Positions 1-47,475 of a stretch of 47,475 bases of DNA are shown piece after piece. The stretch comes from Candidatus Micrarchaeia archaeon (GTDB lineage Archaea > Micrarchaeota > Micrarchaeia > CABMEP01). Made by a program: the position numbers and the translations under genes. How positions within the stretch are numbered: position 1 is the first letter of the stretch; each line of letters begins with the position of its first letter. The notes beneath the pieces were generated by a model. The model was not told the DNA's origin and did not search any database. It worked only from the letters and a program-made list of their open reading frames with translations. The stretch covers positions 74,791-122,265 of the forward strand of contig JAVZRC010000001.1 of NCBI GenBank assembly GCA_038880755.1, in the 5' to 3' direction.

Positions 1-1
1 T

Positions 2-814
2 GCAGAGGTAAAGACAGCAGAGATCTCTTCTTATGGACCTGAGAAGTTACCGGCTGGTCCAAACATAGAATCCGCAGACTCAATAATACTTGTTGAAGGA
101 AGAGCTGACGTAATAAACTTATTAAAGAATGATATAAACAATGTGATTGCAATAGGTGGAGCAAATGTTCCAAAATCTATAATTGATCTATGTAAGAAGA
201 AAGAAGTAACACTCTTTGTAGATGGAGACAGAGGTGGAGAGATAATAATGAAGGAAGTGTTAAATAGTTGTGAAGTTGATTATATAGCAAGAGCCCCCAC
301 TGGAACAGAGGTAGAAGAACTAACAAGAAAAGAAATTCTTAAGTCATTAAGATCAAGAGTTCCAGTCGAGCAGGCAGACACACTAAAAAGGAGAAAGGAA
401 GAAAGCACCTTTGAGCAGCAGTATAGGTCAGTTATTTCAAAAGAACCACCGATTCAGCCAGCTCAACCAATGAAACAGGAGGTAATCACTCAACAGACAA
501 AAACAGAAGAATCTTTAATTCCAGCAGGAATTCCTGAGATTATACAATCAGAACTTAATTCCCTTGAAGGTTCTTTAAAAGCTAAATTTTACGATGAACA
601 GATGAATGTAATAGGGGAAGTTCCAGTGAGAGATGTAACAAAAGCATTGCAAGAAGCAAAAGGAGTTTCTACAGTTATATTGGATGGAATAATAACTCAA
701 AGACTTGTTGATTTAACAGAAACTCTTAATATAAAAACAATAGCAGGAATTAAAATGGGCAACGTATTTAGAAAACCACAGAACCTTCAAATTTTCGTAA
801 AACAACAAGTTTAA
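2..814 (+). CDS. dnaG: Archaeal DnaG-type primase / exosome-associated DnaG, 5'-truncated by the window edge
   Basis: Frame is open from position 2 (AEVKTAEISSYGPEKLPAGPNIESADSIILVEGRADVINLL); Toprim motifs VEGRAD and FVDGDRGG; C-terminal DGIITQRL. Confidence 0.95.
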   Translation, partial: AEVKTAEISSYGPEKLPAGPNIESADSIILVEGRADVINLLKNDINNVIAIGGANVPKSIIDLCKKKEVTLFVDGDRGGEIIMKEVLNSCEVDYIARAPTGTEVEELTRKEILKSLRSRVPVEQADTLKRRKEESTFEQQYRSVISKEPPIQPAQPMKQEVITQQTKTEESLIPAGIPEIIQSELNSLEGSLKAKFYDEQMNVIGEVPVRDVTKALQEAKGVSTVILDGIITQRLVDLTETLNIKTIAGIKMGNVFRKPQNLQIFVKQQV

Positions 815-849
815 TTTTCTATTTTTTAATTTCTTTTTATTTTTCTTTT
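815..849. terminator. Oligo-T tract between convergent dnaG and pelota
   Basis: Long T-rich run (ttttctattttttaatttctttttatttttcttttt) directly after the dnaG stop, typical of archaeal terminators. Confidence 0.55.
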
Positions 850-1881
850 TTATCTATATTTGAATCTTAATATACCTGCTATTCCCCCAAATTTTTGCAA
901 TTTTTTCCAGGGTTCTTCTCCAGATGTGAAAACAGTAATTTCCACTCCTTTTTCTTTAGCTTGGTCAAGAATTTCAGGATTATTTCTTGCATATTCGTCT
1001 AATATATACAGTTCCCCAAGTGCCCCATATTGGTTTGCCTCATCAACTTCTTCTCTTCCTTTCACTACTAGACCACTATTTCTTCCCAGTTCAGTCATTA
1101 ATTTTTCAATCTTTTCAAATTCTTGTGAAATTCTATCTTCTTTCATTATTTGCTTGACAGTTCCACTTTTTATAAGTTCATAAACTCCACTTTTTTCTGC
1201 TGTGCTTGTATGTTCAATTGTAATATTCTTTAATAATTCCGGATGTTTGTTTTTTATATAATTTCTAAAAGACTCTGCAGTAAAACCTGGTCCAGCAATG
1301 AGCACACGTTTCGAGTTCTGGATAACTTTTGCAAGTTCTGCAAAATATTTGTTTATCTTTTCTTCATAAGCATCGTCTCTTTTAGAAGTTCTACTTTCAA
1401 GTTCAAAATCAAACTCAACTCCATAACTTCTTAACGTTGCTACATTAGCTATTTTGTCATCCATTACAATTATTTTTAATATCGGTCTTTTACTACTTTT
1501 TTCAGCATCTTTTATTCTATCTAGTTCATAAGTCGTCCATTTTTCTTTTTTTATTTTATATTGATATCCTATTTCGAAATCAATAGTATGGTGGCTTCCT
1601 TTTTGGACATATTCTTCTGGAGTTCCAGATAAAATAATACCCATAACTCTCAATATATTTGCATTTTTATGCAATTCTGTCCTTTCAACTTTCAATTCGA
1701 TTGTAACCTCTTTTTTTTCGCCAGATTCTCCCTTTTCTCCTTCTGATCTAAATCTTCTTATAGTTTTTCCAATAACAATATCTCCAGGATTTATTATCTT
1801 CATAAGATGCCATAAATCCTCGAAATTTTCTGGTTCTATTTTCATTTCGCTGTTTCTCGTATCAAATTTAATTATTTTCAT
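850..1881 (-). CDS. pelA: Pelota/Dom34 ribosome-rescue factor
   Basis: EDLWHL N-terminal motif, GSHHTI, PGF motif, C-terminal GGIAGILRF; 343 aa. Confidence 0.95.
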   Translation of the reverse strand: MKIIKFDTRNSEMKIEPENFEDLWHLMKIINPGDIVIGKTIRRFRSEGEKGESGEKKEVTIELKVERTELHKNANILRVMGIILSGTPEEYVQKGSHHTIDFEIGYQYKIKKEKWTTYELDRIKDAEKSSKRPILKIIVMDDKIANVATLRSYGVEFDFELESRTSKRDDAYEEKINKYFAELAKVIQNSKRVLIAGPGFTAESFRNYIKNKHPELLKNITIEHTSTAEKSGVYELIKSGTVKQIMKEDRISQEFEKIEKLMTELGRNSGLVVKGREEVDEANQYGALGELYILDEYARNNPEILDQAKEKGVEITVFTSGEEPWKKLQKFGGIAGILRFKYR

Positions 1882-2007
1882 ATTAATCAGTTTTATATTA
1901 ACTAATCTATATATAATATTTAAATATTTAATCGATGTATTAAATTTACAGATTGCTATGTTTCTATTAATTGCAATCTATTGATATATAGTTAATAGAG
2001 TGATTAT

Positions 2008-3024
2008 ATGGATGCAAAGAAAATTGTCTTCCTATCTTTGATTATTTTGTTGGGGTTGGTGTTTCTTTCTGGATGTACATCAACTAAGAAATGTAAATTA
2101 GATTCTGATTGTGGAAGTTGGCAGATATGCAATAATTCAAAATGTATCGCTGCCGTTGGATTCTGTGATTCAAATAATGAATGCGCAGCTCATGAGCAAT
2201 GCAATGCAAAAACACACACTTGTGTAGTTAGAACAGGGATGTGTAATGCAAATGCAGATTGTCCAGATTGGCAAGAATGCGACACTGCAACGCATGAATG
2301 CAAAGTTAAGTTAGGCTATTGTATCGATAGCACTTACTGTACTAAGGATTATGAGGTTTGTGATTCAACAACACATCTTTGTACCCCTAAAGAAGGAAGA
2401 TGTAACAATGATTATGATTGTGCAGGATGGCAGCTTTGCAACACCACAACAAATATGTGCTATCCTAGAGCCGGATACTGCTTTACAAGGTTAGACTGCA
2501 ATCTTTGGGAAGAGTGTGATGAAAGAACAAACAAATGTAAAGTTAGGGAAGGATACTGTGCAAATGATGGAAACTGTCAGAAGTGGCAAATATGCGATTT
2601 GACTACTCATAGGTGTGAAGTAGCTCCAAAGTTCTGTGATTCTGATGCCCAATGTGAGTCCTGGCAGTATTGTGTTTTATCAACGCACCAGTGCACTGCA
2701 AGAAAAGGATACTGCAGCTCAACATCAGATTGTGCTGGAGGATATTCTGGTTACGAAACATGTGACCCTGAAACACACAAATGCATAGTTACAGCGGGAA
2801 GATGCGCAAGTGATTCTGATTGTAAGAATTGGGAATATTGTGACTCTACAAGTAAGGTATGCAAAGTGAAGTCAGGATACTGCAATTCGAACAATGATTG
2901 CGAAAGGTCACAGGCATGTGACACTTCAATCCACAGATGCTATAATCTATACTGCGTCACAGATGCAGATTGCGACTCGGGTTACAAATGTTCTTTTGTA
3001 ACTAGATCTTGTTACAAAGTTTGA
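2008..3024 (+). CDS. Cysteine-rich repeat lipoprotein (12 repeats of about 26 aa, 4 Cys each)
   Basis: Signal peptide with lipobox LSGC, then 12 repeats of GxCxxxxDCxxW[QE]xCDxxT[HN]xC. Confidence 0.85.
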   Translation: MDAKKIVFLSLIILLGLVFLSGCTSTKKCKLDSDCGSWQICNNSKCIAAVGFCDSNNECAAHEQCNAKTHTCVVRTGMCNANADCPDWQECDTATHECKVKLGYCIDSTYCTKDYEVCDSTTHLCTPKEGRCNNDYDCAGWQLCNTTTNMCYPRAGYCFTRLDCNLWEECDERTNKCKVREGYCANDGNCQKWQICDLTTHRCEVAPKFCDSDAQCESWQYCVLSTHQCTARKGYCSSTSDCAGGYSGYETCDPETHKCIVTAGRCASDSDCKNWEYCDSTSKVCKVKSGYCNSNNDCERSQACDTSIHRCYNLYCVTDADCDSGYKCSFVTRSCYKV

Positions 3025-3075
3025 TTTTTTTCTTTTTAAATTTCTTATTTTATATTTGGGAATTTTGGGGATTTA

Positions 3076-3552
3076 ATGCTAAATGAATCCATATATTTTC
3101 TTGTGCAAAACCTATCTGATCCATTAGTGATTTCATTTATCCTTGGGGCTTTGCCTATTTCAGAAGTTAGAGGCGCAGCAATTTACGCTTTCTCAATTAA
3201 TAATCCAGCTTTTATCTTACCTGCTATAGTATCTAATATATTAGTATGTCCTTTAATTTTATTGCTTTGGGATATATTAAAGATACAAAAAATAGGTGAA
3301 TTTATTCTTGGTAAGTCACTTGATAATAAATTACATAAATTTGCAAAGGCCTACGAAAATCAAGGTATGTTGGCTTTGATAATATTTATAGGTCTTCCAT
3401 TCCCAGCTACAGGGGTTTATACTGGAACACTGCTGGCAGAGATTTTAGGTATTAAAAGAAGTAAGATGCTATTAGGGTCTATTATCGGTGTTTTTCTTTC
3501 TGCAGCTATAATGTATATTCTACTAAGTAATCTTTTTAGCTTATTTGTATAA
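3076..3552 (+). CDS. Putative small multidrug export-type membrane protein (COG2426-like)
   Basis: PISEVRGA and PFPATGVYTG motifs; about four hydrophobic segments. Confidence 0.75.
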   Translation: MLNESIYFLVQNLSDPLVISFILGALPISEVRGAAIYAFSINNPAFILPAIVSNILVCPLILLLWDILKIQKIGEFILGKSLDNKLHKFAKAYENQGMLALIIFIGLPFPATGVYTGTLLAEILGIKRSKMLLGSIIGVFLSAAIMYILLSNLFSLFV

Positions 3553-3631
3553 ATCAATAAAATGCAGAATAAATTAAAAATAATAAAATAAAAATAATAT
3601 ATTAAAAATAATAAAACAAAAAAGAAAAAAT

Positions 3632-4696
3632 TTATCCGCAGCTTCCACTTACGCTGCCAGTTTCACTGCTTAATGTTGTGCTGCAGGAGTTGGGCTGGGT
3701 TTCAAAAGCAGAGCATATGGTTTGTTTGTATGCTTCTGCAGTTCTACCACCAGAATACTCAATATCGTTTATAAATAATGTCGGTGAGCCCTGTACTCCA
3801 TACTTCTGGTTAATACTGTATTCCTGCTCTGCATATTTCAATGCGTTCTCATTGTAGCAGTTCTTTATAAGCTCTGTATCTATTCCCTTGCTTTTCGCTA
3901 TGTTTTCCCAGCAAGTGTCTACATTCTGGTAGTTACAAGAAGTGCTGACTGTTTTTATATAGTCTCTCCAAACAGAGTAATCATATTTCTCTTTTATGCA
4001 TATCTGTCTTATGTCTTCCCTTAGTTCCGCTACCCCATGCATTGAACAGTATGTTTTGTTCAAACAATATGCATCCTCCTGGCCAGAATAGTATTGCGCA
4101 GGATAGATTACATAATGGAGTTCAAATTCGATTTTATCTCCTAATAAATCAGTAACTGGCCACATTGCGTTTTCTGCCTGTTGACCATACGGACAGTAGC
4201 TCATTACAAATAACTTCACATTTGGCTTTTCAGATTTTGGAATTTCCTGCACTTGAGTCTGAGTGCCTTGGTTTGTTTGAGGGATGGTCTGACTCATGTT
4301 GTAAATTCCACCAACTATCATAAATTCTCCATCATTAGTGACATAAACCTCTCCTTCGCTTAATTTAGCGCCGTTTTGCATTATGTCAATCTGAAGGACA
4401 GATATTCCGTTTAATTGTGTTATGTTTTTAACAACTGCATTCGCATTGTAGGATTTAAGGAAATTTTTATCAAGGTAATTTGCAACCTTTGTTGATAGAT
4501 CTGCAGTACTCATCTCTATTCCGTATTTTGGTTTTGACAGAGATAGAAACGGCAGATCCCATGCATTCATTATTAAATAGCCTACTAATGCATAACCAAA
4601 TACTAAACCGAAAACAACTCCAATCACAAGGCTTGTGATAATAAGTTTTCTCTTACTTGTTTGGCCTATCTTTTCTTTTATTTTTTTAATAACCAT
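3632..4696 (-). CDS. Membrane-anchored thioredoxin-fold (DsbA/GILT-like) protein
   Basis: N-terminal TM helix; FVMSYCPYG active-site-like motif; CSMHGxxE; GVQGSPTLFIN cis-Pro loop; C-terminal GSCG. Confidence 0.75.
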   Translation of the reverse strand: MVIKKIKEKIGQTSKRKLIITSLVIGVVFGLVFGYALVGYLIMNAWDLPFLSLSKPKYGIEMSTADLSTKVANYLDKNFLKSYNANAVVKNITQLNGISVLQIDIMQNGAKLSEGEVYVTNDGEFMIVGGIYNMSQTIPQTNQGTQTQVQEIPKSEKPNVKLFVMSYCPYGQQAENAMWPVTDLLGDKIEFELHYVIYPAQYYSGQEDAYCLNKTYCSMHGVAELREDIRQICIKEKYDYSVWRDYIKTVSTSCNYQNVDTCWENIAKSKGIDTELIKNCYNENALKYAEQEYSINQKYGVQGSPTLFINDIEYSGGRTAEAYKQTICSAFETQPNSCSTTLSSETGSVSGSCG

Positions 4697-4804
4697 CTTA
4701 TCACCTAAAATTAGTTAAGTATGAGATATTATTGTTATTATATATTGATAAATCTTTACTTTGAGTATTATATTAACCTTATGTGGATAAAATCAGGTAT
4801 CTAA

Positions 4805-5326
4805 ATGGATAGAAAGAATAAATCTAGTAAAATTCAATTTTTACCAGTTTACATTTCATTCATGTTTTTATGGAATCTAATCATATTCTTAACTCCGATT
4901 CTTTCCATCAATAACTTGGAAATCTCTAAATCGCTATTTACATTTTTCTCATTTTTTTGCCACCAGTTATTTGAAAGGTCAATATGTATGAATAATAATA
5001 TGGAAATAGGAAACTGCTCAGTAGCAAATGGTTTTATATATCAATTTCCAGTATGTGCAAGAGATATAGGTTTTTATTTTGGGATGCTGATTGGCGGAAT
5101 TATTATGTTAATTGCACGCAAAGGAGAAAAAATGCCTAATTTATTATTCCTTTTGATTTTCATTTTCCCTATGGCAATAGACGGTATTACACAATTATTG
5201 TATTTTAGGGAGAGCACGAATGAATTAAGGCTGATCACAGGCTTTCTTGCAGGCGTGATCATTCCATTTTATTTGATGCCGGTTTTAAATAGATTTTCTT
5301 TGAGGGGTGTTGGGAATGAAAGATAA
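4805..5326 (+). CDS. DUF2085-like membrane protein
   Basis: CHQxxERS, PVCARD, PMAIDGITQL and RESTNxLRLITG motifs. Confidence 0.8.
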   Translation: MDRKNKSSKIQFLPVYISFMFLWNLIIFLTPILSINNLEISKSLFTFFSFFCHQLFERSICMNNNMEIGNCSVANGFIYQFPVCARDIGFYFGMLIGGIIMLIARKGEKMPNLLFLLIFIFPMAIDGITQLLYFRESTNELRLITGFLAGVIIPFYLMPVLNRFSLRGVGNER

Positions 5327-5774
5327 AGAAAACAGATCTAAAAGCCAGGCGATTACAAACCAGATAGCAATAAAAGATATAGAAAAGAAAATCAGGAATT
5401 TCAATAAAGAGATAAAGGTTTTGTCAAAATCAAAAGAATTGAGGCACCTAAATCTAATGAAAGAAAGAGTACTTCGACAGATAAAGAAGTGCATAGATCC
5501 AGAATTAGAAAGCAATATAATAGATCTTGGTTTCATTTATGGTTTAGAATTGACAAAAATAGATAATAAATATAAAGTAAAAATAATTATGACCCTTACC
5601 TCTCCATTCTGTCCTTTATCTAATTATCTTGCATCAGATGTTAAGGAAAAAGTAATGAAGCTTAAAGACGTTTCCGATGTAGAAGTGGAAATAGTATTCA
5701 ATCCGCAATGGAACCCGTCAATGCTTTCAGCAGAATTACAGAGAAAAATGTTTAGTCAATTTATTAATCAATAA
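5316..5774 (+). CDS. DUF59/SufT-like metal-sulfur cluster assembly factor with an N-terminal extension
   Basis: DPEL-x-NIIDLG, MTLTSPFCP and PQWNP motifs; ATG at 5316 chosen because GAGGGGTG lies upstream. Confidence 0.85.
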   Translation: MKDKENRSKSQAITNQIAIKDIEKKIRNFNKEIKVLSKSKELRHLNLMKERVLRQIKKCIDPELESNIIDLGFIYGLELTKIDNKYKVKIIMTLTSPFCPLSNYLASDVKEKVMKLKDVSDVEVEIVFNPQWNPSMLSAELQRKMFSQFINQ

Positions 5775-5788
5775 CTCGTTATGTTTTC

Positions 5789-5818
5789 ATAAGTCAACAT
5801 AAGTCAAAATAAGTCAAA
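5789..5818. repeat. 3 x 10-bp tandem repeat ATAAGTCAA(C/A)
   Basis: ataagtcaac ataagtcaaa ataagtcaaa, between convergent stop codons. Confidence 0.85.
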
Positions 5819-5823
5819 AGTTG

Positions 5824-6267
5824 CTATACATCGATTATAACTTGACATTTCCATATTTCTTTTCCGTTTATTTTTATTTTCTCTACTTTAAAATGATGCA
5901 TAGTAACTGCCTTTGCATCTATAACTATATCGTGTTTTTTCGGATCTATTTTATCCCCATATGCATTTGCATGAAGCATATATCCTTCATTATCTCTATG
6001 GATTTTAATATCAAATTTACTGAAAAACATCTGTTCTGCATCCTTTAGAAAAACTAGTTCATCTAGAAAAGAGAATAGGAGTCTCTCTTCATTTATCTCT
6101 TTCTTAGAAATTTCATATTTTATCTTAGGTTCTATTTTATTCGGGTCTCTCACCATTACACCAAGTAAGGCAATTCCAGCATATGAGAACATTTCTTCCA
6201 ACGATTCTCCTGTTGCCTCAAATGCAACATCTGCAGATGTTAATTCAGGAAGATATTTGTAAGCCAT
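5824..6267 (-). CDS. Archease (RtcB cofactor)
   Basis: SADVAFEA, FLDELVFL, KAVTMH and terminal IDV motifs; directly downstream of rtcB. Confidence 0.95.
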   Translation of the reverse strand: MAYKYLPELTSADVAFEATGESLEEMFSYAGIALLGVMVRDPNKIEPKIKYEISKKEINEERLLFSFLDELVFLKDAEQMFFSKFDIKIHRDNEGYMLHANAYGDKIDPKKHDIVIDAKAVTMHHFKVEKIKINGKEIWKCQVIIDV

Positions 6268-6287
6268 GTTTTCCCTTAAATTATCTA

Positions 6288-9245
6288 TTAACCTTTGATG
6301 TTTGCAATAGGTATGAATCTTACAACTCTTTTTGATATTCCTGCCTTTTCACAGGTTTCTGTAACATCATCTATCGATTTATATGCAGCACCAGCTTCCT
6401 CAGCCAATCCTGAAAGGCTATCTGTTCTTACAATAATACCTCTTTTTTCCATATCTTTCTGCAATTGATCTCCTCTGAACTGATGCTTTGCCTGTGCCCT
6501 TGACATGGTTCTTCCACTTCCATGCGCAGTGCTACCAAATGTATTTTCTTCTGCATATTTTGTGCCCAATAGCAAGTAGCTTCCAGTTTCCATTGATCCT
6601 CCGATAATAACCGGCTGACCAAGCTTGCTATACTCTGAAGGAATTTCTTTATTTTCAGGTCCAAATGCACGCGTGGCACCCTTTCTGTGCACTATGACTT
6701 CTTTCCAGTTTCCATCTATAAGATACTTCTCCAGCTTTGCTGTATTGTGTGTGACGTCATAAATTTGATGCATTCCTAGTTTTTCAGGATCTGATTTAAA
6801 GACATCGCTAAATACTTCTCTTATTCTATGAAGTATAACTTGACGGTTTGCAAATGCCATATTCATTGCTCCTTTCATTGCTGAGAAATAAGTCTGACCT
6901 TCTGGCGAGTTAAAAGGCGCACAAGCAAGCTCCTTGTCCAGGATTTTTATCTTATATTTTGATTCCATTACATTAAGAAATGTATTAAGAGAATCGGTTG
7001 CAACCTGGTGTCCGAATCCTCTGCTTCCACAATGGAACATTACAACAATCTGACCAGGGAATAGGCCGAGCTTCTTTGCAGCCTCTTTGTCAAAAATGTT
7101 TTCCTCCTTTACAACTTGAATTTCTAGGTAATGATTTCCTGAACCTAATGTTCCTATTTGATCATATCCCCTTGTGATTGCTCTTTGGCTTATCTTTGAC
7201 GCATCCGCCCCTTCCATGCATCCCTCTTCTTCTGTTCTCTTAAGATCTTCATCCCACCCGTATCCTTTTTTAACAGCCCATTTTGATCCCTCTTCAATTA
7301 CCTTCTTGAATTCGTCCTTGCTTATTTTTACAAATCCAGTTGCGCCTACACCTGAGGGAACTCTCTTGAATAATTGATCTATCAATTCACGAATCTTTGG
7401 CTTTACATCATTTATGGTCAAATCAGTTCTTACAAGACGCATTCCGCAGTTTGACACCACAAAGCAATTTGCTATGAAATTATGTGCCTTATGGTTGATA
7501 GTAAAGTCATATACCCAGCCTTCGTAGTCAGTTTTTTCCTTTTGAACTACTTCTGTCCATATTGCTCCACTTCTACCTAGTCCTTCGGTTGCTTTCTTGC
7601 AAAAATCTTCAAAACCATCGAATTCGAACGATATTCTTAGCTTTGTTTTTCTCTTTTCGTAAATTGATCTTATTAAAAATCGTGAATTAACATATTCTGA
7701 TTCAAGCTCTTTAATTATTTCAGATCTCGAATAGCCGGATTGCCTCATTGTTTCAGTTAAACTGATTGCATTTATTCTCTTATTTATTATGTTTTCTTTC
7801 AGCCTAAGATATACAATTGCAGCGTTTGCCTTTGAAGTTTTTTCATTGTTATATTCAAATCCAATTTTTTTGTACAATCTAATCAAATTTTCCGAGTCAT
7901 TATACACATGCAAGCGTATTCGGAATGTTTTGCTGAATTTCCCATCATATTCATAAACTGGTTCACTTACAACGCTTTTTATGTCAAATTCAGCAAGTAT
8001 TCTTTGTATTTCAGAAAGAAAATCTACTCCAGATTTAATACATTCTGCTGATTTGTTTATCGATACAGATGGCATGTAAAAATTGAATTCATGGTTAGTA
8101 AGTACCTTTGGAGTGCTCATTTCAGCTCCAAAGAATGCGGCAAGGAACAATCGTTTTTGCCACTTTGGAGATTTCGTGATCCATGTAGGCAATTTAAATG
8201 CCTGATATGCCTTATTGCCTACAGGTGCACCAAGCATGGCTAACAATGCAGCAAAAGCGCGCGAAGAAACACGCAAAGAATGCTCCAGAAATTCAAATCT
8301 GACCTCACCATATTTTGTAGAAATTTTATGTTTTCTTTTTCTTGAATATATTTTGCTCGAGAATCCAAGGCGCTGAATTTCATATTGCATGCTTTTAAGA
8401 TCTTCCTTCTTTCCCCAGAAGCATGAACATATTCTACCACTTCTATCAATGTATATGGTTCCATCTCCCATGTTGTACGCAACTAATTTTATAAGCAGAG
8501 GAAAATTCTCAGATGAAAGTCTTAGAGGAAGGAGATTTCTTTTTTTAAGTTCTGTAATTATTTTCTCTTTGCTTGTTTTTGAAAGAGACAAAATATCGAT
8601 ATCTGATTCGCTGACAATTATTTCCTCCGATGGAATCTCATATTCCGTTCCTTCAAAGGGAAAAACCACTATTTTTTCTCCTTCTTTTATATCCTGTATC
8701 TTTTTCATTCCATCCTTTGTCATGATCGGGTGGTCTGCTGTTGCCTTTATCTCCATTCCACATTTTGTCTTTATAATAAAAACATCATCTTTAGACCTGC
8801 GCCTTAAATGCAAAAGAATATCTGCATTAATCCTTCTTTTTTCTGAAATCAGTGGCAATCTTATCTGTGTTTTGGATTCGAACATGTCTTCAATTCTCAG
8901 TGTATATCCATATTCAGTCAGTATTCGAGTCTCGCCAACCAGACAATTTATGTCAAAACCCACCCCTCCAGGTGAAATTACACCATTTTCTGTGTCAAAT
9001 GCTGCAACACCCCCGATTGGAAAGCCATATCCAGAATGGCCATCAGGCATGACATAAGAGTATCTTTGAATTCCTGGCAGAGTAGCAACATTTGAGGCCT
9101 GGTCAAATACTGCAAGATCCATTGTGTCAAGCAGTTTCTTGCTTGCATACACTCTTACAGGTACTCGCATTCCTTGCTTGAAAGACGGAGAAATCTCCCA
9201 TAGATAATCGTTTATCTTTATGAATTCAGGTTTTTTCTGCACCAC
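6288..9245 (-). CDS. rtcB: RtcB tRNA-splicing ligase precursor with an intein (spliced extein 486 aa)
   Basis: MPDGHSGYGFPIGG, GFDIN|CG, GTLGSGNHYLE, HCGSRGFGH, HRKGAT and HGSGR motifs; GTG start preceded by GGGGTGAAGG. Confidence 0.97.
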   Translation of the reverse strand: MVQKKPEFIKINDYLWEISPSFKQGMRVPVRVYASKKLLDTMDLAVFDQASNVATLPGIQRYSYVMPDGHSGYGFPIGGVAAFDTENGVISPGGVGFDINCLVGETRILTEYGYTLRIEDMFESKTQIRLPLISEKRRINADILLHLRRRSKDDVFIIKTKCGMEIKATADHPIMTKDGMKKIQDIKEGEKIVVFPFEGTEYEIPSEEIIVSESDIDILSLSKTSKEKIITELKKRNLLPLRLSSENFPLLIKLVAYNMGDGTIYIDRSGRICSCFWGKKEDLKSMQYEIQRLGFSSKIYSRKRKHKISTKYGEVRFEFLEHSLRVSSRAFAALLAMLGAPVGNKAYQAFKLPTWITKSPKWQKRLFLAAFFGAEMSTPKVLTNHEFNFYMPSVSINKSAECIKSGVDFLSEIQRILAEFDIKSVVSEPVYEYDGKFSKTFRIRLHVYNDSENLIRLYKKIGFEYNNEKTSKANAAIVYLRLKENIINKRINAISLTETMRQSGYSRSEIIKELESEYVNSRFLIRSIYEKRKTKLRISFEFDGFEDFCKKATEGLGRSGAIWTEVVQKEKTDYEGWVYDFTINHKAHNFIANCFVVSNCGMRLVRTDLTINDVKPKIRELIDQLFKRVPSGVGATGFVKISKDEFKKVIEEGSKWAVKKGYGWDEDLKRTEEEGCMEGADASKISQRAITRGYDQIGTLGSGNHYLEIQVVKEENIFDKEAAKKLGLFPGQIVVMFHCGSRGFGHQVATDSLNTFLNVMESKYKIKILDKELACAPFNSPEGQTYFSAMKGAMNMAFANRQVILHRIREVFSDVFKSDPEKLGMHQIYDVTHNTAKLEKYLIDGNWKEVIVHRKGATRAFGPENKEIPSEYSKLGQPVIIGGSMETGSYLLLGTKYAEENTFGSTAHGSGRTMSRAQAKHQFRGDQLQKDMEKRGIIVRTDSLSGLAEEAGAAYKSIDDVTETCEKAGISKRVVRFIPIANIKG
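7449..8945 (-). mobile_element. Intein (499 aa) with LAGLIDADG-type endonuclease, inside rtcB
   Basis: Begins CLVGET (Cys101); block B ATADHPI; LVAYNMGDG and FLAAFFGAE motifs; ends VYDFTI...HNFIANCFVVSN before C+1 of CGMR. Confidence 0.95.
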
Positions 9246-9363
9246 ACCTTCACCCCATAGATAATTAGAAAATGCTCTTTCAGTGAAATATTTTTTTATA
9301 TTTATTGTCTTTGTTATATTATTAGGGTATTATCTTTATTAATCTTTATTCACAATTATCATC

Positions 9364-10317
9364 ATGGCCTTTGAAATACTTTTACAATTATTCTTTCTTA
9401 TAGTTGCATTAATCGCATTAGCATTCTCCTCTAAAATAGCATTAGAGAGTGCAGAGAAGCTTGCTTCATATTTTGGATTGAGTCAACTTGCTATCGGCTT
9501 TATCTTAATCTCTGTCCTTACAAGCCTTCCTGAATTCTCAATTGCAATTTTATCATCTTCATCACACAACAATAATCTTTCTCTTGGAGATTTGCTGGGA
9601 TCTAATGTTACAAATATTGCATTAATATTTGGATTGTTTCTATTTCTTTCAATGAAACCTATAAGGCCTAATAAAAAGAGAACGAATGAAATCCTGCTTT
9701 ATATCTTTATTTCATTAATACCTGTTGTTCTATTTATAGACGGGTCTCTTTCATTTACTGACGGTCTGATACTGTTGGTGCTTTATCTATTTTTCATCAA
9801 AAACATATTAGATTCAAGAGAAAAAACATTCACACTAAATAATCTGGATAAGAAGGGTGCAGCAAGAGAATTCTTAGTATTGCTTGCAGCAATATTTATT
9901 GTAATAATCAGTGCAGAATTCGTAATTAAGATAGCTGTAGCATTAGCAGAAATGTTGAATCTGTTCCAATCATTTATTGGAGCTACATTAATTGCATTTA
10001 ATACTTCTTTACCTGAACTTGCCCTTACTCTTGTTGCAATTAGAAAAAGAGTCTCGGACATTGCTATAGGTAATTTGATAGGAAGCAATGTTATTAATAT
10101 CACTCTTCTTTTAGGTTTGAATGTTTTAATAAATCCATTTTTACCCAATATAGAAGTTGCCAGTACAATCTTTGCTTTCATCTTTATCACTTCAGGATAT
10201 CTTGTTTACAAGCTTCTTTTGCATAATTCATTGGAGAAAAATGATGGTTTTATTTTACTTGCTACTTATGTTTTATATATAATCGTTCTCTCATCAGTTC
10301 AAATTGCCCTCCATTAG
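9364..10317 (+). CDS. Na+/Ca2+ antiporter (CaCA/YrbG family)
   Basis: Two alpha-repeats, TSLPE...GSN, each occurring twice; about 10 TM segments. Confidence 0.92.
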   Translation: MAFEILLQLFFLIVALIALAFSSKIALESAEKLASYFGLSQLAIGFILISVLTSLPEFSIAILSSSSHNNNLSLGDLLGSNVTNIALIFGLFLFLSMKPIRPNKKRTNEILLYIFISLIPVVLFIDGSLSFTDGLILLVLYLFFIKNILDSREKTFTLNNLDKKGAAREFLVLLAAIFIVIISAEFVIKIAVALAEMLNLFQSFIGATLIAFNTSLPELALTLVAIRKRVSDIAIGNLIGSNVINITLLLGLNVLINPFLPNIEVASTIFAFIFITSGYLVYKLLLHNSLEKNDGFILLATYVLYIIVLSSVQIALH

Positions 10318-11770
10318 TGCACGTGAGTATATGAAAAACCATATCAGGCAGAGAAGACATACAATGAACATTTCAGTGATTGAAGGGAGCTTATATTCAT
10401 GCATGGTTGGATTCGCACAGTATTTTATAACACCATACGCAGTATTCCTAGGCATGTCTAATTTTATGATTGGTTTACTGCGTTCAATTTCGTCTCTTGT
10501 TTCCGCATTAGGCTTTTATCTAAGCCCCTTGCTTATGCAGTTTGAAGAAAAACGAAAAGAAACAATATCTAAGTTCGTTTCTTATCAAGCTTATACAATC
10601 ATATTATTTCTTTTAATTCCATTATTTCCATTTGATAAATCAATTTTATTCATCATTTTTTATTCACTGTTTCTTTTCTTCGGTTCACTAATATCCCCAA
10701 TTTGGACTTCTCTAATGAAAGATGTTGTACTTAAGAAAGAGAGAGGTTCATATTTTGGAATGAGAAACAAACTTGCAGGGCTTTTTGAAGTTGGTTCTTC
10801 TTTAGTTGCAGGTGCGATACTTAGCTATTTTACAAACGATGTTTATTTGGGATTTATAACAATTTTTGTTTTCGCCTTTATATTCAGAATTTTTTCATCA
10901 AATTTAATACTTAAACATTGGGACCCAATATCAAGATCAAAAAGATTAATGCATAAGTCTCAAGGATTTGATTTAAAATTACTTATCCTAAATGATGCGT
11001 ATTTAAATAATCTGATTCTTCTTGGTGGAGGAATGCTTTTTGCTACAAATATCGCAGGTCCTTTCTTTGCGGTTTTCATGCTTAAAAATTTGAATTTTAG
11101 TTATCTTGATTTTACAATTGCAACAATTGCATCAACCTTAGCAACACTTCTATCTCAACCATATTGGGGTAAATTAATAGATAAATATGGAACGCGTCCA
11201 GTTATATTCTCCACTTCGATTTTAATCCCACTCATTCCATTATTGTGGGTTCCAGCTACTGATCTTTCTTATGTAATTATTATCCAGCTTTATTCCGGCC
11301 TTGTTTGGGCAGGTTTTGATTTAGCTGTGTTTAACATGTTATTGAAGATATCTCCCAGAAATAAGACTCAATTGTATTCTGCATCATATAATGGTGCAAT
11401 ATCGATATTAACATTTCTAGGCATGTTAACTGGTAGTTTTATCATATTGGCTTTGGATTATGTTGATATAAAGATACTCAACAGTATTCAGATAATCTTT
11501 ATTATTTCTGGTTTATTGAGATTTATTGTTGCTGGAATAGCGCTTCCAAGAATAACAAAGCATATGCAGGTTAATTCTTTAGAATTTTTCATGAAAACAA
11601 TAACAGTGTATCCAATTAAAGGTGTATTATCAGAGGTAGAACAAGGAACAATATTCGCTGAGCAAATAATAGTATCAACTTCAAAATTAATATTCGATCC
11701 AATTGCTTCCTTCAAAAGAATTTCGAAAGGTTTCAAAGCAAGCGTAAGCTTAATAAGTCCAAAGAGATAA
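10304..11770 (+). CDS. MFS transporter
   Basis: About 12 TM segments; motif A-like WGKLIDKYGTR; RGSYFGMRN. Start uncertain (TTG overlapping the upstream stop). Confidence 0.85.
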   Translation: MPSISAREYMKNHIRQRRHTMNISVIEGSLYSCMVGFAQYFITPYAVFLGMSNFMIGLLRSISSLVSALGFYLSPLLMQFEEKRKETISKFVSYQAYTIILFLLIPLFPFDKSILFIIFYSLFLFFGSLISPIWTSLMKDVVLKKERGSYFGMRNKLAGLFEVGSSLVAGAILSYFTNDVYLGFITIFVFAFIFRIFSSNLILKHWDPISRSKRLMHKSQGFDLKLLILNDAYLNNLILLGGGMLFATNIAGPFFAVFMLKNLNFSYLDFTIATIASTLATLLSQPYWGKLIDKYGTRPVIFSTSILIPLIPLLWVPATDLSYVIIIQLYSGLVWAGFDLAVFNMLLKISPRNKTQLYSASYNGAISILTFLGMLTGSFIILALDYVDIKILNSIQIIFIISGLLRFIVAGIALPRITKHMQVNSLEFFMKTITVYPIKGVLSEVEQGTIFAEQIIVSTSKLIFDPIASFKRISKGFKASVSLISPKR

Positions 11771-11813
11771 TATTATCAAATTTAATAGAAAATTTACGAG
11801 ATGTAGTGGTAGG

Positions 11814-12320
11814 ATGCAGATAGTCAAAATTCCAGCTGAAAGGATAAAAGTATTAATATCAAATGCAAAATTCATAGAAGAAAAGGGAGAGGTAGAACTT
11901 TCAGTTTCAAATGAAGAAGGGATATCAATCAAATCAAGCGACCCGATAGCTGAATGGAAGGCAATCAATGTTGTAAAGGCAGTAGGAAGAGGTTTCAATC
12001 CAATGATAGCAATAAATCTTTTTAGTGATGATTATGTTCTCCATATTATAAATCTTAAAGACATATTTGATAAGGAAAAGCAGAGAATAAGAGTCAGAGC
12101 TAGACTTATAGGTACAAAAGGAAAGACAAGAGCCACAATAGAAGAAATAAGCGGTGCATTTGTTTGCATATACGGAAACACTATAAGTTTCATAGGGAAA
12201 CCTGAAGAAGTTGCCATGGCAGTAGAGGCTGCAAACATGATAATAAATGGAGTAAGTCATGGTGCAGTTTATATGTTTCTTCAAAAAGAAAGAAAACGAT
12301 TAGAATCAATGAAAATTTGA
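11814..12320 (+). CDS. KH-domain rRNA-processing protein (Dim2/Pno1/Krr1-like)
   Basis: AVGRGF, RLIGTKGKT and GVSHGAVY motifs; conserved position upstream of top6B. Confidence 0.9.
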   Translation: MQIVKIPAERIKVLISNAKFIEEKGEVELSVSNEEGISIKSSDPIAEWKAINVVKAVGRGFNPMIAINLFSDDYVLHIINLKDIFDKEKQRIRVRARLIGTKGKTRATIEEISGAFVCIYGNTISFIGKPEEVAMAVEAANMIINGVSHGAVYMFLQKERKRLESMKI

Positions 12321-12462
12321 TTTTATTTAGCTATTTTTACTTCTTAATGTCATGTTTTTAATATTTTCTTAACAAATATATATGTTGCTTAATTAGCAAA
12401 ATAAAAACAAAGAACGCAATTAATGCGATCTTTTCTTTTATTAGGTCGACCAAGGTGTTTAT

Positions 12463-14205
12463 ATGGATCAAAAAGATCAGATTACACAATTTACTGTACA
12501 AGAAATTCCTCAAACTAAAAAAGATCAAGTGGTTTCTGCAGATATGAAATCAACAAAAATAACTGCAGGGGTTTCAGAAATAGAAAGTAAAGAGATATTC
12601 TCAGAATTCCGTGAGCACTCTGTAGCAGAATTCTTTAAGAAAAATAGGCAGATGCTTGGTTTGTCAGGTAAGGTCAGGTCGCTTACAACTCTTGTTCATG
12701 AATATGTAACAAACAGTTTAGATGCTTGCGAAGAAGCAAGGATTCTTCCAAATATATATGTTAAAATTGACAATCTTCCAAATGGTCATGTAAGACTTTA
12801 TGTAGAAGACAACGGCCCAGGAATACCTAAACAATACATAGGTAGGGCGCTCGGCCAGATGCTTGCAGGTACTAAATTTCATAGATTTGTTCAACAAAGA
12901 GGTCAGCAAGGTATTGGCGCTACAGCTGGAACAATGTATGCCCAAATAACAACTGGAAAGCCAATACATTGTCGTTCAAGTACTGGAGATAATACTATAT
13001 ATGAATGTGATATCGCAGTTGATCTTAAAACAAACACACCAAAGATCTCAAACATGGTTGAATACTCTGGAAAATATAGGGGATTGACTGTAATCGGAGA
13101 ATTCGGGGAGGTCAAATACGATAAAAGCGAGTATTCTGCATTTGAGTATCTCAAAGCAACTGCACTAGCTAATCCACACGCTCAAATAACAATTGTGGAG
13201 CCAGATGGTCAGAGAACAGTATTTCAAAGAGCTCATGAAGAAGTACCTGAGAGACCAAAACCAGCACAGCCACATCCATTAGGAATTACAACTGATGACT
13301 TGATTAATTATGCTCATCATTCTAAAGAAAGAAAGCTCTCATCCTTCCTTACTGCAAACTTTGCAAGAATATCAGATTCAAAGATAGAAGAATTAAAGAA
13401 GCTGTGTCCATCGATAAACTTTGACAAGATGCCTAGGGAACTTAAGTGGGAGGAGGCAGAAGCAATAGTCAATGCATTTAAACAGATAAAATGGATCGCC
13501 CCTTCAGCAGATCCACTAAGGCCGATAGGAAAGGAGCAGATAGAAAAAGCACTTAAAAACGTACTCCAGCCTGAATTTATTTCTGTTTCTGAGCGAAGTC
13601 CAAAGGTATTTAGAGGAGGAGTTCCTTTCTTAGTTGAAGTAGGAATTGCATATAAAGGAAAGGCAGGAAGGCAAAAATCAGATGGTACAGTTGGATTGGA
13701 TGTAAAAAGATTTGCAAATAGGGCTCCGCTTCTTTTTGATGCAGGTGGATGCGCAACTATGGAGGCAGTTAAGACAATCGATTGGAGTAGATATGGATTA
13801 AAAGATATTGAAAATATGCCTGTAACTTTATTCATGAATTTGGTTTCAGTTCATGTTCCATATACTAGTGCAGGTAAGCAAGCAATTTCATCAGAAGAAG
13901 AAATAGTTGAAGAATTTAGATATGCAATTATGGAGGTTGCAAGAGATCTTGATCGTTATTTATCAGGAAAAATAAGAGAGGAACAAAGAGAGGCAAGAAA
14001 GAAAGCAATAATGAGATACGTTAAACAAATATCATCAGATCTTCCTTATCTTGCAGGAGAGAAAACTCCTGAAGAACTTGAGAAGAAGCTTATAAACATA
14101 ATCGAATCTAAATATTCAAAGATATTTGAAAAGGGAAGACTAACTAGCGAAGAAGAAAAGCAAATTAAAAAACAGAAAGAAGAGGAGGAAGATATAGAAG
14201 AATAA
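12463..14205 (+). CDS. top6B: DNA topoisomerase VI subunit B
   Basis: GHKL motifs EYVTNSLDA, DNGPG, RGQQGIG; RFANRAPL; VPYTSAGKQ. Confidence 0.97.
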   Translation: MDQKDQITQFTVQEIPQTKKDQVVSADMKSTKITAGVSEIESKEIFSEFREHSVAEFFKKNRQMLGLSGKVRSLTTLVHEYVTNSLDACEEARILPNIYVKIDNLPNGHVRLYVEDNGPGIPKQYIGRALGQMLAGTKFHRFVQQRGQQGIGATAGTMYAQITTGKPIHCRSSTGDNTIYECDIAVDLKTNTPKISNMVEYSGKYRGLTVIGEFGEVKYDKSEYSAFEYLKATALANPHAQITIVEPDGQRTVFQRAHEEVPERPKPAQPHPLGITTDDLINYAHHSKERKLSSFLTANFARISDSKIEELKKLCPSINFDKMPRELKWEEAEAIVNAFKQIKWIAPSADPLRPIGKEQIEKALKNVLQPEFISVSERSPKVFRGGVPFLVEVGIAYKGKAGRQKSDGTVGLDVKRFANRAPLLFDAGGCATMEAVKTIDWSRYGLKDIENMPVTLFMNLVSVHVPYTSAGKQAISSEEEIVEEFRYAIMEVARDLDRYLSGKIREEQREARKKAIMRYVKQISSDLPYLAGEKTPEELEKKLINIIESKYSKIFEKGRLTSEEEKQIKKQKEEEEDIEE

Positions 14206-14233
14206 TTCATTAGTTCAGATAAATGGTGATTTT

Positions 14234-15379
14234 ATGGCAAAGAAAAAAGATGTTCAGATTGAAAAATCTAATGCACCTCTTACAAAAGAAGATATAATAG
14301 TAAAAGAAAAATTAGAAATGTTGGGGAAACAGTTGATTAGAGAAATCGATAATGGTCAATCACCTTATTTTGAAACTCTATTGAGGGGAAGGTCAAATGT
14401 GCTACATAGCGAAGAAGGTTATTTATATTTAGGTGATAAGAAGGAAAAAAGAGTTTTCCTTAATGTAGCACAAGCAAAGAAATTTATGCAGACTATAGCA
14501 GTAGCTGCTAAATGCAAGAAATTCAAAGAGGAGAATCTCCATACCTCAATCAGAGGTCTTTTCTATCAGTTAAAATTTACTTTAGGTGAAGACTTAGATG
14601 AGGAACTTTTTGAAGAACAGTCAGAATCTAATGAACTTGTTGAAGATCTCGAAGTTGCTCTTTCACTTAAAAGAGAGGATCTAAATTTAAGTACAGATAG
14701 AAAAGGTGTAGTCGCTGGAAATCTTACCATACTTGACAAATTCGGTGGAGAAGAAATAGAGATAGATTGTACAAAACAAGGTCGTTCCGGATGGATGATT
14801 CCTTCTGATGTAGATAATGGAATGGAATTTATAGATGTGGATGTAGATTATGTTCTTGTAGTAGAAAAAGATGCACTTTGGCAAAGATTGAATGAAGATA
14901 AATTTTGGAAAAAAGAAAATTGTCTTATAATTACACCAAAAGGTCAAGCATCAAGAGGATGTAGAAGACTTATAAGGAAGTTAGCAGATAGAAAAATTCC
15001 AATATATTGCTTTATGGATTGTGATGCATGGGGATGGTACATATATTGGACGATAAAGACAGGAAGTATGAATCTTGCTTATTTGGGTAAAAATATTGCA
15101 ACACCTGAAGCAAAGTTCATAGGTGTAACAATGTCTGATATCGAAAGATATGACTTTTTGAAGAAACTAACAATAAATGCAAAAGAAGTAGATCTTAAAA
15201 GAGCAGAAGAACTTCTTTCTTATCCTTGGATTAGCAAGCATCAAGATTGGGTTAAAGAATTGAAGATAGTTCTAGATACAAAGAAAAAGATAGAGCAGGA
15301 CGCATTGCAAGGACCTCGTTTAACATTCGTTGGAGAATATGTAAGAGAAAAAATTGAGAAAAAGCAATTCTTATATTGA
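14234..15379 (+). CDS. top6A: DNA topoisomerase VI subunit A
   Basis: SIRGLFY with the catalytic Tyr, EQSES, VVEKDA, KGQ and DCDAWG Toprim motifs. Confidence 0.97.
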   Translation: MAKKKDVQIEKSNAPLTKEDIIVKEKLEMLGKQLIREIDNGQSPYFETLLRGRSNVLHSEEGYLYLGDKKEKRVFLNVAQAKKFMQTIAVAAKCKKFKEENLHTSIRGLFYQLKFTLGEDLDEELFEEQSESNELVEDLEVALSLKREDLNLSTDRKGVVAGNLTILDKFGGEEIEIDCTKQGRSGWMIPSDVDNGMEFIDVDVDYVLVVEKDALWQRLNEDKFWKKENCLIITPKGQASRGCRRLIRKLADRKIPIYCFMDCDAWGWYIYWTIKTGSMNLAYLGKNIATPEAKFIGVTMSDIERYDFLKKLTINAKEVDLKRAEELLSYPWISKHQDWVKELKIVLDTKKKIEQDALQGPRLTFVGEYVREKIEKKQFLY

Positions 15380-15616
15380 AACGAAAATATCAATACGTTT
15401 CATAATATCAACGGTTCATACTCACGTAGTTATGTGGTGACGTTTTTTGCAATATTGTTTCGTTTTTCTCATTTCATATTTTTTTGTTATATCATACTAT
15501 TAAATGTGTTTTTAATATTTTAAAAATACTATATGCAGTATAATTTTTATTCGTTTATTGCCGTATTTTCAGAAATTTATAGAAAACTTTTTAAAGTTCA
15601 ATATCTCTTATATTTT

Positions 15617-16930
15617 ATGGTAGTCCGCTCTCTTCGTGATTCAACTCTGCTCATTGCAGAGGCAAATTCTTTTTTGGATCGTTTAGAACGACCCAAGACG
15701 ATGAAAGAGATCGAAAGTAATCTTCATTCTTTAAGTCGCATTAAAGAAGAAATGTTAGCTGCCGGTTTTAATGCAACTTTTCCTGAACTAATGCTTAATA
15801 TAAAAACAGAACTAGCTGATGATGAAATTTCTTCGGACCTTTCAAAACAGCTAAGAACTCTAAGGGAATTTGCAAATCTTAAAAAATATACTCTTAATAG
15901 AGTGAAGGTTGCAATAGCTTCACATAATATTCTATACAACATGTTTCAGAGAGGAACCATATATGCTTTTGCGGACTATCTTCCATATAATGGCCAATAC
16001 TTATATGAACTTATCTATTTAGGTGAACCGGCAATACGTGCATATAATGCACTTAATATAATTCTCTCACAGAAAAAAGAAAATAAAAGTGGAGAGTATA
16101 CAGTTGTTATTTCTGTTGACGGAAAAAAACAAAAGATAAAACTTGATTCAAATCAAAACCTCGGTGAAAGAGTAAGAAGAGTATACGGAGAGGGGGCTAC
16201 AATATTAAGCATTACTAAAAGAAATACTGAGAAGCCATTAGTAAATGGAAGGAGTAACAGAATAGCGATTGCATCAGCATATGCGAGATTAGCAGCTAGT
16301 TTAGTATATCCAAAATTAAGTAATAGCCAATTATTTACAAATGAAAAACATAGAATTTATTCATCTATCCTTTCAAAACATGGATTATCTTCAGATACTA
16401 GAATAGATTTATTAGATGAAAGAGAAGATATTGAAGATGAGTTATATTCCAAGAATCTTCTTTTTGAAGAGAATAGTGTTAAAGTTTTACACCCAGATGT
16501 AGTAAGTGCAATTACAAAGAATAGAAAGAGATTTAATAAAGAAACAGTCAAAGAGGCGGAGAGACTTCTTAGTGAAGATATATTCTATTTCTTTATGGTT
16601 GAATCAAAGAAGGCAAGAACAGCATATCCATTATTCAAAGGAATTTCAAGTGAAATCGATGAACGCTTTAACTTCATGAATAAAGTAATTGGAAGCAATT
16701 CAGTTCCTTTGATAAAAGAGAAACTTACTCTTGAATCTTTAGTTCCGACTTCAAGTAAGGAATTGGCTGCGGTTTTATTATTAAACTCTGGAAGAAAGAA
16801 AGAATGGTGCATGGAGAAATTTGGTCTTTCTGAAGCAGAGCTAGAAGAAGCCAAATCAAAGTTAGCTCCTTATCTTAAGAATGTCTCATCACAAGCTAGA
16901 GAGTTTCTTGATCTGTTAAAAAAGAAATGA
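15617..16930 (+). CDS. Conserved archaeal hypothetical protein, DUF530-like
   Basis: STLLIAEANSFLD and NLKKYTLNRVKVAIASH resemble DUF530 from memory. ATG at 15617 preferred because a BRE/TATA-like AGAAAACTTTTTAAA lies about 25 nt upstream. Confidence 0.65.
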   Translation: MVVRSLRDSTLLIAEANSFLDRLERPKTMKEIESNLHSLSRIKEEMLAAGFNATFPELMLNIKTELADDEISSDLSKQLRTLREFANLKKYTLNRVKVAIASHNILYNMFQRGTIYAFADYLPYNGQYLYELIYLGEPAIRAYNALNIILSQKKENKSGEYTVVISVDGKKQKIKLDSNQNLGERVRRVYGEGATILSITKRNTEKPLVNGRSNRIAIASAYARLAASLVYPKLSNSQLFTNEKHRIYSSILSKHGLSSDTRIDLLDEREDIEDELYSKNLLFEENSVKVLHPDVVSAITKNRKRFNKETVKEAERLLSEDIFYFFMVESKKARTAYPLFKGISSEIDERFNFMNKVIGSNSVPLIKEKLTLESLVPTSSKELAAVLLLNSGRKKEWCMEKFGLSEAELEEAKSKLAPYLKNVSSQAREFLDLLKKK

Positions 16931-16981
16931 TTTCTTTAATAATTTTTCTTTAATTTTGTATTTTAAAGTTAGGTTGATAGC

Positions 16982-17308
16982 TTGCAAGAGAATGAAATTA
17001 TAAAGAGAAAGGTTACTATTAGAGATATAGTTAACATATTAAATAGACCATACCCTATTAAAAGAATTAGAATAAGTCAGGGCGCATACAATTTCCTTCC
17101 AAAGAAAGCTTTAAACACTTTAAATAAAATGAAAATTAAAATCGAAGTAATACCTTTGAAAAGAGGTCCGAGTATCAAGGTAGACAAAGAGAAAATAAGA
17201 ATGCTTTACAAATCCGATGTAAACGCATATGAGATTTCAAAAAATTTAAAAATTCCTTTGAGAACTGTTTATTATCACATTAAAAGAATAAAGAAAGAAG
17301 AAAATTGA
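16982..17308 (+). CDS. Small protein, DUF1699-like, with a C-terminal helix-turn-helix
   Basis: C-terminal AYEISKNLKIPLRTVYYHI HTH preceded by RGP; TTG start. Confidence 0.65.
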   Translation: MQENEIIKRKVTIRDIVNILNRPYPIKRIRISQGAYNFLPKKALNTLNKMKIKIEVIPLKRGPSIKVDKEKIRMLYKSDVNAYEISKNLKIPLRTVYYHIKRIKKEEN

Positions 17309-17393
17309 TTAGAAATACTTATTTTAATTACTTTAAAATTTTTTGTACAATTTAAATAAATTTGCAAGGTGTTTCTAATCAGTATAGAAAATG

Positions 17394-17408
17394 AAAAAGA
17401 ATTTAAAT
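17394..17408 (+). promoter_or_regulatory. BRE/TATA-like promoter of tRNA-Asn
   Basis: Purine run followed by TTTAAAT, about 30 nt upstream of the tRNA 5' end. Confidence 0.55.
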
Positions 17409-17436
17409 TTAGACATATATTATAATATTACTTTGT

Positions 17437-17534
17437 GCCTCGGTAGCTCAGTTGGTAGAGCGTGTGGCTGTTAATTGTATTAGTCAGTTAAAACAGAAAC
17501 CACAAGGTCGGAAGTTCGAGTCTTCCCCGGGGCG
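17437..17534 (+). tRNA. trnN: tRNA-Asn(GTT) with a 25-nt intron (17474-17498) at canonical position 37/38; CCA not encoded
   Basis: Acceptor GCCTCGG/CCGGGGC, D-arm GCTC/GAGC, anticodon stem TGTGG/CCACA, anticodon GTT at 17470-72, T-arm GGAAG-TTCGAGT-CTTCC; CTGT/ACAG central helix of a relaxed BHB motif. Confidence 0.95.
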
Positions 17535-17536
17535 CA

Positions 17537-18040
17537 TCATTTCTCTATTTTTATTTTATCTCCAATTTTTATACCATTTATTTTTGAGAAATTGGCGTTC
17601 AATTCTAGAGCATATAAAATAGGTTTATTTGGACTATATATCTTACATGTTTGGTTTTTTATGGTGCAAGGCTCCATTTCAACAATTTGAATAATGTTTA
17701 GTTCTTTATCAATAAATAGTATTTCTAAAGGGATCAATGTATCTTTCATCCAAAAAGAGTGGTAGTCTTCATTTTCAAAAATAAATAACATGCCTTCGTC
17801 TTTGCCAAGGTATGTTCTATTCATTAATCCTATAGTTCTTTCTTCTGGTGTATCTGCAATTTCTACTTTTATTTTGATATCATTTACTATTACTTCTGCA
17901 AATTCAATAGTCTTTTCTTTTGTTTTTATATAAGATTCATAAAGTAAGAAAAATAGAATAAAAGCTAAAATTACAAAAATCAATATTAGTTTATTTCTTC
18001 CTGAGATTTTATTCTCTTTATTTTCAGATATACTTTTCAT
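17537..18040 (-). CDS. DUF192 family membrane-anchored protein
   Basis: EIADTPEERxxGLMNR, GMLFIF, FWMKDTLIPL, ALELNA; N-terminal TM helix. Confidence 0.92.
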   Translation of the reverse strand: MKSISENKENKISGRNKLILIFVILAFILFFLLYESYIKTKEKTIEFAEVIVNDIKIKVEIADTPEERTIGLMNRTYLGKDEGMLFIFENEDYHSFWMKDTLIPLEILFIDKELNIIQIVEMEPCTIKNQTCKIYSPNKPILYALELNANFSKINGIKIGDKIKIEK

Positions 18041-18082
18041 TCAAAACACTTACTCGCTAATTATTTCTTACCTCTTAATCAT

Positions 18083-20908
18083 TTATTCGATTTTACCTAT
18101 TATCACTTTTTGTAGTTCAACAGGAGGAATCGCATTTGCCATTTCTATAGCAAATGAAAGTTTTGTTTCGCTTTCAGATACGATTTCAAATAAAGTATCT
18201 CCAGGATTAACTTTATCACCCATTTCACAATGTAGTATTATTCCTGCTCCTTTATCTTTCGGTGCGCCAGCAACTCTAGCTATTTTATTTATATATTTGT
18301 TGTCAACGTGCGATACTCTTCCTCCCTTTTCTGCTTTAATTGCATATCTATAATGACCGATTGGAATATCATCCTCCTTTACATTTGGATTTCCACCTTG
18401 TGCCTCTACAATTTCTTTGAATTTTTCATATGCCTTTCCACTTTTTATTATGTTAAACGCATAATCAGCACCTTTTCCAACAGGTGCCTTTCCAAGCATT
18501 TCTAAGATACTTCCAGCCATAAGGCAACTCTTCTCCCTCAATTCCTCTCCATCTTTCATTTTAAGTGCTTTAAGCACTTCAAGGCATTCAAGACCCGGAC
18601 CTATGCCAAATCCTATTGGATCAGATCCATCAGTTATGAGGCATCGCGTCTTTATTCCAAGCTGTTCACTAATTTGCAGAAAATCATTCGCTAGCAATTT
18701 TCCTTCTGATTCATTTTCAACTTTTGCACCTCTTCCCACAGGAATGTCAACAATTAGATACTCTGCGCCTACCGCTTTCTTCTTTCCCAAGATAGACGCC
18801 AATAAAAGACCTTTTGGATCTAGGTGCAACGAATTTCTTATTCTGATTAATTTGTCGTCTACTGGTGCTAGATTTATCGCGCCTCCCCATGCAATACATC
18901 CATGTGTTTTAAGAACAACTTTTCTCAATTCTTCAATGGGAAGAACAACAGGTGCAAAAACCTCAAATGTATCTGCAGTTCCGGATGCAGATGAAATAGC
19001 TCTCGAAGACGTTTTCGGAATATATACTCCGGCAGCTGCAAGAATAGGAACAATTAACATTGTAGTTCTGTTTCCCGCAACTCCTCCTATACAATTATGC
19101 ACTGCAATTGGCGCAGTTCCAGCCATGAATCTATGATAATTATCAACTTTAATATCATATACATATTCTGTATTAGGTTTTATGAGTTCGATTCTTTTAA
19201 TGCGTAAAACAGACAACTGTCCTCTTATGAATTTCCTAACATCTTCGCTTTTAATATAGGCCATAATGCGTGATAGTTTTTCCTTTGTTATATACTTTTG
19301 TTCTTTTAATAGCTTTCTAAAACGCCAATCGATTTTATTTTTATCGATCTCTCCAATTTCTTTTATCGGCAGTAGATTGAGAAATGAGACATTCGGTTTC
19401 TTTCTCTCACCAAAGATTTGGCGTGCTTGTGTGTATACATAATACGATTCTTGAGTCATTGCATTTTGTTTTGGAAATTTTCTTTTCTTTCCTGCAGACA
19501 TCGACAATGTGGCCGAACATCCCATCAAGCTAAGCAAGTACTGTAATCCTATTGCCATATTCTTTGATGAAGTCACATAAATAGCTTCGTATCCTCTTCT
19601 CACATATCTATCTCCAGCAAATAACGCCTTTATGAACTCTTTTTTCATTTCTTCATCTAAATCAAAAATGAATGATGGAATCTGTTTATTGAGTGCATTG
19701 TTTCCAGCTTTCAGTTTTTCAAATTCCTTTGCAAGTTTTTGGTCATAAATACATATGTGGATTGCGGTTTTATTAGGCCTATTAATTGTCGGTTCTTTTC
19801 CAAATAAATGCTTAATGCATGCAATCGCATCTTCGATAAGTTCCTTTTCATGAGAACCAAAATTCAGGAAGATGCCTTGAGAATTAGTAAATCCTTCTGC
19901 AAGGTAATATCCCAAAAATCTCATAAATTCATGATCGATCTTTATTTCTTTATCTCCAATGCAAATCCTTTCCGGTTTTTCTTTGTTTTCATTTTTGAAT
20001 CCAGAAGGTACGACCACATAATCTCCAACTTTTAATTCCTTCGCCATGATGTTGGTTATCTTTCCATTTTTTAGAATAAAAACAGTATGGTCGGAAGTCA
20101 CAGCGATGTTTCTATTTCCAACTAATGAGATTTTATAAAGTTTATCCGGTGCCTTCACTCGAAATACACCAGAAACAGGTTTGAATGAAACATTTCCTTC
20201 GTCATCAAATACAAGGGTCTGGAGTCCGTTTAAATTTTTATTAGTAAATTCCGCACCATCATCATTTATAATTTCATCTGGCTTGCATCGATCAAATATT
20301 TTGTCAATTGCATCACCAATGTTGACAACCTTTGCTTCTCCACTATTCTTTATTAAGACAGGCACATCTCCAGCCAGGCAATGCTTATCTGCAATTGGAT
20401 GGACACCAAGATCTAAGGTTGTTCCCGTTTCAACCATTGCCTTTGCCAATGCCACAGTTTCTCCTATTCCAAATCCATTTATATATGCAGCAGCAACAAA
20501 TGATGCAAGTTCACCTTCACTTAATCTATTTTCAACTGTTTCTTTTACTATAGTATATATCTCGTTTTCAGTAAGCGATTCTCTATCCATTTTTTTCTTT
20601 ATATATTCTAATGATTTTGGAACCGGGATATGTTGTATTTCTACAATGTCCCCATCTTTAACTTTCAATTGTTTTGCTATATCTTTATAAATTGCCACGT
20701 CTCCTTTTTTAACCATTGTTCCTGATGTATCTATTATAGATATTACTTCTTTTCCTTTGTATTTTATACTCACTCTGTCAGATATGTAAATATCATTATA
20801 AGTTGCTTCTTCCTCATTAAGAATAGCTATATTTTTTCCAGCTTCTATGTCCAATATTCTTACTTTGAATCTATGAATTCTGTGTGGAATTTCTTTGTTT
20901 ATTTTCAT
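18083..20908 (-). CDS. AMP phosphorylase (archaeal thymidine phosphorylase family) precursor with an intein (spliced extein 512 aa)
   Basis: DKH|CIGGVAGN, PKTSSRAISSASGTAD, WGGAINLAPVDD, ASILGKK, AGAPKDKGAG; adjacent to ribose-1,5-bisphosphate isomerase. Confidence 0.93.
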   Translation of the reverse strand: MKINKEIPHRIHRFKVRILDIEAGKNIAILNEEEATYNDIYISDRVSIKYKGKEVISIIDTSGTMVKKGDVAIYKDIAKQLKVKDGDIVEIQHIPVPKSLEYIKKKMDRESLTENEIYTIVKETVENRLSEGELASFVAAAYINGFGIGETVALAKAMVETGTTLDLGVHPIADKHCLAGDVPVLIKNSGEAKVVNIGDAIDKIFDRCKPDEIINDDGAEFTNKNLNGLQTLVFDDEGNVSFKPVSGVFRVKAPDKLYKISLVGNRNIAVTSDHTVFILKNGKITNIMAKELKVGDYVVVPSGFKNENKEKPERICIGDKEIKIDHEFMRFLGYYLAEGFTNSQGIFLNFGSHEKELIEDAIACIKHLFGKEPTINRPNKTAIHICIYDQKLAKEFEKLKAGNNALNKQIPSFIFDLDEEMKKEFIKALFAGDRYVRRGYEAIYVTSSKNMAIGLQYLLSLMGCSATLSMSAGKKRKFPKQNAMTQESYYVYTQARQIFGERKKPNVSFLNLLPIKEIGEIDKNKIDWRFRKLLKEQKYITKEKLSRIMAYIKSEDVRKFIRGQLSVLRIKRIELIKPNTEYVYDIKVDNYHRFMAGTAPIAVHNCIGGVAGNRTTMLIVPILAAAGVYIPKTSSRAISSASGTADTFEVFAPVVLPIEELRKVVLKTHGCIAWGGAINLAPVDDKLIRIRNSLHLDPKGLLLASILGKKKAVGAEYLIVDIPVGRGAKVENESEGKLLANDFLQISEQLGIKTRCLITDGSDPIGFGIGPGLECLEVLKALKMKDGEELREKSCLMAGSILEMLGKAPVGKGADYAFNIIKSGKAYEKFKEIVEAQGGNPNVKEDDIPIGHYRYAIKAEKGGRVSHVDNKYINKIARVAGAPKDKGAGIILHCEMGDKVNPGDTLFEIVSESETKLSFAIEMANAIPPVELQKVIIGKIE
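19094..20380 (-). mobile_element. Intein (429 aa) with LAGLIDADG-type endonuclease, inside AMP phosphorylase
   Basis: Begins CLAGDV (Cys177); block B VTSDHTV; FLGYYLAEG and FIKALFAGDR; ends YVYDIKV...IAVHN before C+1. Confidence 0.95.
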
Positions 20909-20935
20909 GTTCTCACCATTCGGATGATTATTAAT

Positions 20936-21841
20936 TTATTCATTTTGCAGATATCTTTCAACCGCACTCATTATATTTTGTGGAGGTATTATACCTAATT
21001 CAGTGATGTATGCTCTTATATATGGGGGAGGTGTAATATCAAAAGCAGGATTAATAACTTTCAATCCTTTTATCTTTTTGGCAAGAACTTCTTTTGGATC
21101 TCTCATTTCTATTTCTGTCATCTTTCCAAACTTAGTGAGCGGATCAAACTTATATATCTGAGTGGCAGAATAGAATGGGACCTTCATATCATTCGCTACG
21201 GTTGCAATAGTAGATGTTCCTATCTTATTGTATAATGATCCATCTGTAGCTATAGCATCTGCACCAACAATTACTATGTTAACATCTTTCATAACATGTC
21301 TAACAGCTGAGTCAATTATAAGGGTTACATCTACACCAGCAGAGGCAAGCTGCTTTGCAGTGATGTGGCCCTGATAGAGAGGTCGCGTTTCCGTGCAGTA
21401 TACTTTTATTTTCTTTTTCTTATTTGCTCGTATGAGAATGCTGTTAACTGTTGTACTATGGCAATGAGTTAAGATAACTTGGTTGTCCCAAATCATTTCT
21501 GACCCATATTCAGTTATTTTTAGAAATGATTCAGTAAACATTTTGTCATATATCTTCATGGTTTCTTCTGCAATTTTCTTTATTTCTTCTACATCTTTCC
21601 CTTTTTCAAGCCTTGCAAAAAAGAATCTAAGCGTGTTTCTAGCCATGGGTTCAGTTGGTCTTAGCGAAAGAAGTTTCTCACTTATTTTTTCTATTTCATT
21701 CAGAATCTCCTCTCTTGTTTTTGCATTGCTTTTTTGAATGCTAATTACCAATGCCTTTGCAGTAGCTTCTGCAACTCTTCTTGCACCTTGAATTTTCAAC
21801 GCTTTTATATCACGCATTATTCTTTTAACTTCTATTGCCAT
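20936..21841 (-). CDS. Ribose-1,5-bisphosphate isomerase (eIF2B-like family)
   Basis: IQGA, RPTEP, THCHS, ETRP, GADA, NKIGT and NPAFD motifs; co-oriented with AMP phosphorylase. Confidence 0.9.
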   Translation of the reverse strand: MAIEVKRIMRDIKALKIQGARRVAEATAKALVISIQKSNAKTREEILNEIEKISEKLLSLRPTEPMARNTLRFFFARLEKGKDVEEIKKIAEETMKIYDKMFTESFLKITEYGSEMIWDNQVILTHCHSTTVNSILIRANKKKKIKVYCTETRPLYQGHITAKQLASAGVDVTLIIDSAVRHVMKDVNIVIVGADAIATDGSLYNKIGTSTIATVANDMKVPFYSATQIYKFDPLTKFGKMTEIEMRDPKEVLAKKIKGLKVINPAFDITPPPYIRAYITELGIIPPQNIMSAVERYLQNE

Positions 21842-21943
21842 AATTCTATTCTTTCAGATATAATTTTAAACTTTAACTGTTTAAAAAACGAAGCTTTAAA
21901 ATTTAAATGTATATAATATTATTTAGTAAGCGACCGTGATTTT

Positions 21944-23080
21944 ATGGTTGAATCCCTCAAACAAATCGTGGACGTTCCTTTAAGTGGAGGAATGAATTTC
22001 CAAAATTTTGATGATCTTTCGGAAGATGATAAAGAACTTCTTAAATTTTATGAGTCATCCAAGCCTAAAATATATGTTTTAGGTATGGGTGGAAGCGGTA
22101 GCAATACTGTGAATAGATTATCTCAAATAGGAATCAAAGGAGCAAATATAATTGCAATGAATACTGATGTGCAACATCTTCTTCATATCAAAGCAGATAA
22201 AAAAATACTATTGGGAAAAACAACAACAAGAGGGATAGGTGCAGGTAGTGATCCAGAAGTAGGTGAAGCAGCTGCAACAGAATCTATTGAAGACATTAAG
22301 CGTGCAATTTCTGATGCTTCTCTAGTGTTTGTAACTTGTGGTTTAGGGGGTGGAACGGGAACAGGTTCTGCTCCAGTAGCAGCGAAGGTTGCTAAAGAAA
22401 TGGGCGCGTTAGTTGTAGCAGTCGTAACCCTCCCGTTCACTTCAGAAGGAGAAAAGAGAAGGCAAAATGCCATGAAGGGTTTAGAAAAACTAAAGAAATC
22501 TGTCGATACTCTTATTGTAATACCTAATGATAAGCTTCTTGCAGTTGTGCCAGATCTTCCTTTAGATGCTGCATTCAGAGTTTCAGATGAAGTGCTTGCA
22601 AAATCTGTCAAAGGAATAGCTGAACTGATCACTGTTTCCGGTCTTATTAATCTAGATCTTGCAGATCTTAAAACAATTCTAAAGGATGGCGGTTATGCAA
22701 TGATCGGGGTTGGAGAATCGAGTGTTGATTCTTCTTATGATGAAAGAGCCCTTCTTGCTGCAAATACAGCTCTTAAGAGCCCACTTCTTGATGTTGACAT
22801 ATCAACTTCAAACAGGGCGATTATTAATGTTGTTGGTGGAGAGGATATGACATTAAGAGAAGCTGAACTTATAGCAAGAGAAGTATCTAAGCAGATAGCA
22901 AAGGATTCCCATATAATCTGGGGTGCAAGAGTTGATAAATCTATGAAAAGGTCCCAAATTCAAGTTTTGGTTGTACTTGTTGGTGTTAATGCAGGAAATG
23001 TTAATGGAAAAACAGATAAGGTAAAAGTTGCTGAAGAACTCGAAGAAATAGATCTGAATGATCTAGATCTTGCATTGTAG
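21944..23080 (+). CDS. ftsZ: Cell division protein FtsZ
   Basis: GGSGSN, NTD, GGGTGTG tubulin signature, INLDLAD. Confidence 0.97.
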   Translation: MVESLKQIVDVPLSGGMNFQNFDDLSEDDKELLKFYESSKPKIYVLGMGGSGSNTVNRLSQIGIKGANIIAMNTDVQHLLHIKADKKILLGKTTTRGIGAGSDPEVGEAAATESIEDIKRAISDASLVFVTCGLGGGTGTGSAPVAAKVAKEMGALVVAVVTLPFTSEGEKRRQNAMKGLEKLKKSVDTLIVIPNDKLLAVVPDLPLDAAFRVSDEVLAKSVKGIAELITVSGLINLDLADLKTILKDGGYAMIGVGESSVDSSYDERALLAANTALKSPLLDVDISTSNRAIINVVGGEDMTLREAELIAREVSKQIAKDSHIIWGARVDKSMKRSQIQVLVVLVGVNAGNVNGKTDKVKVAEELEEIDLNDLDLAL

Positions 23081-23222
23081 GAAAACAGTCTCTGATTATT
23101 TGACACTAAGCACATATTTTTATTTCTTTTTATTATATACTATTATATCTTAATGTCTATTTATAATTGTAAATGATTATGAATAGGATGATTTGTATTT
23201 AACCTATTTTAAAGGTGTTAAG

Positions 23223-23408
23223 ATGTCACTCATTAAAGGATTAAAGGAGTTTTATGATAAGGCAGTATATGTATGGAGGGCAAGCAAGAAACCTTCTCAG
23301 AAAGAATTAAATGAAAACCTTAAGATAGTACTATTAGGAGTTCTTATATTGGGGATCATAGGTTTCATAATATCAATAATATTCAGTTTCTTACAATTTT
23401 CACAATGA
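23223..23408 (+). CDS. secE: Protein translocase SecE / Sec61-gamma
   Basis: SKKPSxKE plus a single TM helix; ATG at 23223 preceded by AAGGTG; lies between ftsZ and spt5. Confidence 0.9.
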   Translation: MSLIKGLKEFYDKAVYVWRASKKPSQKELNENLKIVLLGVLILGIIGFIISIIFSFLQFSQ

Positions 23409-23421
23409 ATTGGGTGAAATT

Positions 23422-23868
23422 ATGATATTTGCATATAGGGTAACTTCAGGACAGGAACATATAGTTTTAGAGATGCTTACACATAAGGCTGAAAAGATGA
23501 AAGATTCGATAGGTGCAATAGTAAGATTTCCAGAAGTAAAAGGTTATATATTTATAGAATCATCTGATATCTCTGCAGCAAAGACTATCTCTCAAGGCAT
23601 TAGACATATAAAAGGAATGATTTCAAAACCAGTCGATCTTAATGAAATGACCAAGCTTATAGAAGAAGGTGTGCAATCGGTCAAGCTTGGAAAGGGAGAT
23701 ATAATTGAATTTACTTCAGGACCATTCAAGGGTGAAAGAGGAAAAATAATGAGAATAGATGAAACAAAAGATACAATAACTGTAGAGCTTATAGATGTTG
23801 CAGTTTCTGTTCCTGTAACAGCTAAGATCAGTACAGTAAAGATAATACAAAAAGCAGAAGAAGAGTAA
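23422..23868 (+). CDS. spt5: Transcription elongation factor Spt5/NusG
   Basis: TSGQE, KGYIFIE and KOW motif GPFKGERG; ATG at 23422 after GGGTGA. Confidence 0.95.
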   Translation: MIFAYRVTSGQEHIVLEMLTHKAEKMKDSIGAIVRFPEVKGYIFIESSDISAAKTISQGIRHIKGMISKPVDLNEMTKLIEEGVQSVKLGKGDIIEFTSGPFKGERGKIMRIDETKDTITVELIDVAVSVPVTAKISTVKIIQKAEEE

Positions 23869-23954
23869 TCTGCTTAAATTAATGTTTATAGAAAGCTAGA
23901 CGATGGCTAAATATCTAGTAAATAAAAAGTTAGAATTAGATAATAGGTGAGTAT

Positions 23955-24443
23955 ATGGCTGAAATTACAGTTTCGCTTCTTGTAGAAGGAGGAAGGGCTT
24001 CCGGAGGACCACCATTAGCAACTTCAATAGGACCTCTTGGAATAAATGTCAATAATATTGTTAAGGAAATAAATGAAAAAACAAAAGATTTTGCAGGAGT
24101 AACAGTTCCAGTAAAAGTAATAGTAAATAAAGAGAACAAATCATATAAAATTGAAATCGGGATGCCTGCAGTAGCTTCTTTGATAAAGAAAGAAATAGGG
24201 ATAGAAAAAGGAGCAAAGGCAGAACCAGGACAGAAGCCAGCACCGGTGGGAGACATCAGCTTTGACAAGGTTGTTAAGATCGCGAAGATAAAGATCGGGT
24301 CAACAAATGCAACAGAGCTTAAGTCAGCTGTTCTTTCAGTTCTAGGAACATGTTTAAGTGTAGGAGTTACATGTGAAGGGCAGGATCCAAGAGTAATAGC
24401 AAAGAAAGTTAAGAAAGGAGAATATGATGCAAGCATCAAGTGA
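23955..24443 (+). CDS. rpl11: 50S ribosomal protein uL11
   Basis: GGRASGGPPL, VPVKV and GTCLSVGV motifs. Confidence 0.97.
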   Translation: MAEITVSLLVEGGRASGGPPLATSIGPLGINVNNIVKEINEKTKDFAGVTVPVKVIVNKENKSYKIEIGMPAVASLIKKEIGIEKGAKAEPGQKPAPVGDISFDKVVKIAKIKIGSTNATELKSAVLSVLGTCLSVGVTCEGQDPRVIAKKVKKGEYDASIK

Positions 24444-24449
24444 GGTTAA

Positions 24450-26156
24450 ATGAAAACGAAGTTGAAAATGAAGTTTGCACAGAATGGATTATCTGTAAAG
24501 ACACAAAGTTGCAGAATATTCTCTATTTTAATTTTTATTTTATTATCTTTTTCTTTTTTGTCTTCATTTCCAGTTGATGTGAAATGGAAGGTTCAAACAA
24601 CTCAGACTTCAACAGCACCAGTAATTGGAGAGGACTATTTATTTTCAATCTCAGACGCTGGAAATGTGGTAGCATTTAATCGCTTTACAATGTCAAGAGT
24701 TTGGAACTTAGATTTGGGCAAAAGCGTGAAGTATCAATCAAGTTTCATAAGTAATATTCTTTTCGTTCCAGCCGAAAATATATTATTTGCAGTTTCAAAA
24801 GACGGTCGTATAGTAGGAAATATATCATTTAATTCCACTATCTCTACTCCAGTTATTCAGGTAGGTTCAAACTTAGTGGTTGCAACAAGAGATGGAAATG
24901 TATATATAATCTCGCAACCAGGTAATACATTTACAAATAAAAATATAATAAAAACAAATAAATTAGATGGAGAAATAGATTCTTCGTTTGCATTAAGTGG
25001 AAATAAGATTTTTGTAGCTACAGTCAGCGGCAAGATTTACTCAATAGATCCGACCGGTTCTTCAGTTCTTCTATATGATCTTGGGTATTCAGTCTGGAGA
25101 TCAAGACTTGCCATCACTAATAATACAATTTATGTCCCAGCCGAGCATTCATTATACGCAGTTGACATGCAGGGCAAGCTCATCATTGTAAAAAGAATTG
25201 CAGACGGCAATCTCAATTCAATAGCAACAGACGGAGAGAGGCTTTATGCAGGTTCAGATGATGGTTATTTGTATTCTTTGGATCTTGAAGGCAATGCCAT
25301 TTGGAAGTTCAAAACAAACAATTCAATAAAAAGCATTCCAGTTATTCTTCAAGATTCAATAATCATCTCTTCCAGGGATAACAATATATACAGCATAAGT
25401 AAGGAAGGAAGGCTTAAATGGAACATTTCGGTTTCAGACTGGCCAAGCGAAATAGTAGAAGAAAAAGGAATTTTTTATTTCACTACATATGATGGAGCAG
25501 TTTATGCAGTCTCATTACTTTCATGTCAAATAACAAATCCGGAAGTCAGTTCTACAATTCTTCCAATTGTTGCAGTAGCGGGTGATGCTTATTCAGAGAA
25601 TGGAGTAAAATCAGTTCAAGTAAGAACACTGCCGGGAGAATGGCAATCTGTTAGTTTGCATGGAGATGGAAATAATTTAAGTTGGTCTGGAAATATTCAG
25701 ATTACAGGATTTACAGAAGGGGAAGTATCTCTTCAGTGTAGAGTAATAGACAAATATGATAATCAAGAACAACCCCCTTATTTTACTTCAACTTATAATT
25801 TTGTTTTCTCAGAAGAAAAACTTCCTAAGATAAACGTTTCTTATCCTTTACAAGTTAATGTTAATCAACCGATTATAATAAAATTCTTTACTACCGAAGG
25901 AGCCATCTTAACAGATGTTAATGTAAAAATTGGCGGAGAAACATTCAAAGTGACAGATAAATCAGGACAGTTTACATACACTCCTACAAAAGAGGGAGAC
26001 TTAACTATTTATATTGAAAAATCAGGTTATCAACAGAGACAAATACAAATAAAAGTTACAAAACCTTTAATTCAACCGATATATGTAGTGATAATATTTA
26101 TTGTTGCAGTAGCGATAGTCATATACTCCTCAATAAGAAAAGGAACTTGGAAATAA
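24450..26156 (+). CDS. Secreted, membrane-anchored PQQ-type beta-propeller protein with Ig-like domains
   Basis: Signal-like N-terminus; repeated DGxxYxx...W propeller blades; beta-rich C-terminal domains; C-terminal TM anchor. Confidence 0.8.
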   Translation: MKTKLKMKFAQNGLSVKTQSCRIFSILIFILLSFSFLSSFPVDVKWKVQTTQTSTAPVIGEDYLFSISDAGNVVAFNRFTMSRVWNLDLGKSVKYQSSFISNILFVPAENILFAVSKDGRIVGNISFNSTISTPVIQVGSNLVVATRDGNVYIISQPGNTFTNKNIIKTNKLDGEIDSSFALSGNKIFVATVSGKIYSIDPTGSSVLLYDLGYSVWRSRLAITNNTIYVPAEHSLYAVDMQGKLIIVKRIADGNLNSIATDGERLYAGSDDGYLYSLDLEGNAIWKFKTNNSIKSIPVILQDSIIISSRDNNIYSISKEGRLKWNISVSDWPSEIVEEKGIFYFTTYDGAVYAVSLLSCQITNPEVSSTILPIVAVAGDAYSENGVKSVQVRTLPGEWQSVSLHGDGNNLSWSGNIQITGFTEGEVSLQCRVIDKYDNQEQPPYFTSTYNFVFSEEKLPKINVSYPLQVNVNQPIIIKFFTTEGAILTDVNVKIGGETFKVTDKSGQFTYTPTKEGDLTIYIEKSGYQQRQIQIKVTKPLIQPIYVVIIFIVAVAIVIYSSIRKGTWK

Positions 26157-26790
26157 ATTTTGAATTAATATATCTTTTATTAATCTCATCTAAAATATTT
26201 CTATTTTCATTCCCACTTTTCCAAATAATATAGCTACAGATAAACGTAAGTGAGAGAGTTATTATTGCTACTATTTCTATTCCTTCATTTGGAATCATTG
26301 GACGTGTTCCAATCAAATAATCAAAAGTGTCATTAAGCAAATAGAATACAAATATTAGGACCAAATCTTTTTTCTTTATTTCTAAGCCGGTTAAAGCAAG
26401 TCCTTCCAATGTCAGACCCAAATGTGCAATAAATAAAATCGAGTAAGTAAAAGGATCAGAAAAGAGAAAGTAATTATAATAAAATAGGATTACAAACATA
26501 GTCCATATTCCATATTTAATTGAACCGACTGCAGTGAAATTAGTAAGGAATCTAAATAACCCAAGTAATTTTTGGTTAGTGGGATTTTTTATATTTTCTT
26601 TTTTATATATTTTTCTCACTTTCCAAGTTAGTATAATCCCAACCAATAACGCTTGTAAAGGACAGTCAATTATTAATATCGAGTATAAAAAGTTCCAATC
26701 AGAAAGTTGATCTGAATAGTAGTAGATACCGTATAAAAATCCTATAAAATTTATAACTGCTATAACCAGTAGTAGATTTTCTTCTTGCAT
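26119..26790 (-). CDS. DUF1405-like membrane protein
   Basis: GIYYYSDQL, DCP, KYGIWT, AH and NDTFDY motifs; ATG at 26790 preferred. Confidence 0.75.
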   Translation of the reverse strand: MQEENLLLVIAVINFIGFLYGIYYYSDQLSDWNFLYSILIIDCPLQALLVGIILTWKVRKIYKKENIKNPTNQKLLGLFRFLTNFTAVGSIKYGIWTMFVILFYYNYFLFSDPFTYSILFIAHLGLTLEGLALTGLEIKKKDLVLIFVFYLLNDTFDYLIGTRPMIPNEGIEIVAIITLSLTFICSYIIWKSGNENRNILDEINKRYINSKFISKFLFLLRSI

Positions 26791-26828
26791 TTTGTCACTT
26801 TCTATATTTACAGGATGTATAAGAATCA

Positions 26829-27305
26829 TTATTTAATAATTTTTATAGGCACCCCTCCAACAAAACTGTTTTCTCTAACGTCCTTATTCACAAGGGACAT
26901 TGCAGATATCTTAGCATTATCTCCTATCTTAACTCCTGGAAGTATGGTGCTATTTGCCCCTATCATAACATTTTTACCTATGTCGACATTTCCTATTCTT
27001 AATTCTTCTTGTAAGAATTCATGTGCCAATACTGTAGTATTAAATCCTATTATAGTATTATCTTCTATTTTGATTAATTCAGGAAAAAAGATATCAAATG
27101 TTACACCTAATCCAACCGATACATCCTTACCAATCTTCATTCCAGCCATTTTATAAAGTAATCTTTTGATTGTCAATGAAGGTATGTATTTAGCGAGATA
27201 AATCAATATGAAATTATATATTATTATCAAAGGGTTTTTTACTTTATACCAATAAAGAAGCGAATTTCCTTTTTCAGAGAATCTTATAGATCTGACTCTT
27301 CTCAT
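26829..27305 (-). CDS. Hexapeptide-repeat O-acetyltransferase, YvoF-like
   Basis: Left-handed beta-helix repeats; FPELIKIEDNTIIGFNTTVLAHEF and IGANSTILPGVKIGD match my recollection of B. subtilis YvoF. Confidence 0.8.
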   Translation of the reverse strand: MRRVRSIRFSEKGNSLLYWYKVKNPLIIIYNFILIYLAKYIPSLTIKRLLYKMAGMKIGKDVSVGLGVTFDIFFPELIKIEDNTIIGFNTTVLAHEFLQEELRIGNVDIGKNVMIGANSTILPGVKIGDNAKISAMSLVNKDVRENSFVGGVPIKIIK

Positions 27306-27422
27306 TTAATCACTCTTTTAGTCACTTAGTTTAATCCATGAAACAATAATATTTTTAAATTATCGCATTGTATATATCTTATCTATTATAGTAATAAATA
27401 CGCACAGATCTTTATATCTGTT

Positions 27423-27451
27423 GCCCGTATAACCGCATTCTGCGGGAGGGT
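27423..27451 (+). promoter_or_regulatory. Putative L1-binding autoregulatory RNA structure overlapping the rpl1 RBS
   Basis: GCCC-GTATAA-CCGCA-TTC-TGCGG-GA-GGGT: two helices separated by an asymmetric internal loop, covering GGAGG 7-13 nt upstream of the ATG. Confidence 0.6.
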
Positions 27452-27457
27452 GTTTAG

Positions 27458-28090
27458 ATGATTAATGACGAGAACATTAAACAGGCTATTTCAAAGGCTT
27501 TAGAGGAAAAAGGTTCAAGAAAGTTTGTACAGTCTGTTGAGATGGCTGTGAATTTTAAAAACATAGATATGTCAAAACAGGAGAACAAGCTTAATCTTGA
27601 AGTTACGCTTCCAAAAGGAAGAGGAAAAAACATAAACTTAGTGGTATTTGCAGATGGAAATGTTGCAGCTGATGCAAAGGCAGCAGGAGCAGAATTTGTA
27701 ATAGGTAGTGATCAAATTTCAAAATATAAAAAATCAGACATAAAAAGACTTGCAAAGAATTCAGAGTTTTTTGCACAACCTCAATTGATGGTATTAGTTG
27801 GTAAGAATTTCGGTCAGATTCTTGGTGGAAGAGGAAAGATTCCAAAGCCTCTTGTTGGAAATGTTTCTCTAATGCTTAAAAACGCGAGAAACGTTGTAAA
27901 GATAAGATCGAGAGGAAAGTTTCTTCCTGTTGTTCACTGTGCTATCGGAACAGAAAATATGTCTGTGGATGACCTTACCGAAAACGCGAAAGCAGTTCTC
28001 AATGCAATAAGAAATAAAGTTGGTGGAGACTCTGTAATAAAATCAGTTGTAATCAAACTTTCCATGGGTAAACCAGTTAAGGTCGAATAA
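27458..28090 (+). CDS. rpl1: 50S ribosomal protein uL1
   Basis: RKFVQSVE, LPKGRG, GQILGGRGKIP and SMG motifs. Confidence 0.97.
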   Translation: MINDENIKQAISKALEEKGSRKFVQSVEMAVNFKNIDMSKQENKLNLEVTLPKGRGKNINLVVFADGNVAADAKAAGAEFVIGSDQISKYKKSDIKRLAKNSEFFAQPQLMVLVGKNFGQILGGRGKIPKPLVGNVSLMLKNARNVVKIRSRGKFLPVVHCAIGTENMSVDDLTENAKAVLNAIRNKVGGDSVIKSVVIKLSMGKPVKVE

Positions 28091-28106
28091 ATAAAAGGTG
28101 ATATTT

Positions 28107-28946
28107 ATGGTAAGCGCACTTGAAATTAAAAAGCAGAAAGTTAATGAAATAGCTAATCAATTAAAATCAGCAAAAGTTGTTGCAGTCGTAGATTTGCATA
28201 CTTTACCAAATGCTCTTTTACATCAGATAAGAAAAGAACTAAAAAGTGAAGCAAAAATTATAATATATAAGACATCACTTCTTAGAAGAGCACTTAAATT
28301 AGCGAATCTAAATCAATTACTTCCGGCAATGAAAGGAGAAAAAGCACTAATTATTGCAAATATGGATCCATTCAAACTTTACAAAAAGATGAATGCAAAT
28401 CCATTGAAGGTTTATGCAAAGCCAGGTCAAATTGCTCCTTATGATATAATCGTACCTGCTGGAGAAACACAATTACCACCAGGTCCGATCCTGACAGAGC
28501 TTAAGACTGCAGGAATAGATGCAAGGATACAGGCTGGAAAGGTTGCAGTTGGAAAGGATTCTTTGGTTGCAAAGAAGGGCGAAGTTATAAAGGATGTAGT
28601 GGCTAAGGCATTACAGAAATTAGATATAAAGCCTTTTGAAGTTAGAGTTCATGTTCCTCTTGCATATGAAGATGGAATAGTATATAGCGAGGAGCTTCTC
28701 AACGTTGATGAGAAGAAATTATTGTCAGATATGACAACTGGATACTTTAATGCAAGAGCAATTTCAATGGAGATTGGATACATAACAAAAGACACGATAG
28801 AGCCTTTGATGCAGAAGGCATATCGCAATGCAAGATACATTGGAATTGAGAAAGATATCATGCTTCCTGAATTAATGGAAGAATTGATGAAGAAGGCAGC
28901 GAGACAGGCACAATCTATAAATTCAGCAGTGCCTCAAGCTGCATGA
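28107..28946 (+). CDS. rpl10: 50S ribosomal protein uL10 (P0)
   Basis: AKPGQIAPYDIIVPAGETQLPPGP; ATG at 28107 after AAGGTGA. Confidence 0.95.
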   Translation: MVSALEIKKQKVNEIANQLKSAKVVAVVDLHTLPNALLHQIRKELKSEAKIIIYKTSLLRRALKLANLNQLLPAMKGEKALIIANMDPFKLYKKMNANPLKVYAKPGQIAPYDIIVPAGETQLPPGPILTELKTAGIDARIQAGKVAVGKDSLVAKKGEVIKDVVAKALQKLDIKPFEVRVHVPLAYEDGIVYSEELLNVDEKKLLSDMTTGYFNARAISMEIGYITKDTIEPLMQKAYRNARYIGIEKDIMLPELMEELMKKAARQAQSINSAVPQAA

Positions 28947-28981
28947 TCATCAAGTTAAATAGATGTTTTTGAGGTGAATTT

Positions 28982-29281
28982 ATGGAGTATATCTACGCTG
29001 CTTTGTTGTTGCACGCAGGCAAGAAAGAAATAACAGAGGATGCATTGAATGCAACTGTAAAGGCTGCTGGCTTGACACCAGATCCAGCAAAGGCAAAGAT
29101 GGTGGTTACAGCTCTTCAAGGAGCAAACATAGATGAGATATTAAAGAATGCATCTATGCCAGTTGCAGTAGCAGCCCCATCCGGTGGTGCAGCACCAGCT
29201 GAAGCAAAGAAGGAAGAGAAGAAAGAGGAGAAGAAGACAGAAGAAGAAGCAGCAGCAGGACTTGGTAGCCTGTTCGGCTAA
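28982..29281 (+). CDS. rpl12: Ribosomal stalk protein P1/L12
   Basis: [11 protein letters not shown] at the N-terminus; [13 protein letters not shown] at the C-terminus. Confidence 0.98.
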
Positions 29282-29350
29282 TTCTTCTATTTTCTTTTTT
29301 TATTTTATTCTCAGTAATCTTTCTTTATTTTTTCTTCTTTTCTGGTTTTC
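29282..29350 (+). terminator. Oligo-T terminator of the rpl1-P0-P1 operon
   Basis: Extended T-rich tract after the stop codon. Confidence 0.55.
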
Positions 29351-29413
29351 TTAAGACTCTAAAATCTGTCCTTTCACGAAAGAGATATAAAAATTTCTTT
29401 CATTATCTCTATT

Positions 29414-30517
29414 ATGGTTATTCAATCTAAATCTTTAAGTAATCATATTAATAATGAACATTTTTTGAATACATTAATAGTTTCTGCAATAGTAAATGCA
29501 CAAAAAGAGGCCGATTCCGAGAATTATGTTTCAAAAATCCAATTAAGTAAGGGAGCAGAAGAGTTATTTAAAAAATTGGCTCTCCATTATAGTTCAGATT
29601 TGCGCACTTTTTTCGAAAAACAAAATAAGACCGTATTTTTTTTATTTCAAAAGAACGTGTTGACTAATATAAGGATCTTAAAAGAAGAGGATAAAACATA
29701 TGTGCAATTTAATTTTAATCCGTTAATAAATTTCTTTAAATTGACGCCAGATGCTGAAAAGGTAATAGCGATAGTTTCAAGCTTGGAGAAAACTAAAAGA
29801 AAGAACTTCAAATATAATTTTTTAGTCACAACTACAGATATAAATCAATTTGTTAATGAAATTAAAAAATATACAAAAGATAGAATTGAATACAACCAGA
29901 TAGGCAAGGATAAGTTTAATTTTACCATTACAAGAGGCGATCCAAAAATAAGAGAAATAAGCGAAAGTGCTAAGTCGGATGCATTTTTATGTCTGGCAAA
30001 TATTTATTTCAGCAAAAGTAAAAAGAAATATTTTGTTAATTTTCTTGTAGATTTGTGGAATGCACCATACAATGATTTCGAAAATAGAAGAGCAATAGAG
30101 GAGGTATTTTCAAAAGCAAGTTGGAAGGTGTGGAATGAAGTAAAGAATCATTTACCCACTGCAATAAGTAACCAAATTGCTAAGAAAAGAGAAAAAGCTC
30201 TGCCAAAAGAGAGATTGGAAGAGGTGAAAAAAGAAATCGCTTTTAGTAAGAGATATAAACCGTTAGAAAGAATTATTTCATCTATCGAAGAAGCAGAATC
30301 AAGCAATAAAGAACTTAAAGATGATCTAAAGAAGCTAAGAAAGGAGATTAAGAAAGTATTAAAGACAGCTAAAAAAGAAAATAAAGAAGATGCAATAAAG
30401 AAAGAGATAGAAAGCTATGCGGCAGGAAATTTAAGAGAGGATTGGTATTTACATTTAGAAGAAATATTCAAATTTAGGACATTTTTATCCAAGAAATATT
30501 CAAACGTTTTAAAGTGA
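29414..30517 (+). CDS. Hypothetical protein (Lys/Glu-rich, C-terminal coiled coil)
   Basis: 367-aa ORF with no recognisable motif. Confidence 0.7.
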   Translation: MVIQSKSLSNHINNEHFLNTLIVSAIVNAQKEADSENYVSKIQLSKGAEELFKKLALHYSSDLRTFFEKQNKTVFFLFQKNVLTNIRILKEEDKTYVQFNFNPLINFFKLTPDAEKVIAIVSSLEKTKRKNFKYNFLVTTTDINQFVNEIKKYTKDRIEYNQIGKDKFNFTITRGDPKIREISESAKSDAFLCLANIYFSKSKKKYFVNFLVDLWNAPYNDFENRRAIEEVFSKASWKVWNEVKNHLPTAISNQIAKKREKALPKERLEEVKKEIAFSKRYKPLERIISSIEEAESSNKELKDDLKKLRKEIKKVLKTAKKENKEDAIKKEIESYAAGNLREDWYLHLEEIFKFRTFLSKKYSNVLK

Positions 30518-30520
30518 GTT

Positions 30521-31234
30521 TTATTTCGTTTTAACGATTCGCATTATTCTTCCGTTTAGTCTTATTAAGTTTATTTCAATATCTCCTTTTTGTATGCCTA
30601 TTGGCTTCCCCAATCCTTTTTTAATTGCTTTTCTATAGGCCTCAATAGTATCTACATTAGCAAATGTATATACGCTGCCTATCTCTCTAAATGTATGTGC
30701 ATCGCTGCCACCGATTTGTGGAATTTTATTCTTTGTTGCGTATTCTATTGCCTTTCCATTTTCTTTTGCATTACATCTTCCATTTATTGACTCTATTGCA
30801 TCAAATTTTATCTTTTTTTCAGATAAGAATTGCAACATATTTTGTTTTCGAAATATTCCTGAGAATGGGTGGGGTATTGCAGCAATCCCATTTCTTTCAT
30901 GAATCTGCTCAATTATCTCTTTAACATTTTCAGGAGTCTGTTCTTCCTTTTTTATTTTCAAGTCTTCATCTAAAAAAAGAGCAAGGATCTCGCCAATTTT
31001 CTTTCCTTTCTTTTCACCAAACTTCGGTTTCTTTCTTATCACTATTTCTTTCCCTGCAACGAATACAAGTCCGAGTTCCTTTGCAGCTTTTTTCCCTCTT
31101 TCCCATGCAGAAGAGGTATCATGGTCTGTTATGGCAAACCCATTCAGGCCAAGCGCCTTTGCTCTTGAAGCTATCTGTTCAGGGTTGCAGCATCCATCAG
31201 AGTATATCGAGTGAATATGCAGATCAAGTTTCAT
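30521..31234 (-). CDS. PHP-domain phosphoesterase
   Basis: DLHIHSIYSDG, ITDHD, PHP and GGSDAH metal-binding motifs. Confidence 0.93.
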   Translation of the reverse strand: MKLDLHIHSIYSDGCCNPEQIASRAKALGLNGFAITDHDTSSAWERGKKAAKELGLVFVAGKEIVIRKKPKFGEKKGKKIGEILALFLDEDLKIKKEEQTPENVKEIIEQIHERNGIAAIPHPFSGIFRKQNMLQFLSEKKIKFDAIESINGRCNAKENGKAIEYATKNKIPQIGGSDAHTFREIGSVYTFANVDTIEAYRKAIKKGLGKPIGIQKGDIEINLIRLNGRIMRIVKTK

Positions 31235-31287
31235 TAATAATCTATTGTATGATAATATTTTATATCTTCTATTTCATAATATTTAAT

Positions 31288-31788
31288 ATGGATACTAAAA
31301 ACTGTGGCGATGCAAAATTGGAAAAATACTATCTTTCATGGGAAAAAATAGAAAAATTGTGTCAGGATATAGCCAACCAAATAGAAAAGCAGAATGTAAA
31401 AATAGATAAGATAATAGCAATAAGCAGAGGAGGCCTTATTCCAGGAAGAATACTCTCCGGTATTCTTAAAAATAATAACCTGTCTACTATAAGGGTTACA
31501 TTTTATACAAAACCGGGCGTGGCTAAAGACAGGCCTCACCTAGCAGAAGACCTTTCTACAGATGTTACAGACAAGAACGTGCTTATTGTTGATGACGTTG
31601 TGGAATCTGGAAAGACGCTTTCTCTTACATACAATTACCTTAAAGAAAGAGGAGCAAAAAAGGTATATACTGCAGCTCTTCTTGACAAAATTGTAGATGG
31701 AAAAGAAAAAATTATGTCTCCAGATTTTTATTCAGAAAAAATTGCTAATAAGTGGATCGTTTATCCTTGGGAAAAATTTGAAGAATAA
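31288..31788 (+). CDS. Type I (purine) phosphoribosyltransferase
   Basis: ISRGG, PRPP loop VLIVDDVVESGKT, WIVYPWE; ATG at 31288 avoids overlap with the PHP gene. Confidence 0.92.
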   Translation: MDTKNCGDAKLEKYYLSWEKIEKLCQDIANQIEKQNVKIDKIIAISRGGLIPGRILSGILKNNNLSTIRVTFYTKPGVAKDRPHLAEDLSTDVTDKNVLIVDDVVESGKTLSLTYNYLKERGAKKVYTAALLDKIVDGKEKIMSPDFYSEKIANKWIVYPWEKFEE

Positions 31789-31811
31789 TAATTTTAGCAA
31801 TTAACAATAAA

Positions 31812-32465
31812 TCACTCATTTTTGGGATACCCAAATCTTCCTACTAGAGGAACAAACATAACAGGCAAAATAGCTCTTGTAGTGATGCCTCCATTTTCAT
31901 TCTTTTCAACTAAAACAAGATCCTGCCAGTATCCTATGCCAAGCGGAATAAGCATCTTTCCTCCTTTCTTCAATTGTTCTAATAGGGGTGGTGGAATCTG
32001 CGGGGCACCCGCAGATACAATTATTCTGTCAAAAGGCGACCTTTCCTGCAATCCTTCAGTTCCATCCTTTACAATTACTTCAACATTTTCAATTCCCAGC
32101 TGCTTTATTATCTGCTTTGCATTCTCTGCAAGTTCTTTTATTCTTTCTAGAGAATATATTTTTCCATTATTTCCTACAAGCTTTGCCAATAAACACGTCT
32201 GCCATCCAGATCCAGTTCCAACCTCAAGCACAGTCATTCCTTCTTTAACATCTAATTCTTTAAGCATTATTCCAACCATTGAAGGGGCAGAGATTGTTTG
32301 TCCAAATCCAATAGGCAAAGGAAGATCCAGATAGCTTGAATCTTTTAGCTCAGCCGGGATAAACAATTCTCTTTTAATTTCTCTCATTGCTGAAGCTATC
32401 TTTTCATCAACATAATTATTTTTCAAAAGATATTCTATCATTATGCTATTCTTGTCTTCTTTCAT
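31812..32465 (-). CDS. pcm: Protein-L-isoaspartate O-methyltransferase
   Basis: GQTISAP, VLEVGTGSGW, SPFDRI and FVPL motifs; ATG at 32465. Confidence 0.95.
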   Translation of the reverse strand: MKEDKNSIMIEYLLKNNYVDEKIASAMREIKRELFIPAELKDSSYLDLPLPIGFGQTISAPSMVGIMLKELDVKEGMTVLEVGTGSGWQTCLLAKLVGNNGKIYSLERIKELAENAKQIIKQLGIENVEVIVKDGTEGLQERSPFDRIIVSAGAPQIPPPLLEQLKKGGKMLIPLGIGYWQDLVLVEKNENGGITTRAILPVMFVPLVGRFGYPKNE

Positions 32466-32588
32466 AAAATCACATAATAATAAAGATATAAATATCTTAA
32501 TGTCTACTATTATATTCAAATATAATCTAACATCATCTCAAGAATTCTAATTATATTTATTCATTTTTAGTTCTTCACAGGTGTTTTT

Positions 32589-32777
32589 ATGAAGTATGTA
32601 ATAAACGGAAAATCAAATAATATAAGATTTGAAGGAACAGTTCAAGAACTTCTAAGTAAGCTTGGAATAAGCGAGCAAATAGTAATTGTTAAGGTCAATG
32701 GGAAGATTGTCACAGAATTAGATAAAGTTTCCAATCAAGATAATGTGGAAATCCAGAAAGTAATACTTGGTGGATGA
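32589..32777 (+). CDS. ThiS/MoaD/SAMP ubiquitin-like sulfur carrier
   Basis: 62 aa, VNG motif, C-terminal GG; immediately upstream of a thiolase gene. Confidence 0.92.
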   Translation: MKYVINGKSNNIRFEGTVQELLSKLGISEQIVIVKVNGKIVTELDKVSNQDNVEIQKVILGG

Positions 32778-32793
32778 TTTAAAGGTGTTAACG

Positions 32794-33741
32794 GTGGTTA
32801 ATTGTTCTTTCTGCAATAAGCAGGCAGTAATTCATCTATCATATTCAAATACAAATCTATGCGAGAAGCATCTTGTTTATTCAGTGGAAAGAAGGGTGAA
32901 ACGCACGATCAGGGAATATGGGATGTTGGACGGAGCCAAACATGTGGGAGTAGCAGTTTCAGGAGGAAAAGACAGCCAAGTTCTTTTGTATCTTCTCAAC
33001 AAGATAGCAAAGCCAATGAAAATAAAGCTTACCGCCATACTTGTAGATGAAGGAATAGAAGGATACAGAGATAAGATCATACCAGAGGCCAAGAAGCTTG
33101 CTTCTGAGCTTGAAGTTCCTTTAGAAATAGTGACATTCAAAGATCTAACAGAACATACTCTAGACGAGATAATGTCAATAGAGAAAGAAAGGAGAGAGGA
33201 TTCATCATGCACATATTGCGGTGTGTTCAGGAGATATGCATTAAACCTTGCAGCAAAGAGATTAGGGGTTGATAGATTAGCTATAGGGCATAATCTTGAC
33301 GATATGGTTCAGAGCTATCTGATGAATATATTAAGAAATGAGGGTTTGCTTTTTAGATTCAAGCCAATGGGTGGCGCAATAGAAGATGAGAGATTTGTTA
33401 TGAGGATAAGGCCTCTTTTCAAGATTCCAGAGAAAGAGATAGCTGTATATGCTGTTGTAAAGGGTTTCAAGTCTGTATTTGTTGAGTGTCCTTATGTCAA
33501 TGAAGGCCTAAGGCCTTTAGTGCGTGATTTCATCAATTCAGCTGAATCTAGATATCCAGGAACAAAGTTTAAGATTCTTCAAAATTATTTAGAGACAAGC
33601 AGTGTGATTTCAGACAAATTCGATTCTAGTAGAAAAGAAAAGAAAATAAACAGCTGTTCAATTTGTGGAGAACCTACTTCAGGTTCAATATGCAAAGCAT
33701 GCAGCCTTTTGGAAAAATTGAAAAAAGAGAAGCGAGTGTAA
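32794..33741 (+). CDS. TtuA/NcsA/Ctu1-family tRNA 2-thiolation protein
   Basis: N- and C-terminal Zn fingers; PP-loop SGGKDS; CTYCGVFRR; GHNLDD; ECPY. GTG at 32794 after AAGGTG preferred to 32767. Confidence 0.92.
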   Translation: MVNCSFCNKQAVIHLSYSNTNLCEKHLVYSVERRVKRTIREYGMLDGAKHVGVAVSGGKDSQVLLYLLNKIAKPMKIKLTAILVDEGIEGYRDKIIPEAKKLASELEVPLEIVTFKDLTEHTLDEIMSIEKERREDSSCTYCGVFRRYALNLAAKRLGVDRLAIGHNLDDMVQSYLMNILRNEGLLFRFKPMGGAIEDERFVMRIRPLFKIPEKEIAVYAVVKGFKSVFVECPYVNEGLRPLVRDFINSAESRYPGTKFKILQNYLETSSVISDKFDSSRKEKKINSCSICGEPTSGSICKACSLLEKLKKEKRV

Positions 33742-33764
33742 AATATTTGAAAAACATTTATATT

Positions 33765-34517
33765 TTATTTATAGTTTATAGAATTGATTATATCTATAAT
33801 TTGAGTTAAATCCTCAACCATATAATCTGCTTTTGGACCTTTTGCCTCATCGCTGTTGCATTTTCTATTAAGATATACTGTGATAAGGCCAGCATCTTTT
33901 GAGGGCTCAATATCGTTTGAATAGCTGTCGCCAACCATAATCATTTCTTTTACATCCCTGCCTAATTTCGAAGCTATCCATAGGAAATATTCTTTTGTCT
34001 TTATATCTATGCTTTGGGATAGTTTGTTCTCTTGAACATACTGCTCAGTTACAAATATTTCATCTATAAGCATGCTTAAATTCGCCCAATTTATTTTATC
34101 TATCTGTTTGTGCGTTATTCCTGCAGTGGCTATCCCGATAAGCAGTCCTTTTTTCTTAAGCGAAGTCAGAGTTTCTATTACCTCGTTATATAGGAAAGCG
34201 AAATAAGCATATTTTGTTTTATGGTGCGCACTTATCCCTGCTGTCGCTATCCTATCAATCTTTAGTTGGTCATTTATTCCCAAGTTTTTGCAAACCAACA
34301 TTGCAGTTTCATCAATAAGCTTCCCATAATTAGATCCTTTTTCTTTTCTTATCTTTTCCATTGTTTCCTCAAGCACTTTTCTTGACAATTTTATTCTGAA
34401 CTTTTCAGTTGCCTCTGACTGCATTCCAATTATTACTGCCTTTTTTGAAAGCTCTTTGTATTCATTTGTATTCAAAATCGTATTATCCCAGTCAAACAAA
34501 ACAGTTGTTATTGCCAT
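33765..34517 (-). CDS. HAD-superfamily hydrolase
   Basis: Motif I FDWDNT; motif IV VGDSYSNDI. Confidence 0.9.
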   Translation of the reverse strand: MAITTVLFDWDNTILNTNEYKELSKKAVIIGMQSEATEKFRIKLSRKVLEETMEKIRKEKGSNYGKLIDETAMLVCKNLGINDQLKIDRIATAGISAHHKTKYAYFAFLYNEVIETLTSLKKKGLLIGIATAGITHKQIDKINWANLSMLIDEIFVTEQYVQENKLSQSIDIKTKEYFLWIASKLGRDVKEMIMVGDSYSNDIEPSKDAGLITVYLNRKCNSDEAKGPKADYMVEDLTQIIDIINSINYK

Positions 34518-34521
34518 GTAT

Positions 34522-34827
34522 TTATCCATCAATTGAGATATTTATATCTTTTGGACTGGGGTTTTGTAGAAATTTCTGCAATGTAGTGAAATGAGGTATT
34601 TTCTTTAATTTAAGGAGATACACTGCTTCGGTTGAAAATTCTAACCAATCTCTAAAGTCTCTGTAATTCATTTTTAATTCTGTCTTTAATATTCCCATCA
34701 CTAGGAATTGATGCTGAGTAAATGTTTTCTTAGAAAATTTGGAGGAATACCTTGAGATTCCTCTCTGCTTTACTAACTGGAAGCCTAATATGATAAGCTT
34801 TTTAAGTTTATTCTGCCTCTTAGACAT
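34522..34827 (-). pseudogene. Truncated IS5-family transposase (N-terminal part only)
   Basis: YSSKFSKKTFTQHQ...YRDF...IPHFTTLQKF is typical of archaeal IS5-type transposases; 101 aa with no DDE core. Confidence 0.85.
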
Positions 34828-34834
34828 CGTATAC

Positions 34835-34856
34835 CTCTTGGCGTGGTCGCCAAGAG
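34835..34856 (-). promoter_or_regulatory. Perfect 9-bp hairpin overlapping the transposase RBS
   Basis: CTCTTGGCG-ACCA-CGCCAAGAG followed by GTATACG-ATG on the minus strand. Confidence 0.6.
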
Positions 34857-34982
34857 TTTATACTTATAATAATTTAAGGAGTCTATAGAAAATATGAGCA
34901 AAAATTTAAATATTTTCTACATAAAAAGGGATTCGTATACGGGTTGTGTCTTATTCAACTATGATCTAATGAAATAAGAGGA

Positions 34983-36415
34983 ATGTGGATGGAGGTAAAA
35001 CATATACTCTTGCTCATTGTAGCAGTAATTGTTATAGGTTTAGTGTATATCTTTTTGATTTCACCAACTTTTCAATCAAAGAAGATCCTCTCCTTTGGAG
35101 ATTCGATTAATGAAAACGATCTTATTTTTACATTAATCGATATACAAGGTCAAGAAAAGAATAAGGAAAATCGAACTATTATTATTTATGCAACCTTAGA
35201 AAATCCGGCTAAAATTAGACTTGATGTTGAAAGTTATAATGTCACAGCTCAATTAGTTGGTTCAAAAGGGGAGCAATACAGCCCAATCGATTTAAATGAT
35301 CTAGTAAAAAATAATTTCACTTATAGAAATCTAAAAGGAATAAAACAGTTAAGCGAATATTCTAAAATTAGAGGTTTCTACGCTTTTGAAGTACCAAAAT
35401 ATACATCTGGTCTTAGATTTAAGATCAAAATAAATGATAAGCTATATATTTATCTACTTAATTATTCTCCGGTATATGAAGAAATTTATGATTTGTACAT
35501 TGAAAATCATACTATCTTCATCGATTTATTGGATCAAAAGAAACTGATTACGAGATTTTACATCGATCAAAACAACAGTTTAAAATCAGAAAAGTCAATA
35601 GGGTCTTTGGCTAGGGTGGATAATTTATATAACGAAACATCCTATGCTATTGAAGCAGAGGGTCTAATAACGAAACAAGAAAAGGAAAACGGAAGTTTTA
35701 GATTTTATGCTGTAACTAAATATAAAGATGAGTTAATCACATTAATAAATAAAGTATTAAATAATCAAAAAGTAGATTCGATTCATTTTGCTATTTGTGA
35801 CAGTGTAGTATGTGAAGTAGCACTTTGTAACGGATCGACCTTCTATTTTAATGGTTACTGCAATAAATCAAGTGGTAATTGTATCTATGATACATACCCT
35901 TGTTATGGTGGATGTAGCGCGGATGGCAAAAGCTGCAAGAAACCATTGACATTAAATGAAAGAGTTCGAGGAGTAATACCTGCAGCATTTGAAAACTTAG
36001 TAGTTTATGCAAGTGTAACAGATGTCTTTAATTCAGAGTGCAATGTATACCTATAACCTGCTTTACACTTTCTCTTGAAGCGCCACCTTATGAGCGTTAT
36101 AGTTTTGTTTCATTCCGTCACGATAGAATCTACACAGAATATTATGACGCGGCATATGCAAGAAATGGCACTCCTCTTATAAGATTTGATGAGTGCTCTC
36201 CAGACACTATATATTTGGTATCTAACAGCGTTAAAAACTATAACTTTTGTTATTCTAGAGGTGATCCGCTATCATTCCATATCGAGTTAGCAAATTATCC
36301 AGGGTCAGTCGGTGGAATGGGGGCAGCCGTATCATGGACATTTTATATTTTAAATGAAACAGATCTCAATTTGATTAACGACCCATCATTATTTATAAAA
36401 GAAAAAGTAAAGTGA
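34983..36415 (+). pseudogene. Membrane-anchored surface protein (Ig-like/DUF4352-like domain plus Cys-rich module), apparently split by a frameshift into 34983-36056 and 36038-36415
   Basis: N-terminal TM helix; the second frame opens only at 36032, overlaps the first by about 20 nt, and has no convincing RBS. Confidence 0.55.
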
Positions 36416-36558
36416 GAGAAGTAGAGTATTAATCAAAGAATACAAATAAATGGTTGAGAAGAATAATAATATTGAATGATTTTGGATTTGAATTATATTT
36501 ATGAGCAGCTATTAAATACAATTAGGGAGAGTTAAGATTAAAATTGGGGGTGATTAAA

Positions 36559-37155
36559 ATGAGAGAGGCGTTATTTAGATTTCTCATGTTCGGTTTAATG
36601 GTCGTTGGTTCGTCTTTTGCATTAAGTCAAACAATGGAAATAACAGTGCATTCTGATACCTCTCTAGATGTTTCTTTAATTGCAGAGCAATCACCTTTAT
36701 TCAGTGTTTCATGTTCTCAAGTTAAATCGTACTTGCAATCTCTATCATCTTTTTCATCAGAAGAGAGCGTCGAAATAATGAAGAGTATGAAATGTAAAGA
36801 AACAGGAAATAATATTACACTTTCATTTTCAATTAGTGCACAGACCAATAAATCTAAGATGGGTATAAACGTGTATAAAATTAAGAAAGCAGATGGGGAA
36901 TACATCAGATTTGAGATGAATTATGTTTCTTTTGATCTCAAGGTCAAAATGCCATCAAAAATTATATCACATAGTGGGGTCTTGAACGATTCAAATGTAG
37001 TGATTTTTAAAGCAGGTACCCGCGATGCATATGCTGAATCGAAAAGTTCGTCCTTTAGTTTTGAAATCATTATTTATTTGATTGCCGCTTTAGTTATTGG
37101 TTATATTGGTTATAAGATATTAAACAAGCCAGGTTTTCTAGAAGGTAAAAGTTAG
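36559..37155 (+). CDS. Secreted protein with a C-terminal TM anchor (LppM-like beta domain, tentative)
   Basis: GGGGGTGA RBS; signal peptide; VKMPSKIISHSG; C-terminal hydrophobic helix. Confidence 0.7.
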   Translation: MREALFRFLMFGLMVVGSSFALSQTMEITVHSDTSLDVSLIAEQSPLFSVSCSQVKSYLQSLSSFSSEESVEIMKSMKCKETGNNITLSFSISAQTNKSKMGINVYKIKKADGEYIRFEMNYVSFDLKVKMPSKIISHSGVLNDSNVVIFKAGTRDAYAESKSSSFSFEIIIYLIAALVIGYIGYKILNKPGFLEGKS

Positions 37156-37220
37156 ATAGTATAAATATATCTAATAATTTAATGATATGTATGTATTATC
37201 TCAATAGGAGGTGTAGATAA

Positions 37221-37586
37221 ATGGCAATTGAAGGAGCAGCATTGATTGAAACACTGCTTGTTCTTGGTGCAGGTTATTTTGTAATTTCTACTCTGTTACC
37301 AAGAGTACGAAAAGATGTTTTGACACGCTTTATAAGCGATGAAGCTACATTGAATACAATAGTGTATATTGTTTCACTATGGATAATCGCAAGCGTAACG
37401 CATAATGCATTAAATGCATTTACGGGGATGTTGGATACAGATGGTCAGAGATATATTTCTGCATTAGCAAGTCCAATAGGTGTTATAAGTGGTGAGATCA
37501 GTAAACTATTCAGTCTCATGGTTTTAGGCGCATATCTCTTCATCGCTTATTCTATCCTATCTTATTCTAAAAAAGGTAGGGATTAA
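37221..37586 (+). CDS. Small membrane protein (about 3 TM)
   Basis: Strong RBS AGGAGGTG; hydrophobic segments. Confidence 0.75.
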   Translation: MAIEGAALIETLLVLGAGYFVISTLLPRVRKDVLTRFISDEATLNTIVYIVSLWIIASVTHNALNAFTGMLDTDGQRYISALASPIGVISGEISKLFSLMVLGAYLFIAYSILSYSKKGRD

Positions 37587-37692
37587 TTTGATGTTTTTTC
37601 TTTTTTCTTCTTTTTATGCCCTTTATAGAGTCCGTTTCCATACTTCATTTGTCAAATGTATTTACTAGGAATGTAAATATTCTAGAAACGTT

Positions 37693-37971
37693 CTAGTTAT
37701 TATTTATGCAGTCGCTAAGAAAGGTAAAAACAAATATAAAAACAATAATAAATATGCATCAGAAGATTATTAATACAACTGATCCAACTACTTTATCTAT
37801 TATTTTTCTATTATTTTTAAATGACCTTCAAGTTATATTCTCAATGAATCAATACTCTTTCCTCCCGAATCAATACAGTCTTATAATTATTATGGGTAAT
37901 GAGAGCAATAAGATAATAATTATCTTGAAGACCAAATCAAGAGAAGTATTATGCTTTCAGTCAAATAAAAG
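37693..37971 (-). pseudogene. Cryptic 2-TM membrane-protein frame interrupted only by five TGA codons
   Basis: Manual translation: LLFD*KHNTSLDLVFKIIIILLLSLPIIIIRLY*FGRKEY*FIENIT*RSFKNNRKIIDKVVGSVVLIIF*CIFIIVFIFVFTFLSDCINNN, then TAG. Confidence 0.5.
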
Positions 37972-37996
37972 TTACCTTTAAATACCTGAACTGAGA

Positions 37997-39250
37997 ATGA
38001 TAATCATGACAGAAAGAGAGGAGAAGATAATAAAGAAAGGAGAAAAGAAGGAAGAAAAGAAACCTTCACTATGGCAAGGAATGAAACCACTAGTTCCAGA
38101 TACAATTAGTTTTGATGAAACAGAAATCAATACATCTAAAACCATTCCAATAAATATAAATAAGAATCAAATAGATTACTCATCGGTTATAAAACTTAAT
38201 GAGAAGGTATTTTATCATATTAAAGAGATATATGAAAAGAATAAAGATCCATTTACTCTTTATTTATTAATAGACAGTGCCCGTTCGTTGGCACGCAAAC
38301 AACCAACAATTGAAAAAACAGAAGAAGTCTATACTGAAGTAATTAAAATAATAGATGAAATGCTGAAAGAACAGCCAAACAATCTTTACTTTATTAATCT
38401 TAAACTCAGCATTTATTACGAATTGGCGGAAATGTATTATAATGCTTATAACTATATAAACAATGTACCTATTTCCCAATCTAATTTCACTAAAGAGAGT
38501 AAGCCTACCTTATGGCAAAGAATGAAAAAACCATTAGCTGCAGGCCTATTAGGTGCTTCTTTACTTTTCAGTCCAGTAAAGAATGCAGATGCAGTTGGAT
38601 TTTATGCAAGACAGCCACCTTACTATGCAGCTAAAGTAATAGAAAAGAAATACAATACAGGTTGGAAGCTTTTAGTAAAAGTACACAAAGATAAAATTGG
38701 AGAAATTAATATAGATGATTCATTAGGAATAAAATTAAATGAATCAGCAATCAATTATTTCAAGAAAAAATATGAAGAAACAAAAGATATTGATGCCCTC
38801 TATCTATGGGTTTATAGTATTTATTCTTTAGCTGCATATCATCAAACATTTGAAGAAACAGAAAAAACCTGCCTGGAAGCAATAAAAATAATAGACGAAA
38901 GACTAAAAGAAAAACACGATTTCAATTTTATAGATCTAAAATTAACGATATATTACAATTTAGCTGATGTATACTATGACGGCGCAATGAAAGATCCACG
39001 TGCCGTAGCCTGGGGACATGTTGATTTCTCAAAATTAGATTTCTACAAACAAAAATCAATCGAATATTGTAATAAATATAACAAATATCTTGAAGAAGTA
39101 AAGAAAATATGGGATAAAGTGGATATGTTCATTTTTAAAGACTTAAGATATAATCAAAATGATGTAGAAGACACAAAAAACGTATTTATGAAATCTTATG
39201 AAGAAGATGATAAAAAAATCCAAATCATTCTAGACAAACTAAAAGAGTAA
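37997..39250 (+). CDS. Hypothetical helical protein made of two tandem homologous units
   Basis: KPSLWQGMK...IKIIDEMLKE...FINLKLSIYYELA recurs as KPTLWQRMK...IKIIDERLKE...FIDLKLTIYYNLA. Confidence 0.8.
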   Translation: MIIMTEREEKIIKKGEKKEEKKPSLWQGMKPLVPDTISFDETEINTSKTIPININKNQIDYSSVIKLNEKVFYHIKEIYEKNKDPFTLYLLIDSARSLARKQPTIEKTEEVYTEVIKIIDEMLKEQPNNLYFINLKLSIYYELAEMYYNAYNYINNVPISQSNFTKESKPTLWQRMKKPLAAGLLGASLLFSPVKNADAVGFYARQPPYYAAKVIEKKYNTGWKLLVKVHKDKIGEINIDDSLGIKLNESAINYFKKKYEETKDIDALYLWVYSIYSLAAYHQTFEETEKTCLEAIKIIDERLKEKHDFNFIDLKLTIYYNLADVYYDGAMKDPRAVAWGHVDFSKLDFYKQKSIEYCNKYNKYLEEVKKIWDKVDMFIFKDLRYNQNDVEDTKNVFMKSYEEDDKKIQIILDKLKE

Positions 39251-39280
39251 TTTTATAAATATAAATTATAAAATAAGTAC

Positions 39281-42181
39281 ATGAGTTTATTTTTGTTTGA
39301 TGCGATTGGAAACGCTGAAAAACTAGGCGAACAATTCAAACAGCCTTTTCCCACTCTTCAACCCCCGCCTCCTTCTTTCTCTTCCTTTTCATCAAATTTT
39401 ACTCACATTATCAGAGCAGATGAAAACAAAATGCTTGTAGTAAACCAACCCCCTCTTGAAGTTCTTCTTTCTTTAAAACAACAACAAGAACAGCAAAAAG
39501 AACTAATAGAAACAAAAGAAAAAGAAGAGATTGAAGAAAAAGAAGAAATAAAAGAAATAAGTCTGGAAGAAGAAGCAGAAAATCTGCTTGAAAGCTGCGA
39601 AGAATATGAAGCTATAATTGCAGAAATGGAAGGAATGATTCAGACATTAGTAACAAGAATACAAAACAGAGGAAAGATCTCATATCCTGTCTCATTTTTA
39701 ATAACAAAATATGTAGAACCTGCAATAAAGGCAGAAGAAGCAGCAGATTCATTAAAAGAAGAAATCTCATCACCAGAAAAGAAAGAAACGAAAATAATGA
39801 AAGAACTGGATGAATTTGACGAATCGCTTATAAAAATAGATCCAAAACTCTCAATAATAGAAGAATCAATCAATAAAATAGAAGAAAATAAAGGCAATGA
39901 AAAATTCGTAATAAACGAAGCCTCAAGAATCGCATCCCTTTCAGATCTTGAAACCCTGCTGGAAAAGGATGCAAAGATCATAAAAGACAAAGCATTTGAA
40001 GACAGCAAAGAAGAGAGAGAAGAGCGTATAGATTCTGCAAAAGCGCTGATAAATTCGTTTATTGAAATGTTGGAAAAGGCAGAGGGAAAACTCGGCAGTT
40101 TAGTAAAGCAAGGAAAGAAGGAGATTCCACCTGACTTTTATGAGAAAAACCTTTCACCCTTATTGCAGGACTTTCCAAAAAGCATCCAAGATTATATCAA
40201 ATATAAATCAAAGGATAGGATGACCACTCCTGGCGAACTTATTAGGATTATTGATGAGATAATAGACTGGTTAAGATCAGACAGATTTCTCAAAATTCTT
40301 GATAATGAAGTCATAAACAGCGATCTTTCTGGAAAGAATGTTCGCGAGATCCTTGAAGAGGCATTAAAGAAGACAGAAGAATTTATGAAGGCAAAAAGAA
40401 AGCTGGAAGATGCAGTGGCAAGGAAGGATAATAATGCTATAATTCAGGCATTGGAAGAAATGAAGGTTCATATAAAATCGAAACCAATTACTAAGAGATT
40501 GGCTGAATTTAAGGAAAGATTAGGAATACTTATTGAAATGAAGCAAAAGGCTGAAATGGAAAAAATAAGGAAAAAGAAAGAGATCGAGTCGATAGAAAAA
40601 GAAATGAATGAGATTTACAATCAAATTGCAAGATTCCTAGATGAAATGGGCCCATTCTTTCAGATTTTCAGATCTATAAAGATAGCAGTTAATCAGCCAA
40701 ATCAAAACATATCCAAAGCATATCTTGAAATGATTCAAAATCTTCTTGAAAAGCTGAGAGAAACAAACTCTATAGCGATTGAAACCAAGAACAAAAGAAT
40801 TCCAGAATATATTTATCTTAAAAAGAAATACGATCAGCTTAAGAAATCAAAATTCGAATCAAAAAAGGAATATCGTGATGCACTGTTGAAGGAAATAGAA
40901 GCATTTTCCTCTCTTTATAAGGATGATGCATATAAATGGTTAAAAGATGGATCTGTTGAAGAGATAGAGGAATGGATTTCTGTTTCTCTGAAGCGCGATC
41001 CAAAGGAAAAATTAAAGTGTGCTATTCTTTTGCTGAATATAGATATTTCCCTTTACAATATGGCAGTCACGCTTCAATGGAAACAAACTGCATATTCCAC
41101 ATTGCTAAAACAGTTCCTTGAGAAAAAGATTTCAGAAGATACATTGGTAAAAAATGTAAATAGGATTTATTCGATATCTCCAACAAACGGCCGTGCCTTT
41201 CCTGCTATTTTAAATTCTAGAAATATAAAAAAGGAGATGTTCCGTGACATAGATCTCCCAACTAAGCTCGACTCTCTTATAGAACAGGAAGAAAAAAAGG
41301 AGAGAGAAATACCTGAATATGTTTTTAAGGATTTTAATGACATTCTGCAATTTAAGAAGAGAGAATTTGCTGAATTACAAATCAAAGATTTCAACTCTGC
41401 AGCAGAAGTTTATATCCAACTTCTTATCAAATATAAGAAAGAGAAAACAAAACCTTCACTTAATTTAATAAACGGAATTGCTGAGTTCTTATCTAATGCA
41501 GAGTACCTTGTTCATTCTTATAACAGTTTAGTTTCAAAGTTTTCCAGAAATGAATATGAATTAATGGATGATTTGATTTCACGTGAGCTGCTACCAAAGT
41601 CCATGTCTCTTTTCTTTGCAGCCCATAGCGTGGTAGACAAAGAAGGATTTTTCATACTGCATGATGTATTTGAAAGATATCTAAAGGCGCTCAGCATTAA
41701 TCACCTTCTTGTATATATCCGTTCTTCCTCTCTCAATGAAATGACTCAATTAATGGCAACAACCTACTTAAAGTATTCCCCTAATGTATCTTTTAGCTGC
41801 GCAATGAACTTATATTATAATAAGAAGTATAATGAAGCAATCAAAATGTTTCAAAAGATTTTAAAGAAGAGCAATTCCAATTATGAGAAAGCTACAATTT
41901 TGCTTTATATGGCTGAGGCATACAAGTCTTTAGGTAAATTTGATAAGATGGCTGATTGCATTATTTCCATACCCTCTCCTGATGATATGAAAGATATGTC
42001 ATACGTTAATGCCAAGCTCTATAAACTTTTAGAATTAATGGGCTTAATGGAAGAGAGAAAGGATGAATTTAAGACAGTAGCATTGGCCGATATTGAAAAA
42101 ATAAATAAAGAGTCTGATGTGCTCTCACGAAGCGAGTTGGAATTTAATTCTCTTCTTCAGAAGTTGATAGAACTTTACTAA
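39281..42181 (+). CDS. Large coiled-coil hypothetical protein with C-terminal TPR-like helices
   Basis: 966 aa, E/K-rich; AMNLYYNKKYNEAIKMFQKIL and YMAEAYKSLGKFDKM are TPR-like; low-complexity N-terminus. Confidence 0.75.
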   Translation: MSLFLFDAIGNAEKLGEQFKQPFPTLQPPPPSFSSFSSNFTHIIRADENKMLVVNQPPLEVLLSLKQQQEQQKELIETKEKEEIEEKEEIKEISLEEEAENLLESCEEYEAIIAEMEGMIQTLVTRIQNRGKISYPVSFLITKYVEPAIKAEEAADSLKEEISSPEKKETKIMKELDEFDESLIKIDPKLSIIEESINKIEENKGNEKFVINEASRIASLSDLETLLEKDAKIIKDKAFEDSKEEREERIDSAKALINSFIEMLEKAEGKLGSLVKQGKKEIPPDFYEKNLSPLLQDFPKSIQDYIKYKSKDRMTTPGELIRIIDEIIDWLRSDRFLKILDNEVINSDLSGKNVREILEEALKKTEEFMKAKRKLEDAVARKDNNAIIQALEEMKVHIKSKPITKRLAEFKERLGILIEMKQKAEMEKIRKKKEIESIEKEMNEIYNQIARFLDEMGPFFQIFRSIKIAVNQPNQNISKAYLEMIQNLLEKLRETNSIAIETKNKRIPEYIYLKKKYDQLKKSKFESKKEYRDALLKEIEAFSSLYKDDAYKWLKDGSVEEIEEWISVSLKRDPKEKLKCAILLLNIDISLYNMAVTLQWKQTAYSTLLKQFLEKKISEDTLVKNVNRIYSISPTNGRAFPAILNSRNIKKEMFRDIDLPTKLDSLIEQEEKKEREIPEYVFKDFNDILQFKKREFAELQIKDFNSAAEVYIQLLIKYKKEKTKPSLNLINGIAEFLSNAEYLVHSYNSLVSKFSRNEYELMDDLISRELLPKSMSLFFAAHSVVDKEGFFILHDVFERYLKALSINHLLVYIRSSSLNEMTQLMATTYLKYSPNVSFSCAMNLYYNKKYNEAIKMFQKILKKSNSNYEKATILLYMAEAYKSLGKFDKMADCIISIPSPDDMKDMSYVNAKLYKLLELMGLMEERKDEFKTVALADIEKINKESDVLSRSELEFNSLLQKLIELY

Positions 42182-42378
42182 TTTTATAGCAATACAATAA
42201 TAAGCGAAAAAGTAAAATAATTTCTGAAGAAATACTGTTAAGAAATGCTAATAAAGCCGCCAAAAAATACCATGATATTATATAAAAATGTCATCAATTA
42301 AAAGAATTTACTTTAATAGTATTACTTTCTTTAATATTGTTAATATTATATTGATCTTATCTGAGATGGGGTGTTTAT

Positions 42379-43047
42379 TTGACTAAGAAAAAAATCAAAG
42401 CAATAATCTTTGATATGGATAACACGCTTTTAGAGCTGAATGTTGATTGGTATAAGCTTACAAACGATATAGATTATGAATACTTCCAAGGAAAATATTC
42501 GCATCTAACTCCGCATAAGTTTTTTGTTGCTTTTTTCTCAAAGCTTTTAGATAAGCTTACAACCAGGCAGAAGAAAGAGATTAGAGAAAAGAGATTAGAG
42601 AAAGAGATGGAAGGACTGGCAACAGGCACATGTTTCCCTTACAGAGGAATCTTGAAATCTTTAAGCAAGAAATACAAGCTTGGCGTTGTGTCCGGAAATT
42701 ACCGCCAAACAATAATTAAAGCATTGCAAAGGTGTGGATTTAGAAAATACATTAAAGCAATAGTATCTATAGATGATGTTCCTGAATCAAAGCCATCCCC
42801 CCTTCCTCTGCAAAAGGCACTTAAAATGTTAATGGTTAAGCCGGAGGAAGCAGTTTATGTAGGAGACCATCCAGATGACATAAAGGCAGCTAGAAATGCA
42901 GGCATGTCTTCCATCGGTGTTCTTACATACAAGAGAAAATATGATCAACTTCAGAAAGAGAATCCAGACGTAATAATAAAGAATCTATTTGAACTTGAAA
43001 GCGCAATTGATCAATTAGAGAATAAACTGAGAATAAATGATGTTTGA
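42379..43047 (+). CDS. HAD-superfamily phosphatase (Gph/PPase-like)
   Basis: FDMDNTL, VVSGN, SKPSP and YVGDHPDD motifs; TTG start after GGGGTG. Confidence 0.9.
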   Translation: MTKKKIKAIIFDMDNTLLELNVDWYKLTNDIDYEYFQGKYSHLTPHKFFVAFFSKLLDKLTTRQKKEIREKRLEKEMEGLATGTCFPYRGILKSLSKKYKLGVVSGNYRQTIIKALQRCGFRKYIKAIVSIDDVPESKPSPLPLQKALKMLMVKPEEAVYVGDHPDDIKAARNAGMSSIGVLTYKRKYDQLQKENPDVIIKNLFELESAIDQLENKLRINDV

Positions 43048-43092
43048 TTTTCTTAACTGGATGAATTTTAAATTTATTGCTTATATCTTATT

Positions 43093-43785
43093 ATGGCAGA
43101 ACCTAAAAAGATACAGATTGGAATCTCTGGAATAGATGACATGCTTAATGGTGGAATACCTAAAAGGCATCATGTGCTTGTTTCAGGTGGTCCTGGAAGC
43201 GGAAAAACATTATTCTGCTTTGAATACCTTTATAGAGGTGCAAAGAAAGGAGAGAAGGGTCTTTTTATTACCTTAGAAGAGGATCCAGAATTAATAGTTG
43301 AAAACGTAAAGAGCGCATTTTCAGGATTGAAGGATATAGATTCAATGGTAGATAAGGATATATTCATCATCAAACCTGCAATGTATGACTTCAAAAACTT
43401 TTCAGATATCCTCCAGTCTTATGTGGTTCATCACGGCGTTAAAAGAGTGGTCATAGATTCATCTACTTTACTCAGATTCAGCTTTGAAGAGGTTTTGGAG
43501 TTTAGGAAAAAACTTATTGAATTCCTTAGTTTCCTAAGAAATCTGGATTGCACTGCATTGATTACTTCAGAGCTAGAGAATCCAGTAAGAAACAAAATGA
43601 AGTTCAACATAGAACAGTTTGCAGCAGACGGAATCATAGTTCTTTACAACATGCCAAGAAAGGAAAAAAGAATAAGGGCTTTGGAAATAATAAAAATGAG
43701 GGGAACAGATCATTCAAGAGATCTGGTTCCAATGAAGATCACATCTCAAGGAATAACTGTATTTCCAGGTGAAAAGATCTATTGA
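43093..43785 (+). CDS. KaiC/RAD55-like RecA-family ATPase (intact)
   Basis: Walker A GGPGSGKT, ITLEE, Walker B VVIDS, ADGII, KMRG. Confidence 0.93.
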   Translation: MAEPKKIQIGISGIDDMLNGGIPKRHHVLVSGGPGSGKTLFCFEYLYRGAKKGEKGLFITLEEDPELIVENVKSAFSGLKDIDSMVDKDIFIIKPAMYDFKNFSDILQSYVVHHGVKRVVIDSSTLLRFSFEEVLEFRKKLIEFLSFLRNLDCTALITSELENPVRNKMKFNIEQFAADGIIVLYNMPRKEKRIRALEIIKMRGTDHSRDLVPMKITSQGITVFPGEKIY

Positions 43786-43832
43786 TTGATGATAATATAG
43801 AGATTTAATAAGAGAGTTAAGATAGTGGTTTA

Positions 43833-44642
43833 ATGAAAATTGATAATGAATATGTTTCATTCATTTTCGATCTTGAACAAGATATAGATTTAAGCAAGCT
43901 TTCAAAAAGCAAGAACTTTCTTTCGCTTCCAAACGAATCCAACTTTTTGTTTTCTGTTATTGAAAACAAGATATTTTTCATTGTTTTTAGAAGCGGAAAA
44001 GTGAGGATCACCTATCCAGACGGTGATGTAGAATCTCTTCAAAAAAATATTTCAGAGTTTGCACCAAAGATAAGCGAATTATTTAACGAAGTTAAAGAGA
44101 AAGCTAAGATAAAGGCAAACATATCTTCAGTTATTTCAAAAGGAAGATTCGAAAGCGAAAAAGATGGCTTTGAGATAAGGAAAGAGATCTGTGAGAAGGA
44201 TTGTTCAATTCCAGTAGGGCTTTTTATGGATTTGGCTTTTCTTTCTCCAATGCAGTTGTTCGGCCAATATAACCATGAAAGATTGCTAACTTTTTCAGGC
44301 GAAAAATTCGGCAGAAAGATTTCTGCCAAGAATAAGCAGGATTTAGAGAAAGAAATAAAGAAATTTATTGAACAGAACAATCTAGGGTCGGTTGAACTGA
44401 TAAAAACAAAGGAGGATGAAACAGGAGCCATTCCTTTTTCTTCCTTCAGGGTATACAAAAGCAAGTTTGTATATGGATTGCCGCCGACTGGAAAGGCAGA
44501 ATGTTATTTCATACAAGCTTTGATAAGGGGCGCATTTGCGTCATATCTTAAACAGGAAAATATCAACATAATAGAAACAAAATGCTGGAGAAAAGGAGAT
44601 GTTTATTGCGAATTCAATGTTTATCTGTTAAAACATTCATGA
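43833..44642 (+). CDS. V4R-domain protein with a TBP-like N-terminal domain
   Basis: V4R motifs ECYFIQALIRGAF and ETKCWRKGDVYCEF; N-terminus DLEQDIDLSKL...IVFRSGKVRIT resembles a TBP repeat. Confidence 0.75.
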   Translation: MKIDNEYVSFIFDLEQDIDLSKLSKSKNFLSLPNESNFLFSVIENKIFFIVFRSGKVRITYPDGDVESLQKNISEFAPKISELFNEVKEKAKIKANISSVISKGRFESEKDGFEIRKEICEKDCSIPVGLFMDLAFLSPMQLFGQYNHERLLTFSGEKFGRKISAKNKQDLEKEIKKFIEQNNLGSVELIKTKEDETGAIPFSSFRVYKSKFVYGLPPTGKAECYFIQALIRGAFASYLKQENINIIETKCWRKGDVYCEFNVYLLKHS

Positions 44643-44751
44643 TTAGATTCGTGATTAGATATTTTTATTAATTAGATGTATTAATATTTTTATTAATATT
44701 CTAAAAATATATTCTAATGATCAATAAAAAGTACAATAAAAAGTAGGTTTT

Positions 44752-45441
44752 ATGAAATCTCAAAAGGATAAAATAGGAATTGATTTTATAGATAATCTAA
44801 TGCAAGGAGGGCTTCCATCAAAGACAGCTCTGCTAATAGAAGGCACATCTGGAATCGGCCAGAATGTCATGCTTTATCAATTCCTTTATGAAGGAATAAA
44901 GAATAATGAAAAATGCATCTATCTATTTTCAGGACATATGATAGATGAGATAATGGATGAGTTTGAGTCCTATGGAATAGAGATAAAGGAAAAGGATATT
45001 GTTTGGATTGATGCCTCTTCTTCCAATGAAAATGCAATTCAATGCGATTTATCAGAACTTTACACTGTTTCTTCAGCCATTAAAAATGTGATCTCAAGCA
45101 GAAAGAAAAACGAAAAGATAAGATTTGCTACTGATGCAGTATCTCCCATGCTGATGGCAAATAATCCAGGAGAGGTTTACAAGTTTCTTTCATCGCTTAT
45201 AACAGAGCTGAAGAAAGCGGATGCACAGTCAATGTTTATAATAGAGGATGCAATGCACGAGCCCCAGGTAACTGCATCTATAGAACAGCTTTGCGACGGA
45301 GTTATTGAATTAAAGGCAATTGAAAGAGATTTGGAAATTGAAACAGTAATGAAGATAAAGAAGATGAAGAATATTCCTCCATTTCAAAAATATTTCAAAT
45401 ATAAAGTTACAGAAGAAGGTATAGTGGAAAAGAGGGAATAA
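44752..45441 (+). CDS. KaiC/RAD55-like ATPase paralog with degenerate catalytic motifs
   Basis: Same architecture (GGLP, CDGVIEL) but Walker A is GTSGIGQN, the EE motif is lost and KMR is KMK. Confidence 0.85.
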   Translation: MKSQKDKIGIDFIDNLMQGGLPSKTALLIEGTSGIGQNVMLYQFLYEGIKNNEKCIYLFSGHMIDEIMDEFESYGIEIKEKDIVWIDASSSNENAIQCDLSELYTVSSAIKNVISSRKKNEKIRFATDAVSPMLMANNPGEVYKFLSSLITELKKADAQSMFIIEDAMHEPQVTASIEQLCDGVIELKAIERDLEIETVMKIKKMKNIPPFQKYFKYKVTEEGIVEKRE

Positions 45442-45442
45442 C

Positions 45443-46201
45443 ATGTCTGAATTTGCAAGCGAATCAAATCTAACAAACATAATTGCAGAGATCGCAGGAT
45501 TGTCAGCTCCATTCTATCTAATAATTGCATTGTCTCTGCCAATAATAGCTGCCTTCCTAGTATACAGATACTTAATAACCAATAAGATAGTTGTTGACAA
45601 ATTAGCAAAGAAAAGACTCTTTGCTTCCATGCTTACTGCAGTGTTTTCAATCTTATTCACTGAGATAGATGCTATAGGATCACTGACTGGATTGGAATTC
45701 GGACAATACGTTCTGATAAGGAGATATGTGGGTGCAGTTGCAATATACGGAGTTTATCTTTTGTTCTGCTCACTAATTGAATCAGCTTTGAAATATGATT
45801 ACACCCATAACAGAAAGAGGCTTGTGCAGGACGGGCATATGGGAAGAATATCCAGCTTCCTTCTCATAGCCATACTAATTATTTCTCCATTTATTGGGGA
45901 TAAGCAGCTTTCAGATTTCTTTACATTCATGATAGCAGTACTCTTGCTTTTAATTATGATAATTGCATTAAAAGTTTTGAAAGATACTGAAAAGGGAATA
46001 AAAGACAAAACAACAAGAAAATTCACTGTATGGTCTTGCTATCAGGTTGTTTTCATGAGCATAGGCGCATTTTTCAATACAGTTGCAATATTGGCAAGCC
46101 TTCCGCCTGCAGCAAACCTGATAAGAATACCAATGTCTATCCTAGTTGCATATGCAGCTTATAAGGTTTCAAAGAATTTAATAAAAGTAGAAGAAGAGTA
46201 A
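45443..46201 (+). CDS. Membrane protein with about 7 TM helices (putative sensor)
   Basis: Seven hydrophobic segments by eye; starts 1 nt after the upstream stop codon. Confidence 0.75.
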   Translation: MSEFASESNLTNIIAEIAGLSAPFYLIIALSLPIIAAFLVYRYLITNKIVVDKLAKKRLFASMLTAVFSILFTEIDAIGSLTGLEFGQYVLIRRYVGAVAIYGVYLLFCSLIESALKYDYTHNRKRLVQDGHMGRISSFLLIAILIISPFIGDKQLSDFFTFMIAVLLLLIMIIALKVLKDTEKGIKDKTTRKFTVWSCYQVVFMSIGAFFNTVAILASLPPAANLIRIPMSILVAYAAYKVSKNLIKVEEE

Positions 46202-46210
46202 GGTGGTCTT

Positions 46211-47434
46211 ATGGATTCAATTCTTCCAAAAAGAAGAGAGACATTTCAGGTAAAGGTTGGAAACATAACTATTGGCAGCCAGCATCCAATCGTAGTCCAG
46301 TCAATGACAAATACCAATACAGCTGATGTTGATTCAACTGTAAAACAGATAATAGAACTTAATCAAGCTGGATCAGAAATGGTAAGATTCACAGTAAAAG
46401 ATGAAGAAATGGCAAAGGCAGTTCCAGAGATAAAGAAAAAACTTATCGACCAGGGATACACCCTTCCTTTAATAGGAGATTTCCATTTCAACGGGGATAT
46501 TCTTCTTTCAAAATATCCAAAGATGGCAGAGTCTCTTGACAAATGGAGGGTCAATCCAGGAAACGCAGGAAGCGATGAAAGATTTAGAAATATTATAAAG
46601 CTTGCAATAGACTACAACAAGCCTATAAGGATAGGCGTAAACGGAGGTTCATTGGATCAAAAACTTCTTGCAAGGATGATAGAAAAGGATTTGAAGAAAC
46701 CAAAAGAAAAGCAGCTTGGTTCCCACAGGGTTTTTCTTGATGCAATGATAAAGAGCGCATTGACGTCTGCAGAATCTGCAATAGAGGCAGGAATGCCAGA
46801 AAATGCAATTATACTTTCAGCTAAGGTCTCAAATGTGAGAGATCTGATTTATGTTTATTCCAATCTTGCAAGGAAATGCAAGTTTCCTCTTCATCTTGGG
46901 CTGACAGAGGCTGGAGGAGGATCAAAGGGAATTGTTGCATCAGCACAAGGAATAGGAATTCTTTTGAATCAAGGAATCGGGGATACGATTCGTGTTTCTA
47001 TCACTCCAAGGCCAGGGCACAGCAGGACTGAGGAAGTGATTGTTGCTCAAGAAATACTTCAAACCCTTGGCCTTAGGGCATTCTTCCCGATGGTTACAAG
47101 CTGCCCAGGATGCGGAAGAACAACAAGCACTGTTTTCCAGACAATCGCAGAGGAGATAAGTAATTATCTTCAGCAGCAGTCTCAGGTTTGGAGGGCGCAG
47201 GGATACAAGGGATTTGAAAACATGAAGGTTGCAGTTATGGGTTGCATTGTGAATGGCCCTGGGGAGTCAAGAGAAGCAAACATAGGATTAAGTCTACCAG
47301 GCTCTGGTGAAACACCTTCAGCCCCTGTGTTTGCAGACGGAAAGCAGATTGCAACCCTGACAGGGGATGCAAAAACAATAGCAGATCAATACAAGAAATT
47401 GATAGAAGATTATGTGAAAAGTCATTATAAATAA
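46211..47434 (+). CDS. ispG: (E)-4-hydroxy-3-methylbut-2-enyl-diphosphate synthase (IspG/GcpE), bacterial type
   Basis: VQSMTNT, GDFHF, RVNPGN, RIGVNGGSL, LHLGLTEAG, GDTIRVS; [4Fe-4S] ligands CPGCGR and GCIVNGPGE. Confidence 0.97.
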   Translation: MDSILPKRRETFQVKVGNITIGSQHPIVVQSMTNTNTADVDSTVKQIIELNQAGSEMVRFTVKDEEMAKAVPEIKKKLIDQGYTLPLIGDFHFNGDILLSKYPKMAESLDKWRVNPGNAGSDERFRNIIKLAIDYNKPIRIGVNGGSLDQKLLARMIEKDLKKPKEKQLGSHRVFLDAMIKSALTSAESAIEAGMPENAIILSAKVSNVRDLIYVYSNLARKCKFPLHLGLTEAGGGSKGIVASAQGIGILLNQGIGDTIRVSITPRPGHSRTEEVIVAQEILQTLGLRAFFPMVTSCPGCGRTTSTVFQTIAEEISNYLQQQSQVWRAQGYKGFENMKVAVMGCIVNGPGESREANIGLSLPGSGETPSAPVFADGKQIATLTGDAKTIADQYKKLIEDYVKSHYK

Positions 47435-47475
47435 ACGATTAAAAAAGGAAATAGTTATAAAATTATCTATTAAAT

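Follow-up and report, generated by a model that had tools for sequence, protein, structure and literature searches.

A protein encoded in the genome of a Candidatus Micrarchaeia archaeon carries a single lobe of the TATA-binding protein (TBP) fold joined to a V4R domain. The presence of both parts in one chain is confirmed. This domain architecture is real and, it appears, has not been described before; the kinds of system it falls into are known. The protein belongs to both the TBP-domain superfamily and the V4R family, yet it is not a TBP, not an MsvR and not a MopR-type phenol sensor. Judged by its sequence, the protein is not a TATA-reading TBP, because the stirrup Phe, the loop that contacts TFB and the pairing arm are missing and a near-invariant Arg58 has been acquired. 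The two most informative facts about the gene, both missing from a preliminary description made from the DNA letters, are that it lies in a conserved KaiC cassette and that its host has a single-lobe TBP. A sensor-controlled output, as suggested in that description, is plausible.

The gene lies in a stretch of 47,475 nucleotides (the window), in which the following features are relevant here:

43093..43785, + strand: KaiC-like ATPase of a single domain, Walker A intact, immediately 5' of the fusion gene (PF06745, E 6e-56)
43833..44642, + strand: TBP-lobe/V4R fusion gene (269 aa; 47 full-length homologues aligned)
43854..44108, + strand: single TBP lobe, residues 8-92 (conserved S9, D19, K22, K25, N37, F52, G55 and R58; no stirrup Phe, no crossover arm)
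44121..44156, + strand: linker, residues 97-108 (helix and short strand 105-106, from DSSP of both models and structural alignment ranges)
44202..44639, + strand: V4R/Bet3-fold domain, residues 124-269 (predicted Zn site C224, E248, C251 and C259, plus W252)
44752..45441, + strand: degenerate KaiC-like protein, likely inactive (PF06745, E 1.6e-28, and DUF7504)
45443..46201, + strand: uncharacterised membrane protein with about six hydrophobic segments by hydropathy, following the degenerate KaiC

Domain make-up and occurrence of the fusion

The open reading frame at 43833..44642 (+) yields a 269-aa product whose N-terminus reads as quoted in the preliminary description. That description had recognized a TBP repeat pattern in the N-terminal part and a Cys-containing V4R signature in the C-terminal part, and both assignments held. 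Pfam TBP (PF00352) matches residues 8-82 (profile positions 7-84/85; E 2.4e-5, 24.5 bits, cut-off 22.9), and Pfam V4R (PF02830) matches residues 205-263 (E 2.1e-10), with the Cys/Glu/Cys/Cys residues of this domain present. Canonical TBP has two tandem repeats, whereas the fusion has one Pfam TBP stretch, and its residues 124-269 are V4R. A V4R match was obtained for 32 of 32 family members and PF00352 at E<=0.1 for just 6 of them; the TBP signal of individual sequences is weak.

An AlphaFold2 model of the fusion, based on an alignment of 32 sequences, reached pLDDT 93.3 and pTM 0.89 and was compared with 48,161 PDB representatives. Residues 8-108 superposed on yeast (7o4i_O, Z 9.0, rmsd 3.0), Sulfolobus (1mp9_B, Z 8.6, rmsd 2.9) and human TBP (5fur_A, Z 8.1, rmsd 3.1), with 88 residues aligned in each case, making TBP the top fold match of the N-terminal part. 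Residues 124-269 matched PoxR (Z 16.4, rmsd 3.0, 138 aligned), DmpR (Z 15.8) and MJ1460 (Z 13.5). The expectation that residues 1-110 would retrieve TBP structures was also borne out. When these residues were folded alone (pLDDT 88.4), TBP came first by two methods: TBP chains took ranks 1-4 in VIA (Z 8.6, 8.4, 8.0 and 6.7; best non-TBP match 6.4), and Foldseek gave TBP in every row listed to rank 42, with a best E of 2e-4. For the whole chain, the Foldseek rows listed were of the V4R fold only.

Profile methods gave the same assignment. The family profile of the fusion finds 1mp9 at E 0.0042, and hhalign aligned the lobe profile to TBP repeats with P 83.7% and E 8e-6. Membership of the single lobe in the TBP-domain superfamily is thus supported by PF00352, hhalign, the family profile, VIA and Foldseek. 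An Atlas structure search with the lobe returned TBP clusters in three of four rows, one of them a 212-aa cluster mostly from Iainarchaeota. A single-sequence phmmer search of the fusion against PDB gave one chance match only, and an Atlas feature search with residues 1-100 gave no usable match. RNase HIII and AlkA lobes were absent among the fold matches listed for the lobe, which excludes nothing.

The fusion gene is rare and patchy. Of 622 candidates from a word-based search, 8 were close homologues; the nearest (94%) is from a Candidatus Micrarchaeia archaeon. A HMMER search of 1.84 billion representatives gave 76 matches. Alignments of first 32 and later 47 full-length sequences, some of them near-duplicates, were prepared. 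Source names of the homologues include Micrarchaeota, Diapherotrites/Iainarchaeum and a "DPANN group archaeon", with a separate clade from Methanobacteriota and Hydrothermarchaeales; the family spans Micrarchaeota, Iainarchaeota and, probably, Hydrothermarchaeota. Among 301 sampled genomes of the phylum, 21 had a match, 6 of them full length, and 3 of 38 genomes matched in the phylum of genome G305, which represents the outside clade. A search with the lobe profile for longer proteins, of limited sensitivity, found 9 among 7989 scored, all 9 with V4R. Stand-alone lobes of 56-205 aa, sought with a word-based search also of limited sensitivity, were represented by one partial protein among 1409 candidates. 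A weak TBP match in genome G306 was rejected as a MoeB/ThiF fusion, a known architecture.

The remodelled lobe and the TBP of the host

Positions of the lobe were mapped through a HMMER alignment to 1mp9 and a deduced hairpin register. The preliminary description had pointed to the DNA-intercalating Phe positions of TBP, and one of the two per lobe is kept. This is the Phe of beta4-beta5, F52, found in 39 of 47 homologues, which we take to be the equivalent of yeast TBP F116. At the stirrup position, Phe, Tyr or Trp occurs in 0 of 32 members, and the alignment against 1mp9 has a deletion there. The canonical concave-face residues are N69, T124-G125 and V122 in yeast numbering. The strand-1 minor-groove Asn was found in 0 of 32 members, the beta3 Arg in 1, the concave-face Thr in 10 and the Gly after this Thr in 1. 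At the mid-face position that is Val or Ile in TBP, Arg is found instead in 29 of 32 members of the first alignment; in the 47-sequence alignment, R58 at this site is present in 44.

Other positions of the lobe are conserved to different degrees: G55 in 47 of 47 homologues, D19 in 37, K22 in 32, N37 in 29, S9 in 27 and K25 in 26. G55 and R58 are retained across members with 20-40% identity. By the 1mp9 alignment and the deduced hairpin register, S9, N37, F52 and R58 map to the face that contacts DNA in TBP, and K22 and K25 lie in helix 1 of the lobe. The accessible text of PMC7221094 describes a conserved aromatic loop position, L5.1, as a shared signature of double-stranded nucleic-acid binding in TBP lobes, and F52 would correspond to this position. 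The same text links the acidic stirrup residues of TBP to TFB contact. The acidic TFB-contact loop, E-P-E-Q-F-P-G, is invariant in 12 of 12 half-TBPs and was found in none of the sequences of the fusion family alignment.

The pairing arm of half-TBPs, F7-x-x-E10-N11, likewise invariant in 12 of 12, is missing from the fusion. The first half of strand 1 in TBP reaches across to the opposite lobe. We regard this crossover arm as absent from the fusion because 27 of 32 members have six or fewer residues ahead of S9 and some begin at the stop codon of KaiC. The preliminary description had read the segment KIKANISSVISKG as the NIVAS strand of a second TBP repeat. This reading stands only in part: residues 97-102 were modelled as a helix, and residues 105-106 form a short strand in both models (DSSP), which structural alignments run along the start of the TBP second repeat, on the path of its first strand. 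If the models are correct, this linker strand would occupy the slot of the partner lobe's first strand and produce a self-capped lobe. The earlier suggestion of a TATA-binding saddle, or a faithful TBP mimic, is not supported, given the lost stirrup Phe, strand-1 Asn, post-Thr Gly and pairing arm, and the Arg at the Val/Ile site.

The origin of the lobe was examined by comparison with 25 MoeB-type lobes, which are not known to bind DNA. With hhalign, the lobe profile aligned to true TBP repeats with P 79.5% and E 1.5e-5, versus P 20% and E 1.1e-3 for MoeB-type lobes. Eight TBP repeats ranked above the best MoeB lobe, with overlapping single-sequence scores. The fusion lobe looks derived from TBP proper, nearer to TBP repeats than to MoeB lobes in these profile comparisons. 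MoeB-type lobes often retain the same Phe as F52, which makes this residue weak evidence for DNA binding. The net charge of the lobe is modest, with a family median of +2 and -2 in the present protein; half-TBPs of the host type range from +1 to +16.

Apart from the fusion, the host genome (82.6% complete) has one PF00352 match only, at G000:C1:33463-33708 (L001:1477-1764, +). This 95-aa frame holds a single repeat, ends in a clean stop and has every TATA-contact motif intact. Within the order, 8 of 9 genomes have a TBP match, and the main match is always a frame of 92-105 aa. Single-lobe TBP is found in many families of the phylum, two-repeat genes in others, and two lobes in separate frames in some. 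Each of the 8 Micrarchaeota-group genomes that carry a full fusion, spread over four families, has single-repeat TBP, and all three fusion genomes of the outside clade have two-repeat TBP (frames of 181, 208 and 181 aa). We dropped the co-occurrence of fusion and half-TBP as support for a functional link, as single-lobe TBP is common in the phylum and there are three counter-examples.

Two further observations concern TBP evolution in this group. Two single-lobe TBP frames per genome, possibly a two-chain TBP, were seen in G216 (contigs C93 and C6) and in family f4, e.g., in G102, G123, G139 and G223. In the two-repeat TBPs at loci L052, L053, L055 and L056, the repeats are 57-69% identical to each other, compared with 43% in L054, which suggests, by sequence identity, a recent re-duplication from a single lobe.

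The V4R domain and the KaiC cassette

Residues of the predicted Zn site are nearly invariant among the 47 homologues (C224, E248 and C259 in 46 each, C251 in 47), and so is W252 (46). MopR-type sensors have a zinc site of three Cys and one Glu (PMC10715001, accessible text). The Cys/Glu/Cys/Cys set of the fusion matches this site, and the domain is predicted to bind Zn. No conserved His for the phenol-anchoring His/Trp dyad was found in the alignment, in which the column richest in His is position 225 (8 of 32 members) and the sole conserved Trp is W252. The available portion of PMC2253512 suggests that V4R passes signals to effectors, either in cis or in trans. Other V4R proteins carry HTH, Roadblock, thioredoxin, ACT or GGDEF domains, and related V4R domains have an HTH in the same N-terminal slot (P0064, P0071, P0078 and L063).

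A quick tree of 69 V4R domains placed 28 fusions and 8 short, lobe-less forms in one clade (SH-aLRT 99; P0067 was labelled lobe-less in this tree by mistake). The short forms are nested on several branches of the main clade, and the outside clade stays separate. Two of them, L010 (G260) and L036 (G216), are whole lobe-less genes adjoining KaiC. Six short forms were compared: W252 is present in none of them (versus 46 of 47 fusions), F212 also in none (versus 25 of 47), and the Zn residues are kept. W252 and the 210-217 loop decay together with loss of the lobe. Thus, it is the V4R domain that forms the core linked to KaiC, and the lobe is an add-on module constraining this domain. Locus L010 (contig C9 of G260) also has a second KaiC gene, so that the lobe-less V4R relative is flanked by two. 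Stand-alone V4R-like genes were also observed in tandem, in arrays of two to five or more, at G109:C1:959753-962199, G202:C24 and G245:C33.

Genes at 43093-46201 are ordered as intact KaiC, fusion, degenerate KaiC and membrane protein. Intact KaiC lies directly 5' of the fusion in 15 of 15 main-clade loci with that gene in view (the window, L030-L035, L065-L071 and L123; these are related rather than independent, and L064 ends at that gene). Walker A is intact in 14 of 14 upstream or adjacent KaiC copies examined, and its GK[TS] is gone in 9 of 9 copies of the degenerate KaiC. The latter follows the fusion in 9 of 13 main-clade loci that show the downstream gene. The membrane protein was seen next in 7 of these 9, and it has homologues in L030, L031, L035, L064, L066, L068 and L072. 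No Pfam or NCBIfam family was found for the membrane protein at 45443..46201; Atlas gave a weak lead to HisKA_7TM (score 0.83, 10% of members).

Among the nine genomes of the order, the close KaiC and the fusion occur together in five and are jointly absent from the other four (completeness 92, 90, 82 and 54%). The two genes have been gained or lost jointly. Related KaiCs (~52% identity) occur in 89 of 301 genomes, with a V4R-type neighbour in 0 of 25 loci checked. In the outside clade (L060, L092 and L093), a type II/IV secretion ATPase gene lies directly upstream of the fusion in 3 of 3 genomes, and a GIFT/DUF4350-like protein follows the fusion in two of them (L060 and L093). All 18 loci with a visible upstream gene thus have an ATPase gene immediately ahead of the fusion, of the KaiC type in 15 and of the T2SSE type in 3. 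By eye and without statistics, no operator-like motif shared by 11 upstream regions was seen, and a scan with a sigma-70-type promoter model, which is not suited to archaea, gave chance-level results.

Several other features of the neighborhood and of KaiC genes were noted. The 0.68-Mb host assembly has seven PF06745 matches, five of them near full length. At loci L127-L151, related KaiC genes in families with two-repeat TBP are often divergent from a conserved gene, which shows up solely as an antisense frame that keeps recurring, and several are followed by a small conserved protein of ~130 aa. IspG (GcpE) is encoded directly 3' of the cassette (46211-47434, +), a linkage seen in the same genus only; DXP reductoisomerase and IspH are also encoded in the genome, giving this archaeon genes of the bacterial-type MEP pathway. 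Upstream, at 39281-42181 (+), is a gene for a 966-aa charged helical protein with weak C-terminal TPR matches only. The products of 37997-39250 (+) and L001:1825-2682 (-) share a basic-then-hydrophobic segment that ends in N-A-D-A or K-A-N-A and resembles a signal or pilin-type leader; in the former it lies mid-sequence, after an internal repeat, and a family scan of that protein alone gave no confident assignment.

Possible functions and relation to known systems

We tentatively favor the idea that the fusion is the transcriptional output of a KaiC/V4R signalling cassette and likely binds non-TATA DNA, like an MsvR in which a TBP lobe takes the place of the HTH, and we put its chances at somewhat below even. 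The lobe is read as an output because other V4R proteins carry domains such as HTH and because V4R is believed to signal to effectors. The membrane protein would be a candidate input, feeding the cassette together with the degenerate KaiC, and KaiC with its degenerate partner would act as a hub. A predicted V4R dimer may contact and couple to KaiC and would sense a redox, zinc or small-molecule signal. The dimer held together by V4R could then present two remodelled lobes to a putative non-TATA site, each lobe self-capped by its own linker strand, so that no TBP saddle would form and no TFB would be recruited.

Several observations count for such an output: KaiC adjacency (15/15), the degenerate KaiC (9/13) and the 5/9 co-occurrence. 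A lobe that appears nearer to TBP than to MoeB, with conserved residues mapped to the DNA face, and, by analogy, the HTH in the same slot of related V4R domains and MsvR as the best NCBIfam match also count for it. Loss of W252 and F212 in lobe-less forms that keep the Zn residues is what would be expected if V4R signals to the lobe. The modest charge of the lobe and the lack of a shared operator-like motif count against it. So does the fact that the lobe is dispensable, as whole lobe-less genes stand beside KaiC in G260 and G216. The 25 related-KaiC loci with no V4R-type neighbour speak against a strict tie between KaiC and the fusion.

The secretion ATPase that takes the place of KaiC in the outside clade fits a protein adaptor at least as well. 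Such an adaptor, in which V4R docks on the neighbouring ATPase (KaiC or secretion ATPase) and the lobe, without acting directly on DNA, engages a protein or a nucleotide, is possible, if rather unlikely. It would account for the ATPase gene upstream in 18 of 18 loci, the loss of TATA and TFB residues and the modest charge of the lobe; in AP and COPG appendages, platform domains of the TBP fold serve as hubs for protein interactions (PMC3597702, section 25). However, the lobe is nearer to TBP proper than to MoeB lobes, and conserved residues, basic ones among them, remain on the nucleic-acid face. We consider it improbable that the lobe is an intramolecular lid or passenger that packs on V4R via R58, N37 and F52 and gates or stabilises it, leaving the V4R-KaiC contact as the working surface. 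The pTM of the two-domain model would imply a fixed domain arrangement, several branches of the clade lack the lobe yet retain the neighbouring KaiC, and the joint decay of W252 and the 210-217 loop with the lobe also fits direct contact between the domains. Yet G55 and R58 are kept even among distant members, and many V4R proteins that lack the lobe also have the C-W-x-x-G motif (a search pattern that retrieved them), so W252 is not lobe-specific.

A slightly smaller chance attaches to a role in basal transcription. Where TBP is a single lobe that needs pairing, the fusion could take the place of one half, giving a signal-controlled TBP that is inhibited or re-specified; prompted by KaiC/V4R, it would release the capping strand and pair or compete with the host half-TBP, switching off or re-specifying basal promoters in a manner reminiscent of sigma/anti-sigma factors, a scheme that we judge just as doubtful. 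The single-repeat TBP of the host, of its order and of all eight Micrarchaeota-group genomes with a full fusion is in keeping with this idea, and relatives with two separate lobes (G216) hint that mixed pairs may exist. But the outside genomes with a fusion all have two-repeat TBP and the arm needed for pairing is missing, which makes this role unlikely. In addition, the linker is predicted to fill the slot of the arm, and with single-lobe TBP common in the phylum, co-occurrence over three or four families says little. Least probable is the strong form of the preliminary description, a homodimer that rebuilds the TBP saddle on TATA boxes as a ligand-controlled alternative TBP. The TBP fold, the retention of F52 and G55 and the dimeric state of V4R proteins such as MopR and MsvR agree with it; they are set against the missing stirrup Phe, strand-1 Asn, beta3 basic residue, post-Thr Gly, acidic TFB-contact loop and pairing arm, and against Arg58 at the mid-face Val/Ile position.

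In this lineage, whose TBP is single-lobed, a lobe that looks derived from TBP proper has been joined to a sensor domain and linked with a KaiC-type ATPase. DNA binding by the fusion would give V4R regulators a new kind of output and would connect the proposed archaeal KaiC hubs directly to transcription; pairing with the host half-TBP would be a new way to regulate the basal machinery. All parts are small soluble proteins, so both ideas are open to in vitro study without culturing the organism. No paper dealing with a fusion of TBP to V4R, or with single-lobe TBP of Micrarchaeota, was found in a search that covered few subscription papers and main texts only, and the accessible portions of PMC5847659 and PMC8407392 contain no description of a TBP-V4R fusion.

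Compared with canonical TBP (PF00352; 1mp9, 2z8u, 7o4i and 5fur), the fusion has one lobe of the same fold and strand order (Z 8-9) and keeps the F-x-[NDS]-G-[KR] turn and the DL motif. It differs in being single-lobed, in lacking the crossover arm, stirrup Phe and acidic TFB loop, in its mid-face Arg and attached V4R, and in being patchy and non-essential. Single TBP lobes, used alone or in fusions, are known from monopartite proteins: stand-alone lobes of Thermococcales, TbpA, the RNase HIII N-domain, DNA glycosylases, the MoeB C-terminal lobe and AP/COPG appendages, according to the available text of PMC3597702, which also proposes single lobes as a stepping stone in TBP evolution. A fusion to V4R is not among the architectures in that text, in which "V4R" does not occur, and the profile of the fusion lobe is closer to TBP than to the MoeB-associated lobe (P 79.5% versus 20%).

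MsvR, an ArsR-HTH plus V4R protein of methanogens, is a dimeric redox regulator whose DNA binding is tuned by three V4R cysteines (PMC3729527, accessible text). The fusion is similar in size, and in it too a V4R that has three conserved cysteines carries an output domain at its N-terminus. Its best NCBIfam match is MsvR (NF053755; E 6e-11, 42.5 bits versus a cut-off of 220), over residues 156-263 only, i.e., the V4R part. No Pfam HTH match, and so no ArsR-type HTH as in MsvR, was found in the fusion; it has a TBP lobe instead, sits in a KaiC cassette, and its DNA binding is predicted. The phenol sensors MopR, DmpR and PoxR (5kbe, 6iy8 and 5fru) are the best structural matches of the C-terminal domain (Z 16.4 and 15.8), with Cys3Glu zinc residues present; the fusion differs from them in having no conserved His for the His/Trp phenol anchor, as judged from the family alignment, and no AAA+ or sigma54 part. 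Finally, archaeal KaiC-like ATPases are proposed to serve as hubs of signalling, together with KaiC partners that have been inactivated (Makarova et al. 2017, as cited in the accessible text of PMC5847659). The cassette resembles these hubs, through genomic linkage, in its active KaiC, degenerate KaiC, membrane protein and V4R-type module, and differs in that the attached module is a TBP lobe.
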